Positions 1-64,000 of a stretch of 64,000 nt of DNA are shown piece by piece. Both the position numbers and the translations under genes were made by a program. This stretch comes from Chlamydiota bacterium (GTDB lineage: Bacteria > Chlamydiota > Chlamydiia > Chlamydiales > SM23-39): NCBI GenBank assembly GCA_048498835.1, contig JBEHXF010000001.1, forward strand, positions 32,001 through 96,000, given 5' to 3'. The notes beneath the pieces are model-generated. The model saw nothing but the letters and a program-made list of their open reading frames with translations, had not been told where the DNA came from and did not search any database. The first letter of the stretch is position 1; each line of letters opens with the position of its first letter.

Positions 1-46
1 GCTTCCACTTGCAGAACAATTCGGAGCAAAATATGGTGCCGATTAT

Positions 47-1318
47 ATGGCCCGAGCACCGATCCGAGTGGCCACCGTCATTTTAGCCGGTGGACAAGGA
101 ACACGATTACATCCTCTCACCATCCACCATTCCAAGCCCGCCGTTTGCTATGGAGGTCGCTATCGCTTAATCGATATTCCCATTTCTAACTCGATCAATT
201 CCGATTTTCGGCAAATTTTCGTCATTGCGCAATACCTCGCAGGGGAATTGCAACAATACATTGGAGAGACTTATCGCTTCGATCCCTTTCATAATGGTTC
301 CATCGATGTGTTGACCCCTCATGAAAATAGCCAAGGCGAAAAAGAGTGGTTTAAGGGAACTGCGGATGCGGTGAGGAAAAGCCTTACCCAAATTCTCAAA
401 TCCCCAGCCGATCTTTTCCTCATCCTCTCTGGTGATCAGCTCTATAACATCAACTTTCAATCAATGGTTGATTTTGCCCTAAAATCAAATGCCGATTTGA
501 CCATCGCCTCAATCCCAGTCCACGGAAAAGAAGCGACGAGGATGGGCCTTTTAAAAGTCGATTCCGAAGGGAAAGTTCTCGACTTTGTGGAAAAGCCTAA
601 AGAGGCAGAAACTTTACAACGCTTTGCTCTCGATCCACAATTTTTTAAAGATGCCAATATCACCCCACCGAAACACATCTCTTATCTCGGCTCAATGGGA
701 ATCTATGTTTTCAAACGGGAAGCTCTCATCACTCTTCTGAATCAAGATCAACGAGACGATTTTGGCCACCATCTCATTACAACGGCGGTAAAACAGGGGA
801 AAACCTATTCCTATATCTATCATGGTTATTGGGAAGACATTGGAACCATCGCTTCTTACTATGAAGCCAATTTAATGCTCACTCGTGCTTCTTGCAACCT
901 CGATACCTACGATGAGACAAATCCCATCTATGCCCGCCCAAGTTCCCTCCCAGGCCTACGCATTGAAAGCGCAAAAATCACCGCATCGATCATTTGTGAA
1001 GGATCCATTATTGAAGCTGCTGAAATTTCACATTCTGTAATCGGTCTTCGATCCCACATCAAAAAGGGGACGATCATCCGAGATTCGGTCCTCATGGGAA
1101 ATCAAACTTATACCGCTCACACCTCAGATGAATTTAGCATCGGAGAAAATTGTCTCATTGAAAAAGCGATCATCGATGAGCATGTCCGAATCGGTAATCA
1201 CGTCAAACTTACGAACGAAAAAAAACTCGATCGTTTTGAAGGAAATGGCCTCTACATCCGGGATGGGATCATCATCGTGACTGCGGGAACCGTCATCCCC
1301 GACCATTTTGTTTTGTAA
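47..1318 (+). CDS. glgC: Glucose-1-phosphate adenylyltransferase (ADP-glucose pyrophosphorylase)
   Basis: Motifs ILAGGQGTRLHPLT, KPAV..GGRYRLIDIPISN, WFKGTADAV, ILSGDQLY, FVEKP, SMGIYVF and YWEDIGT; C-terminal beta-helix repeats. Confidence 0.96.
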   Translation: MARAPIRVATVILAGGQGTRLHPLTIHHSKPAVCYGGRYRLIDIPISNSINSDFRQIFVIAQYLAGELQQYIGETYRFDPFHNGSIDVLTPHENSQGEKEWFKGTADAVRKSLTQILKSPADLFLILSGDQLYNINFQSMVDFALKSNADLTIASIPVHGKEATRMGLLKVDSEGKVLDFVEKPKEAETLQRFALDPQFFKDANITPPKHISYLGSMGIYVFKREALITLLNQDQRDDFGHHLITTAVKQGKTYSYIYHGYWEDIGTIASYYEANLMLTRASCNLDTYDETNPIYARPSSLPGLRIESAKITASIICEGSIIEAAEISHSVIGLRSHIKKGTIIRDSVLMGNQTYTAHTSDEFSIGENCLIEKAIIDEHVRIGNHVKLTNEKKLDRFEGNGLYIRDGIIIVTAGTVIPDHFVL

Positions 1319-1348
1319 AAACCTCTCCAATCTTCTATCATCCATCTC

Positions 1349-2095
1349 ATGCGCATCTGGACCATTGCAGATCTCCATCTCAGTTTTGGCGTAGCAAATA
1401 AAAGCATGGATTATTTTGGCCCAGCTTGGGTTGGCCACGCTGAAAAAATTGCGTCCAATTGGCGCTCCTTAGTCGCCCCTGAAGATCTCGTTCTAATCCC
1501 AGGCGATATTTCCTGGGCTCTCAAACTCGAAGATGCTGTCCCCGATCTTCTCTGGATCCACGATCTCCCAGGCACCAAAGTGATGATCAAAGGAAACCAT
1601 GATTATTGGTGGGGATCCCTCAGCAAAATAGCAAAAGTTCTGCCCCCTTCGATCCATCTGATTCAAAATAATGTATTCAATTGGAGAGAAGCGACAATCG
1701 GAGGCGCTCGTCTTTGGGATACTCCCGAATATTCTTTTGGCTCATTCGTCGAATACAGAGAAAACCCCCGGGAGAAAAAGAAAGAAGAGGCAATTCAAGA
1801 AGATCTGTCTGAAACAATTTTTGAAAGGGAATTGCAAAGACTCGATATGAGTTTAAAACAACTCAGGCCCGATGCGAAGATTCGGCTCGCGATGACCCAT
1901 TATCCACCGATCGGGCCCGATCTTAAGCCTTCTCGCGCATCTGCTATCTTGGAACAATACAACGTCGACATCTGTGTTTTCGGTCATCTTCACAACTTAA
2001 AACCCAGTTACACATTTAACGGGGAATTAAATGGCGTCCGCTACATTCTTGCAGCTTGCGATTATACCCGCTTTCAACTTGTCCCCTTAACCTGA
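1349..2095 (+). CDS. Calcineurin-like metallophosphoesterase
   Basis: Metallophosphoesterase motifs ADLHL, PGDISW, KGNHDYW, THYPP and FGHLH. Confidence 0.9.
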   Translation: MRIWTIADLHLSFGVANKSMDYFGPAWVGHAEKIASNWRSLVAPEDLVLIPGDISWALKLEDAVPDLLWIHDLPGTKVMIKGNHDYWWGSLSKIAKVLPPSIHLIQNNVFNWREATIGGARLWDTPEYSFGSFVEYRENPREKKKEEAIQEDLSETIFERELQRLDMSLKQLRPDAKIRLAMTHYPPIGPDLKPSRASAILEQYNVDICVFGHLHNLKPSYTFNGELNGVRYILAACDYTRFQLVPLT

Positions 2096-3049
2096 GACAA
2101 TCTCTAGCAGTTTTTTGATATCTGAATCAGACGGTTTTAGTTCGTGAGTTTTGGGTTTGCGCTGTTTTTTGATCATCAACACAGCCTGCTCCAAATCATC
2201 GCAATCGAGGCGGCGATAATAGTCCGCTGTCATTTCCATCACTTCTTGCAATTCATCTTCATGTCTGACTTGAGGAAGAATTTTTTGCATCGCGATGCGG
2301 AAGGGGTCCATCTCTCCCGATCCAATCAGAAAACGGAGTACATCAAACAAAAAATCGAGACTTGGATTTTTAGCCAGTAACCCCTTCACTTGTCGATTTG
2401 CTTCACCGACATTCGTAAAGCTGATCAAGCGCGCTCGCAGTAATTTAAACCATTCGGTCTCTTCTAAAAAAGGTTCAAATTGTTCGATTAATTCAGAAGC
2501 ATAGCCGGTATTACTCTCATCGAGCAAATCGGAGATGTAGTCATACAGAAAACTCTCCAGATCATGAGCGCAATAATTTGAAAGAGTCGCAAATGCCTTC
2601 TTGGGGTTCATCCCTGCATCGACATGTTCTTCCAATACATCGGCCAAATTCGAGAGTCCATCTTGAATCGGCTCATCGCTTTCCAATTGATCGGTCTCGT
2701 AGAGATCGATCTGGTGGTCTAGTTCATCGCAGAAAACAGAAGGGGAGAGCCGCTCAGGTAAGAACCGTCTCCATAGCTCAAATACAATTAAATAAATCTG
2801 GTCTGCTTCTTTAGAATCAGTCCCTTCAGCGACCAATAGATCCAACAGCTCCTCAGGAGAATCGGTTTCCTCTGCATACTGGATAAAAGAACTTCGATCG
2901 AGAGCAATTCCCTTTTTCGCAAGCCGCTTCCAAAGATCAGCCGGGTCGGCTGTGCGTAAATCCTCAAGCGCCCAACGTTCAGCTTTCACTGAACGATCTT
3001 CACGCGCATTGATCCGAAGAAGATTATAAAGAGCTTTAGTTTCGAGCAT
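2087..3049 (-). CDS. Hypothetical acidic protein (probably conserved in chlamydiae)
   Basis: Long open frame, predicted helical and acidic. ATG 3049 (MLETKALYNLL) preferred over the ORF-finder start at 3088. Confidence 0.7.
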   Translation of the reverse strand: MLETKALYNLLRINAREDRSVKAERWALEDLRTADPADLWKRLAKKGIALDRSSFIQYAEETDSPEELLDLLVAEGTDSKEADQIYLIVFELWRRFLPERLSPSVFCDELDHQIDLYETDQLESDEPIQDGLSNLADVLEEHVDAGMNPKKAFATLSNYCAHDLESFLYDYISDLLDESNTGYASELIEQFEPFLEETEWFKLLRARLISFTNVGEANRQVKGLLAKNPSLDFLFDVLRFLIGSGEMDPFRIAMQKILPQVRHEDELQEVMEMTADYYRRLDCDDLEQAVLMIKKQRKPKTHELKPSDSDIKKLLEIVSG

Positions 3050-3115
3050 AGTCCCAGAGATTTTACAACAAATTTGAATGAAGGTCAATTTCCCAAATAT
3101 GTTAAATTAGTACCC

Positions 3116-3553
3116 ATGAAAAAACGACCGGCCCTGCTTTTAGAAGTTCTCCTTGCCATGACGATTTTGGCCCTCTCAGTAGGAGCGCTCATGCGCCAAC
3201 CAGTCCTTCTCCATCGGGCAGAAGTCTCTCTCCTAGAAAGGATTGAGTGCGATCGGATCGCTGCTTGGACGTATACAGAGATTCGAGAAAAATTTTTAAA
3301 GAACCAAATCCCCTGGTCCCAGATCCCCACTCTTAAAGCCAAAAGCAAGCCCATCTCCCTGCCTGAAGTCAATTTCCAGGTACCTTCTCTCTTCTCCCGT
3401 TCTGTAAAACGGCTTTACACTCTCGAAACTCTCCGAGAAAAACAAGACAAAGAAGGGCAAACGATCCGGCTGGTCACCATTCATATCGAAATTGGCACCG
3501 GAGCTAAAAAGCGGCAGTTTTCCTATCAAGTCAATGTGATAAAACAGACCTAG
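3116..3553 (+). CDS. Prepilin/pseudopilin-like protein (type II secretion minor pseudopilin-like)
   Basis: N-terminus MKKRPA-LLLEVLLAMTIL is a basic leader followed by a hydrophobic helix with Glu at +5, as in class III signal peptides. Confidence 0.65.
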   Translation: MKKRPALLLEVLLAMTILALSVGALMRQPVLLHRAEVSLLERIECDRIAAWTYTEIREKFLKNQIPWSQIPTLKAKSKPISLPEVNFQVPSLFSRSVKRLYTLETLREKQDKEGQTIRLVTIHIEIGTGAKKRQFSYQVNVIKQT

Positions 3554-3601
3554 ACAGATTATTCTTCCTGGGGCATGTAGGGGATAAAAGACCGGAGTCC
3601 C

Positions 3602-5455
3602 ATGTCTCACGATTCCTTCCACCCCCACATCCCTGCAAGTACTCATGTAAAGGAATTTTCACCTCGAGCGACAATCTTAGGGCTGCTCTTCGGGTTCTTT
3701 TTCGCCGTTGCAAATGCCTACCTCGCCCTAAAACTCGGCACCACCGTCTCAGCCTCCATTCCCGCCGCTATTCTTTCCATGGGTCTGCTCAGACTGCTCT
3801 TTCGCAATGCGACCATTCTAGAAAACAACATTGTCCAAACGATCGCTACAGTCGGAGAAGGGCTTGCCGCTGGGGTCATCTTCACCATTCCCGCACTCAT
3901 TCTGTTAGGCGATTCTCCCTCAATCAGCCGCATTTTCCTCCTCTCAGCCACCGGAGGAGTACTCGGCATTCTCCTCATGATCCCGATGCGCCGCTTCATC
4001 ATTGTCCAAGAACATAAAAAACTCCCCTTTCCCGAAGGGACTGCTTGCGCCGAAATCCTCAAAGCAGGGGAGAAGAGTGGCGAGAGTGCGATCATGGGAC
4101 TTTGGGGCCTCATCGCCGGCGCTGTCTACAAAATTTTCTCCAACGCTCTCTTCGCATGGAAAGAGGTTGCAACTTGGAGCTCCTCATTTTTCAAAGCCGA
4201 GTTTTCGATCGATGCTACACCCGCACTTCTCGGAGTTGGATACATCATTGGCCCCCATATCTCAGCCTATATGTTCGCGGGAGGCGTCATTGCTTGGTGG
4301 GTCATCATCCCTCTGATCAGCGTATTTGGCATCGGCCCTGTAATGATCTACCCATCTGAAACGATTATCTCTCAAATGAGTGCAGATGACATCTGGAGCA
4401 ATTATGTCCGCTACATTGGAGCTGGCGCCCTAACTGTTGGCGGCCTCCTCAGCCTAATTAAAATCATTCCTCTTCTTTTCAAAACCATCCATCACAGTGT
4501 AAAAGAACTATTTACTAGCTTTTGGAAACCGAGCCGACAGATCCGAACAGAACACGATATTTCCATGGCCTGGCTTATTTTAGGATCATTGGCCATCATT
4601 CTGTTCCTCTGGCTTTTTCCTGGCTTTCCAATGAACTTTACCACCATCGTCCTACTTGTCATCCTCAGCTTCTTTTTTGTAGCTGTCACTTCCTTCACCG
4701 TCGGCCTTGTCGGTTCAACCTCAAATCCCGTATCCGGGATGACCATTACCACTCTCCTCGTCACCTGCGTGATCTTCGTTCTCCTCGGCTGGACTGAGCG
4801 AATCTACCTCATTTCCGCCATGACAATGGGCTGTGTCGCATGCTGTGCAATTTGCCTTGCTGGAACCACCGCTCAAGACTTGAAAACGGGCTACCTCCTT
4901 GGCGCCACCCCGCGCAAACAGCAGTTGGCGGAGCTTCTTGGGATCCTCATTCCCTCGCTCGCCCTCGGTTATACTCTTTATATTCTCAACCGCGCCTATG
5001 GAATCGGCTCAAGCGTCATGCCAGCCCCTCAAGCTACCCTCCTCTCTATGATCGCCAAAGGCGTCATCAGCGGAGACCTACCCTATATTTTAGTTGGCGT
5101 GGGAGCGATGATCGGCCTTGCCATGGCCCTCCTACGCGTTCCCGTTCTTCCCTTTGCCCTCGGTCTTTATTTGCCCCTATCCCTCAGCGCTGCTACAATG
5201 GTCGGCGGACTCGTGAGAGCCTACGTCAACCACCGCAGTTCTTCGGAGCTCGTGCAAGAACGAGGCACCCTCTTCTCATCGGGTCTTATTGGAGGAGATG
5301 CGTGCATCGGTATTTTTATCGCCTTGTTGACTATCTTGGGTTACATCCCCGTCGACGCTCCCACATGGCTATCCGACTGGGCCAGCCTAGCGACCTATCT
5401 CCTTCTCGCTCTGAGCCTCACCACCTTTACCCTCAAAAAAGGACGTTCTTCCTAA
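3602..5455 (+). CDS. OPT family oligopeptide transporter
   Basis: Motifs NAYLALKLGTTVSASIPAA, ENNIVQT, LPFPEGTACAEIL, SNPVSGMTI, QDLKTGYLLGATPRKQQ and PAPQA; many transmembrane segments. Confidence 0.93.
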   Translation: MSHDSFHPHIPASTHVKEFSPRATILGLLFGFFFAVANAYLALKLGTTVSASIPAAILSMGLLRLLFRNATILENNIVQTIATVGEGLAAGVIFTIPALILLGDSPSISRIFLLSATGGVLGILLMIPMRRFIIVQEHKKLPFPEGTACAEILKAGEKSGESAIMGLWGLIAGAVYKIFSNALFAWKEVATWSSSFFKAEFSIDATPALLGVGYIIGPHISAYMFAGGVIAWWVIIPLISVFGIGPVMIYPSETIISQMSADDIWSNYVRYIGAGALTVGGLLSLIKIIPLLFKTIHHSVKELFTSFWKPSRQIRTEHDISMAWLILGSLAIILFLWLFPGFPMNFTTIVLLVILSFFFVAVTSFTVGLVGSTSNPVSGMTITTLLVTCVIFVLLGWTERIYLISAMTMGCVACCAICLAGTTAQDLKTGYLLGATPRKQQLAELLGILIPSLALGYTLYILNRAYGIGSSVMPAPQATLLSMIAKGVISGDLPYILVGVGAMIGLAMALLRVPVLPFALGLYLPLSLSAATMVGGLVRAYVNHRSSSELVQERGTLFSSGLIGGDACIGIFIALLTILGYIPVDAPTWLSDWASLATYLLLALSLTTFTLKKGRSS

Positions 5456-6075
5456 TCGAGATCGTGATCGCTCTCGGTCTAGCTGCCGTCCTATTAACAG
5501 TCGTTTTCCAATTTCTCCTCTCCAACGCTCGCTTCGAAGTTGGCCTGGAAAAAGCCCAAGCGACTCTCCGCGAACAAGAACGGCTCCGCGAACGGATCGA
5601 TTCTCTACTCACTTCCATTCAACCGCCTTTGGAAGGCCCCAGTTTCTACACCCTTCAATTCCCCGAAGAAAAACACCTCAGCCTCATCGCTTCTTTTGAC
5701 GCTGGAATCGATCCTGATCCCGCCTATAGCGGTCGCAATACAGCTCGTCTCTTCATCGACCAAGACAACCAATTCTGCATCACCCAATGGCCTTTAGAAA
5801 AAACAAGCCACCGAACAGAAGTACTCCTCCAAGACATCCGCGCCATCGAATGGGAATTTCTAGGCCATAATTACCTCAAAGACCCCCATGCCAAACAAAT
5901 CGCAGGGACTTGGTGCTGGCTGAAAAGTTGGCCGAAAAATCAAACCGGCCTCCCATCGATTGTCCGATTGCACCTTTGGCAAGGCGTTGACAAAAAAAAA
6001 CAAAGAGAGCCCAATTTACAAATTGCGTTTATATTAACCAATCAAGAGCCTCTTAAGATTATTAAGGAATCATGA
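5365..6075 (+). CDS. Prepilin/pseudopilin-like protein (GspJ-like position)
   Basis: KRT-FFLIEIVIALGLAAVLL is a type IV pilin-type N-terminal motif. The nearest upstream in-frame ATG is 5365, inside the OPT gene, so the start is uncertain. Confidence 0.65.
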   Translation: MAIRLGQPSDLSPSRSEPHHLYPQKRTFFLIEIVIALGLAAVLLTVVFQFLLSNARFEVGLEKAQATLREQERLRERIDSLLTSIQPPLEGPSFYTLQFPEEKHLSLIASFDAGIDPDPAYSGRNTARLFIDQDNQFCITQWPLEKTSHRTEVLLQDIRAIEWEFLGHNYLKDPHAKQIAGTWCWLKSWPKNQTGLPSIVRLHLWQGVDKKKQREPNLQIAFILTNQEPLKIIKES

Positions 6076-6947
6076 ATATCCTGGCCTTTATCCTAGCCAT
6101 TCTCTTGATCCTCTCTTACAGCACGTTTGCGCAATTCCAAAAGCACCTCAGCTCTCGGCGCTCGCAAACAGCCTACATCGGCCTGCGCAAAGCCGAACGG
6201 AGCCTCCTACGACAAAGCGAAGCAAAAACCTTCCGCGACACCCCCGGCACCATCATCAAACCGCTCAAACATAAAGCCGCCACACCAAAAGAAAAAAAAG
6301 CTGCCCGCTACCCAGCCATTAATCCGCCCTGTTGTCGCCTGAATCTCTTCCCCCTCCTCATCGATGGCAAAGAAAATCACCCAGCTCGCTATGAACTGGC
6401 GGCAAAGCTCCTCCGCACCTTCTACCCGGCAGAATTTAAAAAGAAAGGATTTGAATATCACTTACTCGATTCACTCATCGAATCGGGCAAACTCGCCCTA
6501 AAAGAACAAGATACTCTCCCACTCGAAACCATCTCCCTAAACGATCCCGAACTTCAGCCGCTCTACTATCAACTCCTAAAAGGGACCAAACACGCCGATC
6601 TCTTTACCGCCAAAGGAGCTCCACCCCTCATCGACTACTTTAAAATCGACCGCGCCGTCGAACCCATCTGCCTCTTTCACGCCCATCCCCATATGCTCAC
6701 CCCATTCTTCGGCGTCAAACCAACACCAGCTCTCTACCAAAAGCTCCACCAAGAAGTGAAAAGCGGCATCGAGCTCGAAGCCCTCCTCTTTCTCGCCAAC
6801 AACCCGCAGCTCTCCCTCATCGATCCAGCCATCTGGGAACTTCTCGATCTCAAGCGCCCCTCCCACGGTCGCCCCTCCCAAGAAACTCTGATCGCCGAGG
6901 ACAAAACAACCGGCATCTCGATCCGAAAAAACATCACGAAAAGCTAA
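6072..6947 (+). CDS. Membrane-anchored hypothetical protein (possibly GspK-like)
   Basis: N-terminal hydrophobic helix MNILAFILAILLILSY; ATGA overlap with the upstream pseudopilin-like gene; SD sequence AAGGA. Confidence 0.55.
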   Translation: MNILAFILAILLILSYSTFAQFQKHLSSRRSQTAYIGLRKAERSLLRQSEAKTFRDTPGTIIKPLKHKAATPKEKKAARYPAINPPCCRLNLFPLLIDGKENHPARYELAAKLLRTFYPAEFKKKGFEYHLLDSLIESGKLALKEQDTLPLETISLNDPELQPLYYQLLKGTKHADLFTAKGAPPLIDYFKIDRAVEPICLFHAHPHMLTPFFGVKPTPALYQKLHQEVKSGIELEALLFLANNPQLSLIDPAIWELLDLKRPSHGRPSQETLIAEDKTTGISIRKNITKS

Positions 6948-7950
6948 CGTCATTGACTTGACGATAGACCTGCTCTGCAGTCGGCCTATCTTTGGGATTA
7001 TTTTGAACTAAAGAGATAATCAATCGGCTCTCATCCGATTGACTCGCATAACAATCAGACCACAACTCAGACATTTTCCCACCTAGTAATTCGTATGCAC
7101 ATGGAGGTTGTTTCTCATAAAAAAGAAAATAGAGAAAATAGCCCGCTCTAAATAGATCGACTTTAGGAGTCATTTGCTCTTTGAGCTTATCGTCGATTTT
7201 AAAATCTTCATCGCTTTTTCTATAATGATCGCCAGCTTCTCGGTAGACAGCTAACCATTCAGGAACCGCGACTTCCCAATACATATCTTCTGTCCAAATC
7301 TCGTCCAGATGGCACGCCATCTCAAAATCGATCACCTTTAACGATCCACTCTCATCAAAAACCAGATTCCTCGTATGTAAGTCGCGATGAATGACCCCCG
7401 CATCACCCAGCTCTTTTATAATTCCCAAAAGTTGTCGAGCGACATCCCATTTTTTTGCCCGTTCCATCGAGATTTGATCTTCAACTGTACCTCTCCTTGC
7501 CCACTCTTCAACGAGGTAACATTTCTTGTCTGTCTCCAGATAAAACGCCATTTGGATCACGCCCTTTACACCAGTTAAACGAGTCAATTGATCCCGTTCA
7601 TTTCGGATTCGCTGGGTCACATCAGCCTCTTCTTTTGAACAAGAAACTAGCGCAAAACGCTTCCCATCGTCTAAATCAATGGCAAACTTCACCTTTCGAT
7701 GAATCCCTTGTCCAATCTTCACATCTCGTTTGTCTTTCAAATTTGTGATTGCAAATTGCCGTTTTTTTCCATCTACACCCTTGCCCACCAAAACCGATCG
7801 GAAAAGATCTTCCGTTTTGCGGCTAATTTTGGTTCCCTTTTCCCAATCGTTTACACGATGGGCTGCTGAAATCATTTTCTCAATCTCCGCTTCGGAAACA
7901 ATTCCGACAACGCAATTCACAAAAGAATGCTTAATTGGCGCAATACTCAT
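6934..7950 (-). CDS. Hanks-type Ser/Thr protein kinase-like protein (atypical)
   Basis: IGQGIHRKV Gly-rich loop, VIHRDLHTRN catalytic loop, KVIDFE, VPEW, KVDLFRAG and NPKDRPTA. Confidence 0.85.
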   Translation of the reverse strand: MSIAPIKHSFVNCVVGIVSEAEIEKMISAAHRVNDWEKGTKISRKTEDLFRSVLVGKGVDGKKRQFAITNLKDKRDVKIGQGIHRKVKFAIDLDDGKRFALVSCSKEEADVTQRIRNERDQLTRLTGVKGVIQMAFYLETDKKCYLVEEWARRGTVEDQISMERAKKWDVARQLLGIIKELGDAGVIHRDLHTRNLVFDESGSLKVIDFEMACHLDEIWTEDMYWEVAVPEWLAVYREAGDHYRKSDEDFKIDDKLKEQMTPKVDLFRAGYFLYFLFYEKQPPCAYELLGGKMSELWSDCYASQSDESRLIISLVQNNPKDRPTAEQVYRQVNDVSFS

Positions 7951-8677
7951 TGAATATCTCTAATGCTCGTTCTGCAGAGATTCTCTTCTTTGGATCTTTT
8001 TGCAAAAGTCCATAAATCAGCCCATTGATCAGAGGACCTTCAGCAGAACATTTTTCCCAAACCGCATTCCAATCGGCTTCCGTAATCACTTCTCTTTTAT
8101 CACCTAAGTATCCGTCCATCCAGATCGAACCTTCTCCGTAATATAGTCGATAAAGAGAGCAGCCGAGCATAAACAGATCGGTCTCTTGTGTAAGAATAGG
8201 TGCATCTCTTTCATTCTTTCCTAAATTGGCTTCAACAATTTCAGGAGCAAGATAAGAATATTCAAACCATTCACGCGTTCCAGGTTTCACCCGACAAAGC
8301 GTGACAATAGGCACCGGTCTCTCTTTTGGTTTCTTCAGAGGAGTGTCCGGGCCTGCTATCAGCTGTTGAAAATCGATTACCGTACTCGTTAATTCCATTT
8401 CTTTTGATTCTTCTAACTCTTCTTGATAAGTCAGAACAATGCATCGAGGATGAATCTCTCCTAAATGCTTTCCTTCCTCATGGATAGCTCGGGCACTTTC
8501 TATAATTTTTTTTGCGACAAAATTTTTAAAAGAATCTTTCAAGCGATCGCGACGCAATACATCTTGTAACGTGCGCTTTCCAACTTCAGAAGTTTTTAAA
8601 AGCTGAGATTGTCTCTCGTGCTTTTCCTGCACAAAAAGATCCAAATCATAAGAACGCGAAACAGCAGAGATCGCCAT
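7931..8677 (-). CDS. Protein kinase C-lobe-like protein (pseudokinase)
   Basis: YLAPE, TDLFMLGCSLY and GLLQKDPKKRISA match subdomains VIII-XI. The catalytic loop is degenerate (HLGEIHPRCI) and there is no Gly-rich loop. Confidence 0.65.
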   Translation of the reverse strand: MAISAVSRSYDLDLFVQEKHERQSQLLKTSEVGKRTLQDVLRRDRLKDSFKNFVAKKIIESARAIHEEGKHLGEIHPRCIVLTYQEELEESKEMELTSTVIDFQQLIAGPDTPLKKPKERPVPIVTLCRVKPGTREWFEYSYLAPEIVEANLGKNERDAPILTQETDLFMLGCSLYRLYYGEGSIWMDGYLGDKREVITEADWNAVWEKCSAEGPLINGLIYGLLQKDPKKRISAERALEIFNEYCAN

Positions 8678-8679
8678 TG

Positions 8680-10449
8680 CTAGCCCTTTTTGAGAGGAAG
8701 GGAGATCGTAAAGGTACTTCCCTTACCCAGTTCAGAAGAAACAGACACATATCCTCTTAGTTTGTCGACAATCGTCTTTACAATCGAAAGCCCAAGCCCC
8801 GCCCCTCCAGATTTGCGCGAGCGCGCTTTATCCACTGTATAGAAGCGATCGAAAATATGTGGGATATCAGCCTCGGGAATTCCGATCCCTCGATCACGGA
8901 TATTGAGATGAACATCTTCGCCGACTCGCTCAATCGAAATATCGATCTGAGCCGGAGCAGGGGAATAGCGAATCGCATTTTCCAAGAGATTCATGATTGC
9001 TAAATCGAGTAAATCCCCATCCGCTACAATAATCGCTCGATTGAGTTCCGTATGGAACGTCACAACAGCATTGCGATGAGCTGTCAAAAGGAGATGCTTA
9101 CAATTTTCGGTCAAAAGAACCAAATCGGTAGGACGAAATTTATCATCCGATAAATTCTCTATGTCAGACAAAGTCAGTAAACTCTTCACCAACTTATCGA
9201 GCCGTCCACAGGTACGAACAATTTTTTCGGTGATGTCCTTTAACAGCTCTTTCGAAATATCGGGCAAATCAGACAACGTCTCTGCAAAGCCTCGAATAAT
9301 CGTGATGGGAGTCCTCAGCTCGTGCGATGCATTCGCAATAAAGTCTTTGCCCATCTCTAAAACTTTGTAATCAGATGTTTTGTCCTGCAACACCAAAATC
9401 GCCCCATTTTGCTGCGCAAGAGGAGCGGCGATTAAATCCAAATAGACTCTCTTCCCTTCACCGCGTGACCAAGTCTGGATAATCGCTTCAGATGTTTGTA
9501 AAACCTGTAAAACTAGCTCATGGCTCTTCTTGGCCAAATCAGGCTCTTCTGATTTAAGCTGATCCAACGGCTGTCCCATGATTGCCGCGTGGGGAACCCC
9601 GATCATACGACAACCCACCTCGTTCGCAAATGTGATGCGCCCTCGTGTATCGAGCGCGATCACTCCCTCGGCAAGCGACTCTAAGATCCCTTCCGTCTCT
9701 CGGCTCTTTTGCACCAACTGTTCAATCTGCTTTTGTATTTTCCCAGACAGCGAATTCAACGTGAACGCCAGCTTACTAAATTCATCGCCGGGAATTGCCT
9801 GAGTCAACACAATGCGCGGCAAAAACTCTTCATGTCCCTCTTGATAAGGCAAAATCGCATCGATGATTTGCTGAATCGGGCGACTGAGCCGGTGAATGAT
9901 CGCCCAAGTCATGACGCTATAGAGCATCAAAATAAACGCCCCCAAGAGCAAAAACCCCTTCTCAAAATCGCGCGTTAACTCCCGAATTTCATTCAGTGGA
10001 AATCCGGTCCTTAAAACATACAACTGGCCATTGGCTGTAAAAGAAATCGCGACATAAGCAAAGCTCTCTTGAAACAACTCAGAATGACTTTCATGATAGG
10101 CGAGCCCATCTTGAATCGCCTCGTGAATTTCGGGATGGATCTCCGCTTCTTCATCTCGAAGAGTCCCTCTTGTATGACGAGGTGCATGCGAATCATATAA
10201 GATTTTCGAATCAGCATTAAACAGCGTCACTCGCTGGAAAAAAAAGAGCTCATCCGATTCCATCAAATCGATCATCTCAGGCAAATCGGGCGCTTTTTTC
10301 AAATGCAAAATGAGCTGTTCCGCGCGACTCTCGAGCGAGCGCCGCATGATGTTCTTAACAGTCCGCTCAACGAATGGAAACAAAAAAGCAATGAAGACAA
10401 TCAGGAGAATGAAGTCTGAAATGAGAATTTTTCGGCGAAAACTAATCAT
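8680..10449 (-). CDS. Membrane sensor histidine kinase (PhoR-like; HAMP-PAS-HisKA-HATPase)
   Basis: Two TM helices, H-box DFIANASHELRTP, NLLENAIRY, DRGIGI, FDRFYTVDKARS and GAGLGLSIVK. Confidence 0.92.
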   Translation of the reverse strand: MISFRRKILISDFILLIVFIAFLFPFVERTVKNIMRRSLESRAEQLILHLKKAPDLPEMIDLMESDELFFFQRVTLFNADSKILYDSHAPRHTRGTLRDEEAEIHPEIHEAIQDGLAYHESHSELFQESFAYVAISFTANGQLYVLRTGFPLNEIRELTRDFEKGFLLLGAFILMLYSVMTWAIIHRLSRPIQQIIDAILPYQEGHEEFLPRIVLTQAIPGDEFSKLAFTLNSLSGKIQKQIEQLVQKSRETEGILESLAEGVIALDTRGRITFANEVGCRMIGVPHAAIMGQPLDQLKSEEPDLAKKSHELVLQVLQTSEAIIQTWSRGEGKRVYLDLIAAPLAQQNGAILVLQDKTSDYKVLEMGKDFIANASHELRTPITIIRGFAETLSDLPDISKELLKDITEKIVRTCGRLDKLVKSLLTLSDIENLSDDKFRPTDLVLLTENCKHLLLTAHRNAVVTFHTELNRAIIVADGDLLDLAIMNLLENAIRYSPAPAQIDISIERVGEDVHLNIRDRGIGIPEADIPHIFDRFYTVDKARSRKSGGAGLGLSIVKTIVDKLRGYVSVSSELGKGSTFTISLPLKKG

Positions 10450-10475
10450 ATTTTCTTAACAATAAACGGTTCGCC

Positions 10476-11510
10476 TTAACCGTGAAAGAGTTTTTCAACA
10501 CCTCTCTCAATAACCTGCACCATATCCTCCCAGCGCACTCCACCCAATCCCGGTCGATACAATCCCGGTTCAACCGTAAAAACCATTCCTACCTTCAATT
10601 CGAGATCTTGATCGCCAGAACCCGCCTTAAAACTCGGAAATTCATGGGTCTCTAAACCGATTCCATGTCCAAGTCCATGCGAGAACAACTCTTCCACACC
10701 CTCACTTCGAAACACCTCGCGCGCCGCCCGATCCACATCGCCCAGTTTCGCTCCCGGCCGAATCTGATCGATCGCCGCCTGCTGCGCTCGCTTGGTTAAC
10801 TGCAGCATCCTTTCAATCTCAGGATTGGCCCTCCCAAAGAAATGGACCCGCGTTAAATCTCCTCGATAGCTATCGACAACTGCCCCGATATCCATCAAGA
10901 CAACTTGATCTTTCTCTAATCTCGTCTTGCCTGCTCTGTGATGTGGATAGGCGCTATTTTCCCCGAATGCGATGATCGGCTCAAAGGAGAGTCCCGAAGC
11001 GCCATGTTTTCGAACAAACATCTCAAATTCTAAAGCCAATTCTTCTTCGGCGATTCCCTCCGTAAGCATACCAGCAATGTGTCGGTAGCCTCTCCAAGTC
11101 AAATCAGCCGCACGCTTCAAAGCAGCAATTTCCTCCCCATCTTTAACGCCGCGATGAAGCTTTAATAAGCCACTCATCGGAGAAAATTCGATCCCTTCCG
11201 CCATCTTCTTCAAATTCTCAAAGCGATCATAACTCGTCGCCGCGCTATCGAAATCGACACGTCTGATCTCGTTATCGCGCAAAAAACGAGCCGGAGACTC
11301 TGAATCCAACAATCGCACCGTACACGGAGCCTCTTTCGTCGCCTTTGAGAAATAACGACCATCCACATACAACACCGCCTCATTTGCCGTTACAGCAAGC
11401 AACCCTTTCGACATCTGCAAGCCCGTTAAATAGAACAAATCGACAGGCGATTCAATCAGCGCAGCTTCTGATCTCAAATGTTTTTGCAGTATAGCTATCC
11501 GAGAATTCAT
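10476..11510 (-). CDS. pepP: Xaa-Pro aminopeptidase (M24 family)
   Basis: M24 metal-ligand motifs [29 protein letters not shown] and GVRWED. Confidence 0.92.
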
Positions 11511-13063
11511 ACGAAAAACTCCGCGAGTTGATCTTCAGTAAGAGATACCACGATTTTCCTGCCGAGCGGATCATATTTTTGATCCACGCAAGATTGTAAC
11601 CTACGCCAGATAGCAGAAGCTTCCTCCAACGAAAACTTCCGACTCGATGCGCGGCAAATACGCGTAAGGGACGCCGCCAAGCGCCGTTCAGTTTTATTGG
11701 CCCCATATTGCTGGATAAACGATTCCAGATAGGCTGTCTCCAAACCAACGGGCACTGCATCGATTGCCAGCCTCTTTTTCCCCATTGCCCGCGCTTCAAT
11801 TCCAATCCCACTCAATAATTCAACCAGCCTTTCCGCCTCTTCACCAGGACCTAGTTGCATTTCATGAGGCCATAAAAGTGGCTGCATCAAAGGTTTTGGC
11901 TTCTCCATCTCCTCAAACAAAATCCGCGCTTCAGCGCCACGTAAATCGACCAACTTCCACGGCCGATCTTCGAGCAGCAAAAAATCCCCTAACAGCGCGA
12001 TCGGCTTCGCCTTCTCGACAATCGGCAAAACGACCTCCTGCGAAATCACCGGGGCATCATCAATGACAAACGGCATAACGGTGGCTGGAGTAAATTCCCA
12101 CGGCATTGGCGCAATCTTCGGCTCTTCCTTCGCAAACACCGCCTCCACTGCTGCACGAACAACCTGATATAATTTCCCTTCCTCTCGAAAGCGCACTTCC
12201 TTCTTTTGCGGATGAACGTTTACATCCACTTCTTCAGGCGCGACATCGATAAAGAGCAAAAAGACGGGAAATAGAGCCTCACCAATTCTCGTCCCAAACG
12301 CCTCTTTCACTGCGCGAGAAACCAAATGCGAAGTAATCGGCCGTTGATTGACAAAGAGAGTCTGTCCGCTCCGATTCAATTTCGCCTCTTGCGGCTGCCC
12401 TACCAATCCTCGAACACCCGGCCCCTTTACCTCGTGCGCAAAAGGGCCTAATACCTCTTCGGCCCGTCTTTTCCAATCGGTGGCCTTGCAAGAAAAAACA
12501 AGCTTCCCATTTGACAACAGGCTAAATCCCACATCCGGATGCGCGAGCGAAATCGTCTGCACCGTTCGCAGTACTGCCGCCGCGCAGGCAGAAGGGGATT
12601 TTTGAAACTTCAATCGCGCCGGAGTATTCGAAAATAAAGATCGGATCTCAATCGTCGTTCCACGATTTCTCGCGCACGGTTCCACAATCGAGCCACACAA
12701 TCGCGTCGTCTCTTTGCCATTCGACGTTCTCAATTCAAGCTGCGAAACAGAAGCGATTGCCGCCAATGCCTCACCCCGAAATCCCATCGTCATCAATTTC
12801 TGCAAATCGTCCGCAGAGCGAATTTTCGAAGTCGCATGGCGCTTCAAACAGATCAAAGCATCATTTCGGCTCATTCCACAGCCGTCATCTTCAATCTGAA
12901 TCCTCTGCAATCCACCCGCCTCAATCTCTACATTGATTTGACGCGCGCCCGCATCGAGAGAGTTTTCAAGCATCTCCTTCACAGCGGAAGCGGGATGCTC
13001 AAGCACCTCTCCTGCGGCAATTTGATCGACCACTAAATCAGGTAAAACAAAAATTGTATCCAT
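11507..13063 (-). CDS. mutL: DNA mismatch repair protein MutL
   Basis: Motifs QIAAGEV, KEMLENSLDAGA, DDGCGM, RHATSKI, MGFRGEALA and VDVNVHPQK. Start set at ATG 13063 because the longer ORF extension overlaps the opposite-strand porin gene. Confidence 0.95.
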   Translation of the reverse strand: MDTIFVLPDLVVDQIAAGEVLEHPASAVKEMLENSLDAGARQINVEIEAGGLQRIQIEDDGCGMSRNDALICLKRHATSKIRSADDLQKLMTMGFRGEALAAIASVSQLELRTSNGKETTRLCGSIVEPCARNRGTTIEIRSLFSNTPARLKFQKSPSACAAAVLRTVQTISLAHPDVGFSLLSNGKLVFSCKATDWKRRAEEVLGPFAHEVKGPGVRGLVGQPQEAKLNRSGQTLFVNQRPITSHLVSRAVKEAFGTRIGEALFPVFLLFIDVAPEEVDVNVHPQKKEVRFREEGKLYQVVRAAVEAVFAKEEPKIAPMPWEFTPATVMPFVIDDAPVISQEVVLPIVEKAKPIALLGDFLLLEDRPWKLVDLRGAEARILFEEMEKPKPLMQPLLWPHEMQLGPGEEAERLVELLSGIGIEARAMGKKRLAIDAVPVGLETAYLESFIQQYGANKTERRLAASLTRICRASSRKFSLEEASAIWRRLQSCVDQKYDPLGRKIVVSLTEDQLAEFFV

Positions 13064-13108
13064 TGCATCTACTATAGCAAAATCACCGGTTGGAGTATAC
13101 TCCAACAC

Positions 13109-13909
13109 ATGCGCATACTTTTTTTTCTCATCTTCTTCATCGCCTCGCTCCACGCCACTTACATTGGCAATCCCGCCGGTCCTGCGATTATGAACACCGG
13201 GTTTTTCAGCCTGCGCAATCCGCTGATTAAAGGCACCACCGGCTACTACGGCGACTATATTTCCGACATGCGCTTTGTCCCGACGAAAGGTACTTCCGAA
13301 TTTGAAGCGGCTAACTCGTTCCGCCAATTCGGTCTCCATTCACAAATGGCCACCGCTTCTGTCATTTTCATGGAACGGATCGAGTTTTTCGGATCTGCTG
13401 GCGGCTCCAAAGAACATGCAAAATTTTCTGAAAAACCAACCATAAACGAAATTTCTGAAGAGCTCCTCGATTTTCACAGCACCTACACATTTTCCTGGGC
13501 GGCCGGAACCCGTATCGTTCTTCTACAGTGGTGGAGAGCCTACCTCAGTACCGATTTCACCTATTTTCAGGTTCCCTCATCCAGCCAATCGTATTTTAAA
13601 TTTCTCAACCGCCTCAATCTGCCTCTAGAGACCGAAAAGCAAACCTTCTCCATCGACGAATGGCAAATTTGCCTCGCTCTCTCTGCTCGATTTTTCTTCA
13701 TAACTCCTTACGGAGGAGGTACTTACATGCATTCCAAGCTCAATATCCACTCTGGCCCTGGCATCCCGCCCCTTTATTACACCAATAAAGAGCCCTGGGG
13801 CTATTTCTATGGCTTCACCATCTCTCTCACCGGCCGCTTCCACCTCAACTTCGAGCGGCGAATGCGCGATGAATTTGCCTATTCATTTGCCACGATCGCT
13901 GTCTTTTAA
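13109..13909 (+). CDS. Chlamydial MOMP-family outer membrane protein (short)
   Basis: Signal peptide ending SLHA, then YIGNPAGPAIM, which resembles the MOMP mature N-terminus (xGNPAEP). EWQ and PYGG strands and a C-terminal Phe fit a beta-barrel. Confidence 0.75.
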   Translation: MRILFFLIFFIASLHATYIGNPAGPAIMNTGFFSLRNPLIKGTTGYYGDYISDMRFVPTKGTSEFEAANSFRQFGLHSQMATASVIFMERIEFFGSAGGSKEHAKFSEKPTINEISEELLDFHSTYTFSWAAGTRIVLLQWWRAYLSTDFTYFQVPSSSQSYFKFLNRLNLPLETEKQTFSIDEWQICLALSARFFFITPYGGGTYMHSKLNIHSGPGIPPLYYTNKEPWGYFYGFTISLTGRFHLNFERRMRDEFAYSFATIAVF

Positions 13910-13923
13910 TTACAGTGGTGTTT

Positions 13924-15126
13924 ATGGATGAGCACCCACAGGCACGTAAAATCGTCGAAACACTGACAAAAGCAGGCTTTGTCGCCTATTATGCAGGCGG
14001 CTGGGTTCGCGACTTCCTTCTCAATCACCCATCTGACGATATCGATATCGCCACCAACGCGCCACCCGAAACCATCCAAGCCCTCTTTCCTAAAACAGTC
14101 CCAATCGGCCTCGCCTTTGGCATCATCCTCGTCCTCATCGACGGACACCAATATGAAGTAGCGACCTTTCGGCAAGACCTCGACTACAAAGATGGACGGC
14201 GCCCCTCGCGCATCGAATATACAACAGCCGAAGAAGATGCAAAACGGCGCGACTTCACCATCAATGGAATGTTTTACGATCCGCTAAAAAAAGAAATTCT
14301 CGATTTTGTGAATGGGCAAATCGATCTCGATAAAAAACTCATTCGAGCGATCGGCAATCCCCACGAGCGAATTAAAGAAGATCGCCTCCGGATGATCCGC
14401 GCTGTCCGCCTCGGCTGCCGCTTCAACTTCGCCATCGATCCCGCTACAGAACAAGCGATCCGCGCCCACGCTTCAGAACTTTTCCCTGCCGTCGCTATTG
14501 AGCGGATCGTTCAAGAGTTTGAAAAAGGGCTCGCCTTCGGCAAACTGAGACCCATGCTCATTCAGCTACACGACTTCGGCCTTCTCGCCTCGATTTTCCC
14601 CTCTCTTAAAAACACCCCTCTCGCTGAAATCGAACGCCGCCTCGAACCGCTCAAACATTTTCCCAAAGACGCGCCCCTCATCGCCTCTCTACTGGAACTC
14701 TTTCCCCAAGATCCACTCGATCTTCCTAAAAAACTCAAACTCTCCTCGCACGACCAGCAATTCGCAACCTTCCTCCACCTGGCAAAAAATCAAGATCGCT
14801 CCCTCTATGAATGGGCCCATTTTTACGCCAATCCCTTCTCTTCTCTCATCCTCCAAATCCTCGCAGCCCATCTCGACGAACACCAGCGAGCCTCCTTCCT
14901 TAAAACCCACAAAGAGAGAAAAGCTCTCCTTCATCCCTCCATTCTCCGCATTCAGAACCACGATCCACTCGTTAAGTCAGACGATCTTCTCGCTCTCGGC
15001 GTCAAACCGAGCAAGCAAATGGGGATTCTCCTCCGTGAAGCCGAACAAATTTCGATCAACGAGCAGCTCCAGGACAAACACGCAGTCCTTCACAAGCTGA
15101 AACAACATTCAGCTTGGCCCGCATGA
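13924..15126 (+). CDS. cca: tRNA nucleotidyltransferase (CCA-adding, class II)
   Basis: Motifs GGWVRD, DIDIAT, EVATFR, EDAKRRDFTING and EDRLRMIRAVR. Lacks the G[RK][RK]F signature of poly(A) polymerase. Confidence 0.85.
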   Translation: MDEHPQARKIVETLTKAGFVAYYAGGWVRDFLLNHPSDDIDIATNAPPETIQALFPKTVPIGLAFGIILVLIDGHQYEVATFRQDLDYKDGRRPSRIEYTTAEEDAKRRDFTINGMFYDPLKKEILDFVNGQIDLDKKLIRAIGNPHERIKEDRLRMIRAVRLGCRFNFAIDPATEQAIRAHASELFPAVAIERIVQEFEKGLAFGKLRPMLIQLHDFGLLASIFPSLKNTPLAEIERRLEPLKHFPKDAPLIASLLELFPQDPLDLPKKLKLSSHDQQFATFLHLAKNQDRSLYEWAHFYANPFSSLILQILAAHLDEHQRASFLKTHKERKALLHPSILRIQNHDPLVKSDDLLALGVKPSKQMGILLREAEQISINEQLQDKHAVLHKLKQHSAWPA

Positions 15127-16028
15127 CCCCGCATAAAGCCCAAAAGCTTCCTCTCAAACAACTCAAATGGGAAAAAATCATTCCCTTTTTAGGTCCCGCC
15201 CACCGAGCTTTAGGCCACCTCGATGAAGCGAGCCGCGATCTTCCCTTCGCTCTCTTCGAAACCTCTGTCTGGGAAGAAGCTGTTTACTCTGCTTTTGTGA
15301 AAGGAAGCGCCAAAGATGTTCTATTAAAAAAAACTCCATCTGAAAAAATCGATCTGATCAAAAAAGCGCTCGACAAAGTCATCCACTCCTCTTCTCCACT
15401 CAATACCCGCCTTCTTTGCCAAATACATGCCATTACCAAACAAAATGGGCCAAGCCGCAAAGATATCGGTCGCATCCGGACCCGTCAAAATTGGATTGGT
15501 ACAGAAGGATGTCCCATTGAAGAGGCCTATTTTCTCCCGCCTCCGCCCAAGCAAATGAAGCCTCTTCTCAACAATCTACAAACCTACATCCGCAGCAAAG
15601 AAAGCGATCCTCTCGTCCAATGCGCTCTCTATTTTGCCCAGCTTCTGATCATCCACCCTTTTATGGATGGAAATGGCCGCGTAGCCCGCATCCTCATTCC
15701 CTATTTCATCCGCAAGAAAAAGCTGCTGCACCATCCCATTCTCTTTCTCAGCCGCTATTTTGAAGAAAACCGACTTGCCTACTTTCAAAAGCTCTTTCAT
15801 CTATCTGATAAAAAGGATTGGGAAGACTGGATCATCTATTTTTTAAATGGTGTGACGCAATCGGCTTTAGCGATGAAAAATCGAGCAGACAGTTTAAGAA
15901 ACCTCTATGAAAAATATCCCGATCCTTCACTCTTTAAAAAACCGGTTCTAGGGAAACCAAAGACAGGGATGATAAAGGGAGAAGAGGGACTCTACTATTT
16001 CAAGTCCCTCTTGGATCTAATCGACTAA
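15123..16028 (+). CDS. Fic-domain protein
   Basis: Canonical HPFMDGNGRVAR Fic motif and IRTRQNWIG; ATGA overlap with cca. Confidence 0.9.
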   Translation: MTPHKAQKLPLKQLKWEKIIPFLGPAHRALGHLDEASRDLPFALFETSVWEEAVYSAFVKGSAKDVLLKKTPSEKIDLIKKALDKVIHSSSPLNTRLLCQIHAITKQNGPSRKDIGRIRTRQNWIGTEGCPIEEAYFLPPPPKQMKPLLNNLQTYIRSKESDPLVQCALYFAQLLIIHPFMDGNGRVARILIPYFIRKKKLLHHPILFLSRYFEENRLAYFQKLFHLSDKKDWEDWIIYFLNGVTQSALAMKNRADSLRNLYEKYPDPSLFKKPVLGKPKTGMIKGEEGLYYFKSLLDLID

Positions 16029-16229
16029 TTACTCAGCTTGCTGGATTTCGCCGCCTGTTCCGCTCATTTTCATTTTATGAGCTGAAGTTTTGCGTTTGCG
16101 GCTTGTCTTTCTTTTTTTAACAGCTGCTTTCACTTTTCTTTTTACTTTGCGAACAGCTTTTTTTACTTTCGCGACTTTTTTCTTAACCGCTTTTTTTACT
16201 GTCGCTTTTTTTCTTTTTCGTGCTGCCAT
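16029..16229 (-). CDS. Small Lys/Arg-rich histone-like protein (66 aa)
   Basis: Repeated KKAV/KKKV-type units; SD sequence AGGAG upstream of the ATG. Confidence 0.75.
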   Translation of the reverse strand: MAARKRKKATVKKAVKKKVAKVKKAVRKVKRKVKAAVKKRKTSRKRKTSAHKMKMSGTGGEIQQAE

Positions 16230-16251
16230 ACATTCTCCTGTGGTGGTTCAA

Positions 16252-16282
16252 TAAAAAAGGCCCGAGAAAAAATCCCGAGCCT
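16252..16282 (-). terminator. Intrinsic terminator between the two histone-like genes
   Basis: The minus strand forms a 10-bp stem, AGGCUCGGGA-UUUUU-UCUCGGGCCU (two G-U pairs), followed by a U-tract. Confidence 0.75.
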
Positions 16283-16296
16283 AAAATCTTTTGGAT

Positions 16297-16482
16297 TTAG
16301 AGCGATTTAATTTTTTTAACGATCTTTTTTTCCATCTTGACGATCGCGTCTTTGAAGCTCACAGCTTTTTTCTTAATTTTTTTGGCTGTCGAGGTTTTTC
16401 TCGTCTTTCTGACTTTGTGAGTTTTTCTTTTCTTTGTTGTTCTTTTTTTTGCGGTTGTTTTTCTCTTTCTGCGAACTGCCAT
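16297..16482 (-). CDS. Small Lys/Arg/Thr-rich histone-like protein (61 aa)
   Basis: Begins MAVRRKRKTTAKKRTTKKRK; SD sequence AGGAG upstream. Confidence 0.75.
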   Translation of the reverse strand: MAVRRKRKTTAKKRTTKKRKTHKVRKTRKTSTAKKIKKKAVSFKDAIVKMEKKIVKKIKSL

Positions 16483-16568
16483 AATTATCTCCTAGGTACA
16501 GCTAATTCAACGCTTGCACCAAATGAGATTATTTTCGCAACAAAATTGGATAAAATATTTTAAAAACC

Positions 16569-17048
16569 CTATTCAGAAGCAACAGGGGACGAAGTTCTTT
16601 GCCGAACATTTCGCTCATTTGGCTTAAGATCCCTTGCTCGACGACCCAAAACAGGGCTAGGGGAGGAAGCTAAAGGCTCATGACTCCTCAACCGAGACAA
16701 TCGAAAAGCGCTTGAACGTTTTGAATGATCAGTACAATCGAATACGATGATAGGAAACTCTAGCAAAGACTTGTTATTGTCTTGTTTGGCAAAATCCAGA
16801 CAGATAAATTTTTTCCCCACTTGCCGATTTCCCATCCAGTCTTGAAAAACAATTTGGCATTTATGCAAAGCTCTTAAGGCCAACTGATTGAATTTGCCGC
16901 TTGCGACAGTTGCGTTTGGTTTACATTTGATCTTAACATATTTGCTATAGGCATCTTCAATAGGCTCGGGAGATAAAACTGTAAAAGCAAAGTCTCCCTT
17001 ACAAAAAGAAGGGTGATAAGTAAAATCACGGGAAAAGGGCAAAGTCAT
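16569..17048 (-). CDS. Hypothetical protein
   Basis: 159-aa ORF filling the gap after rsbU, with a Ser/Arg-rich C-terminus; no family recognised. Confidence 0.5.
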   Translation of the reverse strand: MTLPFSRDFTYHPSFCKGDFAFTVLSPEPIEDAYSKYVKIKCKPNATVASGKFNQLALRALHKCQIVFQDWMGNRQVGKKFICLDFAKQDNNKSLLEFPIIVFDCTDHSKRSSAFRLSRLRSHEPLASSPSPVLGRRARDLKPNERNVRQRTSSPVASE

Positions 17049-17062
17049 AATCGGCGGAGATT

Positions 17063-18619
17063 TTACTCTAAAATAGAGTTGCGATCTACCTTTTCAAGCC
17101 AAAGGAGAGCCAAATCGTCTTGCTGAGGAGCTTCTTGGCTAAATTTCCGAATTGCATCGAGGAGTTGATTCACCGACGCACTGGGAGAACCGGTTTTCAC
17201 CTTTAAAAATGACTCTTTTAACCGCTCCATTCCATACAGTCTCTGATCGGCGTCATGCGCTTCGGTCACTCCATCGGTATAGAGAAGAATCACATCCCCC
17301 GGTTCCAGAAGAACAGAGCCTGTTTTAATCGGCCGGAAAGTCTCCAACCCAAAAGCCGGATGGCCTGTGCTTAACTCAACCAGCTCGTGCCCTCTTTTTA
17401 AAAGAGCTGGCGGATGGCCAAAACTCGCGTAAGCTAACTGCCGTCCATCATAGATGCCGAGCCAAAGGGTCGCAAAATATCCGCTCTCCTTGACATCGAG
17501 CAAAAACAACTCGTTTGCCTGACGTGCCAACTGACTCAAATCATGAGTCGCTTCTGCCAAAGAGCGAAGCGAACTCCTCAATCCCAAAGAAAAAAGGCAG
17601 GCCGAAATCCCTTTTCCCGAAACATCTCCCATCGCAATCAAAACCTTTCCCGATGAGAGGGGATGCACATCATAAAAATCGCCGCTCACCTCTTTTGCGG
17701 GAAGATAGCCCGGCGCCATCTTCAAACCGTGAGTAGAAGCGAGCTGCGTCGGCAAAAGACTCGCCTGAATTTCCTGTCCGATCTTTAACTCATAAGCTAA
17801 CTTTTCTCGCTCGATTTTCTCATGCTGCGCTTCTTTTTGATGGGCGAGAACTTGATCGAGTGTCGTATTGAACTCCTTCCCAATCCCATTGATCTCAAAA
17901 CCCCAAGCCATCGGCGTATAACGACTATGCACCGCCCCAGCTCCCACTCGCTCCATCGTCAAACGCAAGCTCACGAGCGGTCGGTTCAATTTCCGGATCA
18001 ACCAATAGAGAATTGCCCCTCCGAAAATAAACACAATCGCAAGAAACGAACCGATGCGAAATAGCAACCGCGACCATTGCAAATCACCAATCCGCTCGGC
18101 CGAAGTACCCGCCGTCAAAACAAGTCCCGGTACAATCGGAAACGATTCGGTCCACTGATCATTTCCCGCTAACCCATTGCCCAAACTTAAATCGATGGGG
18201 AAGGGGCTCTGCTGCAAAACAAGCAAATCTTTCAGCGGGTGAGCGATAACATGTCCTGTGCCAGGCCCCGTCTTTTTCCCCACTAAAAGAGCCTTTTGCT
18301 TCTCGCTGACCAGGACAAAATGGTCGCCCATTTCTTTTGAAAACAGGAGCTTTTGGATCTGAAAGGCTTTGATCAGAGCCGGCGTTTCGGCATCCAAAAT
18401 TTTCCAATCATAGACGATTCGCTGTCCGATTTGCTCCGCCAGCGTCGCCCCCATCCCACGCATCGCAGAGCGAATGTCACCCTCTTCGAGTTCAATCTCA
18501 CGGTCATAGAGTAAAAAAGTGTGGATCAAAAGAGGTAAAACAAGCACGCTCAGGCAAACGAGTAAGACCCGTCTGACCAGGCTTCCTGAGAGGGTGATCT
18601 TTTTTTCTAATTTAGGCAT
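17063..18619 (-). CDS. rsbU: Membrane PP2C/SpoIIE-family phosphatase with HAMP domain (RsbU-like)
   Basis: Two TM helices, HAMP domain, ELKIGQEIQ, VSGDFYD, GDVSGKG, LYTDGVTEA and DDL. Confidence 0.85.
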   Translation of the reverse strand: MPKLEKKITLSGSLVRRVLLVCLSVLVLPLLIHTFLLYDREIELEEGDIRSAMRGMGATLAEQIGQRIVYDWKILDAETPALIKAFQIQKLLFSKEMGDHFVLVSEKQKALLVGKKTGPGTGHVIAHPLKDLLVLQQSPFPIDLSLGNGLAGNDQWTESFPIVPGLVLTAGTSAERIGDLQWSRLLFRIGSFLAIVFIFGGAILYWLIRKLNRPLVSLRLTMERVGAGAVHSRYTPMAWGFEINGIGKEFNTTLDQVLAHQKEAQHEKIEREKLAYELKIGQEIQASLLPTQLASTHGLKMAPGYLPAKEVSGDFYDVHPLSSGKVLIAMGDVSGKGISACLFSLGLRSSLRSLAEATHDLSQLARQANELFLLDVKESGYFATLWLGIYDGRQLAYASFGHPPALLKRGHELVELSTGHPAFGLETFRPIKTGSVLLEPGDVILLYTDGVTEAHDADQRLYGMERLKESFLKVKTGSPSASVNQLLDAIRKFSQEAPQQDDLALLWLEKVDRNSILE

Positions 18620-18628
18620 ACTAGTTGC

Positions 18629-19350
18629 ATGGTAGCAAAGATCGAGAGTTTACAACATCCTAAAGTCAAAGAATTAGTTCAACTGCGAACCGATAAAGAG
18701 ACGCGCCAGCAGACCCAATCGGTCCTCCTGATCGGAGAAAAAATGGTCCGTGAACTCGCTCAAAAAATCCCTCTTCGCTCTCTTTGGACCACCCAGCCTG
18801 CACCCGACATCAAAGCCCAAGAGCGCTATCTCGTATCCGATGCCATTCTCCAAAAAATAGCCGGACTACCGACTACAGACGGATTTGCCGCCGTCGCCCC
18901 TCTCCCCCCGGAGCGCGATATTACCCAGGCAAAACGACTTCTCATCCTCGACCGTCTCGCCGATCCCGGCAACTTAGGGACTCTTCTTCGGACCGCCCTC
19001 GCCCTCAATTGGGATGGCGTCGTTTTCACACCCGATACCGTCGACCCATTCAATGACAAAGCTCTCCGCGCATCGAAGGGAGCTCTCTTTTTTCTCCCCT
19101 ACAGACACCTCGATCCGAAAGAGCTCGCCTCACAAAAACGCCGCTTCTATGTCGCTGATCTCGATGGAACCGCTCTGCATCAAGCCACATGCCAAACACC
19201 ACTTGCTCTCATTTTGAGCAATGAAGGTTCAGGACCTGCTCCCTGGGCCGAAAAATGCGCGCAGAAAATTGCGATCCCCATGCACAATGGCGTTGAATCC
19301 CTAAACGTGGCCGCCTCAGGCGCCATCTTAATCTATGCAATGAGCCTTCC

Positions 19351-19354
<4 letters not shown>
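18629..19354 (+). CDS. TrmH/SpoU family RNA methyltransferase
   Basis: SPOUT motifs DPGNLGTLLRTA, NEGSG and IPM..VESLNVAASGAI. Confidence 0.92.
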
Positions 19355-21700
<2,346 letters not shown>

Positions 21701-21753
21701 AATAATGCCTTAATCGCTGTAACAAAAAATTACAGCGAAATAAGGAGCTCTCG

Positions 21754-22938
21754 ATGGATATCTGGCTTTTAGGTGCATTTTGGTTTTTATTGGCGCTTGT
21801 AGCCGATTTCCTCTCCATTCGACTCAAAATAGCCGTGGCCCTTTCAGAAATTCTCATCGGCCTTCTCGTCGCATTTCTCATTGGGCTTTGGCTTCCACAA
21901 TACGCTAACTTTGGCTCTAACATCCCTTGGATTGAATTTCTCGCAGGCGTCGGCGCCGTCCTCCTCACTTTCTTGGCGGGAGCCGAACTTGACCCAGAAG
22001 CGATCAGAGGTCGCGTAAAAGAAGTTCTTTTCATTGGACTTGTTGGATTTTTTGCTCCATTTCTCGGCTGTACAGCTATCGCCTATTATCTCCTCGGCTG
22101 GAGTCTGATGGCAAGCTGGCTTACAGGCGTGGCCCTTTCAACTACTTCTGTAGCCGTCGTCTACGCTGTAATGCTGGAACTTGGATTTAATAAAACACGC
22201 TTTGGCAAAGCCGTGCTTGCAGCCTGCTTTGTGAACGATCTGGCTACAGTCTTAGCTCTTGGCTTCATCTTTTCGCCCTTTACGTGGAAATCAATCGTTT
22301 TTATCGTTGCGGCAACCATTGTCCTAGTCATCTTGCCAAAACTCACCAAATTTACCTTTAAACGTTGGGGACACCGCCACTCAGAACAAGAAGCTAAATA
22401 CCTATTCTTTTTCCTCTTTGGACTCGGCTATCTCGCATTCTGGTCTGGCAGTGAACCTGTTCTCCCTGCCTATTTAATGGGTATGGTGGTCGCCTCGATC
22501 TTGGAAAAAGACCATGTTCTCGTGAAAAGACTCCGGGCTATTTCCTTCGGTCTTCTTACCCCGTTTTATTTCTTGCGAGCCGGCGCCTTTGTTTCAATTC
22601 CAGCGATTGCCAAAGCGCCTCTGCTTTTCGTCGCCCTCTTTTTAGCTAAAATGGTTACAAAAGCCCTCGGCGTCTATCCCGCGGCAAAACTCTCAAAATA
22701 TCCGCAAAAAGATGCCATTTACACAACTCTACTCATGTCGACAGGCCTCACCTTCGGGACCATCTCCTCTCTTTATGGCCTATCTCATCACATCATCAAT
22801 CAAAGCCAATACTCAATCATCGTTGCCACCGTCATAGCAAGCGCCATCATTCCCACCCTGATTGCGAATGCCTTTTTCTTACCCAAAAACCATCTCGAGC
22901 CTCACGGAAAAGAATTACCCGATCTCCCGTTGAAATAA
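21754..22938 (+). CDS. Cation:proton antiporter (CPA2/Kef-like membrane domain)
   Basis: About 12 TM segments; FLAGAELD, LSTTSVAVV and FVNDL motifs. Confidence 0.85.
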   Translation: MDIWLLGAFWFLLALVADFLSIRLKIAVALSEILIGLLVAFLIGLWLPQYANFGSNIPWIEFLAGVGAVLLTFLAGAELDPEAIRGRVKEVLFIGLVGFFAPFLGCTAIAYYLLGWSLMASWLTGVALSTTSVAVVYAVMLELGFNKTRFGKAVLAACFVNDLATVLALGFIFSPFTWKSIVFIVAATIVLVILPKLTKFTFKRWGHRHSEQEAKYLFFFLFGLGYLAFWSGSEPVLPAYLMGMVVASILEKDHVLVKRLRAISFGLLTPFYFLRAGAFVSIPAIAKAPLLFVALFLAKMVTKALGVYPAAKLSKYPQKDAIYTTLLMSTGLTFGTISSLYGLSHHIINQSQYSIIVATVIASAIIPTLIANAFFLPKNHLEPHGKELPDLPLK

Positions 22939-22994
22939 TCGGGAGTTGCAATAAAACTAAAGAGCCCCTTATGTGGAGAGAACAGGGGTGGATT

Positions 22995-23381
22995 ATGCGA
23001 CATGTTGTAGCTTTATTTGGCGAAGCGGAGAAAGGTCAATTTAAAATCGCGCATCATCTTAGAGATCTACCGCAGATGATCGATCTGCTCGGGAATCCAC
23101 CGCCAGAGAGCGAAGGACTCTATTTCGCGATTCAAGCTCTTCTCTTCCAACGAGAAATCATTTACTTCCGAGTTGAAGAAGAGGGGTACAGCCCCATTGA
23201 TTATTTCAATGGAATCCAATTTTTAGAAGATCGGGAAAAAGTGAATCAACTCCATGCGATCTGTCTACCCGGAGTGGGGGATGGAAAAATCTTAGATGCG
23301 ACAGAAAAACTCTGCCACATCCACAAAAGCCTTCTAATCACAACGCAGAAAGATCTCTACGATTACCTGACTAATTCTTAG
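22995..23381 (+). CDS. Hypothetical protein (probably conserved in chlamydiae)
   Basis: ORF containing VALFGEAEKG and ICLPGVGD. ATG 22995 preferred because a G-rich SD precedes it. Confidence 0.65.
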   Translation: MRHVVALFGEAEKGQFKIAHHLRDLPQMIDLLGNPPPESEGLYFAIQALLFQREIIYFRVEEEGYSPIDYFNGIQFLEDREKVNQLHAICLPGVGDGKILDATEKLCHIHKSLLITTQKDLYDYLTNS

Positions 23382-23385
23382 AGAT

Positions 23386-23420
23386 AGAAAATATCAGCGT
23401 CTCTGCGCTGATATTTTTCT
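23386..23420. terminator. Bidirectional intrinsic terminator
   Basis: Inverted repeat AAAATATCAGCG-tctctg-CGCTGATATTTT between convergent genes. Confidence 0.8.
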
Positions 23421-23441
23421 CGTTTATCCTCTGTATCGAAC

Positions 23442-24020
23442 CTAACGGAAAAACTCGGCCAATCCCTCTTCGGTCGGCTTCATAGCGCGGGCACCTACCG
23501 TCCAATTTGCAGGGCACACTTCGCCATGGGCTTCATGGAAAACCAGCGCATCGATCAAGCGGAGCACTTCATCGACAGAGCGGCCGAGCGGTAAATCATT
23601 GACCAGCTGATGTCTTACAATTCCTTCACGATCGATCAAAAATAAACCCCGATAGGCAATTCCATCATCTTCTTTCAACACTTCATAATCGCGTGCAATC
23701 GTCTTATGAATGTCGGATACAATCGGATAAGTCACACCCTGAATGCCACCTGCGACTTTCGGCGTTTTCAACCAAGCGGCGTGAGAAAACCAGCTATCGA
23801 TCGAGCAGCCAATGACCTGTGCATTTCTCTTCTCAAATTCTTTGAGTTTCTCTTGAAACGCATGCAATTCAGTCGGGCAGACAAACGTGAAATCCAACGG
23901 ATAGAAGAAAAAGACAACGTATTTACCCAAATAATCTGAAAGAGAAAAGTCGTCGTAGATTTTATCTTTGATGACTGCTTTCGCTTTAAAATCAGGAGCT
24001 TTTTGTCCAACTAATGTCAT
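23442..24020 (-). CDS. ahpC: 2-Cys peroxiredoxin AhpC
   Basis: Motifs FYPLDFTFVCPTE and GEVCPANW. Confidence 0.96.
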   Translation of the reverse strand: MTLVGQKAPDFKAKAVIKDKIYDDFSLSDYLGKYVVFFFYPLDFTFVCPTELHAFQEKLKEFEKRNAQVIGCSIDSWFSHAAWLKTPKVAGGIQGVTYPIVSDIHKTIARDYEVLKEDDGIAYRGLFLIDREGIVRHQLVNDLPLGRSVDEVLRLIDALVFHEAHGEVCPANWTVGARAMKPTEEGLAEFFR

Positions 24021-24023
24021 AGG

Positions 24024-24659
24024 TTAATCCTTAAAAATTTGTTCCGCTCGATCTAGCCACGATTCTTCTTCCAGCGTTGTATCTCCGCCATGGCCAGGGA
24101 TTACTTCTGTCGCCTCAGGCAATAAAGCTAATTTCTTCAGAGATACCCACATTTTCTCCGGTTCAGATGTCGGCAGTTGTAGGCTTCCAATTGTCCCTTG
24201 AAATAACGTATCGCCAGAAAACAATACGTTTTCCGCAGCAATATAAAAACAAACGCTGCCAGGAGAATGCCCCGGCGTGTGAATTACGTCTATCTGTAAA
24301 TTTCCCACCTGAATTGATTGCCCCTCTTCCAAGAAACCATCTGGCTTTACACCTTGGATCGGAAACACCATGGGGATGCCATCACTTCCTGGATGCTCCA
24401 AATTACCCACATCTAGCGAATGCACAAAAACAGGAACCCCCGTCTTTTCTTGCAGCGAATAAATATCGGCGATATGGTCCCAATGGCTATGGGTGAGCAA
24501 AATCATCTCTAACTGAAGCCCTTTTTCCGCGACGACCGTTAAAATATCGTCGGTCGACCCGTATGCAGGATCGATCACAGCAGCTTTTTTCGTGCTAGAG
24601 CAGCCAAAAAGTATGGCGTTTGTTTCTAATGGTCCCGAAGGAAATTTCTGAATGATCAT
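24024..24659 (-). CDS. Metallo-beta-lactamase-fold hydrolase (glyoxalase II-like)
   Basis: Motifs THSHWDH, HTPGHSPG, FSGDTLF and PGHG. Start moved to ATG 24659 because the longer ORF runs through the tRNA. Confidence 0.9.
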   Translation of the reverse strand: MIIQKFPSGPLETNAILFGCSSTKKAAVIDPAYGSTDDILTVVAEKGLQLEMILLTHSHWDHIADIYSLQEKTGVPVFVHSLDVGNLEHPGSDGIPMVFPIQGVKPDGFLEEGQSIQVGNLQIDVIHTPGHSPGSVCFYIAAENVLFSGDTLFQGTIGSLQLPTSEPEKMWVSLKKLALLPEATEVIPGHGGDTTLEEESWLDRAEQIFKD

Positions 24660-24672
24660 AAGATATAAGATT

Positions 24673-24746
24673 TGCACTGGAGAGGACTTGAACCTCTGAC
24701 CCCCTGGTTCGTAGCCAGGTACTCTATCCAACTGAGCTACCAGTGC
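24673..24746 (-). tRNA. tRNA-Arg (anticodon ACG), CCA end not encoded
   Basis: GCACTGG/CCAGTGC acceptor stem, TAGCTCAGTTGGATAGAG D-arm, CCTGG-CTACGAA-CCAGG anticodon arm, AGAGG-TTCAAGT-CCTCT T-arm. Confidence 0.97.
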
Positions 24747-24826
24747 ATATTAGGTCTCTATCATCTCCTAAAAGAACCCTTAAAATCAAGTCCCTCTTGG
24801 AAACTCAGCCTAAAATAAACATTTAC

Positions 24827-25738
24827 CTACTTTCGAATGAGATTTGAAACCCACTCAGCCAACAAACTTTTTTTAAACTTCAACCGATCCAATAAATCTT
24901 TTTGCGTCAGGCGAATGACATGAGGATCCTTTGTCTGCTCTTTCGGAATAAAACTGATCTCAAAGGAAGGATTCACAGTCTTATACTTATACCCATGGAC
25001 AAAATCAGTTCCTCTAAACGGAGCAGAAAATTCCTTCTCAACAAGTTCTACCCAATTTCGATCATTTTTATGGCTCCAAGATTGGACCTTTTTCATCATC
25101 TCATCTTTCGTCCGGACCCAACTAAAGTGATGAAACATCGGCTGACCATCGGACGCGCACACATTTCTCCTCTTCGGGCCAGGAAGCAAGTCGTAAATGG
25201 CATCCCGCTCTTCTTGTCTTAAAATGAGATCGGGACTCAAAGCCTTTACCTGCGCTAAAACAATGGTATCTTCCCACTTTTCCGCCTGATAAATCGGCTC
25301 TCGGAAATACCAATAATTGGCCAATTTTAACACCGTGTGAAGCTGATAATCGCTCGCTTCCAACCACTCGCTAAAACGGGCTCCATCGGCCACCTCATCG
25401 GCATCTAAAAATAATACCGACTCAATGCCCTCGCCAACATAATGGGAACCAATCAACCGTGAGCAGCTATGCCAGAAATGAGCCGGCGAAACTTCTTTAA
25501 AAATTCTCCGTGGAATTTCAGCTGGAATAAAAGGATATTCTACGAATAAGCATTGTGGATAAGCCCGATAAACCTGTTCCAACAACTCCCGATTTTCAGG
25601 CGTCCCATCAAAAAAATGGTCGCACACCGGCACAATTACCTGCTTAGAAAACGATAAGGCCTGCTGAAGACAGGAGCCTATGAACCGAATCTCATTTGAA
25701 CAAAAGTTTACTATGGTCGCTATCGGTTGTTTTTGCAT
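24827..25738 (-). CDS. Putative GT-A fold glycosyltransferase (GT2-like)
   Basis: NE..FI..CL N-terminal pattern, LFLDADE (DxD) and HHFSWVR..KKVQSWSH. Confidence 0.65.
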   Translation of the reverse strand: MQKQPIATIVNFCSNEIRFIGSCLQQALSFSKQVIVPVCDHFFDGTPENRELLEQVYRAYPQCLFVEYPFIPAEIPRRIFKEVSPAHFWHSCSRLIGSHYVGEGIESVLFLDADEVADGARFSEWLEASDYQLHTVLKLANYWYFREPIYQAEKWEDTIVLAQVKALSPDLILRQEERDAIYDLLPGPKRRNVCASDGQPMFHHFSWVRTKDEMMKKVQSWSHKNDRNWVELVEKEFSAPFRGTDFVHGYKYKTVNPSFEISFIPKEQTKDPHVIRLTQKDLLDRLKFKKSLLAEWVSNLIRK

Positions 25739-25902
25739 AACCTCAGTCGATTTTTTATACCTAATCTTTTGTTATATCATAACCTCATGAAAATTGTCAT
25801 TTTAGACTCCAGACAAAATAAAATATTTCCCATTCTCTAAGAAAAACCGCAAAACTGCTATGCTCTCAGAGAAAGAGGGCGCAATGAAAATTGTCATTTT
25901 AG
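25736..25902. repeat. Two direct repeats duplicating the start regions of the flanking divergent genes
   Basis: CATAACCTCA at 25736-25745 and 25778-25787; ATGAAAATTGTCATTTTAG at 25787-25805 and 25884-25902. Confidence 0.85.
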
Positions 25903-27239
25903 GAGCAGGCGAAACAGGATCTTATGCCGCCTCCGTCCTTTCTCAAGACGAACACGACGTTACCCTTCTCGACCGCGATCCCAAAGTACTCGAACAAGCA
26001 AGCCGTGAAATCGACGTAGAAACCATCCTCTCGGGTCCCAGCTGGCGCCTACTTACAACCCTCATGGAACGAAAACCCGACCTCTTCTTTGCAGCCACCG
26101 GCTGTGATGAAACGAATTTAGCCGCCTGCGCTCTGGCTAAAAATCTCGGATTTCCCAAAACGGTGGCCCGCATCAAATCCCGAGAATATCTCCAGTGCCC
26201 AAAACTCGATTTAGCCCGTCTTTTCTATGTCGATCATTTCATCGGCGCAGAAATGCTCTCCGCCCAAAATTTATTCAATATCCTTATCCACTCGAGTGAC
26301 ATCGCATTTGAACACTTTGCGCAAGGGGCCATCCTCATGCGCACCATTCAAATTCCCGATCTGTGGGACAAAGGCGGCCAGCCCATCCGCTCGCTCAACT
26401 TACCGGAAGGGCTTATCGCCTGTCTGATACGCAGAAAACTCGCAGATGGGGAACAAATCCTCATCCCACACGGCAACGATCATATTCTCCCCGGTGATGA
26501 AGCGACTCTTGTGGGCGAGGCAAAAATCATGGATTCTCTCCATGACCTCTTTAGCATTCCGGAACGAAAGCTTCGCTCGGTCGTCCTCGTTGGAGGCTCT
26601 TCTCCAGCTCTTCACCTCTCCCACTTCCTCATCCAACAAAAAGTCTCCATTCGCATCATTGAAAAAGATGCCGCCCGCTGTCATGAACTCGCCGACCTTC
26701 TTCCACAAGCGACCATCATCCATCGCGATGGACGGGATCCGCAAATTTTCATCGAAGAAGAAATCGAAAATGCCGATGCCATCGTAGCTTGCACCAATGA
26801 TGACGGGACCAACCTCCTCATCGCTTCTATGGGAAAGCATCAAGGATGCCCGAAAGCGATCGCCGTCGCTAATAACCCCGCTTTCACTCCTCTCATTGAA
26901 AAATCGGGTATTTTCCCTGCGATGTCAGCCCGCGTAAATGTCGCCAATCGACTCCTCTCCATCCTGCATGAAAAAACTGTCCTTTCCATTTCCTCTCTTT
27001 CCAATGACGCAGCGAAAATCGTTGAACTCAAAGTAAGCCCTGCTTCTAAACTGATCGGAATTCCACTTTCTAATCTCAGTGAACAATTTCCAAAAGATCT
27101 CCTCATCGCAGTGATCGCAAATCATGGACAAGTCATGGTTGGCCGCGGCCACAGCATTCTCTGTCCCGATGACACCGTGGTCGCGATTTGCAGCCCACAT
27201 GGGATCGAACCGCTACAAAGTCTCTTTTCTTCAAAATAA
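25884..27239 (+). CDS. trkA: Trk potassium uptake system NAD-binding subunit
   Basis: MKIVILGAG RCK-N domain, tandem RCK_N/RCK_C architecture, DETNL and DDGTNLL; adjacent to trkH. Confidence 0.93.
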   Translation: MKIVILGAGETGSYAASVLSQDEHDVTLLDRDPKVLEQASREIDVETILSGPSWRLLTTLMERKPDLFFAATGCDETNLAACALAKNLGFPKTVARIKSREYLQCPKLDLARLFYVDHFIGAEMLSAQNLFNILIHSSDIAFEHFAQGAILMRTIQIPDLWDKGGQPIRSLNLPEGLIACLIRRKLADGEQILIPHGNDHILPGDEATLVGEAKIMDSLHDLFSIPERKLRSVVLVGGSSPALHLSHFLIQQKVSIRIIEKDAARCHELADLLPQATIIHRDGRDPQIFIEEEIENADAIVACTNDDGTNLLIASMGKHQGCPKAIAVANNPAFTPLIEKSGIFPAMSARVNVANRLLSILHEKTVLSISSLSNDAAKIVELKVSPASKLIGIPLSNLSEQFPKDLLIAVIANHGQVMVGRGHSILCPDDTVVAICSPHGIEPLQSLFSSK

Positions 27240-27262
27240 ACGAATGGGTATGATCCCTATTC

Positions 27263-28906
27263 ATGCGCCCAACCGTTGAAATCTCTCGCATTCTATCCAA
27301 GTATCTCTTCTACTTGGCTATTCTGCTTGCGATTCCATTTCTCCTTGCAGCCTATTATCAATTTGGCGCGCCACAAACTCACCCTCAACCTCACTCCACT
27401 CTCTCGTTTGCTTTTACTCTTCTCATTTGCCTCGCCGTAGCAACTATTCTCCGTCTTATTGGCCGCAAAGCGAGCGGTCAGCTCCACAGACGAGAAGGGA
27501 TTATGCTCGTCGTATCGATCTGGCTCGTCACCTCTCTCATCAGCGCACTTCCCTTTTCTTTTAGCCGCACCTTGACCAACCCTCTTCACGCCTATTTCGA
27601 AGCCATGTCGGGATTGACAACCACCGGCGCTACCATGATCTGCGCGAAGGCCTATGCGCCAAACGGCGACGAGATTCCGCTTCACATCACAAACTTTCAC
27701 GTGCCTGAAAAAACATATACCTTTTACGGCACAGTTCCACCAATCCGAGATCCAAACACCGGCCTCATCATCGCATCAGGCATTGAAGCAGTCAGCAAGC
27801 CGATTCTTCTTTGGCGCAGCTTACTCCAATGGGTAGGAGGCCTCGGAATTGTCGTCATCTTCCTCACCGTTTTACCTGCTCTCCAAGTGGGGGGCAAATT
27901 TCTCTATCAAGTTGAGACCAGCGGCCCCATTAAAGAGGGGATTAGCCCCCGGATCAAAGAAACGGCAGCAAAACTCTGGAAGCTCTATCTTTTTCTCACC
28001 ATTTTAGAAATTGCTCTCCTTATCTGGACCAATTTTGAAATGCCCATCTTCGACGCCGTCTGCATCTCTCTCAGCAATATTTCCACCGGCGGCTTTTCGG
28101 TCCGCAATGAGAGCATTGCAAGTTACCACTCGACTACCACACAATGGATTGTCTTTTTCTTCATGATCGCCGGCAGCATCAACTTCTCCCTCTATTTCCA
28201 AGCTTTCCGAAGAAAATTTCAAAAAATCTATGTGCCCGACTTTATCCTTTTTATCAGCGTGGCCATCATCGGCTGTCTGCTCGTATCCCTTTTCCTCGTC
28301 GGACAAAAGAAAGTCGACCTGGATGGGATCGGCGGATTCTATTCCATCGGCGAAGCTCTCAAAGAGGGGAGCTTTCAAGCCCTCTCTATGCAAACCTCTA
28401 CAGGCTTTGTGACCGCAAACTACGACCAATGGCCCTTTGCTGCCCAAATGTTTATGCTTCTTCTCATGTTTGTCGGCGGCATGTCTGGTTCTACCGCAGG
28501 TGGTATCAAAACCTCGCGCTTTTACATCCTCTATAAAATCATCCTGAGCCGCCTTGAATCCATTTACCGTCCAGATAGCGTCCGCACCCTACGCATTGGG
28601 ACATCTGAAGTAGACGATAAAAACGCACTTACCGTTCTCTCTTTTTTCTGCATCGTCGCTTTCTTTATCGTTCTCGGGACTGTCTCCCTTGTCCTCGACG
28701 GTGTCGATCCAGAAACCTCTCTCGGTCTCATCGCTTGCTTCCTTAATAACGTCGGAGCCGCTTTCCGAGCAGCTGGGCCTACCGATTCCTTTGCTTTTCT
28801 CTCTCCAACTTCTGAAACTCTCTCCATCGTCTGGATGCTCCTCGGCCGTCTCGAGTACTACGTCGTCCTTCTCCTCCTCCTCCCTTCCTTCTGGCGAAAT
28901 CGATAA
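27263..28906 (+). CDS. trkH: Trk potassium uptake membrane subunit
   Basis: Pore-loop motifs FEAMSGLTTTGAT, QWVGGLG, STGGFS, GGMSGSTAGGIK and MLLGRLE. Confidence 0.95.
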   Translation: MRPTVEISRILSKYLFYLAILLAIPFLLAAYYQFGAPQTHPQPHSTLSFAFTLLICLAVATILRLIGRKASGQLHRREGIMLVVSIWLVTSLISALPFSFSRTLTNPLHAYFEAMSGLTTTGATMICAKAYAPNGDEIPLHITNFHVPEKTYTFYGTVPPIRDPNTGLIIASGIEAVSKPILLWRSLLQWVGGLGIVVIFLTVLPALQVGGKFLYQVETSGPIKEGISPRIKETAAKLWKLYLFLTILEIALLIWTNFEMPIFDAVCISLSNISTGGFSVRNESIASYHSTTTQWIVFFFMIAGSINFSLYFQAFRRKFQKIYVPDFILFISVAIIGCLLVSLFLVGQKKVDLDGIGGFYSIGEALKEGSFQALSMQTSTGFVTANYDQWPFAAQMFMLLLMFVGGMSGSTAGGIKTSRFYILYKIILSRLESIYRPDSVRTLRIGTSEVDDKNALTVLSFFCIVAFFIVLGTVSLVLDGVDPETSLGLIACFLNNVGAAFRAAGPTDSFAFLSPTSETLSIVWMLLGRLEYYVVLLLLLPSFWRNR

Positions 28907-28911
28907 GAACT

Positions 28912-29691
28912 ATGATTTCCTACATTTTCAGACTCATTGACCCCAGTACCGTTGAAGAAGCTCAAGAAGAGCTAGAGAAATTGGGCCTTGAACATGTCTA
29001 CTGCATTGAAGATGACTCGCTGGGCGAAATATTCATCGGCGGGATGAGTGAATCAAACCTACCCATTGCAAAGCTAAAGCACTCTATTCTGTCAGAAGAA
29101 AAAATAGTACAACAGGTCGATTGGAATGATCAATGGGCTCAATTTGCCGAAGATTTCCGAGAAGGCAAAGCCCATATCGATCTGACCCGATTCGGGGGTG
29201 AAGGAGATCTATTACTTACTCCCGGCGCTGGTTTTGGAGATCTATCTCATCCCACCACCTACTTGATGCTCGATTTAATGCAAGGAAAGGTAGAAGGGGA
29301 ATCGGTCCTTGATATCGGTTGCGGCAGCGGCATTCTCACGCTCGCCGCACTCAAACTCGGCGCCAGAGAAGCACTCGGTATAGATATCGACGAAGAAGCG
29401 ATTCAACACGCGCAAGAAAACGGCGCTTTAAATAACTTACCGGCAAAATTTTCTAAAACCTTTGAGCTCTTAGGAAAACATCTGATCCTCTTGAACATGA
29501 TCCTCCCTGAACAAAAAGAGGTCATGAAGGATAGAAAGCGTCTCAATCTCCTTGCAAAACTGTGGATCGTATCGGGAATTTTGGAAGAGCAAGAAGTAGA
29601 GTATATGAAAACCACCCAAAACTGGGGCTGGCATCTTTTCGAAAGGAAAGAGAGAAACGGTTGGTTGGGCTTTGTATTTAAGGGGGCGTAA
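28912..29691 (+). CDS. prmA: Ribosomal protein L11 methyltransferase-like
   Basis: Motifs PGAGFGDLSHPTT, VLDIGCGSGIL, GIDID and VSGIL. Confidence 0.85.
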   Translation: MISYIFRLIDPSTVEEAQEELEKLGLEHVYCIEDDSLGEIFIGGMSESNLPIAKLKHSILSEEKIVQQVDWNDQWAQFAEDFREGKAHIDLTRFGGEGDLLLTPGAGFGDLSHPTTYLMLDLMQGKVEGESVLDIGCGSGILTLAALKLGAREALGIDIDEEAIQHAQENGALNNLPAKFSKTFELLGKHLILLNMILPEQKEVMKDRKRLNLLAKLWIVSGILEEQEVEYMKTTQNWGWHLFERKERNGWLGFVFKGA

Positions 29692-29699
29692 AGCCCCCT
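29681..29699. terminator. Hairpin between convergent prmA and groEL
   Basis: AGGGGGC-gtaaa-GCCCCCT stem-loop; U-tracts are weak on both strands. Confidence 0.55.
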
Positions 29700-29713
29700 C
29701 TTGTAAAGCGGAT

Positions 29714-31679
<1,966 letters not shown>

Positions 31680-31712
31680 ACACAAGACTCCTTACTAAAT
31701 TTTTTGGAGCCA

Positions 31713-31741
31713 ATCGTAGGGTATAACTCGATTTTAGTCAA
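31713..31741 (-). promoter_or_regulatory. Sigma70/sigma66-type promoter of groESL
   Basis: Minus strand reads TTGACT-N17-TACGAT. Confidence 0.75.
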
Positions 31742-31758
31742 GGAACTGAGACATGGTT

Positions 31759-31785
31759 TTAGCACTTAAAAACAAAAACTGCTAA
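31759..31785. promoter_or_regulatory. CIRCE element (HrcA operator)
   Basis: TTAGCACTT-N9-AACTGCTAA against the consensus TTAGCACTC-N9-GAGTGCTAA; lies just upstream of the groES -35 and overlaps the preceding stop codon. Confidence 0.85.
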
Positions 31786-33011
31786 TCTCGATAGAGTAGA
31801 TACTTTTCTCTCACTGTCATAAAGGCCTCTCTCTCGCCTTTTTGCAGTTCGATCAACTTCCAAGCAGGAAATTTTTCATCTGCTAAAATTTGATAAACCA
31901 TCTCCGTCCCGTTCGCTTTGCAAAACAGATCTTTTCCACCTGAGCTTTTGCCAAATCTCTCCATGAATTCTTTCGGATATAAGCTCTTGAGCATACCCAA
32001 GATCAAATATTGGACAGCAACAGGACGGTAGATCAAGCTATCGGTAATTTTAATCAAAACCCCCTGGCAGTTTACCCCTTTAAACATCCCCCAAAAAGGG
32101 CGATAATGAAAGGGCTGAAACATCACTCCAGGTAATTTCTGCGCATTTAATTTTTCCGCAAAATCAACTGCGTTGATCCAGGGAGCGCCAACAATTTTAA
32201 ACGGCAACGTGAAGCCGATGCCAATATTAGTCAGTTGCAGCTCGCCCATCAAACCGGTGGAAGGGCAAAACATCGGAGTATCAGGCTCTGGAACATTCGG
32301 GCTCGGCGGAATCCAATGAAGGCCCGTGTCGCGGAAGCTCATCTTTCTCAACCATCCCTTCATCGGTACAACGGTCAACTTACACCCAATCGAATACTCT
32401 GCATTGAAAAATTTCGCCAACTCTCCAATCGTCATTCCATGACAATAGGGAACATTGACATAACCGATGTACGAGCGCCACTTTTCTTCCAACATCAATC
32501 CATCGACAATCACGCCATTGATTGGATTTGGCCGATCTAAAACCACAACTTCAATGCCCAACTTCGCCGCTTCTTCCATCGCATAAAACAACGTTGTCGG
32601 ATACGTGTAAGCCCTTACACCCGTGCACTGGATATCATACACCAGCACATCCAGCCCTTTGAGCATCTCCGGTTTGGGCCGCCTCGTTTCACCATGTAAG
32701 CTGTAAACAGGCAAGTCCTGGAATTTACCATGCTGAACTGATTCCCAAGCGTAATGTTGACCGTTGATCCCATGCTCAGGAGAAAATAAAGCGATCACTT
32801 GATAAGTCCCTTCCTGCTCTAAGAAAAGATCGACCGTCGATCGCAGCTTGCTATCGACACCCGTATGATTGGTGATCAGTCCAATTTTTTTATCCTTCCA
32901 ATTAGCATAAATTTTTTCCTGGAAAAAGACATCGACGCCTGGACTCACCTGCGCGAAGAGAGTAGAACACAAAAAAAGAGCGAAAAACCAAACTCTGATC
33001 ATGCTCTCCAT
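31782..33011 (-). CDS. DUF1343/YbbC family protein (NamZ-like exo-beta-N-acetylmuramidase)
   Basis: Motifs GLITNHTG, LFSPEHG, SLHGETRRP, DRPNP and HGMTIGELA; signal peptide. The start could be 33002. Confidence 0.88.
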   Translation of the reverse strand: MESMIRVWFFALFLCSTLFAQVSPGVDVFFQEKIYANWKDKKIGLITNHTGVDSKLRSTVDLFLEQEGTYQVIALFSPEHGINGQHYAWESVQHGKFQDLPVYSLHGETRRPKPEMLKGLDVLVYDIQCTGVRAYTYPTTLFYAMEEAAKLGIEVVVLDRPNPINGVIVDGLMLEEKWRSYIGYVNVPYCHGMTIGELAKFFNAEYSIGCKLTVVPMKGWLRKMSFRDTGLHWIPPSPNVPEPDTPMFCPSTGLMGELQLTNIGIGFTLPFKIVGAPWINAVDFAEKLNAQKLPGVMFQPFHYRPFWGMFKGVNCQGVLIKITDSLIYRPVAVQYLILGMLKSLYPKEFMERFGKSSGGKDLFCKANGTEMVYQILADEKFPAWKLIELQKGEREAFMTVREKYLLYRD

Positions 33012-33097
33012 TATGTCAGCTCACGAAATTTCACAAAACTTTTTGATAAAGTTTCTTAAATATGCTATAGCTAAACGCACTTTATCGCAGAGGTTTC

Positions 33098-36000
33098 ATG
33101 TCCACATCTTTTTCCTCCGATCTCGAAGAAGCCGCCGAGATTCTCGATTCCGTCAAAGGCAAACCACAGTCTGTTGAAGAGAGAAAGAGACTGAGCATTG
33201 ATCTCGCCGCTCTCATGCTCCGAGAAGCCGCCAAGATCATGACCCATCAAGAAAAAGCGATACAAGCACAACTCACCCGACTCATGCGCGATCCGGTTGG
33301 AAAAGCTTTCACAACTGCGATGACCGATGAATGCTTCCGCAGTTCGAATAACAAGCGCGTCGCCGACCAAATGATCTACCTCCTCCATCAACTCGGCGTT
33401 CCCCAATATCTCGATTGGTTCAAAAGAACCCAACTTTACACATTCCGCGGACTCTCTCCCGCTGTCGCCGGCCTCCTCATCCCGTTTGCTACCTACGAAC
33501 TGCGCAAACAAACCGAGCGCGTCATTCTCCCCGGCGAGCAAAAACTATTGAACAAGCACATTCAGGAAAGAAGATCTGAAGGGGTTAAGCTCAACCTCAA
33601 TCACCTCGGCGAAGCCATTCTAAGCGAGACAGAGGCGAAAAAAAGGCTCCAAACCTACCTTGACGATCTAACCAATCCTGACATCGATTACATCTCCGTT
33701 AAAATTTCGACGATCTTTAGCCAGATCAACCTCCTCTCTTGGGATTCCACTGTTCAGGGCATCTCCGAACGCCTGAAATTGCTCTATCGCGCCGCAATGA
33801 AACACCCCGTCACCCGACCCGATGGACGCAAAGAGAATAAATTCATCAATCTCGATATGGAAGAATACCGAGATCTGCGACTAACTGCTGATGTATTTAA
33901 AGCTGTCCTCGATGAACCAGAATTCCATCACCTCTCTGCTGGCATCGTATTACAAGCCTACTTGCCCGATTCGTTCCCCATGCAAAAAGAGCTCACAGAA
34001 TGGGCGAAAAAAAGAATCCAACAAGGCGGAGCGCGCATCAAAATCCGCATTGTAAAAGGGGCTAATCTTGCGATGGAACAATTCGAAGCCTCCCTCAAAG
34101 GATGGCCACAAGCTCCTTATGCAACAAAACTCGAAGTCGACGCGAATTATAAACGGATGGTCACCTACGGCTGCATCCCCGAAAATGCCCGCGCCGTCCA
34201 TCTCGGCGTCGCCAGCCACAATCTCTTTGACATCGCCTATGCGATGCTTCTCCGCGTGGAAAACCAAGTAGAGCCCTATGTGGGTTTTGAAATGCTCGAG
34301 GGCATGGCCGATCACATTCGACGCGTTGTGCAAAAACTCACCGGAGATATCCTCCTTTATTGCCCTGTCGCGACGAAAGAAGAATTCCAACACGCGATCG
34401 CTTATTTGATTCGCCGCCTCGACGAAAATACGGGACCCGAAAACTTCCTGCGTCACGTCTTCGGACTCAAACCAGGCACAGAAAGTTGGGAGAGTCAAAC
34501 AGCTCTCTTTAGCCAAGCCTGCGATGAAGTAGACACCACCTACGCGCATCCAAGGCGCCAACAAAATAGGCTGAAACACCCGACTGCACCCGAACCACAC
34601 ACCCCCTTTGAAAACGAATCCGACACCGATTTTGCCCTCCCACAAAACCGCGCTTGGGCCGAATCCATTGCTCACACTTGGAAACATCCCAAAGTGAAAC
34701 CCCTTCCAATCGTCATCTGTGGGAAAGAAGTATACGACAATCAAGATGGAATCGGTTACAGCCCAAACGATCCCTCCCAACCTCTTTATCATTACACCAA
34801 AGCGAGCAAACACCACATCGAAGAAGCCCTCCAATGTGCAAAAAAACATGAAAAAGAATGGGCGGCTACAACCGTTGAACACAGAAGCAATCTTCTCGCT
34901 CGAGTGGCCGAAAAATTCCGTGAGCGAAGAGGGGAATTCATCGGCGTTATGATGGCCGATGCTGGGAAAATCGTCACCGAATCCGATCCAGAAGTATCAG
35001 AGGCGATCGATTTTGCTGAATACTACCGTCGCCAAGCAGAAAAAATGGCTGCGATGAAAGACATTCAGTGGAAACCAAAAGGAACCGTGCTCGTCACCTC
35101 TCCGTGGAACTTCCCTGCAGCGATTCCCGCAGGCGGTATCTTAGCCGCTCTCGTCACTGGAAACTGCGTCCTCTTTAAACCCGCCTCCGATACGGTACTT
35201 GTCGCTTGGCATCTGGCCAACGCAATTTGGGATGCAGGCATCCCTAAAGAGATCTTCCAATTCGTTCCATGCTCAGGAGAAGGTGTTGGTTCTACCCTCA
35301 TCAAAGACCCACGTATCAATTGCGTCATCCTCACAGGCGGAACAGATACAGCGAAAAAATTCCTCGAAATGCGTCCTGGCCTCGATCTCGCCGCCGAAAC
35401 GGGTGGTAAAAACTCCATGATTGTAACCGCTCTCGCAGACCGAGATCTCGCCATCAAAGACCTCATCCAATCAGCTTTCGGACACTGCGGACAAAAATGC
35501 TCTGCTACGTCGCTTGCCGTCTTAGAAGCTGAAGTCTATGACGATCCACATTTCCGTCGTCACTTACGTGAAGCCGTCGAGTGTCTCAAGCTCGGACCTA
35601 CATGGAATCTCTCCACCAAGCTCGGACCCCTAATTCACCCTCCTCGCGGAGTCTTGAAACAAGGCCTGACAACACTTGAACCTGGCGAAGAGTGGCTCCT
35701 TGAACCCAAAGTTGATGAGAATAATCCCTGCCTTTGGAGTCCCGGCATTAAACTCGGTGTCCGCCCTGACAGCTTTACCCACATGACCGAACTCTTTGGG
35801 CCTGTTCTCGGACTCATGAGAGCCGACAATCTCGCTCATGCCATTGAACTTGCCAACGCAGTACCCTTTGGCCTCACCACGGGACTCCAAAGTCTCGATA
35901 ATCGCGAACAATCGTTTTGGATTGATCGGATCGAAGCGGGAAACCTCTACATCAACCGCACAACGACCGGTGCGATCGTCCGCCGCCAACCTTTCGGCGG

Positions 36001-36709
36001 GACCAAAGCCAGCTGCTTTGGCAATGGTTCAAAGGCCGGAGGACCCAACTATCTCCGCGAGTTTATGAAGGCCACTCAGATTGGGTTGCCTCAAGAAAAA
36101 GCTCCCGTAAACGAATGGGTCAATAGCCTCACAACTTTCCTTGAGAAAATTGAACTCACCGCAGAACAACTCGGACAATGGACTGCCAGCGTTTCGAACT
36201 ACGCTTACTGGTGGAAAAGACTCCGCCAAGATCGAGATCCCACGAAGATCGTAGGCCAAGACAATTTCTTCCGCTACATTCCACGCAAAAACATCATTCT
36301 ACGCTTGGAAAAAGAATCCCCCGCGATTGACGCACTCCGAGTATGCGCTGCCGCGCTCACCGTAGGAGCTGGCCTTGAAATCAGCTGGTCACACGACGCT
36401 TCGCAACAATCAGAGCTCAATTGGCTGGAACTCGTTCCAGTTCTCGATGTGAAAGAAGAAGAGGAATCAGAATTTCTCGAGCGAGTCCGTCAAGGCAAGA
36501 TGCAGCGAATCCGCCTCGTTGGCCATCCCTCTCAAGCCCTGAAGGAGGCTGCCGCCGAGGCCGCTATCCTTCTCATCGATGCGCCGGTATTAGCAAACGG
36601 AAGACTCGAACTTCTCCACTATCTCAGAGAAGTTTCTCTCTCAATCGATTACCACCGTTACGGCAATCTCGGCTTAAGAGAAGGGGAGCTGCGAAAGCCT
36701 ATCCAATGA
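33098..36709 (+). CDS. putA: Bifunctional proline dehydrogenase / P5C dehydrogenase
   Basis: PRODH motifs LDMEE, QAYL, RIVKGAN, ASHN and YLIRRLDEN; ALDH motifs PWNFP, ETGGKN, GQKCS, ELFGP and QPFGG. Confidence 0.96.
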   Translation: MSTSFSSDLEEAAEILDSVKGKPQSVEERKRLSIDLAALMLREAAKIMTHQEKAIQAQLTRLMRDPVGKAFTTAMTDECFRSSNNKRVADQMIYLLHQLGVPQYLDWFKRTQLYTFRGLSPAVAGLLIPFATYELRKQTERVILPGEQKLLNKHIQERRSEGVKLNLNHLGEAILSETEAKKRLQTYLDDLTNPDIDYISVKISTIFSQINLLSWDSTVQGISERLKLLYRAAMKHPVTRPDGRKENKFINLDMEEYRDLRLTADVFKAVLDEPEFHHLSAGIVLQAYLPDSFPMQKELTEWAKKRIQQGGARIKIRIVKGANLAMEQFEASLKGWPQAPYATKLEVDANYKRMVTYGCIPENARAVHLGVASHNLFDIAYAMLLRVENQVEPYVGFEMLEGMADHIRRVVQKLTGDILLYCPVATKEEFQHAIAYLIRRLDENTGPENFLRHVFGLKPGTESWESQTALFSQACDEVDTTYAHPRRQQNRLKHPTAPEPHTPFENESDTDFALPQNRAWAESIAHTWKHPKVKPLPIVICGKEVYDNQDGIGYSPNDPSQPLYHYTKASKHHIEEALQCAKKHEKEWAATTVEHRSNLLARVAEKFRERRGEFIGVMMADAGKIVTESDPEVSEAIDFAEYYRRQAEKMAAMKDIQWKPKGTVLVTSPWNFPAAIPAGGILAALVTGNCVLFKPASDTVLVAWHLANAIWDAGIPKEIFQFVPCSGEGVGSTLIKDPRINCVILTGGTDTAKKFLEMRPGLDLAAETGGKNSMIVTALADRDLAIKDLIQSAFGHCGQKCSATSLAVLEAEVYDDPHFRRHLREAVECLKLGPTWNLSTKLGPLIHPPRGVLKQGLTTLEPGEEWLLEPKVDENNPCLWSPGIKLGVRPDSFTHMTELFGPVLGLMRADNLAHAIELANAVPFGLTTGLQSLDNREQSFWIDRIEAGNLYINRTTTGAIVRRQPFGGTKASCFGNGSKAGGPNYLREFMKATQIGLPQEKAPVNEWVNSLTTFLEKIELTAEQLGQWTASVSNYAYWWKRLRQDRDPTKIVGQDNFFRYIPRKNIILRLEKESPAIDALRVCAAALTVGAGLEISWSHDASQQSELNWLELVPVLDVKEEEESEFLERVRQGKMQRIRLVGHPSQALKEAAAEAAILLIDAPVLANGRLELLHYLREVSLSIDYHRYGNLGLREGELRKPIQ

Positions 36710-38771
36710 TTTGATTAAAAGCCTTTTGAACCGCTTCGCTGTTTTTATGATCATTCGTCTCATCGAATAAAACGCGAAGCGATTCATGATTAAATTGCCA
36801 GCAAATGACCAGATCCCAGCGCATCTTTTTCAATAACTGCTCTGCCTCTAAAAGCTTGCCAATCATTTTCAAACAAACCGGATCGCCGCTCTTACACACC
36901 TTCGCCCGTTCAATTAAATCAAGCAATCCCTGTTCAGATTGAAAAGCTTTCGACTTTACATAGAGCTTTGGCAGTAAGTTCTCAATCGATGTACGAAAAA
37001 CTTTAATATTTTTCCCCTCATCTTCGCAATTGAGTAATCGCTGTAATCCTTTCGCATTAAAAGTCTTCTTCAAAGCTTCTTGCAATGAGATTGGATCCCG
37101 CTGAATACGACTGCTGATTTGAATCAACATCTCAGCTAATTTCACCATTTTTATATCTGCTAAGCGCGGCAATTGCGCCTGTACATATTCCACAGCAAAT
37201 CCAAAGAGCGTCCCATCTTGAAAGAAAGGGATCGAATTTAAAACTTGATCAATACTTCCCTTCTCCACCACAGACTTTGGCTCCAAATTCAAAGGATCGG
37301 TGAGTGCAATCAATCGCTCCAACGCCTTGGCTTGAATCTTTCCGTAAACGGGCAATAAGTAAAGCACAGCTGTCTTAAAATCATAAGTCATGAAATCCAT
37401 CAGCAACGATACGTCGAGCAGAAAATCGATCAGCCTTTTCTCTTTCTTGGAATAGGTTTTTTTAAACATCAGCTCAAAATCGAATTTTGTTTTCGCCAAA
37501 AGCGCAATGAAATCAGTGGCTGTTTGCGCCTGATGAAAAGGCGGTTGAGTTAGCACTTCAGGTAAACCACTTGCACTAGGCGTTCTGGGAGGTGTATGTA
37601 ATTTCCCCACTGTCTGGTCTTTCAGCAATTGATCAAAGACCTTAATCACTAAATTTCGATCGGAACGAATGAGTTCCCTAAAACATTCTTCCATTAAAAC
37701 ATTCGATTTTTTACTCGAATACTTCATTTGCAAGTGAAATTGGATCAGTCGATCGACTATTTTCTTCATTTTTGAAGAGGGGAAATTCTTCTCATAACCA
37801 GCGATGAATAAATGCTTCATCACAACAGCCCCTTGCACCATTTTCCTACATTCGTGACGATCGCGCAGCATTTCTGGATAAATCGAATCATCATTTAATC
37901 CAATTACTGTATGGGATCGAGCGTGAAGCATCGGCCGAGCAATTTCAAATACCTTCTCTTCCGTGGCAGAATTTGATCGTTGCAAAGTCCACTCCTCAGG
38001 AAGAGAAGGGCGAGGCACCTTTTGATTCGGCCATTCGATTTTCATCCATTTATCGACATAATATTCGAGCATCGATTGCCTGGTGCAGCCCGCTTTCCAC
38101 CTCTGAAAAAACTCTAAATCAAGATCGGTGATAACCTTAGCTAACACCTTTTTTCCCAACGCTCTTTCCAACGCTTGATCAAATGGCATGGATTCAAGCA
38201 GAGATAAAACGCCAACCACCTGCCGAGCCAATTTCTTTTCCGTGCTATCATCGATTCCCATTTGTAAAGCTAGCTTTACATGTTCGGCAAATGAAACAAA
38301 CGCCCTTTCATTTTGAAGGACCTCAATCGGAAATACAGAGCTGCTAATGAGCCGCGCAGCCACTATCTTAGCTTTTTTTTCCTGCATTGATGGACTGACT
38401 CTTTGCAAATTGGAAGAAACCACAACATCGGTATCTGGAATGGCAATCTTTAAGGTCGGTTTTTTTCTCGCCACAACCGGCTCTCTTTTCTCGGGCGATT
38501 TGGAACGAGTTCCCTCAATCAATTTCGTGACATATGCATTCACTTTATCCGAATCAAAGGGAGTAATTTGAGTCTTTAAACTCTGCAAAAACAAAGCTTC
38601 ATCTTCAGAAACTTCAGTCAATGCCCGTAAAATGGACAGTTCTTCTTCAGATCTTGCTTCAAATTTAGCCGCTCGTAAGGCAAACTTTGCCTTTTGACGC
38701 AACGGAGCATAGGCTTCTGCCGAAACAAAGTAACGTTTAAGGTCGCTTTTTGACACCGGACTCGCCATCAT
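36699..38771 (-). CDS. Hypothetical 690-aa protein (effector-like orphan)
   Basis: Long ORF with SD sequence GGAGG, no recognised domain, and a Ser/Pro-containing N-terminus. Confidence 0.75.
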   Translation of the reverse strand: MMASPVSKSDLKRYFVSAEAYAPLRQKAKFALRAAKFEARSEEELSILRALTEVSEDEALFLQSLKTQITPFDSDKVNAYVTKLIEGTRSKSPEKREPVVARKKPTLKIAIPDTDVVVSSNLQRVSPSMQEKKAKIVAARLISSSVFPIEVLQNERAFVSFAEHVKLALQMGIDDSTEKKLARQVVGVLSLLESMPFDQALERALGKKVLAKVITDLDLEFFQRWKAGCTRQSMLEYYVDKWMKIEWPNQKVPRPSLPEEWTLQRSNSATEEKVFEIARPMLHARSHTVIGLNDDSIYPEMLRDRHECRKMVQGAVVMKHLFIAGYEKNFPSSKMKKIVDRLIQFHLQMKYSSKKSNVLMEECFRELIRSDRNLVIKVFDQLLKDQTVGKLHTPPRTPSASGLPEVLTQPPFHQAQTATDFIALLAKTKFDFELMFKKTYSKKEKRLIDFLLDVSLLMDFMTYDFKTAVLYLLPVYGKIQAKALERLIALTDPLNLEPKSVVEKGSIDQVLNSIPFFQDGTLFGFAVEYVQAQLPRLADIKMVKLAEMLIQISSRIQRDPISLQEALKKTFNAKGLQRLLNCEDEGKNIKVFRTSIENLLPKLYVKSKAFQSEQGLLDLIERAKVCKSGDPVCLKMIGKLLEAEQLLKKMRWDLVICWQFNHESLRVLFDETNDHKNSEAVQKAFNQIIG

Positions 38772-38902
38772 ACCCTCCGATAATGTAAAGAAATCAATAA
38801 CACTAAATTAATATTTGATCAAGATAGCGATCTCCACACCTAGTTTTGTAGAACTATTTGTTCCGATCTCTTAACATATCTCTCCAGATGGCTGAAGCAC
38901 TT

Positions 38903-40984
38903 ATGACACAATTGAATCCTCAACAAGAAATCGCAGTGAACCACGTTGAGGGCCCCCTCCTCGTCTTAGCTGGTGCTGGATCAGGTAAAACACGCGTAGT
39001 CACTTACCGAATCAGCCACCTCATTGACCTCGGCGTACCACCTACTGACATCCTAGCAGTTACCTTCACCAATAAAGCCGCCGCCGAAATGCGTACGCGC
39101 GTACGCATCATTAAAAATGCCCAAGTGCTGACGTGTACCTTCCATAGCTTAGGCGCGCGCATTCTCCGCGAATCAATCCACCACCTCGGCTATAAACCCG
39201 ACTTCACCATTTATGATGAAGACGACAGCGAAAAACTCCTGAAAAACTGTCTTGAACAGCTCCAGCTAACGGAAGAAAAAGGTCTCTTGAAAGAGATGAG
39301 ACAACAGATCTCTTCGGCCAAAAACAATCTTCTTTCCCCTGATGAAATCACCGACAAACTCCCCCAGCAAGTCTACACTCTCTATCAAGCAAAACTCAAA
39401 GAGTGCAACGCTCTTGATTTCGATGATCTTCTCTACCTCACTGTAAAACTTTTGCAAGAAAGCTCACAGGCCCGCCACCTCTACCAAACTCGCTGGCAAT
39501 TCGTCCTCATTGACGAATACCAAGACACCAATTTCGCTCAATACACACTCGCCAAAACACTGGTCGAAAAACACAACAATCTCTTCGCCGTAGGCGATCC
39601 TGACCAATCGATCTATTCCTGGCGTGGCGCTCGCTATCAAAATATTCTCAATTTCGAACGGGATTTTCCCGGAGCCAAAGTCGTTACGCTCGATCAAAAC
39701 TACCGCAGCACAAACCATATCCTTCAAGCCGCTAACGCGCTCATCGAACACAATCCAAATCGATACGAAAAAAAGCTTTGGAGCGCCCATGGTTCTGGCG
39801 ACAAAATTGGCGTATTTATCGCACAAAGTGAAAAACAAGAAGCGGAGTTCGTCGCTCAGCGAATTTATCGACACATCGCCGATCAACACATTTCTTACGA
39901 CGACGTCGCCATCTTCTACCGAACTAACGCCCAATCTCGCCCCTTTGAAGATGCGCTCCTTTCCCGTCGCATTCCCTACACCATCATCGGCGGCCTCTCA
40001 TTCTATGCTCGGCGCGAAATCAAGGACATCCTCGCCTTCCTTCGCCTCGTTATTTCCAATACCGACCTCATCTCTTTCCTCCGCACCATCAATCTTCCCA
40101 AACGAGGTCTCGGCCCAACCGCTCTCGATAAACTAATGGAAGGAGCAGCTCAACGCGGACAACCCATTCTCTCTTTTTGCGCCGACCTCCCTTCCGACTT
40201 CAAACTCAGCGCAAAACAACAGCAAGGTCTTTCCGACTATCTCAGAATCATCCGTACCCTCCGAGATAAACGCCCCGCAATCAAAATCCACGAGCTCATC
40301 GCAGAAACCATTGCCGAGACACGCTACCTACAATTTTTGCAAGAAGATCCCGAAACGCTCCAAGATCGAAAAGAAAATATAGACGAGCTCATCGGAAAAG
40401 CGGCCGAATGGGAAGAAGAGCACGAACAGCCCACCCTCCAAGCTTTCCTAGAAGAGCTCTCTCTTCGCTCGTCCGCCGATGAAAAGACCAATCTCCCTGC
40501 AGTCAAAATGATGACGCTGCACAACAGCAAAGGCCTCGAATTCCCACTCGCTTTTCTAGTAGGACTCGAAGAAGACCTCTTCCCACACATCAATTCAAAA
40601 GATAACATTGAAGCACTAGAAGAAGAGCGGCGCCTCTGTTATGTCGGCATGACCCGTGCCATGCGCAATCTCTACCTCACTGCAGCTACCTACCGCTTCA
40701 TGTGGGGAACAGCTCGTTCCATGATTCGCTCTCGCTTTTTCAAAGAAATTCCCGCTGAACATCTTCAAAATCTCTCGCCTCACAATCAAACGCCCCATTT
40801 TGAAGAACCTTCTAATCCAGAAGGGTTCTCCATCGGCGAAAAAGTCTATCACCAACAGTTTGGATCAGGAACGATTCAAAGAGTTTTCCAAAGCTCTTTT
40901 GGCCTAACCTACGAAGTGCTCTTCCCGGAATCCGACACGACACGTACTCTTGTTGCCAAATTCGCCAAACTCCGCTCAGAATAG
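38903..40984 (+). CDS. uvrD: ATP-dependent DNA helicase UvrD/PcrA
   Basis: Motifs AGAGSGKT, TFTNKAA, DEYQDTN, VGDPDQSIY, QNYRS, KGLEF and EERRLCYVGMTRA. Confidence 0.96.
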   Translation: MTQLNPQQEIAVNHVEGPLLVLAGAGSGKTRVVTYRISHLIDLGVPPTDILAVTFTNKAAAEMRTRVRIIKNAQVLTCTFHSLGARILRESIHHLGYKPDFTIYDEDDSEKLLKNCLEQLQLTEEKGLLKEMRQQISSAKNNLLSPDEITDKLPQQVYTLYQAKLKECNALDFDDLLYLTVKLLQESSQARHLYQTRWQFVLIDEYQDTNFAQYTLAKTLVEKHNNLFAVGDPDQSIYSWRGARYQNILNFERDFPGAKVVTLDQNYRSTNHILQAANALIEHNPNRYEKKLWSAHGSGDKIGVFIAQSEKQEAEFVAQRIYRHIADQHISYDDVAIFYRTNAQSRPFEDALLSRRIPYTIIGGLSFYARREIKDILAFLRLVISNTDLISFLRTINLPKRGLGPTALDKLMEGAAQRGQPILSFCADLPSDFKLSAKQQQGLSDYLRIIRTLRDKRPAIKIHELIAETIAETRYLQFLQEDPETLQDRKENIDELIGKAAEWEEEHEQPTLQAFLEELSLRSSADEKTNLPAVKMMTLHNSKGLEFPLAFLVGLEEDLFPHINSKDNIEALEEERRLCYVGMTRAMRNLYLTAATYRFMWGTARSMIRSRFFKEIPAEHLQNLSPHNQTPHFEEPSNPEGFSIGEKVYHQQFGSGTIQRVFQSSFGLTYEVLFPESDTTRTLVAKFAKLRSE

Positions 40985-41006
40985 GGTCTATCTGATCGAT
41001 AGACCC
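40984..41006. terminator. Hairpin between convergent uvrD and mtnA
   Basis: GGGTCTATC-tgatc-GATAGACCC, a 9-bp stem. Confidence 0.7.
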
Positions 41007-41014
41007 CAAACAAT

Positions 41015-42076
41015 CTAATAGTTTACAATCTCTTCAGCTAAGACTGAACCGACATCAAGCACGTAGCTTGTCACAAGCTCTGCAGGAGTGACATCAAAAG
41101 CGGGGTTAAACACCGGCGCTTTGGCTGGACTCCAGCAAACCTGACCAAAGCTACCCGCCGCCCCACGAACTTCTGCAGCGGAACGCTCTTCAATCCTAAT
41201 CTTCGTTCCATCCACGCATTTCGTATCAATCGTAGTATATGGCGCTACCACATGGAAGGGGACGCCATGATAATGAGCAAGCACAGCCAATGAATAGGTC
41301 CCAATTTTATTCGCAAAATCACCATTAGCCGCAATCCGATCGGCGCCGACAAAAATCCGATCGATCTCACCCCGCTTCATCAACGAGGCTGCCATATTGT
41401 CACAAATCAAAGTGTATGGAATTCCATTCTGCTCCAATTCCCAAGCAGTCAATCGTCCGCCTTGTAGTAAAGGTCTGGTTTCACAAACATACACATGGAT
41501 ATTTTTCCCCTGCGCATGAGCCACCTTAATCACTCCCAACGCCGTTCCAACACCCGCTGTCGCTAAGCTACCGGTATTGCAATAAGTCATAATCCGCTCG
41601 CCAGGTTGCACTAAATTAGCTCCTGCCTCTGCCATCGACAAGCACAGAGCAGTATCCTCATGGAAAATTTCTTCCGTTGTTTGCAACACAGCTGTCCGAA
41701 AATCTTCGCGTCCTTTCATCGCTTCTAAGACTCGATCAATACAATAACCCAAGTTCACAGCCGTTGGCCGAGCATTTTTCAGCAACTTTGCAGCATCCAC
41801 TATTTCTTCTCGTGTACATCCCTGTTCTGCCATTTGACTCAGCGACAAAATAGCTGAAATACCAATCAAAGGAGCGCCACGAACCTTTAATCCCACAATC
41901 ACATCCACCATTTCCTCTGGCGATTTCACATCAATCCATTCTTCCTCCAAAGGCAGTTTCTGTTGGTTTAACACCATCAAAGCTCCATCTTTGTAACGAA
42001 TCGCCAAGCTCTCTAAAGCCAGCGAAAAAGTGAAAATAGGAAGCGTCATCATCATCGCTAAAATCATTCGCATCAT
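41015..42076 (-). CDS. mtnA: S-methyl-5-thioribose-1-phosphate isomerase with a hydrophobic N-terminal extension
   Basis: Motifs VRGAPLIG, ARPTAVNL, CNTGSLAT, ETRPLLQGGRLTAWEL, GADRIAANGD.ANKIGT and NPAFDVTP. SD sequence GGAGG precedes ATG 42076/42073. Confidence 0.95.
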   Translation of the reverse strand: MMRMILAMMMTLPIFTFSLALESLAIRYKDGALMVLNQQKLPLEEEWIDVKSPEEMVDVIVGLKVRGAPLIGISAILSLSQMAEQGCTREEIVDAAKLLKNARPTAVNLGYCIDRVLEAMKGREDFRTAVLQTTEEIFHEDTALCLSMAEAGANLVQPGERIMTYCNTGSLATAGVGTALGVIKVAHAQGKNIHVYVCETRPLLQGGRLTAWELEQNGIPYTLICDNMAASLMKRGEIDRIFVGADRIAANGDFANKIGTYSLAVLAHYHGVPFHVVAPYTTIDTKCVDGTKIRIEERSAAEVRGAAGSFGQVCWSPAKAPVFNPAFDVTPAELVTSYVLDVGSVLAEEIVNY

Positions 42077-42149
42077 AACCTCCGGTAAACGAAAAACCAA
42101 AAAATCTAACCCTTTTACTTTCAGCCGTCAATGATTTATCCTCTTTGCC

Positions 42150-42731
42150 ATGGTAAGCAATATCCGCCCTCAGAGTCTCATTTTCCTCGATATTGATAAC
42201 GTATTGTGGGATCCAGAGCAGGCGAATCATAATTGTAGCCTTCGCCAGAAAGCAAATGAATTATTCCACAAATCAAATGAAGGCGTTGTTAGTTATTTAG
42301 AATATGCGATAACTGGCAGTCATTTTTTTGATAAAACGGTTCTTACACATTTAAATACTCTAATCAAAAAAGTGCAAAAAGTAGCCGACGTCCAGATTGT
42401 CATTTGTAGCAAGTGGAGAACATACACCTCTCTTCAACAGCTTAAAGAACGAGTTTTTGATCGAACAGGATTTGCAGACCTCATTGTAGATGTAACACCG
42501 ATCAATAACGAATGCCGCGAAAAACAAATTCAAGAGTGGTTAGAAAACAACCCAAACCCACTTCGCAAAAGCTTTGTCATCTTGGATGATAATGGCTCTG
42601 AATTTCGTCAACTTTTCCAAAACCAACTAGTAGAAATCGCCATGTTTGGATTACTCACTGAAGCCGATGCAAGCAAAGCCGAGAAAATTTTGCTCGATCC
42701 TTTCCAAGTAGACGAAAGTAAAATTCAATGA
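42150..42731 (+). CDS. HAD-superfamily protein (HAD_SAK_2-like)
   Basis: Motif I IFLDIDNVL, IVICSKWR (variant of SSxWR), REKQIQEWL, FVILDD and GLLT. Confidence 0.75.
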   Translation: MVSNIRPQSLIFLDIDNVLWDPEQANHNCSLRQKANELFHKSNEGVVSYLEYAITGSHFFDKTVLTHLNTLIKKVQKVADVQIVICSKWRTYTSLQQLKERVFDRTGFADLIVDVTPINNECREKQIQEWLENNPNPLRKSFVILDDNGSEFRQLFQNQLVEIAMFGLLTEADASKAEKILLDPFQVDESKIQ

Positions 42732-42785
42732 ACTAGCGCTAAAATGCTCCTGGCAGTTATCTTTCTTGGCCATTTAGGAGTATTT

Positions 42786-43442
42786 ATGATCCGTTTAGCT
42801 TTTTTTCTGCTTTCATCCCCCTTCCTCTATGCCATTTCATTAGACCAAGCTGCACAAGAAATCGTCGAAGCTGGCCAATTTCTCAATCAGCAAAAACTCT
42901 GTCCTGCGACATCGGGTAATCTCTCCGTGCGAATCGATCACAATCTCGTGGCCATGACTGTTTCTGGAAAACATAAAGGAGAACTCACTGCTGACGATGT
43001 GATGCGTGTGGATCTCAATGGCAATCCCGTTGGCAGCGCTAAAAAACCGTCCGCAGAAACTCTTCTCCACACGCTTATCTACTCGCTCGACCCACAAGCA
43101 GGCGCAGTTCTCCACACACATACCCTCAGCGGAACGATTCTTTCCCGTCTTGTCGCACCCGAAAAAGCTCTCATCACTCAAGGCTATGAAATACACAAAG
43201 TTTTCCCGGGAATTACAACACATGAAAGCGCTTTAACCATCCCCATTTTCGAAAATAGCCAAGATATGCGCGCCTTAGCAATAGAAGTAGGTGATTACCT
43301 GAAAGCCCATCCTCAAACCTATGGATTCTTAGTTCGTGGTCATGGCCTTTACACTTGGGGACGCGATATGAAAGAGGTAAAAAATCGAGTGGAAGCTTTT
43401 GAATATCTTTTTGATGCAGAACTCTGCCAGAGGAAACCATGA
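42786..43442 (+). CDS. mtnB: Methylthioribulose-1-phosphate dehydratase with a signal-peptide-like N-terminus
   Basis: Motifs PATSGNLS, SGKHKG, KPSAETLLH, AVLHTH and GHGLYTWG. SD sequence AGGAG lies 5 nt before ATG 42786. Confidence 0.95.
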   Translation: MIRLAFFLLSSPFLYAISLDQAAQEIVEAGQFLNQQKLCPATSGNLSVRIDHNLVAMTVSGKHKGELTADDVMRVDLNGNPVGSAKKPSAETLLHTLIYSLDPQAGAVLHTHTLSGTILSRLVAPEKALITQGYEIHKVFPGITTHESALTIPIFENSQDMRALAIEVGDYLKAHPQTYGFLVRGHGLYTWGRDMKEVKNRVEAFEYLFDAELCQRKP

Positions 43443-44176
43443 TCCCATCGATTGAAATCCACCAACCTTATTTTATCTTTGAATCTGTTCAAGCGATTCT
43501 CACCGATATCGAGGGGACTACCACGTCCATTTCTTTCGTACACGACACTCTCTTTCCTTATGCAAAAGCCCATGTCAAAGACTACCTTCTTTTACACGCT
43601 CATAAACCTGAACTTCAAAAAATCATCGAAGAAGTGAAACAATTATCAGGAATGCCTGAAGCGACTCTAGAAGAAGTCGCCGCTATCCTCTACACTTGGA
43701 TGCAACAGGACAAAAAAATCACACCACTAAAAACAATCCAAGGGTGGATGTGGGAAGAAGGGTATAAGCAAGGCGATTTTCAAGGACACGTATACCCAGA
43801 CGCCTATGAAAATCTCATCTCCTGGCATCAGTCATCTATCCCTCTCTACATCTATTCATCTGGATCCATTCATGCGCAAAAGCTCCTCTTTGGCCATTCC
43901 AATTTCGGAGATCTTACCCCACTTTTCTCAGGTCACTTTGACACCACAACTGGTCCTAAAAAAGAGGCCTCTTCCTACCAAATAATCGCCGAAAAGATCC
44001 AGCTGCCACCCTCGGCTATTCTTTTTCTCTCCGATTCCATTGACGAAATCAAGGCTGCTCGCTCGATTGGAATGCAGACAGCGCTCATCACTCGAGAAGC
44101 TCCCACAGCCTCAAGTTTCGATCAAATTATCATCAGGTCTGCAACAGAAGCTCAAAACCGCGTCGCGCTTGATTGA
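43439..44176 (+). CDS. mtnC: Enolase-phosphatase E1 (acireductone synthase)
   Basis: Motifs LTDIEGTT, FVHDTLFPYA, DKKITPLKTIQG, YSSGS..AQKLLF and LFLSD. Confidence 0.95.
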   Translation: MIPSIEIHQPYFIFESVQAILTDIEGTTTSISFVHDTLFPYAKAHVKDYLLLHAHKPELQKIIEEVKQLSGMPEATLEEVAAILYTWMQQDKKITPLKTIQGWMWEEGYKQGDFQGHVYPDAYENLISWHQSSIPLYIYSSGSIHAQKLLFGHSNFGDLTPLFSGHFDTTTGPKKEASSYQIIAEKIQLPPSAILFLSDSIDEIKAARSIGMQTALITREAPTASSFDQIIIRSATEAQNRVALD

Positions 44177-45080
44177 CGGAAATGAACTTTTGCCAATATT
44201 TATCGCGTAATCGAAAGCCACGGATATTGGGAATAAGAGAACTTGGAGTCAACACGATCCCTTTTGTAAAGCTTGGCGCCCACATCTTAGCCCAAGCTTT
44301 CCGGCGACAGAAAGTGAGCGTTTGAATCCCCAAAGCAGATGCCAAATGGCCCAATCCAGAATCATTGCCTATCAAATAGCCAGACTCATAAATAAATCGA
44401 GCCAAAGCATCTAAATTTGAGAAATCCGCAAGCTCTAATCCCAACGGAAGTACATCTTGCCAGTTCTCCCAGTCTTTAGCCCCAGGAATAAATACCGGCT
44501 GCAAACCCTCTTCCTTTAAATGTAAAGCTAGCTTTACAAATTTATCTTTCGGCCAATTTCTCGTAACCCGCGCGCTAGTCGGGTGAATGGCAATTCTTTT
44601 GGGATATTTACGAAACTGAACCCCTTCCGGAGCAATAAAGCCATTGCTTTTTGTCGATTTTGGCAAGTGCATGACCTGTTCACAAACAATCCGCATATTC
44701 GCTGCAATGGAAACAGTGGGATCGGTCAAGCAATCGGCATAATAGGGTTCATTGACGATATTGGGCGAGGGGTAGAGATAGAGAACTTTGATTCGGTCGG
44801 GAAATCGTCGCTTTCCTTCCTCAATCAACTTTTTCACAAATTCACTCGCATCGTTCCAAACCACAAAATAGTAATCGTAGGCATGCAAGATTCTGGGAAG
44901 CTCTTCAACTCCTGGGTAGGGCTGAACAGGAAGGTGAGGGAACCAGTTTTGCATGGAACCAATGGCATTTTGATAAGTATCGACTTGATAGCCATTGAGA
45001 TGAAGATTGTTAGACAGGACTAAACAATTGATCCCATCTCCTAAACCATTGTGGCAAAAAACGCCTGCTTTTGGACCCAT
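44133..45080 (-). CDS. Glycosyltransferase family 9 (heptosyltransferase-like)
   Basis: GT9 motifs GLGD (N-terminal), HP....RNWP and IGNDSGLGHLASALG. Confidence 0.85.
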   Translation of the reverse strand: MGPKAGVFCHNGLGDGINCLVLSNNLHLNGYQVDTYQNAIGSMQNWFPHLPVQPYPGVEELPRILHAYDYYFVVWNDASEFVKKLIEEGKRRFPDRIKVLYLYPSPNIVNEPYYADCLTDPTVSIAANMRIVCEQVMHLPKSTKSNGFIAPEGVQFRKYPKRIAIHPTSARVTRNWPKDKFVKLALHLKEEGLQPVFIPGAKDWENWQDVLPLGLELADFSNLDALARFIYESGYLIGNDSGLGHLASALGIQTLTFCRRKAWAKMWAPSFTKGIVLTPSSLIPNIRGFRLRDKYWQKFISVNQARRGFELLLQT

Positions 45081-45155
45081 AAAACCACCTTTTGCAAAGG
45101 ATCTTACATCGGAGGCTTCTTTGATTCAATATGCCACTGTGTTATGGCCCAAAGT

Positions 45156-46355
45156 ATGGAGAACAAACCACAATTTAGACAAATCCCGCAGGCGCGACTC
45201 ATCCTTACACAGGCTTTGCGCCGCTCATTGGAAATTCTCCAAATGCCACAAATTGAACTCGCTTCCTTAATCGAAGAGGAAATAGAAAAAAACCCCCTTC
45301 TGGAATTGCAATCAGATCGTCATACCGCCACTCGATCGCCCTCCCCCTTACCCGAACCACCCTCCAAACCCTCTCTTTATGACCATCTTGAAAACCAAAT
45401 TCGCGAAAACATCCCTGACTCCTCTGAACAGCAGATGGCTAGAGAAGCGCTCACCCATCTCGATGAACGAGGCTTTTTTACCGGTTCAGATCATCCGCTC
45501 TTACACCTTCTACAGACGTTCGACCCCCCAGGAATTTTTGCCCGAAATTTACAAGAGTCCTATCTCCTTCAACTAGCTCGATTAGGTCTTTCTGATTCCT
45601 CCACCTTTCGAATTGTAGCCGACTCATTTGATGATCTTTTACAAGCTCGTTATAGCCAAATCAAAAAACGGCATAAACTCAATGGAGAAGAGTTTGCAAA
45701 TGCCATCCACAAACTATCGCGCCTTTCTAGAAGACCCATCTCCGATTTTTCATCTGCCAATCCCGCTCCTATCCACGCTGATTTGCGCCTCATAAAAGTT
45801 GGACATCAATGGATCGTCGAATCGATTGAAGATGCCCTGCCTCAATTTCGGCTTCGAACCGAATATTTATCTCTACCCAATCTTGCAACGGCCGAAAAAG
45901 AAACCATGCGCCACTTTTCCATCTCTGCAAAATGGCTCATCCGCTCCATTCAAAAAAGGCGGAAATTCCTCCTTTCCCTCGCCTCTTATCTAGTTCGAAA
46001 ACAAGTTCATTTTCTCAATCAAAAAGGGCCTCTCATACCCATTTCTGCAGTCGAACTGGCCGCTGAACTCAATGTCCATGAATCAACCATTTCTCGAGCC
46101 CTCTCTGAAAAATACCTAGCAAGTCCGAATGGACTAATGCCCTTCCATGCACTTGTCCCATCCACCTCGAATGAATCTGGCAAAGAACTGCTCCAAAAGC
46201 TCATCGCACAAGAAGATAAAACCAAACCATTTACAGACGATCAATTGGCTTTAGAAATGAAAAAGGCGGGCTGTGAAATGGCCCGCCGCACGATTACAAA
46301 ATACCGTAAGCTTTTGAAAATTGGCTCAGCTTCGGCTCGAAAACATCTGCGCTGA
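45156..46355 (+). CDS. rpoN: RNA polymerase sigma-54 factor
   Basis: LEILQMP..EL..NPLLE, LDERGF, DPPGIFARNLQE, HESTISRA HTH and the RpoN box ARRTITKYR. Start is 45156 or 45144. Confidence 0.93.
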   Translation: MENKPQFRQIPQARLILTQALRRSLEILQMPQIELASLIEEEIEKNPLLELQSDRHTATRSPSPLPEPPSKPSLYDHLENQIRENIPDSSEQQMAREALTHLDERGFFTGSDHPLLHLLQTFDPPGIFARNLQESYLLQLARLGLSDSSTFRIVADSFDDLLQARYSQIKKRHKLNGEEFANAIHKLSRLSRRPISDFSSANPAPIHADLRLIKVGHQWIVESIEDALPQFRLRTEYLSLPNLATAEKETMRHFSISAKWLIRSIQKRRKFLLSLASYLVRKQVHFLNQKGPLIPISAVELAAELNVHESTISRALSEKYLASPNGLMPFHALVPSTSNESGKELLQKLIAQEDKTKPFTDDQLALEMKKAGCEMARRTITKYRKLLKIGSASARKHLR

Positions 46356-47276
46356 GTAAACGGGATTAACCATATTCCGCTTCGAAAGTCTTTCTAAGAT
46401 GCTCACGGGGGATCGATCAGGAAATAAAAGCGCCTTATGAGGAATTAAGAACGTCTGTTCTAAAGCATACTGACCGGATAAAGCCGCATGCGAAACTAAA
46501 TCTGTGTAAACAGCCCAGCAAGAATTCGGTGGGAATTCCCACGCATCTTTCGGACAATTTTTCTGAAATTCTTCATTCTCTTTTAAAAAGTTGTGCATAT
46601 TCAGCATAAAAACATCGTAGGGAGAACGGAGCGGCATTTTTACCCCTGCTTTACGGATCCACTCTAACATCTTTCTCTCTAATCGTTCTTTTAAGCTATA
46701 ACCAACCGATTTGGGATATTGCACTCCAGCTCCACCAAATTCTTGCATCAAATCGCCACAAGGCTTGGACGTGATCCAACGACGTCCTTCGACTGGATTG
46801 ATGTTCGTAAAAAAGCGCAAAATACGTGCGCCATGAAGAGGTCGAGTTGGAAATGCATCGACATGGAGCAAATCATTGCGCGCGCGAAGTCTCAACTTCC
46901 TCCCTTTCTCTTGAAACGGGCGAAAGCTTGCATAATCATGTTTCCAATCTTTTGCATACGGCGCCAAAACAACAGAGAGAAAATCGGTCACTCTGGAAGA
47001 ATAATTGCGCAACACTTCCAGCATCTTTGCTGCCGCAGCAGGATCTTGTGTATCGTGGTTGGTAATTTTATCTTGTTGTGGCTTGTAGGCGATATTTTTA
47101 CGACTGCTAGAACCGCCTTGTCGCTGAGCTAAGAGAAAGTCGATTTCATCTTGTGGAAATGCGAAAGGCGTCTTTGGGAAAAAGAGAATATTGCCGCTTT
47201 CAAGCTCTGCCGCATACTTGAAACGATTTCGATCATCCTTCCATTCACCATCTTGTACGACTATCTTTTGGGCCAT
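46326..47276 (-). CDS. kdoO: Kdo 3-hydroxylase (KdoO-like Fe(II)/2-oxoglutarate dioxygenase)
   Basis: KNIAY, SFRP, LLHVDAFPTRP, RILRFFTNINP, RSPYD.FML.MH..LK and YTD.VSHAALSGQYALEQT match the Kdo hydroxylase family. Confidence 0.85.
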   Translation of the reverse strand: MAQKIVVQDGEWKDDRNRFKYAAELESGNILFFPKTPFAFPQDEIDFLLAQRQGGSSSRKNIAYKPQQDKITNHDTQDPAAAAKMLEVLRNYSSRVTDFLSVVLAPYAKDWKHDYASFRPFQEKGRKLRLRARNDLLHVDAFPTRPLHGARILRFFTNINPVEGRRWITSKPCGDLMQEFGGAGVQYPKSVGYSLKERLERKMLEWIRKAGVKMPLRSPYDVFMLNMHNFLKENEEFQKNCPKDAWEFPPNSCWAVYTDLVSHAALSGQYALEQTFLIPHKALLFPDRSPVSILERLSKRNMVNPVYSAQMFSSRS

Positions 47277-47279
47277 TGC

Positions 47280-48041
47280 CTACACTCCTGTTTCCCCATC
47301 TCTTATATACGCTAACCGAATCAAACGCCAGCGCAGCGTTGTGTCACCCTCAATCCATTCACCGCGACTCAAACTCCGAATTTCAGCATCGGTTAACCGA
47401 AATAAGACAGCCCGAACCTTTCTTTCATCCTTTAATCGGACCATCAATGTATCGGATGCTTTGCGCAATCTTCTATGTTGCCGAATCAATCTCCAAAAAC
47501 CAGTTCCAATCAAGCATGTGACGAATAGAGTCGCCAACTCGGACCATAATGAACCCGCGAGCCCACCCATTAATAACCAAGCCTCCCAAGGTCTTTTGAA
47601 TAAAGGTCCCAACACCCTTCGCCATCTTTTTGAAGAAGAGGCATAAGCAAAAAATTCTTCATTTTCTTCCTCAGCAAAGGCAACACGCGCCGCATGGATC
47701 GCTTCATGAGCCAACACCTCTTCGCGACTGTAGCCGAGATAAGAGCCCTTTCTAAACCCTTCTCGGAGTTGCAACCTGGGAACGCCATCTTCTCCAATCC
47801 AACATGCAGCTCCCTGCCACCAGGTTAAATTTTTATTCGAATAAACAGCCACAAGAGACTCAGGTTCAATATCATATAAATCACTCAATTGCTCCATTAC
47901 CCAGTTCCAATGAGCTTGAGGCAAAGCATCTTTACAACCCACCCGTATCCGGTCGATTCGCTCGAAAAAAGCCTCTTCCGACTCATTCGGCCCGGGAATA
48001 AATCCTCGTTGATTCAAGGCAAGAAATTCATGATCTGTCAT
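47280..48041 (-). CDS. Hypothetical protein with HExxH motif
   Basis: LAHEAIHAAR and EEFFAY; C-terminal TM segments; divergent from topA. Start set at ATG 48041. Confidence 0.7.
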   Translation of the reverse strand: MTDHEFLALNQRGFIPGPNESEEAFFERIDRIRVGCKDALPQAHWNWVMEQLSDLYDIEPESLVAVYSNKNLTWWQGAACWIGEDGVPRLQLREGFRKGSYLGYSREEVLAHEAIHAARVAFAEEENEEFFAYASSSKRWRRVLGPLFKRPWEAWLLMGGLAGSLWSELATLFVTCLIGTGFWRLIRQHRRLRKASDTLMVRLKDERKVRAVLFRLTDAEIRSLSRGEWIEGDTTLRWRLIRLAYIRDGETGV

Positions 48042-48170
48042 GCCTTCTATCTTACCAAATCTACACTCAAATCGAAGAGACGAAAAAAATATTTCGATAG
48101 ATAAATATTGTTCGGAGTCTTGCTTTTCGGCCAACGATCGGCTACCATCTCGACGATTTAGAGGAATCCC

Positions 48171-50744
48171 GTGCCCAAAGCCCTTGTCATTGTTGAGTCG
48201 CCGACGAAAATTAAAACCCTTAAAAAATTCTTAGGATCAAATTATACCTTTGAGTCCTCCCTCGGCCATATTCGAGATCTTCCACAAAAGGAATTCGGCA
48301 TTGATCTCGAACACAACTTTGAACCTACCTACGTCACCTTACCCGACAAAAAAGACGTAATCAAAAAGCTGCAGGACGCAGCAAAAAAAGCCGACATTGT
48401 CTACCTCTCACCCGATCCGGACCGAGAAGGGGAAGCCATCGCTTGGCACATCGCTTCTATTCTTCCTAAAAATACCAAATTCAAACGAGTCGCCTTTCAA
48501 TCAATCACAAAAGCCGCTGTTCAAAATGCGCTGGAAAATCCACGCGATATTGATATGGACTTGGTCGATGCGCAACAGACTCGCCGACTCCTCGACCGAA
48601 TTGTAGGATATAAAATTTCCCCGATCCTCACTCGTCGCGTTAAACGAGGCAATCAAGGATCTTCCGCAGGACGCGTTCAATCGGTCGCTCTGAAGCTTGT
48701 CGTCGATCGAGAAAAAGAGATCGACGCCTTTATTCCAGTCGAATACTGGACGCTCGACGCCCTTCTCGAAACGCCGAAGAAAGAGCGTCCCTTTGCTGCT
48801 CATCTCCATTCTGTCGATGGTCTCCGAGTCGAAAAAGAAAAAATCAACGACAAAGCTTGCTACCTCATTCCAAATCAAGTCACCGCAGATGAAGTTCGGA
48901 GGCGCCTCGAAAAAGCAAAATACCGAGTAGAATCGGTTGAGCGAAAAGAAAAGAAACGAAACCCCGTTCCACCTTTTATCACCTCGACTCTACAACAAGA
49001 AGCCAGCCGTCACTACGGTTTCTCTGTCTCCCGCACAATGAGCATCGCGCAAGATCTCTACGAAGGGATCGACACAGGCGAGCATGGAGCGGAAGGTCTC
49101 ATCACCTATATGCGAACCGATTCGGTCAATATCGCTCCAGAAGCAATCGCTGCCGCGCGCGACTATATCCACTCCCATTTTGGTCCTGAATACCTCCCCG
49201 AATCACCCCGGATCTACGCATCCAAAAAAACAGCTCAAGAAGCTCACGAAGGGATTCGACCAACACATCTTTCACGCGATCCTGAGCGCATCAAAAATTA
49301 CCTCACAGCAGATCAATACAAACTCTATCTCCTGATCTGGCGTCGCTTTGTTGCTTCCCAGATGAATCCTGCGATCTACGATACGGTCTCAGCAGATATT
49401 CACACCGATCAAAACGTCGCCCTTCGAGCAACCGGCTCCGTCCTTAAATTCAACGGCTACCTCGCCGCTTATGAAGAGAAAAAAGACACCTCCCATAAAG
49501 AGGAGGAAGAAGACGAAAATGCAAAGCTTCTACCACCTTTAGAAGCGAATATGCCCCTTCATCTTCTCAACGTAAACTCTACACAATCATTTACCAAAGC
49601 GCCCCCGCGCTTTACAGAAGCTTCTCTCGTCAAAGAACTCGAACGGCTCGGCATCGGTCGCCCCTCTACCTACGCTGCGATCATGAACAAAATTCAATCG
49701 CGCGACTATACCGAGAAAGAACACCAAGCTCTGAAACCAACCGATCTGGGCAAAGTAATTTGCCAAATGTTGGAAGAAAACTTCGCTCCCATTATGGACG
49801 TCACCTTTACAGCCCAGATGGAAGATCAGCTCGAACAAGTCGCTGAGCACAACAAAAATTGGAAAGATATCATCAAGAGCTTCTGGCATGATTTCGTTCC
49901 TCTGATCGAAAAAGCGGAAAAAGAAGCAACTGTTCCTAAAATTCTCACCGAACGAGACTGTCCAAAATGCGGCAATAAGCTCCAAAAAATCTGGGCTCGC
50001 AACAAATATTTTTACGGCTGCTCTGACTATCCTGACTGCGATTATACCGCCCCGATTGAAGCGCTCGATTTTAACAAAGAAGACTACGATCCTAACTTTA
50101 ATTACGAACAACCCTGCCCAACTTGCGACTCTCCCATGGCCCTGCGCTTTGGACGTTTCGGACCCTTCCTTGGCTGCTCTAAGTACCCAGAGTGCAAAGG
50201 AATCGTCAATATCCCCAAAAAGGGAGAAATTGTTTACAAAGAATCCGACATGCCGCCTTGCCCTGCAATTGGCTGCGACGGCCACCTAAAAGCCCGCCGC
50301 TCTCGCTTTGGCAAAACGTTTTTCTCATGCTCAGCCTATCCTGATTGCGACGTCATCGTAAACGAACTCGATCAGCTCTCTGAGAAGTATCAAAATCACC
50401 CCAAAACAGCTTACGTCAAAAAAACAAAAGGCCGCTTTGGGAAAAAAGGGGCCGAAAAAGCCACCCCCGAAAAATCGACCGCCAAGAAAAAGGCAAAAAA
50501 AGCCTCGAATCAACCCGCTCAAAAGCTCTCCCAAGAACTAGCCGATGTTGTTGGCACCGACGAACTTTCCCGTACCGAAGTGACCAAACGTCTGTGGGTT
50601 TACATCAAAGAAAATAAGCTGCAAGACTCCAAAAACAAGCGACTCATCAAGCCCGACGCTAAACTAGCCAAAGTGATCGGCTCTAAGCCCGTAGATATGA
50701 TGAAATTAGCTTCGCTCTTGAGCAAACATTTTAAGAAAAAGTAG
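48171..50744 (+). CDS. topA: DNA topoisomerase I with zinc ribbons and a C-terminal SWIB domain
   Basis: Motifs IVESP, DPDREGE, SAGRVQS, ITYMRTD and GIGRPSTY; three C4 zinc ribbons; SWIB motif RTEVTKRLWVYIKENKLQD. Confidence 0.97.
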   Translation: MPKALVIVESPTKIKTLKKFLGSNYTFESSLGHIRDLPQKEFGIDLEHNFEPTYVTLPDKKDVIKKLQDAAKKADIVYLSPDPDREGEAIAWHIASILPKNTKFKRVAFQSITKAAVQNALENPRDIDMDLVDAQQTRRLLDRIVGYKISPILTRRVKRGNQGSSAGRVQSVALKLVVDREKEIDAFIPVEYWTLDALLETPKKERPFAAHLHSVDGLRVEKEKINDKACYLIPNQVTADEVRRRLEKAKYRVESVERKEKKRNPVPPFITSTLQQEASRHYGFSVSRTMSIAQDLYEGIDTGEHGAEGLITYMRTDSVNIAPEAIAAARDYIHSHFGPEYLPESPRIYASKKTAQEAHEGIRPTHLSRDPERIKNYLTADQYKLYLLIWRRFVASQMNPAIYDTVSADIHTDQNVALRATGSVLKFNGYLAAYEEKKDTSHKEEEEDENAKLLPPLEANMPLHLLNVNSTQSFTKAPPRFTEASLVKELERLGIGRPSTYAAIMNKIQSRDYTEKEHQALKPTDLGKVICQMLEENFAPIMDVTFTAQMEDQLEQVAEHNKNWKDIIKSFWHDFVPLIEKAEKEATVPKILTERDCPKCGNKLQKIWARNKYFYGCSDYPDCDYTAPIEALDFNKEDYDPNFNYEQPCPTCDSPMALRFGRFGPFLGCSKYPECKGIVNIPKKGEIVYKESDMPPCPAIGCDGHLKARRSRFGKTFFSCSAYPDCDVIVNELDQLSEKYQNHPKTAYVKKTKGRFGKKGAEKATPEKSTAKKKAKKASNQPAQKLSQELADVVGTDELSRTEVTKRLWVYIKENKLQDSKNKRLIKPDAKLAKVIGSKPVDMMKLASLLSKHFKKK

Positions 50745-52019
50745 CTGCTCCTTTTTCTTTAAGCATAGAGAAAAGTAGGTGAACATACTCACGATTGGCA
50801 TGAGCCAAAACGGATAGAGTAAGATGTTATTAAAGTGTGACGAAAAGAAAATAACCACTAGTAGATAAATATAATAACTTCGAAAACAATTGTATAATTC
50901 ATCAGACCCTTGAGAAACAGATCTAAATCTTACAAAAGAAAACCAAGACCAAACAACAAATAATAAGAAGAAAAGAAAACTAATTACCAAACCAAACGTT
51001 GCTAGAATAGTCAACATCGATGAGTCCAGAGATCCCCATCCTACAACGCCCTCATTCAATCCTTCATTAATTTTATCGGATAAATAATTGTATCCGACTC
51101 CCAAAAGAGGGAATTCTTCTACCAATTCCACCCCAAATTTAAAAGAGTTGAGACGACTGAGTGCAGAATGCTCTTGTTTGATATTGATGCTGCGATGGAG
51201 AAAGAAACTCAACTCATCATATCTAAGGACACCTAATAAGAGTATCGCGCTTGCAAATATCCCCAAGATAAGAAATGAATATTTTCTCAACGAGTAAAAT
51301 TTAACATTAAGACGATCGATAAATGTTAAAATCGCAAACAAAAAGATATAAGTTCCTATTCCGCTTCTCGAAAATGAACAAAAAATAGACAAAGAAATTA
51401 AACAAAAAATAATCTTATCCCTCCATGACCACTGATCTAAATTGTAGAGAGCAAGACATGGAATGCAACCGATCGCAGCCCAAAAATTCGGATCGAAATA
51501 AGGCGAAACAAAGCGACCTGTATGTGGATCGCCCTGAAATAAAATCCCTATAGAAGCCAATGCATACCATAAAAAACGAGCATCGGGAAATAATACATAA
51601 AGAACAAAACCAAGTCCTAGATTCCAGCAATAAACCTTGATTAAAACATGGAAAAACCGTAAAAAGTCATCATTATATTTTTTGTAAAACATTTTACCGA
51701 TAATAAAGCTACTCAGACTTAATAAGATCAATCGAATGGCATGAAAAAAACAAGACGTGCTGTACCCATGTAAACACAGCCCATAAAAAGAGCTCGCCAA
51801 AACAATGAGTGCGAAGAAAGAAAGCCAAAGATAGGCTCTCGATATCGAATCAAAAAAGATGAGGTAGAAAAGGCATAAACTATAAATTAAAAACTCAAAA
51901 ATATTCAAGTTGTCGCCACGAAATCCAATTGGCAAAATTCGGGCGAGATTCCCCAATACTAAAAAAATATAAAATAGCCTGAGAATCGCATTCATCAGAA
52001 ATTTGTCTAAGTTGAACAC
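50706..52019 (-). CDS. O-antigen ligase/polymerase-like membrane protein (Wzy_C family)
   Basis: About 10-12 TM segments; DPNF, SFSRSG, S...R and PLLGVGY motifs; AT-rich codon usage. Confidence 0.75.
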   Translation of the reverse strand: MFNLDKFLMNAILRLFYIFLVLGNLARILPIGFRGDNLNIFEFLIYSLCLFYLIFFDSISRAYLWLSFFALIVLASSFYGLCLHGYSTSCFFHAIRLILLSLSSFIIGKMFYKKYNDDFLRFFHVLIKVYCWNLGLGFVLYVLFPDARFLWYALASIGILFQGDPHTGRFVSPYFDPNFWAAIGCIPCLALYNLDQWSWRDKIIFCLISLSIFCSFSRSGIGTYIFLFAILTFIDRLNVKFYSLRKYSFLILGIFASAILLLGVLRYDELSFFLHRSINIKQEHSALSRLNSFKFGVELVEEFPLLGVGYNYLSDKINEGLNEGVVGWGSLDSSMLTILATFGLVISFLFFLLFVVWSWFSFVRFRSVSQGSDELYNCFRSYYIYLLVVIFFSSHFNNILLYPFWLMPIVSMFTYFSLCLKKKEQLLFLKMFAQERS

Positions 52020-52146
52020 GTAGCGTCCTCAAAAAAAACAGAGAGAGATTCACTTTATCCGATCAAATTTTTAAGTCGCTACTGGATTATTTGTTTATTT
52101 CTATGTCCACTCAAGCGAAACTACCAGATTGGACTCCAAGTGATCT

Positions 52147-53211
52147 ATGAAAGCCCTATTTACTTATCGTGGTCAAAAAACTCTCGTCGATGTACATGAG
52201 CCACTGATGGACTCCTACTCCGTTAAAGTGAAGCTTCACTACTCCGCAATCTCATTTGGCACCGAAAACATCAACCGTGAAGGAACAACATTACTCTCTC
52301 AGGTAAAAAACAAAAATTTCTGGAAAAAAGGGCTAGAGATTCTCTACAAAAAAAAGAATCCTCTTCAGCTCATAAACAAAATAAAAAGCGTTCGAAATAC
52401 CTATAATGCCATTGGCTACAGCGCAGTGGGAGAAGTTTTAGAAATCGGGAAAAATGTCTATCAACCCTTAAAAAAAGGCGATATCGTTCATGTCGGGGGA
52501 GAGAGAGCTTTCCATGCCGAGATGGTGGTATGCCCACAAAATTTTGTATTCAAATTGGATGAAAAACACTATCAAATTCACCCTAGCCTCTATTCCTTAG
52601 CAACAATTATCAGCGTTCCAATGCATGCATTTTTACATGCAAAACAGGCGCTCCTTCAAGCACCTCCTTATTCTGCCCTAGTCATTGGAGGAGGATTAAT
52701 TGGGACATTTGCTGGCTTGATAGCAAAACAACAGAAGTTTAATACTCATTTTGATGATCCAATTGAAACGCCCTTGGCTAGCTCTTTTTTAGACAGAATC
52801 ATTCCTTCCACTCCCTATGACCTCATTCTCTGTTGCGCTACTTCGGCGAGCGGACTAGATAATTATATTTCCCTTTGTAGAGAAGGTGCCGTCTTGGCTT
52901 TAGTAGGAGAGATACCACTTCAATTGGATCGCTCGCTTCTAGAAGATAAGTACATGACGGTTCGCTTCTGTAAAAGTTTTGGTTTTGGAAGAGGAAATCA
53001 AGCCTATGAATATGGACTTGAAGAACCCAATCCCTTTTTTCCCAACAACATTCGTCAAAACATCCTAAAATCGATCGAGCACATTGACACTTGTAAACAT
53101 GAAATGATACAACATCCCGAACGGATGCAAGTGCTACGACCTGAAGAAGTTTCGAAACAAGAAGACCCACGAAAAATCAATATTATCCAATGGTCAAACC
53201 ATCTCTCCTAA
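52147..53211 (+). CDS. MDR/zinc-type alcohol dehydrogenase-like protein
   Basis: SAISFGTE, GYSAVGEV, HAE, GGGLIG and SFGFGR..YE resemble the N-terminal half of bi-domain oxidoreductases found in glycan loci. Confidence 0.65.
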   Translation: MKALFTYRGQKTLVDVHEPLMDSYSVKVKLHYSAISFGTENINREGTTLLSQVKNKNFWKKGLEILYKKKNPLQLINKIKSVRNTYNAIGYSAVGEVLEIGKNVYQPLKKGDIVHVGGERAFHAEMVVCPQNFVFKLDEKHYQIHPSLYSLATIISVPMHAFLHAKQALLQAPPYSALVIGGGLIGTFAGLIAKQQKFNTHFDDPIETPLASSFLDRIIPSTPYDLILCCATSASGLDNYISLCREGAVLALVGEIPLQLDRSLLEDKYMTVRFCKSFGFGRGNQAYEYGLEEPNPFFPNNIRQNILKSIEHIDTCKHEMIQHPERMQVLRPEEVSKQEDPRKINIIQWSNHLS

Positions 53212-53984
53212 TCATCGGCGGTGGCGGCTATATCCAAGCTGTCGTTCTTCCTATTCTTAGAAAACATTTTCCACAAGTCGATGTCCATTTGATGCTCAGG
53301 AGCCCTGCTAAGACTTTAAAAACTGCCCTCCAATTTGGGATTCACGCGGGGACTTCATTCGAAGGTCATACTCATTATTTTCTTGCTGTTCCTCCTTGTG
53401 ATTATGCGTATTATGTAAAAAAAATCCCCATGGGAGCGAGAATTTGGCTTGAAAAACCGTTATGCGGTTTAGATCTGGCATCCTACAAAGAAATCGAGTC
53501 AACATTACTTCCCAATGTAAACCGGTTTTACATTGGATATAATAAACGACAAATCGTTCCTAGACTACCAACCACCTTTCAAAACATAAGCCTCTCACTC
53601 CAAACCGAAAACTACCAACAAAACTCTTGGAAACATTTTCTCTGCGAGGGAGGTATTCAATGGATTGATGGTTGTCATCTATTCGACCTCGCACTTTTTC
53701 TTCTAGGTACTGATGCGACTGTCTCAATCGATTTATCTCAGGCTTTTTGGCAATCCACTGTGATAAAGGGGGAGCAAAAGATCGAAATCACCGTAGGTCC
53801 ATCCTGTAAAACACACATGACTCTAGATGGAACACCGATAGATTTATTTTCTCCACGCGCATCCCATGAGTTTTTCAAATTAGCCTTTGGTGAATTTTTA
53901 GCAGAAAAATCAAACGCTGTAAGTTGCTTAAAGACCACTTTTAAAATTCTAGAAACGACCCTTTCTAATCAGGCCTTATGTTGA
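53190..53984 (+). CDS. Gfo/Idh/MocA-like oxidoreductase
   Basis: Motifs IIGGGGY, LEKPL, IGYN and GCHLFD. Confidence 0.65.
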   Translation: MVKPSLLIIGGGGYIQAVVLPILRKHFPQVDVHLMLRSPAKTLKTALQFGIHAGTSFEGHTHYFLAVPPCDYAYYVKKIPMGARIWLEKPLCGLDLASYKEIESTLLPNVNRFYIGYNKRQIVPRLPTTFQNISLSLQTENYQQNSWKHFLCEGGIQWIDGCHLFDLALFLLGTDATVSIDLSQAFWQSTVIKGEQKIEITVGPSCKTHMTLDGTPIDLFSPRASHEFFKLAFGEFLAEKSNAVSCLKTTFKILETTLSNQALC

Positions 53985-54859
53985 ATCCAGCCTCTTTTTT
54001 CTTAATCGATATTGGGGCAGATGGTGGAATTCATCCCCGTTGGGAAAAGATACCCAACCTCCATTCTATTCTCTTTGAACCGAATGAACTTGGCTACGAA
54101 ACATTAAGAAAAAACGCCCCCCCCAAAAGCACTATCATACCTACGGCCATCTCTGAACGAACGGAAAAAAGGCCGTTTTATTACTGCCGTTCCCCATCCG
54201 TCTCTTCTTTACTTAAACCCAACTTAAAACTTCTTACCAAATTTCGTGATACTTCTGACTTTCAAATTGAAAAACAGGTCTTATTAAAAACTCAATCATT
54301 GGATGAAGCGCTTTCAGATCAACACATTCCAGATGCTGATTTTCTAAAAATCGACGCACAGGGAGTTACTTATCCTATTCTCAGAGGGGCCGAAAAAACC
54401 CTGGAAAAGTTGATTGGCTTAGAGGTAGAAGTGAGTTTTATTGAAGTATATGAAGGAGAAATTCTCTTTGAAGAAGTCCATCGCTACCTAAAACAAAAGG
54501 GATTTGAGTTATACAACCTTCGTCGCTGCTTTTGGAAGAGACGAAATGGCTCTTCTCATTCCAACGGACAATTGGCTTTTGCTGACGCTCTCTACTTTAA
54601 ATCTCCAGAATTTCTCCATCAAAATGGCCTACCAAGCGCAAAAATGAAAAAAGCGAGCTTAGCCTATTCTGCTTATCATCAAAGAGATCTGATGAACATC
54701 CTCGATCCTTGCCAAAAAAATAGTAGTTTGTGGACTCTTCCAGATTTTCGAGGAAAAGGAAGAATACGCAATTTTCTCTTAAAATTAGCCCGTCGATTTG
54801 AACCTAATCAAAAACAGAGCTCGCTTGACTCTACACTTTGCAACCAAATTTACGAATAA
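53978..54859 (+). CDS. FkbM family methyltransferase
   Basis: Motifs IDIGADGG, FEP, DFLKIDAQG, EVEVSF and ADALY. Confidence 0.88.
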   Translation: MLNPASFFLIDIGADGGIHPRWEKIPNLHSILFEPNELGYETLRKNAPPKSTIIPTAISERTEKRPFYYCRSPSVSSLLKPNLKLLTKFRDTSDFQIEKQVLLKTQSLDEALSDQHIPDADFLKIDAQGVTYPILRGAEKTLEKLIGLEVEVSFIEVYEGEILFEEVHRYLKQKGFELYNLRRCFWKRRNGSSHSNGQLAFADALYFKSPEFLHQNGLPSAKMKKASLAYSAYHQRDLMNILDPCQKNSSLWTLPDFRGKGRIRNFLLKLARRFEPNQKQSSLDSTLCNQIYE

Positions 54860-56580
54860 ACTTCGCTTCGATCAAAAACCTTTCCATCTTCAATTTGATA
54901 GACCCGATCACAATTCTCTAAGGTTGAACTACGATGGGAAATAAGAATAATCGTTTTAATACCCTTAAACTCTGACAACGAAGAAATAATCTGGTTCTCG
55001 GTTTCCAAGTCTAAGGCGGAAGTAGCCTCATCAAACACCAGAATTTCTCTTTGAAAATAAAATGCTCTGGCAATTCCAATTCTCTGTCTCTGTCCACCAG
55101 AAATGTGGTTTCCATTTTCACCAATATTTGTTTCGATTCCCTGGGGAAGAGTTTGAATTACCTCATCTAAGTGAGCTAAATGAATGGCTTGCTGAAGTCT
55201 TTCCTGATCAATGATTAGCTCTCCCAGAGCAATGTTTTGAGCAACGCTCATTTCAGCCAGAAAAATATCTTGAGGAATGTAAGCTAATAAGGAAAATAAA
55301 GAGGATCTACAATATTTCTTTCCATTGAGAAGGATTTCTCCTTTCTTTGGCTCCAATAATCCTAGAATCAAATTGATCAATGTCGTTTTGCCTGAGCCGG
55401 ATTTGCCTACAACTCCGATCATTTCTCCTTTTTTAAGAACGATATCGATATTATTCAATGAATTTTGCTCATTCAATGGATACTTATACGAAACATCTAC
55501 AAAACGGAGCTCCTCAAAATCGTGCATCTCTTGATGCTTTGTGGCCGGAGCACCGTTTAACTCGCTGCCGATCTTCAAGATTTTATAGAGCTTATTGACC
55601 TGTTCCGTTCCATGCCTAATTTTCGCCAGGCTTTCACTCATCGTTTTTAACGAGGGCAATAGCCTGATTGTAGCAGCACAACACACAGTCATGATCGCAA
55701 AGATATTCGATGTATCCTCAGCAAATTGCGAGCCGCAGATCAACGCAGTGACAATAGAGATAGCCAAGAGCGTCTCAATAAAATAAGAAGCACCTATGCG
55801 TATCGTAGCCTCTTTGACTACAGCAAATGAAAATAACCCCGAGGCCTTTTCAATCGAGTTTCTAAAATGGCCCTCTTTATTCAAAACCTTAATTTCTTTA
55901 TAACCTTTTATAATATAGTTAATATTTCTAATTATATCCGCATGAGAATCTTGAACCAATTGCCCTGCAAAATGCAATTTAGCCCGATTGAAACGATCGT
56001 AAATAAAGAGCACAGAAGCCAATCCGACAAAGCAACCTACAGTTAAATAAAAACCCAAGAAATAACTAAAAATCAAAACAACAGAAAGCAAAACTACAAA
56101 AGAAGCGACAAATTGTAAAAGCGGAACTAGAACTAAAATCATGAAATAGTTTGTGCTATTTACAATGGTATTAATCACACCAGAAGAGGTCTCTTGCAAA
56201 TAGAGCTCAAAAGGGACTTCTTGATGAATTCGGACCAATCGAGAAATGAGCCGATTGCATCTCTGATAACAATGACGATAAATCTGATGTACAGAAAGAA
56301 CGCCGACAACACCCCGGGCAATAAAGATGCAAATAATACAAATTCCCAGCCCGACAATAAATTTTTCAACAGACATTCCTTCTAAAAAACTCAGGTTTTT
56401 TCTAACGGACGAAGAGTTGAAAGCCGCTGGATTATTTATTAAGAGAACAAGAGGACTGAGTAAACCAATACCCAAGAGATCCAAAATCGATTGAACCACA
56501 AAGAGGAGCGAGAGAAAAAAAAATGATGATGGATCTGTCTTGAGGATAAATCTAATTTTCTGCCAGTGAGATTGTTCCAT
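54850..56580 (-). CDS. ABC transporter, fused TMD-NBD (putative glycan flippase, PglK/Wzk-like)
   Basis: Six TM segments, GKSGSGKT, ISGGQRQR, VFDEATSALD and ISHR; located in the glycan locus. Confidence 0.88.
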   Translation of the reverse strand: MEQSHWQKIRFILKTDPSSFFFLSLLFVVQSILDLLGIGLLSPLVLLINNPAAFNSSSVRKNLSFLEGMSVEKFIVGLGICIICIFIARGVVGVLSVHQIYRHCYQRCNRLISRLVRIHQEVPFELYLQETSSGVINTIVNSTNYFMILVLVPLLQFVASFVVLLSVVLIFSYFLGFYLTVGCFVGLASVLFIYDRFNRAKLHFAGQLVQDSHADIIRNINYIIKGYKEIKVLNKEGHFRNSIEKASGLFSFAVVKEATIRIGASYFIETLLAISIVTALICGSQFAEDTSNIFAIMTVCCAATIRLLPSLKTMSESLAKIRHGTEQVNKLYKILKIGSELNGAPATKHQEMHDFEELRFVDVSYKYPLNEQNSLNNIDIVLKKGEMIGVVGKSGSGKTTLINLILGLLEPKKGEILLNGKKYCRSSLFSLLAYIPQDIFLAEMSVAQNIALGELIIDQERLQQAIHLAHLDEVIQTLPQGIETNIGENGNHISGGQRQRIGIARAFYFQREILVFDEATSALDLETENQIISSLSEFKGIKTIILISHRSSTLENCDRVYQIEDGKVFDRSEVYS

Positions 56581-56727
56581 GTACCTTCAGAAGAACGTTA
56601 AAGTGATAGGACAATTTATAGGACTATGGTAAAACATATTCCCATTAAGGGACAACCTTAGGCGCCATTCCTTATGGGTAGACAGAAGTTCTCTAGTCAA
56701 AAAAATTCATAAAACACTTAAAAAATC

Positions 56728-58047
56728 ATGAAAATATCAATCTTTGGATTGGGATATGTTGGCTGTGTAAACCTCGCTTGTCTTGCAAAATGTGGATTTG
56801 ATGTTATCGGCGTAGATGTTAAACCCGATAAAGTATCAAAGGTGAATGCGGGTTTTCCCACAATTGTAGAACCTCAACTTGAAGAGCTGTTTCGCTCGCA
56901 ACGAAAGAATATTTCAGCAACAACTGACGTTCAAAGAGCTATTCTCGAAACTGATCTTTCCCTCATTTGCGTAGGCACGCCTCCCAGTCCAGATGGGCAA
57001 CTCAATCTCTCTCATATTTGGTCTGTAGGCCAACAAATAGGTGTAGCCTTAAAAAATAAAAATTCATTCCATGTTATCGCCCTTCGAAGCACCGTTCTGC
57101 CTGGCTCATCGTCTCAATTAACAGCTATACTTGAAAAAGCTTCAAGTAAAAAAGAGGGCGATGACTTTAGTGTGATTTACAATCCCGAATTCTTACGAGA
57201 AGGAAACGCGATCTACGATTACTTCCATCCAGGTCTTATTGTCCTCGGTTCTTCTGGATCTCAAAAAGCGCTTGATATGTTGGAAGCGATTTACAGTTCT
57301 ATTAAATGCCCTATAAAAATAGTGAACACAAAAATTGCAGAAATGATCAAATATGTAAATAATTCATGGCATGCATTAAAAATCGTATTTGCAAATGAAT
57401 GTTCTACTATTTGCAGAGATCTAGATATTGATTCCTATGAGTTAATGAACCTTTTTTGTGAAGACCAAAAGCTCAATCTTTCTTCAGCTTATTTAAAACC
57501 GGGCTTTGCTTATGGGGGATATTGCCTTCCTAAAGATCTCCAAGGACTCATATCGATGAGCGAAACCGGTGACGTTCCCATGCTTTCGTCCATCGCCGGA
57601 TCAAATCGCGCCCACATCATTAACATCGGCAAATGGATCTGCTCCTTCGAGAAAAAAAGAATCCTATTTTTAGGTATCAGCTTCAAAGAAGGGACTGATG
57701 ACATTCGATTTAGTCCAAAAATTGAACTAGTTCAGTATTTAATCGACAATCATCACACAGTTCATATTTACGATAAAAACATCACACACTCAATTAAAAA
57801 CAACTTAAACAAAACCTATTTAGAAGATCAATTAGGTCATCTGAATAACCACCTGGTGCATGAACTCTCCAGCATCATCGATGAAATCGATCTCATCGTC
57901 CTCGCAAATCTAGAAACGGATTATGTTAAGATTGCTGAAGAGCACAGTTCCCATTTGCTCATTTTAGAACTAACAAAAACCCCCCTTAAATCTTCCTATG
58001 GCTATGCTTGGAAACAATGCAATGCCAGCATGCAGCAATATTTATGA
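56728..58047 (+). CDS. Nucleotide-sugar dehydrogenase (GDP-mannose/UDP-glucose 6-dehydrogenase family, AlgD-like)
   Basis: Motifs IFGLGYVG, CVGTP, NPEFLREG, AEMIKY, GGYCLPKD and SFKEGTDD.R.SP. Confidence 0.92.
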   Translation: MKISIFGLGYVGCVNLACLAKCGFDVIGVDVKPDKVSKVNAGFPTIVEPQLEELFRSQRKNISATTDVQRAILETDLSLICVGTPPSPDGQLNLSHIWSVGQQIGVALKNKNSFHVIALRSTVLPGSSSQLTAILEKASSKKEGDDFSVIYNPEFLREGNAIYDYFHPGLIVLGSSGSQKALDMLEAIYSSIKCPIKIVNTKIAEMIKYVNNSWHALKIVFANECSTICRDLDIDSYELMNLFCEDQKLNLSSAYLKPGFAYGGYCLPKDLQGLISMSETGDVPMLSSIAGSNRAHIINIGKWICSFEKKRILFLGISFKEGTDDIRFSPKIELVQYLIDNHHTVHIYDKNITHSIKNNLNKTYLEDQLGHLNNHLVHELSSIIDEIDLIVLANLETDYVKIAEEHSSHLLILELTKTPLKSSYGYAWKQCNASMQQYL

Positions 58048-58766
58048 CCTATAAAGAGGATATCGATCAATTTTGGGGCAATCAATGGCTAACCAATCAA
58101 AAAGGGCTAGAAATATCTTCTTACCTCACCCAATACAAATTCATCCGTTTTATTAAACCCATCTTAGATCTCTTGCCCCTCCAGAGTAAAGTTTGCGAAA
58201 TTGGTTCAGGAAACTGCCAATGGCTCTCCTATATACGTTCATATCGTCCTGATTTACAACTCTATGGCATCGATTTAGCCGATTCGGCGCAGCAATTTGC
58301 CTCAAAGTTTGGAATCACTTGTATCCAGTCAGATATACGCGATACTCCTCTCCAGAGCAGCTATTTTGAATTTACCTATAGCTGGGGAGTCATTGAACAC
58401 ATGTTAGATAGCGACCGAGCATTTAGCGAACAATATCGTATTTCTCGAACTTTCGTAGTTGTAGACGTTCCTTGCCGAAATTCCTTACCCTCTTTTCAAA
58501 TTCGGAGGAATATCAGAAAAAGGAACCTAACCGACTATGAGGCGATGATTGAATTTGGACGCCTATTTACACGTTCCGAATTTCGAAACCTGATTAAAAG
58601 CGTTTGTAATCCAACCGATTCCATTCAGTTTATGAATAACTTTTTAGCGTTCCCAAATAAATCAATCTTGGGTTGCAATATCGGTCATGTGCTCGATCGA
58701 TTAACGCCCGGGGTCCTTCGTTCTCTAATCGGCCAGAACATTGGAGCTATCATTCAAAAGAAATAG
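58044..58766 (+). CDS. Class I SAM-dependent methyltransferase
   Basis: Motifs EIGSGN, YGIDL and SWGVIEH; ATGA overlap with the upstream gene. Confidence 0.85.
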   Translation: MTYKEDIDQFWGNQWLTNQKGLEISSYLTQYKFIRFIKPILDLLPLQSKVCEIGSGNCQWLSYIRSYRPDLQLYGIDLADSAQQFASKFGITCIQSDIRDTPLQSSYFEFTYSWGVIEHMLDSDRAFSEQYRISRTFVVVDVPCRNSLPSFQIRRNIRKRNLTDYEAMIEFGRLFTRSEFRNLIKSVCNPTDSIQFMNNFLAFPNKSILGCNIGHVLDRLTPGVLRSLIGQNIGAIIQKK

Positions 58767-58838
58767 AAATTTGGTTTTTTCAGTTAATCAGGCATGATTG
58801 CGCTCTATTAATTTGATTTTTAGGATCGGAGTGTCGCT

Positions 58839-59585
58839 TTGAAAATTTCCGCAACAATTTTAACCCATAATAGCGAAGCCACGATTGGGAAAACACTCCA
58901 CTCAATCCGAGATCTTCTAGATGAACTCATCATCGTCGATGATGAGTCAAAAGATACAACATTGGATATTGTTCGCTCCATTTGCCCTGGCGCTAAAATC
59001 TTGCATCGTAAATTAGATAATTTCGCTCAGCAGCGAAATTTCAGTCTTTCTCACTGTACTTCGGACTGGATTCTCATCATCGATTCAGACGAATTTTTAA
59101 GTGAGGAGCTCAAAGCGGCCATCCGTTCTGAAATTGCTAAACCCAGATCCGATATTTTCATTTGCATGAGACTCAATCGCAATTTAGCCGGTTGGGGAAA
59201 AGCCAAAATGGATCGCCCTATTTTAATCCGCAAAGGACTTGAGTTCGTCAATCCGCTCCACGAAACTGTCGTAGGGGAAAAAAAGATGCTCTCGGGCAAT
59301 CTTTACCACGATTGTTGGACAAATATTCACGATTGGGCCGAAGATATGCAAATTTATTCAGCATGGAAAGCTCGCAATTGGGCCGCTGACGATCCAAATC
59401 GGTCGATTCTCTTTCTCACTTTCAGACAATTCGCAGCTGCAGGCTATCTATTTCTGAAACGATTTTTTGCTGAGAAGCGCTACAAACAAGGTCTAGGTGG
59501 TTTTCTCTATTGTTTTACCTGGTCTTTTGAAGAATTCCTGGTCCTTTTGAAGTATTACGAACTGACACACAAAAATGAAAAATAA
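58839..59585 (+). CDS. Glycosyltransferase family 2 (LPS beta-glucosyltransferase-like)
   Basis: Motifs ILTHN, VDDESKD.T, NFAQQRN, IDSDE and LHE. Confidence 0.88.
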   Translation: MKISATILTHNSEATIGKTLHSIRDLLDELIIVDDESKDTTLDIVRSICPGAKILHRKLDNFAQQRNFSLSHCTSDWILIIDSDEFLSEELKAAIRSEIAKPRSDIFICMRLNRNLAGWGKAKMDRPILIRKGLEFVNPLHETVVGEKKMLSGNLYHDCWTNIHDWAEDMQIYSAWKARNWAADDPNRSILFLTFRQFAAAGYLFLKRFFAEKRYKQGLGGFLYCFTWSFEEFLVLLKYYELTHKNEK

Positions 59586-60558
59586 AAAAGTTTTAGTTAC
59601 TGGTGCAGAAGGTTTCATCGGCTCCCATTTGACAGAACTTTTATCCCAGCAATGCGCTCATGTTCGCGCACTCCATCTCTACAATTCCTTCAATGATTGG
59701 GGCTGGCTTGAAACAATCGATACCAGCGGAATTGAAATCATTTCGGGAGATATCCGCGATCCACAATCTTGTCGAGAAATGGTAAGAGATATCGATCACA
59801 TTTTCCATCTTGCAGCGCTGATTGCAATTCCCTACTCTTACAAAGCTCCGCTCAGTTATGTGCACACCAATATTTTAGGCACAGTGAATCTCTGTCAGGC
59901 TGCTTTAGATGAAGAATGTGAAAAAATCATCCATACTTCTACTTCAGAAGTTTACGGAACGGCACTTGCGGTACCCATATCCGAAAGTCATCCACTTCAA
60001 CCCCAATCTCCCTATAGCGCCAGTAAGATTGGCGCGGATGCTATGGCCCTTAGTTTTTTTCATTCTTTCAACTTACCACTTGTCGTCGCCAGACCATTCA
60101 ACACTTATGGCCCTCGTCAGTCCGCTCGTGCTATCATTCCCACCATTATTTCACAGATCGCCGAAGGGAAAGATGTGATTCAAGTAGGTGATTTGACCCC
60201 CACAAGAGATCTTACCTATGTAAAAGACACCTGCGCCGGCTTGATCCATTTAGCAAATACGAGCCATATCTTGGGCCAGACGATCAATATTGGGTCAAAT
60301 TTTGAAGTCTCAATGGGTGATTTATTTGCAAAAATACAAAACTTGATGGGATCAAACTGCCAATTTATTCAAGATCCGCAGCGGATGAGACCCAAAGGTT
60401 CAGAGGTTTTACGTCTCTGGTGTGATAATCAACGTTTGCAATCTTTAACAGGCTTTACTCCAGCCTACACCTTGGAAGAAGGGTTAAAAGAGACCATTGA
60501 ATGGTTTACACTGCCAGATAACCTCAAACGTTATAAAACCGGGTTATACAATGTCTAA
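59575..60558 (+). CDS. NDP-sugar 4,6-dehydratase (LegB-like)
   Basis: TGAEGFIG, YNSFN.WGWL, HLAALIAIPYSY, TSTSEVYGTA, YSASK and RP..SEV.RL resemble LegB-type enzymes. Confidence 0.88.
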   Translation: MKNKKVLVTGAEGFIGSHLTELLSQQCAHVRALHLYNSFNDWGWLETIDTSGIEIISGDIRDPQSCREMVRDIDHIFHLAALIAIPYSYKAPLSYVHTNILGTVNLCQAALDEECEKIIHTSTSEVYGTALAVPISESHPLQPQSPYSASKIGADAMALSFFHSFNLPLVVARPFNTYGPRQSARAIIPTIISQIAEGKDVIQVGDLTPTRDLTYVKDTCAGLIHLANTSHILGQTINIGSNFEVSMGDLFAKIQNLMGSNCQFIQDPQRMRPKGSEVLRLWCDNQRLQSLTGFTPAYTLEEGLKETIEWFTLPDNLKRYKTGLYNV

Positions 60559-61258
60559 ACGAGCCATTATTCTAGCTGGCGGCAAAGGGACAAGACTAAA
60601 ACCTTTTACAATCGCAATCCCCAAACCACTCGTCCCCGTAGGGGATTACACTATTTTAGAAATCATCATTCGACAGCTCGCCTTTTACGGCTTTACTCAT
60701 GTAACCATAGCCCTCAATCACCATGCAGAATTGATCCAGGCTTTTTTTCAAAACGGCGACAAATGGAAAATCAAAATCGATTATTCGCGAGAACAAACTC
60801 CCTTAAGTACCATGGGACCTTTAAAATTGATTCCCGATCTTCCTGAAAATTTCCTCGTTATGAATGGCGATATTCTCACTGATATGGACTATTCCCAGTT
60901 TTTTGATTTCCATGCTGGGGGAAACCACCTATTCACTATTGCCGCTTGTAGTAGAGAGCTTAAAAGCGAGTACGGCGTACTCAATATCGAAGGACAAAAT
61001 CTTGTGGGATTTGAAGAGAAGCCAGTTCTAAAATACAACGTCAGCATGGGTATTTACTGTGCCAGTCATTCTGTTCTCGATTATATACCTCAGGGACAAC
61101 CCTATGGCTTTGATCATCTCATGTTAAATCTGATTGGGAAAAAACTACCTGCTAACATCTATCGTTTCAATGGATACTGGCTTGATATCGGTAGACCTGA
61201 TGATTACGCCCAAGCCATAGATGAATTTCACTTGAAACAAGGAATGTACCTAAAATGA
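60551..61258 (+). CDS. Sugar-phosphate nucleotidyltransferase
   Basis: Motifs LAGGKGTRL, PKPLV, VMNGD, FEEKP and WLDIG. Confidence 0.9.
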   Translation: MSKRAIILAGGKGTRLKPFTIAIPKPLVPVGDYTILEIIIRQLAFYGFTHVTIALNHHAELIQAFFQNGDKWKIKIDYSREQTPLSTMGPLKLIPDLPENFLVMNGDILTDMDYSQFFDFHAGGNHLFTIAACSRELKSEYGVLNIEGQNLVGFEEKPVLKYNVSMGIYCASHSVLDYIPQGQPYGFDHLMLNLIGKKLPANIYRFNGYWLDIGRPDDYAQAIDEFHLKQGMYLK

Positions 61259-62067
61259 GCATCCTCGTTACTGGATCTCGTGGGTTTTTAGGAAAAGCAT
61301 TGATGAAGCGCCTCGGTTCTGAAGCCATCGCCTTTGAAGGGGATGTTTGTGAGGCCCAGGCATTTGAGCTTTACAATCAGATGAAACATGTCTTCCACCT
61401 CGCTTCCAAAACTTTTGTTCCCAAAAGTTGGCAAGATCCTCACTCTTTCTACAAAACTTCTCTTTTAGGGACCTTAAACGTCTTACAATTTTGCCAAAGA
61501 ACCCAAAGCTCCTTAACTTATGTAAGCTCGTATATCTATGGAGCGGCAGACCGATTCCCGATTGATGAAAAAGCAGCTCCTAAACCTCATAATCCCTATG
61601 CTCATGGGAAACATCTCGCTGAACAGCTTTGTGAATATTATTCGCTCAATCTAGGAGTAAAAATAATTATTTTACGCCCATTTAATATTTACGGACCCGA
61701 GCAAGGTACTGATTTTTTAATTCCAACGCTGATTAGACAGCTACAAAATCCTACAATGTCCATCGGCCATGCAACGCCAAAAAGAGATTATGTTTTTGTA
61801 GAGGATGTGGTTGACGCCCTCCTTCTTTCTATGCATCGAACCGAGCCTTTTAATATCTACAATATTGGATCTGGAAAGTCGGCATCAGTCTTGGAAGTAG
61901 CTCAAATGCTGAAAAAACTCTCGGGCAGTCAAGCTGAAATTTCCTATACAAACATCCCTCGGAAAAATGAAATTGCTGATACACAAGCCAATATCGAAAA
62001 AGCCTGCTCAGAGTTAGGGTGGACACCGAAAACCTCACTCGAAGAAGGGCTAAAAAGGCTACTATGA
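61255..62067 (+). CDS. NAD-dependent epimerase/dehydratase
   Basis: Motifs TGSRGFLG, YAHGK, RPFNIYGP, RDYVFVED and YNIGSG. Confidence 0.9.
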   Translation: MSILVTGSRGFLGKALMKRLGSEAIAFEGDVCEAQAFELYNQMKHVFHLASKTFVPKSWQDPHSFYKTSLLGTLNVLQFCQRTQSSLTYVSSYIYGAADRFPIDEKAAPKPHNPYAHGKHLAEQLCEYYSLNLGVKIIILRPFNIYGPEQGTDFLIPTLIRQLQNPTMSIGHATPKRDYVFVEDVVDALLLSMHRTEPFNIYNIGSGKSASVLEVAQMLKKLSGSQAEISYTNIPRKNEIADTQANIEKACSELGWTPKTSLEEGLKRLL

Positions 62068-63068
62068 AGTCCATCGTCTTACACCGAGGACGCAATCGAT
62101 TTGCAACACGAATTTTAAAAGAGATAAGTAGCGTCGACTACAACTTCGATTTTCGGGGGTTTCAAAAAGGAAATTCACTTTTCAATCTTTTTTGGCTCCT
62201 CCTTAAAGCTTGGATTACTTCCAAAGAAGTCCCTGAAGCTGAAAAGTATGTGATTGAGGGAGGATTAGTCTTTTGGGTTGGCTACTTCCTGAAAAAACGC
62301 CACCCAAAAACCAAACTCATTATTATCATCCCCGAACCCGCCTTTTATCTCGATGCAAGAAAAGGGCGTCTTCAAAAGCTCTTTTTCTCGCTGCGTATGA
62401 AAGCTATGCGCAACACGGTTGATCATTTCATTTTTATTTCTGAAATGGTCAAAGAATCAGCCCTCCCATGGATTGGAGATACCTCTTATGAAGTGATCCC
62501 ATTTTACATTCAGCATGTTCAATCGATTCAACGCCTTGTTCACAAAAACCCCGGTCATAATTTGCTGTTTGTCGCTGAAAGACCAAATGATACAGGCAAT
62601 ATCAAAGGCCTAGATCTCGCCGTACAAATTTTTGAACGACTCCAATGCAAACGAAAAGATGTAAAGCTGCGGATTATTGGTTCTGGAACAGAACACTTGC
62701 GCTTCGATAATCCCAATATTGAACCACTTGGATTCGTGAATTTAACAGAAGTTTTTTCTAAAACATCCATTTGTATCCTTCCTGCACGCTATGATGCTTT
62801 TCCACTTATCGTTCCTGAAGCGGCTTTACATGGAATTATACCTCTTATCTCAAATTTTGTGGGCAGCAAGGAAATCTTAAAACAAGTAGATGAACGATTA
62901 GTCGTAGATTCTTTGGATCTGGATGAATGGGTAAAGAGAATTGAAACCTATCTAGACGCAACCGATCCTATACGCGATCAGATCTATTCTCAGCTTAAGC
63001 TCCGATTTGAAGAGCTGACAGAAGAACGAGTTATTGGAAGATATAAACAGGCTGTTGCACAGCGTTAG
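62064..63068 (+). CDS. Glycosyltransferase family 4 (GT-B)
   Basis: KGLD and PARYDAFPLIVPEA (a D/E-x7-E variant). Confidence 0.8.
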   Translation: MKSIVLHRGRNRFATRILKEISSVDYNFDFRGFQKGNSLFNLFWLLLKAWITSKEVPEAEKYVIEGGLVFWVGYFLKKRHPKTKLIIIIPEPAFYLDARKGRLQKLFFSLRMKAMRNTVDHFIFISEMVKESALPWIGDTSYEVIPFYIQHVQSIQRLVHKNPGHNLLFVAERPNDTGNIKGLDLAVQIFERLQCKRKDVKLRIIGSGTEHLRFDNPNIEPLGFVNLTEVFSKTSICILPARYDAFPLIVPEAALHGIIPLISNFVGSKEILKQVDERLVVDSLDLDEWVKRIETYLDATDPIRDQIYSQLKLRFEELTEERVIGRYKQAVAQR

Positions 63069-63999
63069 TCCATCCTCTCACATCACGGGTCAGCGCATAC
63101 TGAACATCGTATTGAGATAGGTAATCAATCACTTTGGCTAGTTTCTCTAAATTGCGCTTGCAAATTCCATCGAGCAACGCATCTCTTGTCTCAGTAAAAT
63201 GAAGTTGTATATTGATGATTCCCCGCTTTTCAAGCAGGACATCGATCACTTTTTTGATGATCTCCAATTCCCATAAAATAGAGATATTTTGAGGCACGTT
63301 AAATAATCCATCATATATGCAAGGATAGACGTGAGAAACTTGGCGCGACGCATAATTGAGTCCATTTGAAGGACTTGAAAGACAGACGTATTCAAAAGAG
63401 TACTTTTTTAATGCCTCTACTAACTGCTGCCTACCCAAAAGCTGACCCATACTCCAAGCAGGTGGCTTAAATCCATCCATTTTAAAAAAGCGACTCAGCC
63501 CCTCTAGTCCCTGCTTAATTCTTTCCTCGCATGATTCCACACTCAAAAAATCAAATTCAAAAGGGGCATAGAAATCTGGATAGACAGTTTGCACATGATG
63601 GTAGCCATGCAAAGCGACTTCCATCGATTCATGCTGCAAAGCCTTTAGTAACCAATGATCCGGATTGGCTTTTGCCACATTAAAAGGTTCATCGGAAATA
63701 GTATTTGATGTGAGACCAGTTTCCGTAAAAATCGGGTTAGGGATAAAAAACAAAGTGTGTTTGAGCTTCGGATAAGCCTTAGAAAAAGAGATGAAAAGAT
63801 CCCAAATGCCCCCTGGTTTTGCGCCATAATCATAAAATTCAGGACCATCCATCAAGCAAATGTCATCATAATGCAATAGCAAGATAGGTTTAGGTAAACA
63901 TCCCCTCACAGGTTCGCAGGATAGCTCTTGAAGATAAGATAATGGATGGAAAGCTCTTCGCTTTACAGGCCGAAGCTTCCAGTTAAAATAGGAGCGATA
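63031..63999 (-). CDS. Polysaccharide deacetylase-like protein (DUF2334/NodB-like), probably 5'-truncated by the window edge
   Basis: NodB-type motifs HYDD, ALHGYHH and FKPPAW. The same frame stays open from 63909 to the window end. Confidence 0.7.
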   Translation of the reverse strand, partial: YRSYFNWKLRPVKRRAFHPLSYLQELSCEPVRGCLPKPILLLHYDDICLMDGPEFYDYGAKPGGIWDLFISFSKAYPKLKHTLFFIPNPIFTETGLTSNTISDEPFNVAKANPDHWLLKALQHESMEVALHGYHHVQTVYPDFYAPFEFDFLSVESCEERIKQGLEGLSRFFKMDGFKPPAWSMGQLLGRQQLVEALKKYSFEYVCLSSPSNGLNYASRQVSHVYPCIYDGLFNVPQNISILWELEIIKKVIDVLLEKRGIINIQLHFTETRDALLDGICKRNLEKLAKVIDYLSQYDVQYALTRDVRGWTNAVQQPVYIFQ

Positions 64000-64000
64000 G

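Follow-up and report, generated by a model that had tools for sequence, protein, structure and literature searches.

The locus studied here lies in a 64,000-nucleotide stretch of DNA from a Chlamydiota bacterium (the window; the genome that contains it is called the source genome below), and comprises three methionine-salvage genes and one further gene:

41015..42073, minus strand: mtnA, methylthioribose-1-phosphate isomerase, 352 aa
42150..42731, plus strand: HAD_SAK_2-family gene, leaderless, 193 aa, in the mtnA/mtnB interval
42786..43442, plus strand: mtnB, methylthioribulose-1-phosphate dehydratase, 218 aa
43439..44176, plus strand: mtnC, enolase-phosphatase E1, 245 aa, its start overlapping the mtnB stop (ATGA)

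The family models identify MtnA (TIGR00512, 394 bits against a cut-off of 279), MtnB (TIGR03328, 220 against 137) and MtnC (TIGR01691, 250 against 128), enzymes that are normally cytosolic and act on phosphorylated thioribose intermediates. The original description of two divergently transcribed enzymes of one pathway needs the correction that the HAD_SAK_2 gene sits between mtnA and mtnB; this gene was not seen in the related mtn clusters that were read and is probably a passenger at the locus. Comparison with homologues found C165 and D245 of MtnA kept, each at least 90% conserved; both correspond to catalytic residues of B. subtilis MtnA. In MtnB, E91, H110 and H186 are invariant and H112 is at least 90% conserved; by analogy with class II aldolases, these four are presumably metal-site residues. 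The predicted fold of MtnA matches that of B. subtilis MtnA with a TM score of 0.82, and that of MtnB matches APIP with 0.80. As judged from sequence and predicted structure, MtnA and MtnB are thus complete folds, with their catalytic residues intact, behind N-terminal leaders that are predicted to be Sec signal peptides:

42023..42073, minus strand: predicted Sec/SPI signal peptide of MtnA, 17 aa, predicted cleavage after S17
42079..42083, minus strand: Shine-Dalgarno GGAGG of mtnA, 5 nt before the ATG at 42073 and just 2 nt before the ATG at 42076
42776..42780, plus strand: Shine-Dalgarno AGGAG of mtnB, 5 nt before the ATG at 42786
42786..42833, plus strand: predicted Sec/SPI signal peptide of MtnB, 16 aa, predicted cleavage after A16

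Both leaders have a basic n-region, a hydrophobic h-region and small residues at -3/-1, and both end at the fold boundary: the predicted folds start at residue 19, with a pLDDT of 57-59 over the first 10 residues, and the family models first align at residue 24 (MtnA) and at residues 19-26 (MtnB). Signals were called with a home-made heuristic, which also fires on Rossmann-fold N-termini; in the source genome it calls the leaders of MtnA and MtnB, and not MtnC. Neither leader contains the Cys of a lipoprotein (SPII) signal or the RR of a Tat signal, and a search of the genome for RRxFL returned two matches, both unrelated N-termini. The leaders had been likened to those of two other proteins of the window, and both comparators exist, at 13109 (plus strand) and 33002 (minus strand); the NamZ assignment is upheld by Pfam, while the "MOMP-like" open reading frame has no Pfam match at 1e-8.

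One might object that such leaders are not export signals at all: the starts could be mis-called, or the leaders could be neutral extensions or membrane anchors that stay uncleaved and face the cytoplasm. We give this very little credence. The Shine-Dalgarno-backed start of MtnB at 42786 is, as first proposed, without alternative, since codons 2-40 hold no ATG, GTG or TTG; the upstream in-frame ATG at 42744 lacks a Shine-Dalgarno sequence. The start of MtnA at 42076/42073 is likewise backed by its GGAGG. The MMM run (42055-42049), once named as a downstream start that could undo the MtnA leader, has no Shine-Dalgarno sequence, and neither have the TTG at 42100, the later TTG starts or other internal starts, so that mis-called starts were rejected for both genes. 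Also against the objection, small-residue cleavage motifs fall exactly at the fold boundary, and an ATG-led basic and hydrophobic stretch occurs by chance in only 8 of 1792 frames upstream of the genome's called genes.

Conservation across Chlamydiota, which had been proposed as a check, was borne out: the leaders are found across the chlamydial clade and are absent from outgroups. A hydrophobic core (an 8-residue Kyte-Doolittle mean of at least 2) is present in 105 of 109 MtnA and 77 of 83 MtnB clade homologues whose leader is at least 8 residues long (from totals of 120 and 90 rows, respectively), and a K or R lies within the first 6 residues of 84/109 MtnA and 67/83 MtnB leaders. The heuristic is positive for 102/120 clade MtnA, 78/90 clade MtnB and none of 30 outgroup (Marinobacter-type) MtnB, and reading by eye found no leaders in 69 non-chlamydial MtnA loci. 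Automatic leader labels on six outgroup loci (L042, L050, L071, L100, L093 and L229) were artefacts: the scan had taken in the reading frame ahead of the likely start, and no leaders were seen there by eye (the MtnB of L093 being uncertain). Identity among the clade homologues is 0.24-0.25 for the leaders versus 0.65-0.78 for the mature proteins; what is kept in the leaders is the property and not the sequence. Trees of the mature parts alone put leader-bearing MtnA into a single clade (SH-aLRT 91 with 58 rows, 98 with 62 rows) that adjoins leaderless Gammaproteobacteria, and leader-bearing MtnB into a clade with support of 99; the MtnA tree omits L018-L020 owing to a filter (these rows were read separately), and the MtnA of L105, which is cut off, was left unread. 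Three database proteins that seem leaderless are identical to loci with a leader in the upstream DNA (P0143/L010, P0049/L002, P0059/L205). Two MtnA-MtnB fusions carry a single leader, at the N-terminus only, and the loss of the leader from the inner domain is a further argument against the objection above.

MtnC differs at its N-terminus:

43439..43486, plus strand: N-terminal extension of MtnC, about 16 aa, non-hydrophobic, not a Sec signal

The earlier remark that this extra leader is not signal-like agrees with its lack of hydrophobicity and with a negative heuristic call. At the same position most clade homologues have a hydrophobic leader, as do 71 of the 120 MtnC matches, a set that takes in non-chlamydial ones. 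The source-genome copy is basal in the MtnC tree, without strong support, and this position does not separate loss of a leader from its never having been gained. No hidden signal lies upstream in frame, and no canonical slippery site for a frameshift was seen by eye at the mtnB/mtnC overlap. A search for a common N-terminal motif of the non-hydrophobic MtnC extensions gave 13 genome matches of mixed kind and was uninformative. The leaderless MtnC is one of the points in favour of a non-export account, as is the mixed genome G096, in which MtaP, MtnA, MtnB and MtnC are leaderless and MtnD is leader-bearing; its MtnB lies inside the leader-bearing clade.

The salvage genes are part of a wider set of normally cytosolic enzymes that bear predicted leaders in the source genome. 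Besides MtnA and MtnB, these are MtnD, for which a check for a leader had been suggested, a nucleoside phosphorylase, SpeD, SpeE, APRT, UPRT, APS kinase and a second Ndk. Among relatives, leaders are carried by all 10 chlamydial MtnD copies read, all 6 close phosphorylases (the distant L293-L297 lie outside this count), 26 of 29 SpeE copies (L139 unread) and 24 of 30 SpeD copies (L321 unread); a leaderless speD-speE operon occurs in one genus only of the sample (g91), most other read copies being leader-bearing. As a control, 28 of 31 MetK loci are leaderless. In the locus L210, mtnB, mtnA, mtnC, mtnD and the phosphorylase gene are clustered and all leader-bearing, and the genome G275 has leaders on all eight of MetK, SpeD, SpeE, phosphorylase and MtnA-D, with a separate, leaderless mtnA cluster. 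The source genome holds ten sets of paralogues with and without leader, for example tandem Ndk (69%) and proline iminopeptidase (64%), a difference that again argues against leaders without export function. In the opposite direction, the leader-bearing copy is the sole copy found for SpeD, SpeE, APRT, UPRT and APS kinase, as a cytoplasmic role would need.

Universal aerobic methionine salvage proceeds through MtnP, or MtnN and MtnK, then MtnA, MtnB, MtnC, MtnD and a transaminase. The source genome holds MtnA-D and a transaminase. The statement that mtnK, mtnN and mtnD are not in the window is correct: mtnD is on contig C20, and searches of the genome found no MtnK, MtnN or MetK. (In the locus L025, the first gene was labelled MtnK by eye; its cut fragment has no Pfam match.) The phosphorylase is of the trimeric type and scores as an inosine/guanosine PNP (TIGR01700, 298 bits), with 72 bits against a cut-off of 275 for the MTAP model. 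We consider it a putative MTA-cleaving enzyme because of its gene context, PNP-I-family genes being clustered with mtn genes in L204 and L210 and more loosely in L211, and because 4 of 5 readable copies have an Asp at the base-specificity position. The chlamydial module shares with a leaderless Gammaproteobacterial operon (L035) the same MtnA-D families and the retained catalytic residues, and the L035 MtnA lies in the sister group. It differs from universal salvage in its leaders, in a first step apparently made by the PNP-I-family phosphorylase and not by MTAP or MtnN and MtnK, and in its link to leader-bearing SpeD, SpeE and sometimes MetK. A SpeD homologue can also turn out to be a decarboxylase of ornithine or arginine (PMC10407285). 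The AspC/TyrB-type transaminase of the source genome is leaderless, and no dedicated MtnE was found there; an exported transaminase was rejected, since among the 25 class I/II aminotransferases of five carrier genomes a single one is leader-bearing.

The proposal that the pathway is relocated outside the cytoplasm draws support from the clade-wide leaders, their absence from outgroups and the leaders on MtnD, phosphorylase, SpeD and SpeE; export and destination are both inferred. It is probable, though well short of certain, that MtnA and MtnB take part in a Sec-exported SAM-polyamine-methionine cycle that would use SAM, putrescine and phosphate of the host and be located in the inclusion lumen or in the host cytosol. 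Such a pathway would probably do more than intercept host MTA, as first suggested, because the bacterium's MTA-producing enzymes carry leaders too. Each enzyme would reach the periplasm via Sec, where its leader would be cut, and would be released past the outer membrane by type II secretion or in vesicles; adjacent secretin and GspE genes on contig C19 indicate that type II secretion genes are present. Host SAM and putrescine would be turned into spermidine and MTA by SpeD and SpeE. The phosphorylase would split MTA into MTR-1-P and adenine; the adenine would be salvaged by the leader-bearing APRT, and the MTR-1-P would be converted by MtnA, MtnB, an enolase-phosphatase and MtnD to the keto acid KMTB. 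KMTB might be transaminated by the host, or by the cytosolic transaminase after uptake, with import of methionine or KMTB. The MtnC of the source genome may leave by another export route, or a host enzyme may take its place.

A host-metabolite destination is favoured because the predicted exported set needs SAM, PRPP, ATP and NADPH, MetK was not found and the single match to a PRPP-synthetase motif is leaderless. The enzymes might instead be exported by Sec and retained in the periplasm, an extra metabolic compartment that would receive SAM, nucleotides and polyamine precursors of the host by way of porins, and whose products would enter by inner-membrane carriers. A Sec leader alone reaches only the periplasm, and coupling the leaderless MtnC and transaminase to the rest is easier when only one membrane intervenes. 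There are at least four nucleotide transporters, so that host nucleotides would reach the periplasm and the need for cosubstrates does not exclude this compartment; EamA, BrnQ and MFS carriers adjoin module genes, BrnQ-family genes neighbouring the mtn cluster in two families, which again points to inner-membrane handling of such metabolites. However, the set also holds PRPP- and NADPH-dependent enzymes, and a lone leader-bearing MtnA (G111, G266) or MtnD (G276, G229), for which no periplasmic partners were found, would have partners in the host. Moreover, the Ndk2 of Waddlia, which has a SignalP signal, is reported to arrive in host compartments (cytosol and nucleus) in a leader-dependent way in heterologous systems (PMC13318545), and 13 of 19 Waddlia proteins found in the host cytosol have predicted signal peptides (PMC7143554). 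A point on the other side is that the authors of the Ndk2 study consider its leader to be possibly retained and to act as a host targeting signal (PMC13318545). We hold retention in the periplasm to be rather unlikely and prefer the exported cycle. Crude motifs for glycogen synthase, glycogen phosphorylase, CPAF, LepB, SecA, ATP sulfurylase, PotD and ornithine decarboxylase gave no match, a result of little weight.

The salvage module has a patchy distribution, a point against the exported cycle. Leader-bearing MtnA occurs in 8 of 251 sampled genomes, and MtnA, B, C and D were all found in only 3 of these 8. G111 and G266 have leader-bearing MtnA, but MtnB, C and D were not found in them, and no SpeD or SpeE match exceeded the cut-off; G276 and G229 have a lone leader-bearing MtnD. 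SpeD is present in 68/251 genomes and SpeE in 63/250 (matches over the cut-off). This persistence of single enzymes without the rest of the pathway, together with leader-bearing SpeD/SpeE being far commoner than the salvage arm, fits enzymes that act as host-manipulating effectors, lowering host MTA/MTR-1-P or SAM, raising spermidine or moonlighting, with methionine recovery by the bacterium secondary. Of the human counterparts, one (PDB 4m6r) bears the title APIP, a cell-death inhibitor, and the other (4ldq) Mediator of Rho Dependent Invasion. Set against this, full clusters (phosphorylase, A, B, C and D) that have genes for amino-acid transporters or transaminases as neighbours were seen repeatedly, which is what flux towards a usable product would lead one to expect, and we regard the effector account as improbable; it is compatible with the exported cycle and does not exclude it.

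Methionine salvage, with its phosphorylated intermediates, is treated as cytoplasmic, and metabolic reconstructions of chlamydiae assign its genes to the interior of the cell. Should the leaders function, an intracellular lineage has moved a multi-step pathway to a host-facing compartment, in one genome the whole run of eight enzymes that leads from SAM synthesis to the keto acid. The idea of metabolic effectors, which covers type III-secreted glycogen enzymes, would then take in Sec/type II cargo as well, the few chlamydial type II substrates would gain a list of candidates, and presence/absence pathway maps of chlamydial genomes could mislead. Control of host SAM, MTA and polyamines would become a testable part of chlamydial symbiosis. 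One might speculate further, and here we are doubtful, that many uncultured chlamydiae practise an outsourced metabolism, in which Sec leaders on ordinary cytosolic enzymes would place a closed SAM cycle (MetK, SpeD, SpeE, phosphorylase and MtnA-D), accompanied by enzymes of nucleotide salvage, sulfation, methylation, glycosylation and redox reactions, in the inclusion lumen or the cytosol of the host, directly controlling host SAM, MTA and polyamine pools, and in which the non-hydrophobic extension of MtnC would serve as a type III signal to the same compartment.

Precedents for the export of single enzymes are known (Waddlia Ndk2, Borrelia Bgp). Exported MtnA/MtnB or an exported salvage pathway were not found described in the literature searched, which takes in few subscription papers and whose supplements (e.g. 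of PMC7143554 and PMC13318545) could list further secreted enzymes. In Chlamydia trachomatis, a whole pathway, glycogen metabolism in the inclusion lumen, is moved outside the bacterium onto host substrate, and chlamydiae have a route by Sec and then type II secretion for substrates such as CPAF; the glycogen enzymes, unlike those studied here, use type III signals, and the Sec/type II substrates listed are proteases and proteins of unknown function, with no small-molecule pathway enzymes (PMC6717882). The exported MTA/SAH nucleosidases of Borrelia burgdorferi, Bgp and MtnN, resemble our case in that an enzyme of MTA salvage has signal peptides in a host-dependent bacterium, with a cytoplasmic paralogue beside it, but only the first, hydrolytic step is involved there, without exported enzymes for phosphorylated thio-sugars (PMC7557402). 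Rhabdochlamydia helvetica has chlamydial SAM and spermidine genes (metK, speD, speE), for which, unlike here, the sections available note no export (PMC6490308). The Ndk1/Ndk2 pair of Waddlia chondrophila involves one enzyme and no pathway, and the Waddlia material covered mentions no salvage or polyamine enzyme; it is nevertheless similar in that a cytosolic housekeeping enzyme is duplicated and one copy has a signal peptide, and the source genome has a similar tandem ndk pair (PMC13318545; PMC7143554).

The genome under study (G000; 1.97 Mb, 97% complete) is chlamydial, judging by the labels of its homologues and by at least four nucleotide transporters. Its mtnA-mtnC locus is flanked by uvrD on one side and a glycosyltransferase-like gene on the other (both named by eye):

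41015-42073, minus strand, mtnA
42150-42731, plus strand, HAD_SAK_2-family gene that separates mtnA from mtnB; its one paralogue (28%) is on contig C2
42786-43442, plus strand, mtnB
43439-44176, plus strand, mtnC

In G002, a genome of the same genus, the equivalent site holds mtnA and a fused mtnC-mtnB. MtnB was found in only 5 of 61 relatives, G000 counted among these. A 316-aa ORF (46326-47276), syntenic in G002, is also in the window (C1:32001-96000) and looks, by eye, like a dioxygenase of the Kdo hydroxylase type.

The original prediction, that MtnA and MtnB each begin with a signal-peptide-like leader at an SD-backed ATG, and MtnB with no other Met before its conserved core, was borne out: AGGAG lies 5 nt ahead of ATG 42786 of mtnB, whose codons 2-40 contain no ATG, GTG or TTG, and GGAGG lies 5 nt ahead of ATG 42073 of mtnA. 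No SD precedes the internal methionine run of MtnA. Family models and predicted folds start directly past both leaders, and the catalytic residues are retained. A home-made signal-peptide caller was positive for both proteins and negative for MtnC, as anticipated; within the clade it picked out 78 of 90 MtnB and 102 of 120 MtnA, and it called none of the 30 Marinobacter-type MtnB. By chance, 8 of 1792 upstream frames in G000 would yield a comparable leader. At the level of sequence, the leaders are thus real features of the reading frames.

MtnC of G000 has a polar extension in place of the hydrophobic leader. A minority of chlamydial MtnC likewise replace the Sec leader by a polar, often Pro/Glu-rich extension of 15-55 residues, which is possibly an alternative export signal; the MtnC-MtnB fusion of G002 is among the proteins with such an extension:

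window 43439-43486, polar extension of the G000 MtnC
L203:4670-6070, MtnC with polar extension
P0243, P0251, P0252, P0254, P0258, P0266, P0271, P0283, P0288, database MtnC proteins with polar extension

As to conservation, for which the prediction had proposed a comparison, a hydrophobic core was found in 77 of 83 MtnB and 105 of 109 MtnA among chlamydial-clade homologues with at least 8 residues ahead of the fold. Leaders are 24-25% identical and mature parts 65-78%, a pattern expected of signal peptides. All 69 complete non-chlamydial MtnA loci begin straight at the fold (by eye). In quick trees without bootstrap, built on mature parts, leader-bearing MtnA form one clade (SH-aLRT 91 with 58 rows, 98 with 62 rows, three of the four added rows being leaderless), neighboured by two leaderless Gammaproteobacteria, one with a full leaderless operon; in the MtnB tree the leader-bearing proteins fall in a 99-supported clade, with the leaderless G096 copy inside it. 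These clades make a single gain of the leader after transfer plausible. Two MtnA-MtnB fusions retain the leader at the N-terminus only. Leaderless MtnA of other origin occur within the Chlamydiota in G096, G116, G149, G210 and as a second copy in G275. The mtaP, mtnA, mtnB, mtnC cluster of G096 (L166) is leaderless, MtnD alone bearing a leader. Duplicated, truncated or frameshifted mtnA/mtnD copies (L014/L026 in G176, L023/L368 in G141, L034, L093) suggest ongoing decay or sequencing error.

The suggested check for similar leaders on salvage enzymes elsewhere in G000 found one on MtnD (C20). Leaders are also borne by SpeD (C15), SpeE (C50) and a phosphorylase of the PNP-I family (C17). The AspC/TyrB-type transaminase is leaderless, and a search of G000 for MetK, MtnK and MtnN found none. 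In relatives, leaders are present on 10/10 MtnD copies read, 26 of 29 SpeE (three short), 24 of 30 SpeD and 6/6 close phosphorylases; 120 MtnC matches, non-chlamydial proteins included, comprise 71 with a leader, 31 beginning at the fold and 18 with another extension. Locus L210 clusters mtnB, mtnA, mtnC, mtnD and the phosphorylase, all with leaders, and G275 has them on MetK, SpeD, SpeE, phosphorylase and MtnA-D. The 31 MetK loci divide into 28 leaderless, 2 with leaders and 1 degenerate:

L356:1991-3253 (G275), MetK with signal-peptide-like leader
L349 (G130), MetK with signal-peptide-like leader
L357 (G188), degenerate MetK

SpeD and SpeE occur together in 6 of the 8 genomes having leader-bearing MtnA (sample: SpeD 68/251, SpeE 63/250), kin among these not being independent. 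Some clusters adjoin BrnQ-family, EamA, MFS and transaminase genes; methionine is reported to compete at chlamydial BrnQ (PMC11140210). In G006, which carries the module, one class I/II aminotransferase has a leader (L379).

Export of the leader-bearing enzymes is, from their predicted signals, very probable. They would leave by Sec, lose the leader and be released past the outer membrane; G000 encodes a type II secretin and GspE. Spermidine would then be made from host SAM and putrescine, and MTA phosphorolysed and converted to the keto acid KMTB, to be transaminated by the host or following uptake. We lean towards such a SAM-polyamine-methionine cycle working in the inclusion lumen or host cytosol, because SAM, PRPP, ATP and NADPH are needed and G000 apparently makes none outside the cytoplasm, and because lone enzymes would require host partners. 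Lone leader-bearing MtnA or MtnD occur in L012 (G111), L015 (G266), L162 (G276) and L164 (G229), and no other salvage genes were found in these four genomes (91-99% complete). Waddlia points the same way: Ndk2 has a SignalP probability of 0.999 and reaches host compartments leader-dependently in heterologous systems (PMC13318545), and 13 of 19 proteins located in the host cytosol have predicted signals (PMC7143554). The exported enzymes may instead work in the periplasm, a possible site since the nucleotide carriers show that host metabolites get that far. Against the full lumenal or host-cytosol cycle stand the G000 MtnC, the mixed G096, the finding of all of MtnA-D in only 3 of 8 carrier genomes, the G000 phosphorylase, which falls below the MTAP model (4 of 5 readable copies have Asp at the specificity position, no more than a hint of MTA cleavage), and the substrate switching possible in SpeD-family proteins (PMC10407285).

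The leader-bearing enzymes are members of known families. The nearest precedents are the glycogen pathway that C. trachomatis secretes by type III (PMC6717882) and enzymes exported singly: Waddlia Ndk2 and, in Borrelia, Bgp and MtnN (PMC7557402). The portions of the literature searched held no description of exported MtnA/MtnB or of an exported salvage pathway.

In a genome scan with the same caller, inflated by Rossmann-fold false positives, 323 of the 1816 ORFs called had a signal-like N-terminus, and 253 of these had no additional membrane helix. From this list 26 ORFs were chosen by eye, a selected set and not a rate, and all belong to Pfam enzyme families, among them Ndk, APRT, UPRT, APS kinase, a thioredoxin reductase-thioredoxin fusion, Fe/Mn SOD, NAD epimerase, HIT, NUDIX, a LOG-type protein, sulfotransferases, methyltransferases and glycosyltransferases. 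Ten leader-bearing enzymes have leaderless paralogues in G000. The tandem ndk pair (C5:1978-2946, L113; 69% identical) has a leader on one copy, like Waddlia ndk1/ndk2. With so many other enzymes bearing leaders, the salvage module is, on these predictions, no one-off but one example of cytosolic enzymes being habitually exported in this lineage.

The sole APRT and UPRT found in G000 bear leaders (C65:7408-7980, L119; C8:38856-39527, L115), and in G176 mtnB-mtnC is followed by a leader-bearing UPRT (L367). The thioredoxin reductase-thioredoxin fusion (C34:7408-8787, L120) and a thioredoxin (C3:31382-31741, L121), both with leaders and leaderless paralogues, would require NADPH outside the cytoplasm. 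The APS kinase (C15:15728-16693, L117) joins a leader to a C-terminal cytidylyltransferase-like stretch, and C6, C17, C18 and C44 carry, frequently in clusters, several sulfotransferases, glycosyltransferases and methyltransferases that have leaders too; together they may form an exported glycan-modification or sulfation system. Adjoining mtnD, a run of short ORFs of similar lengths with Ser-rich starts (C20:18501-21022) is possibly a tandem effector family.
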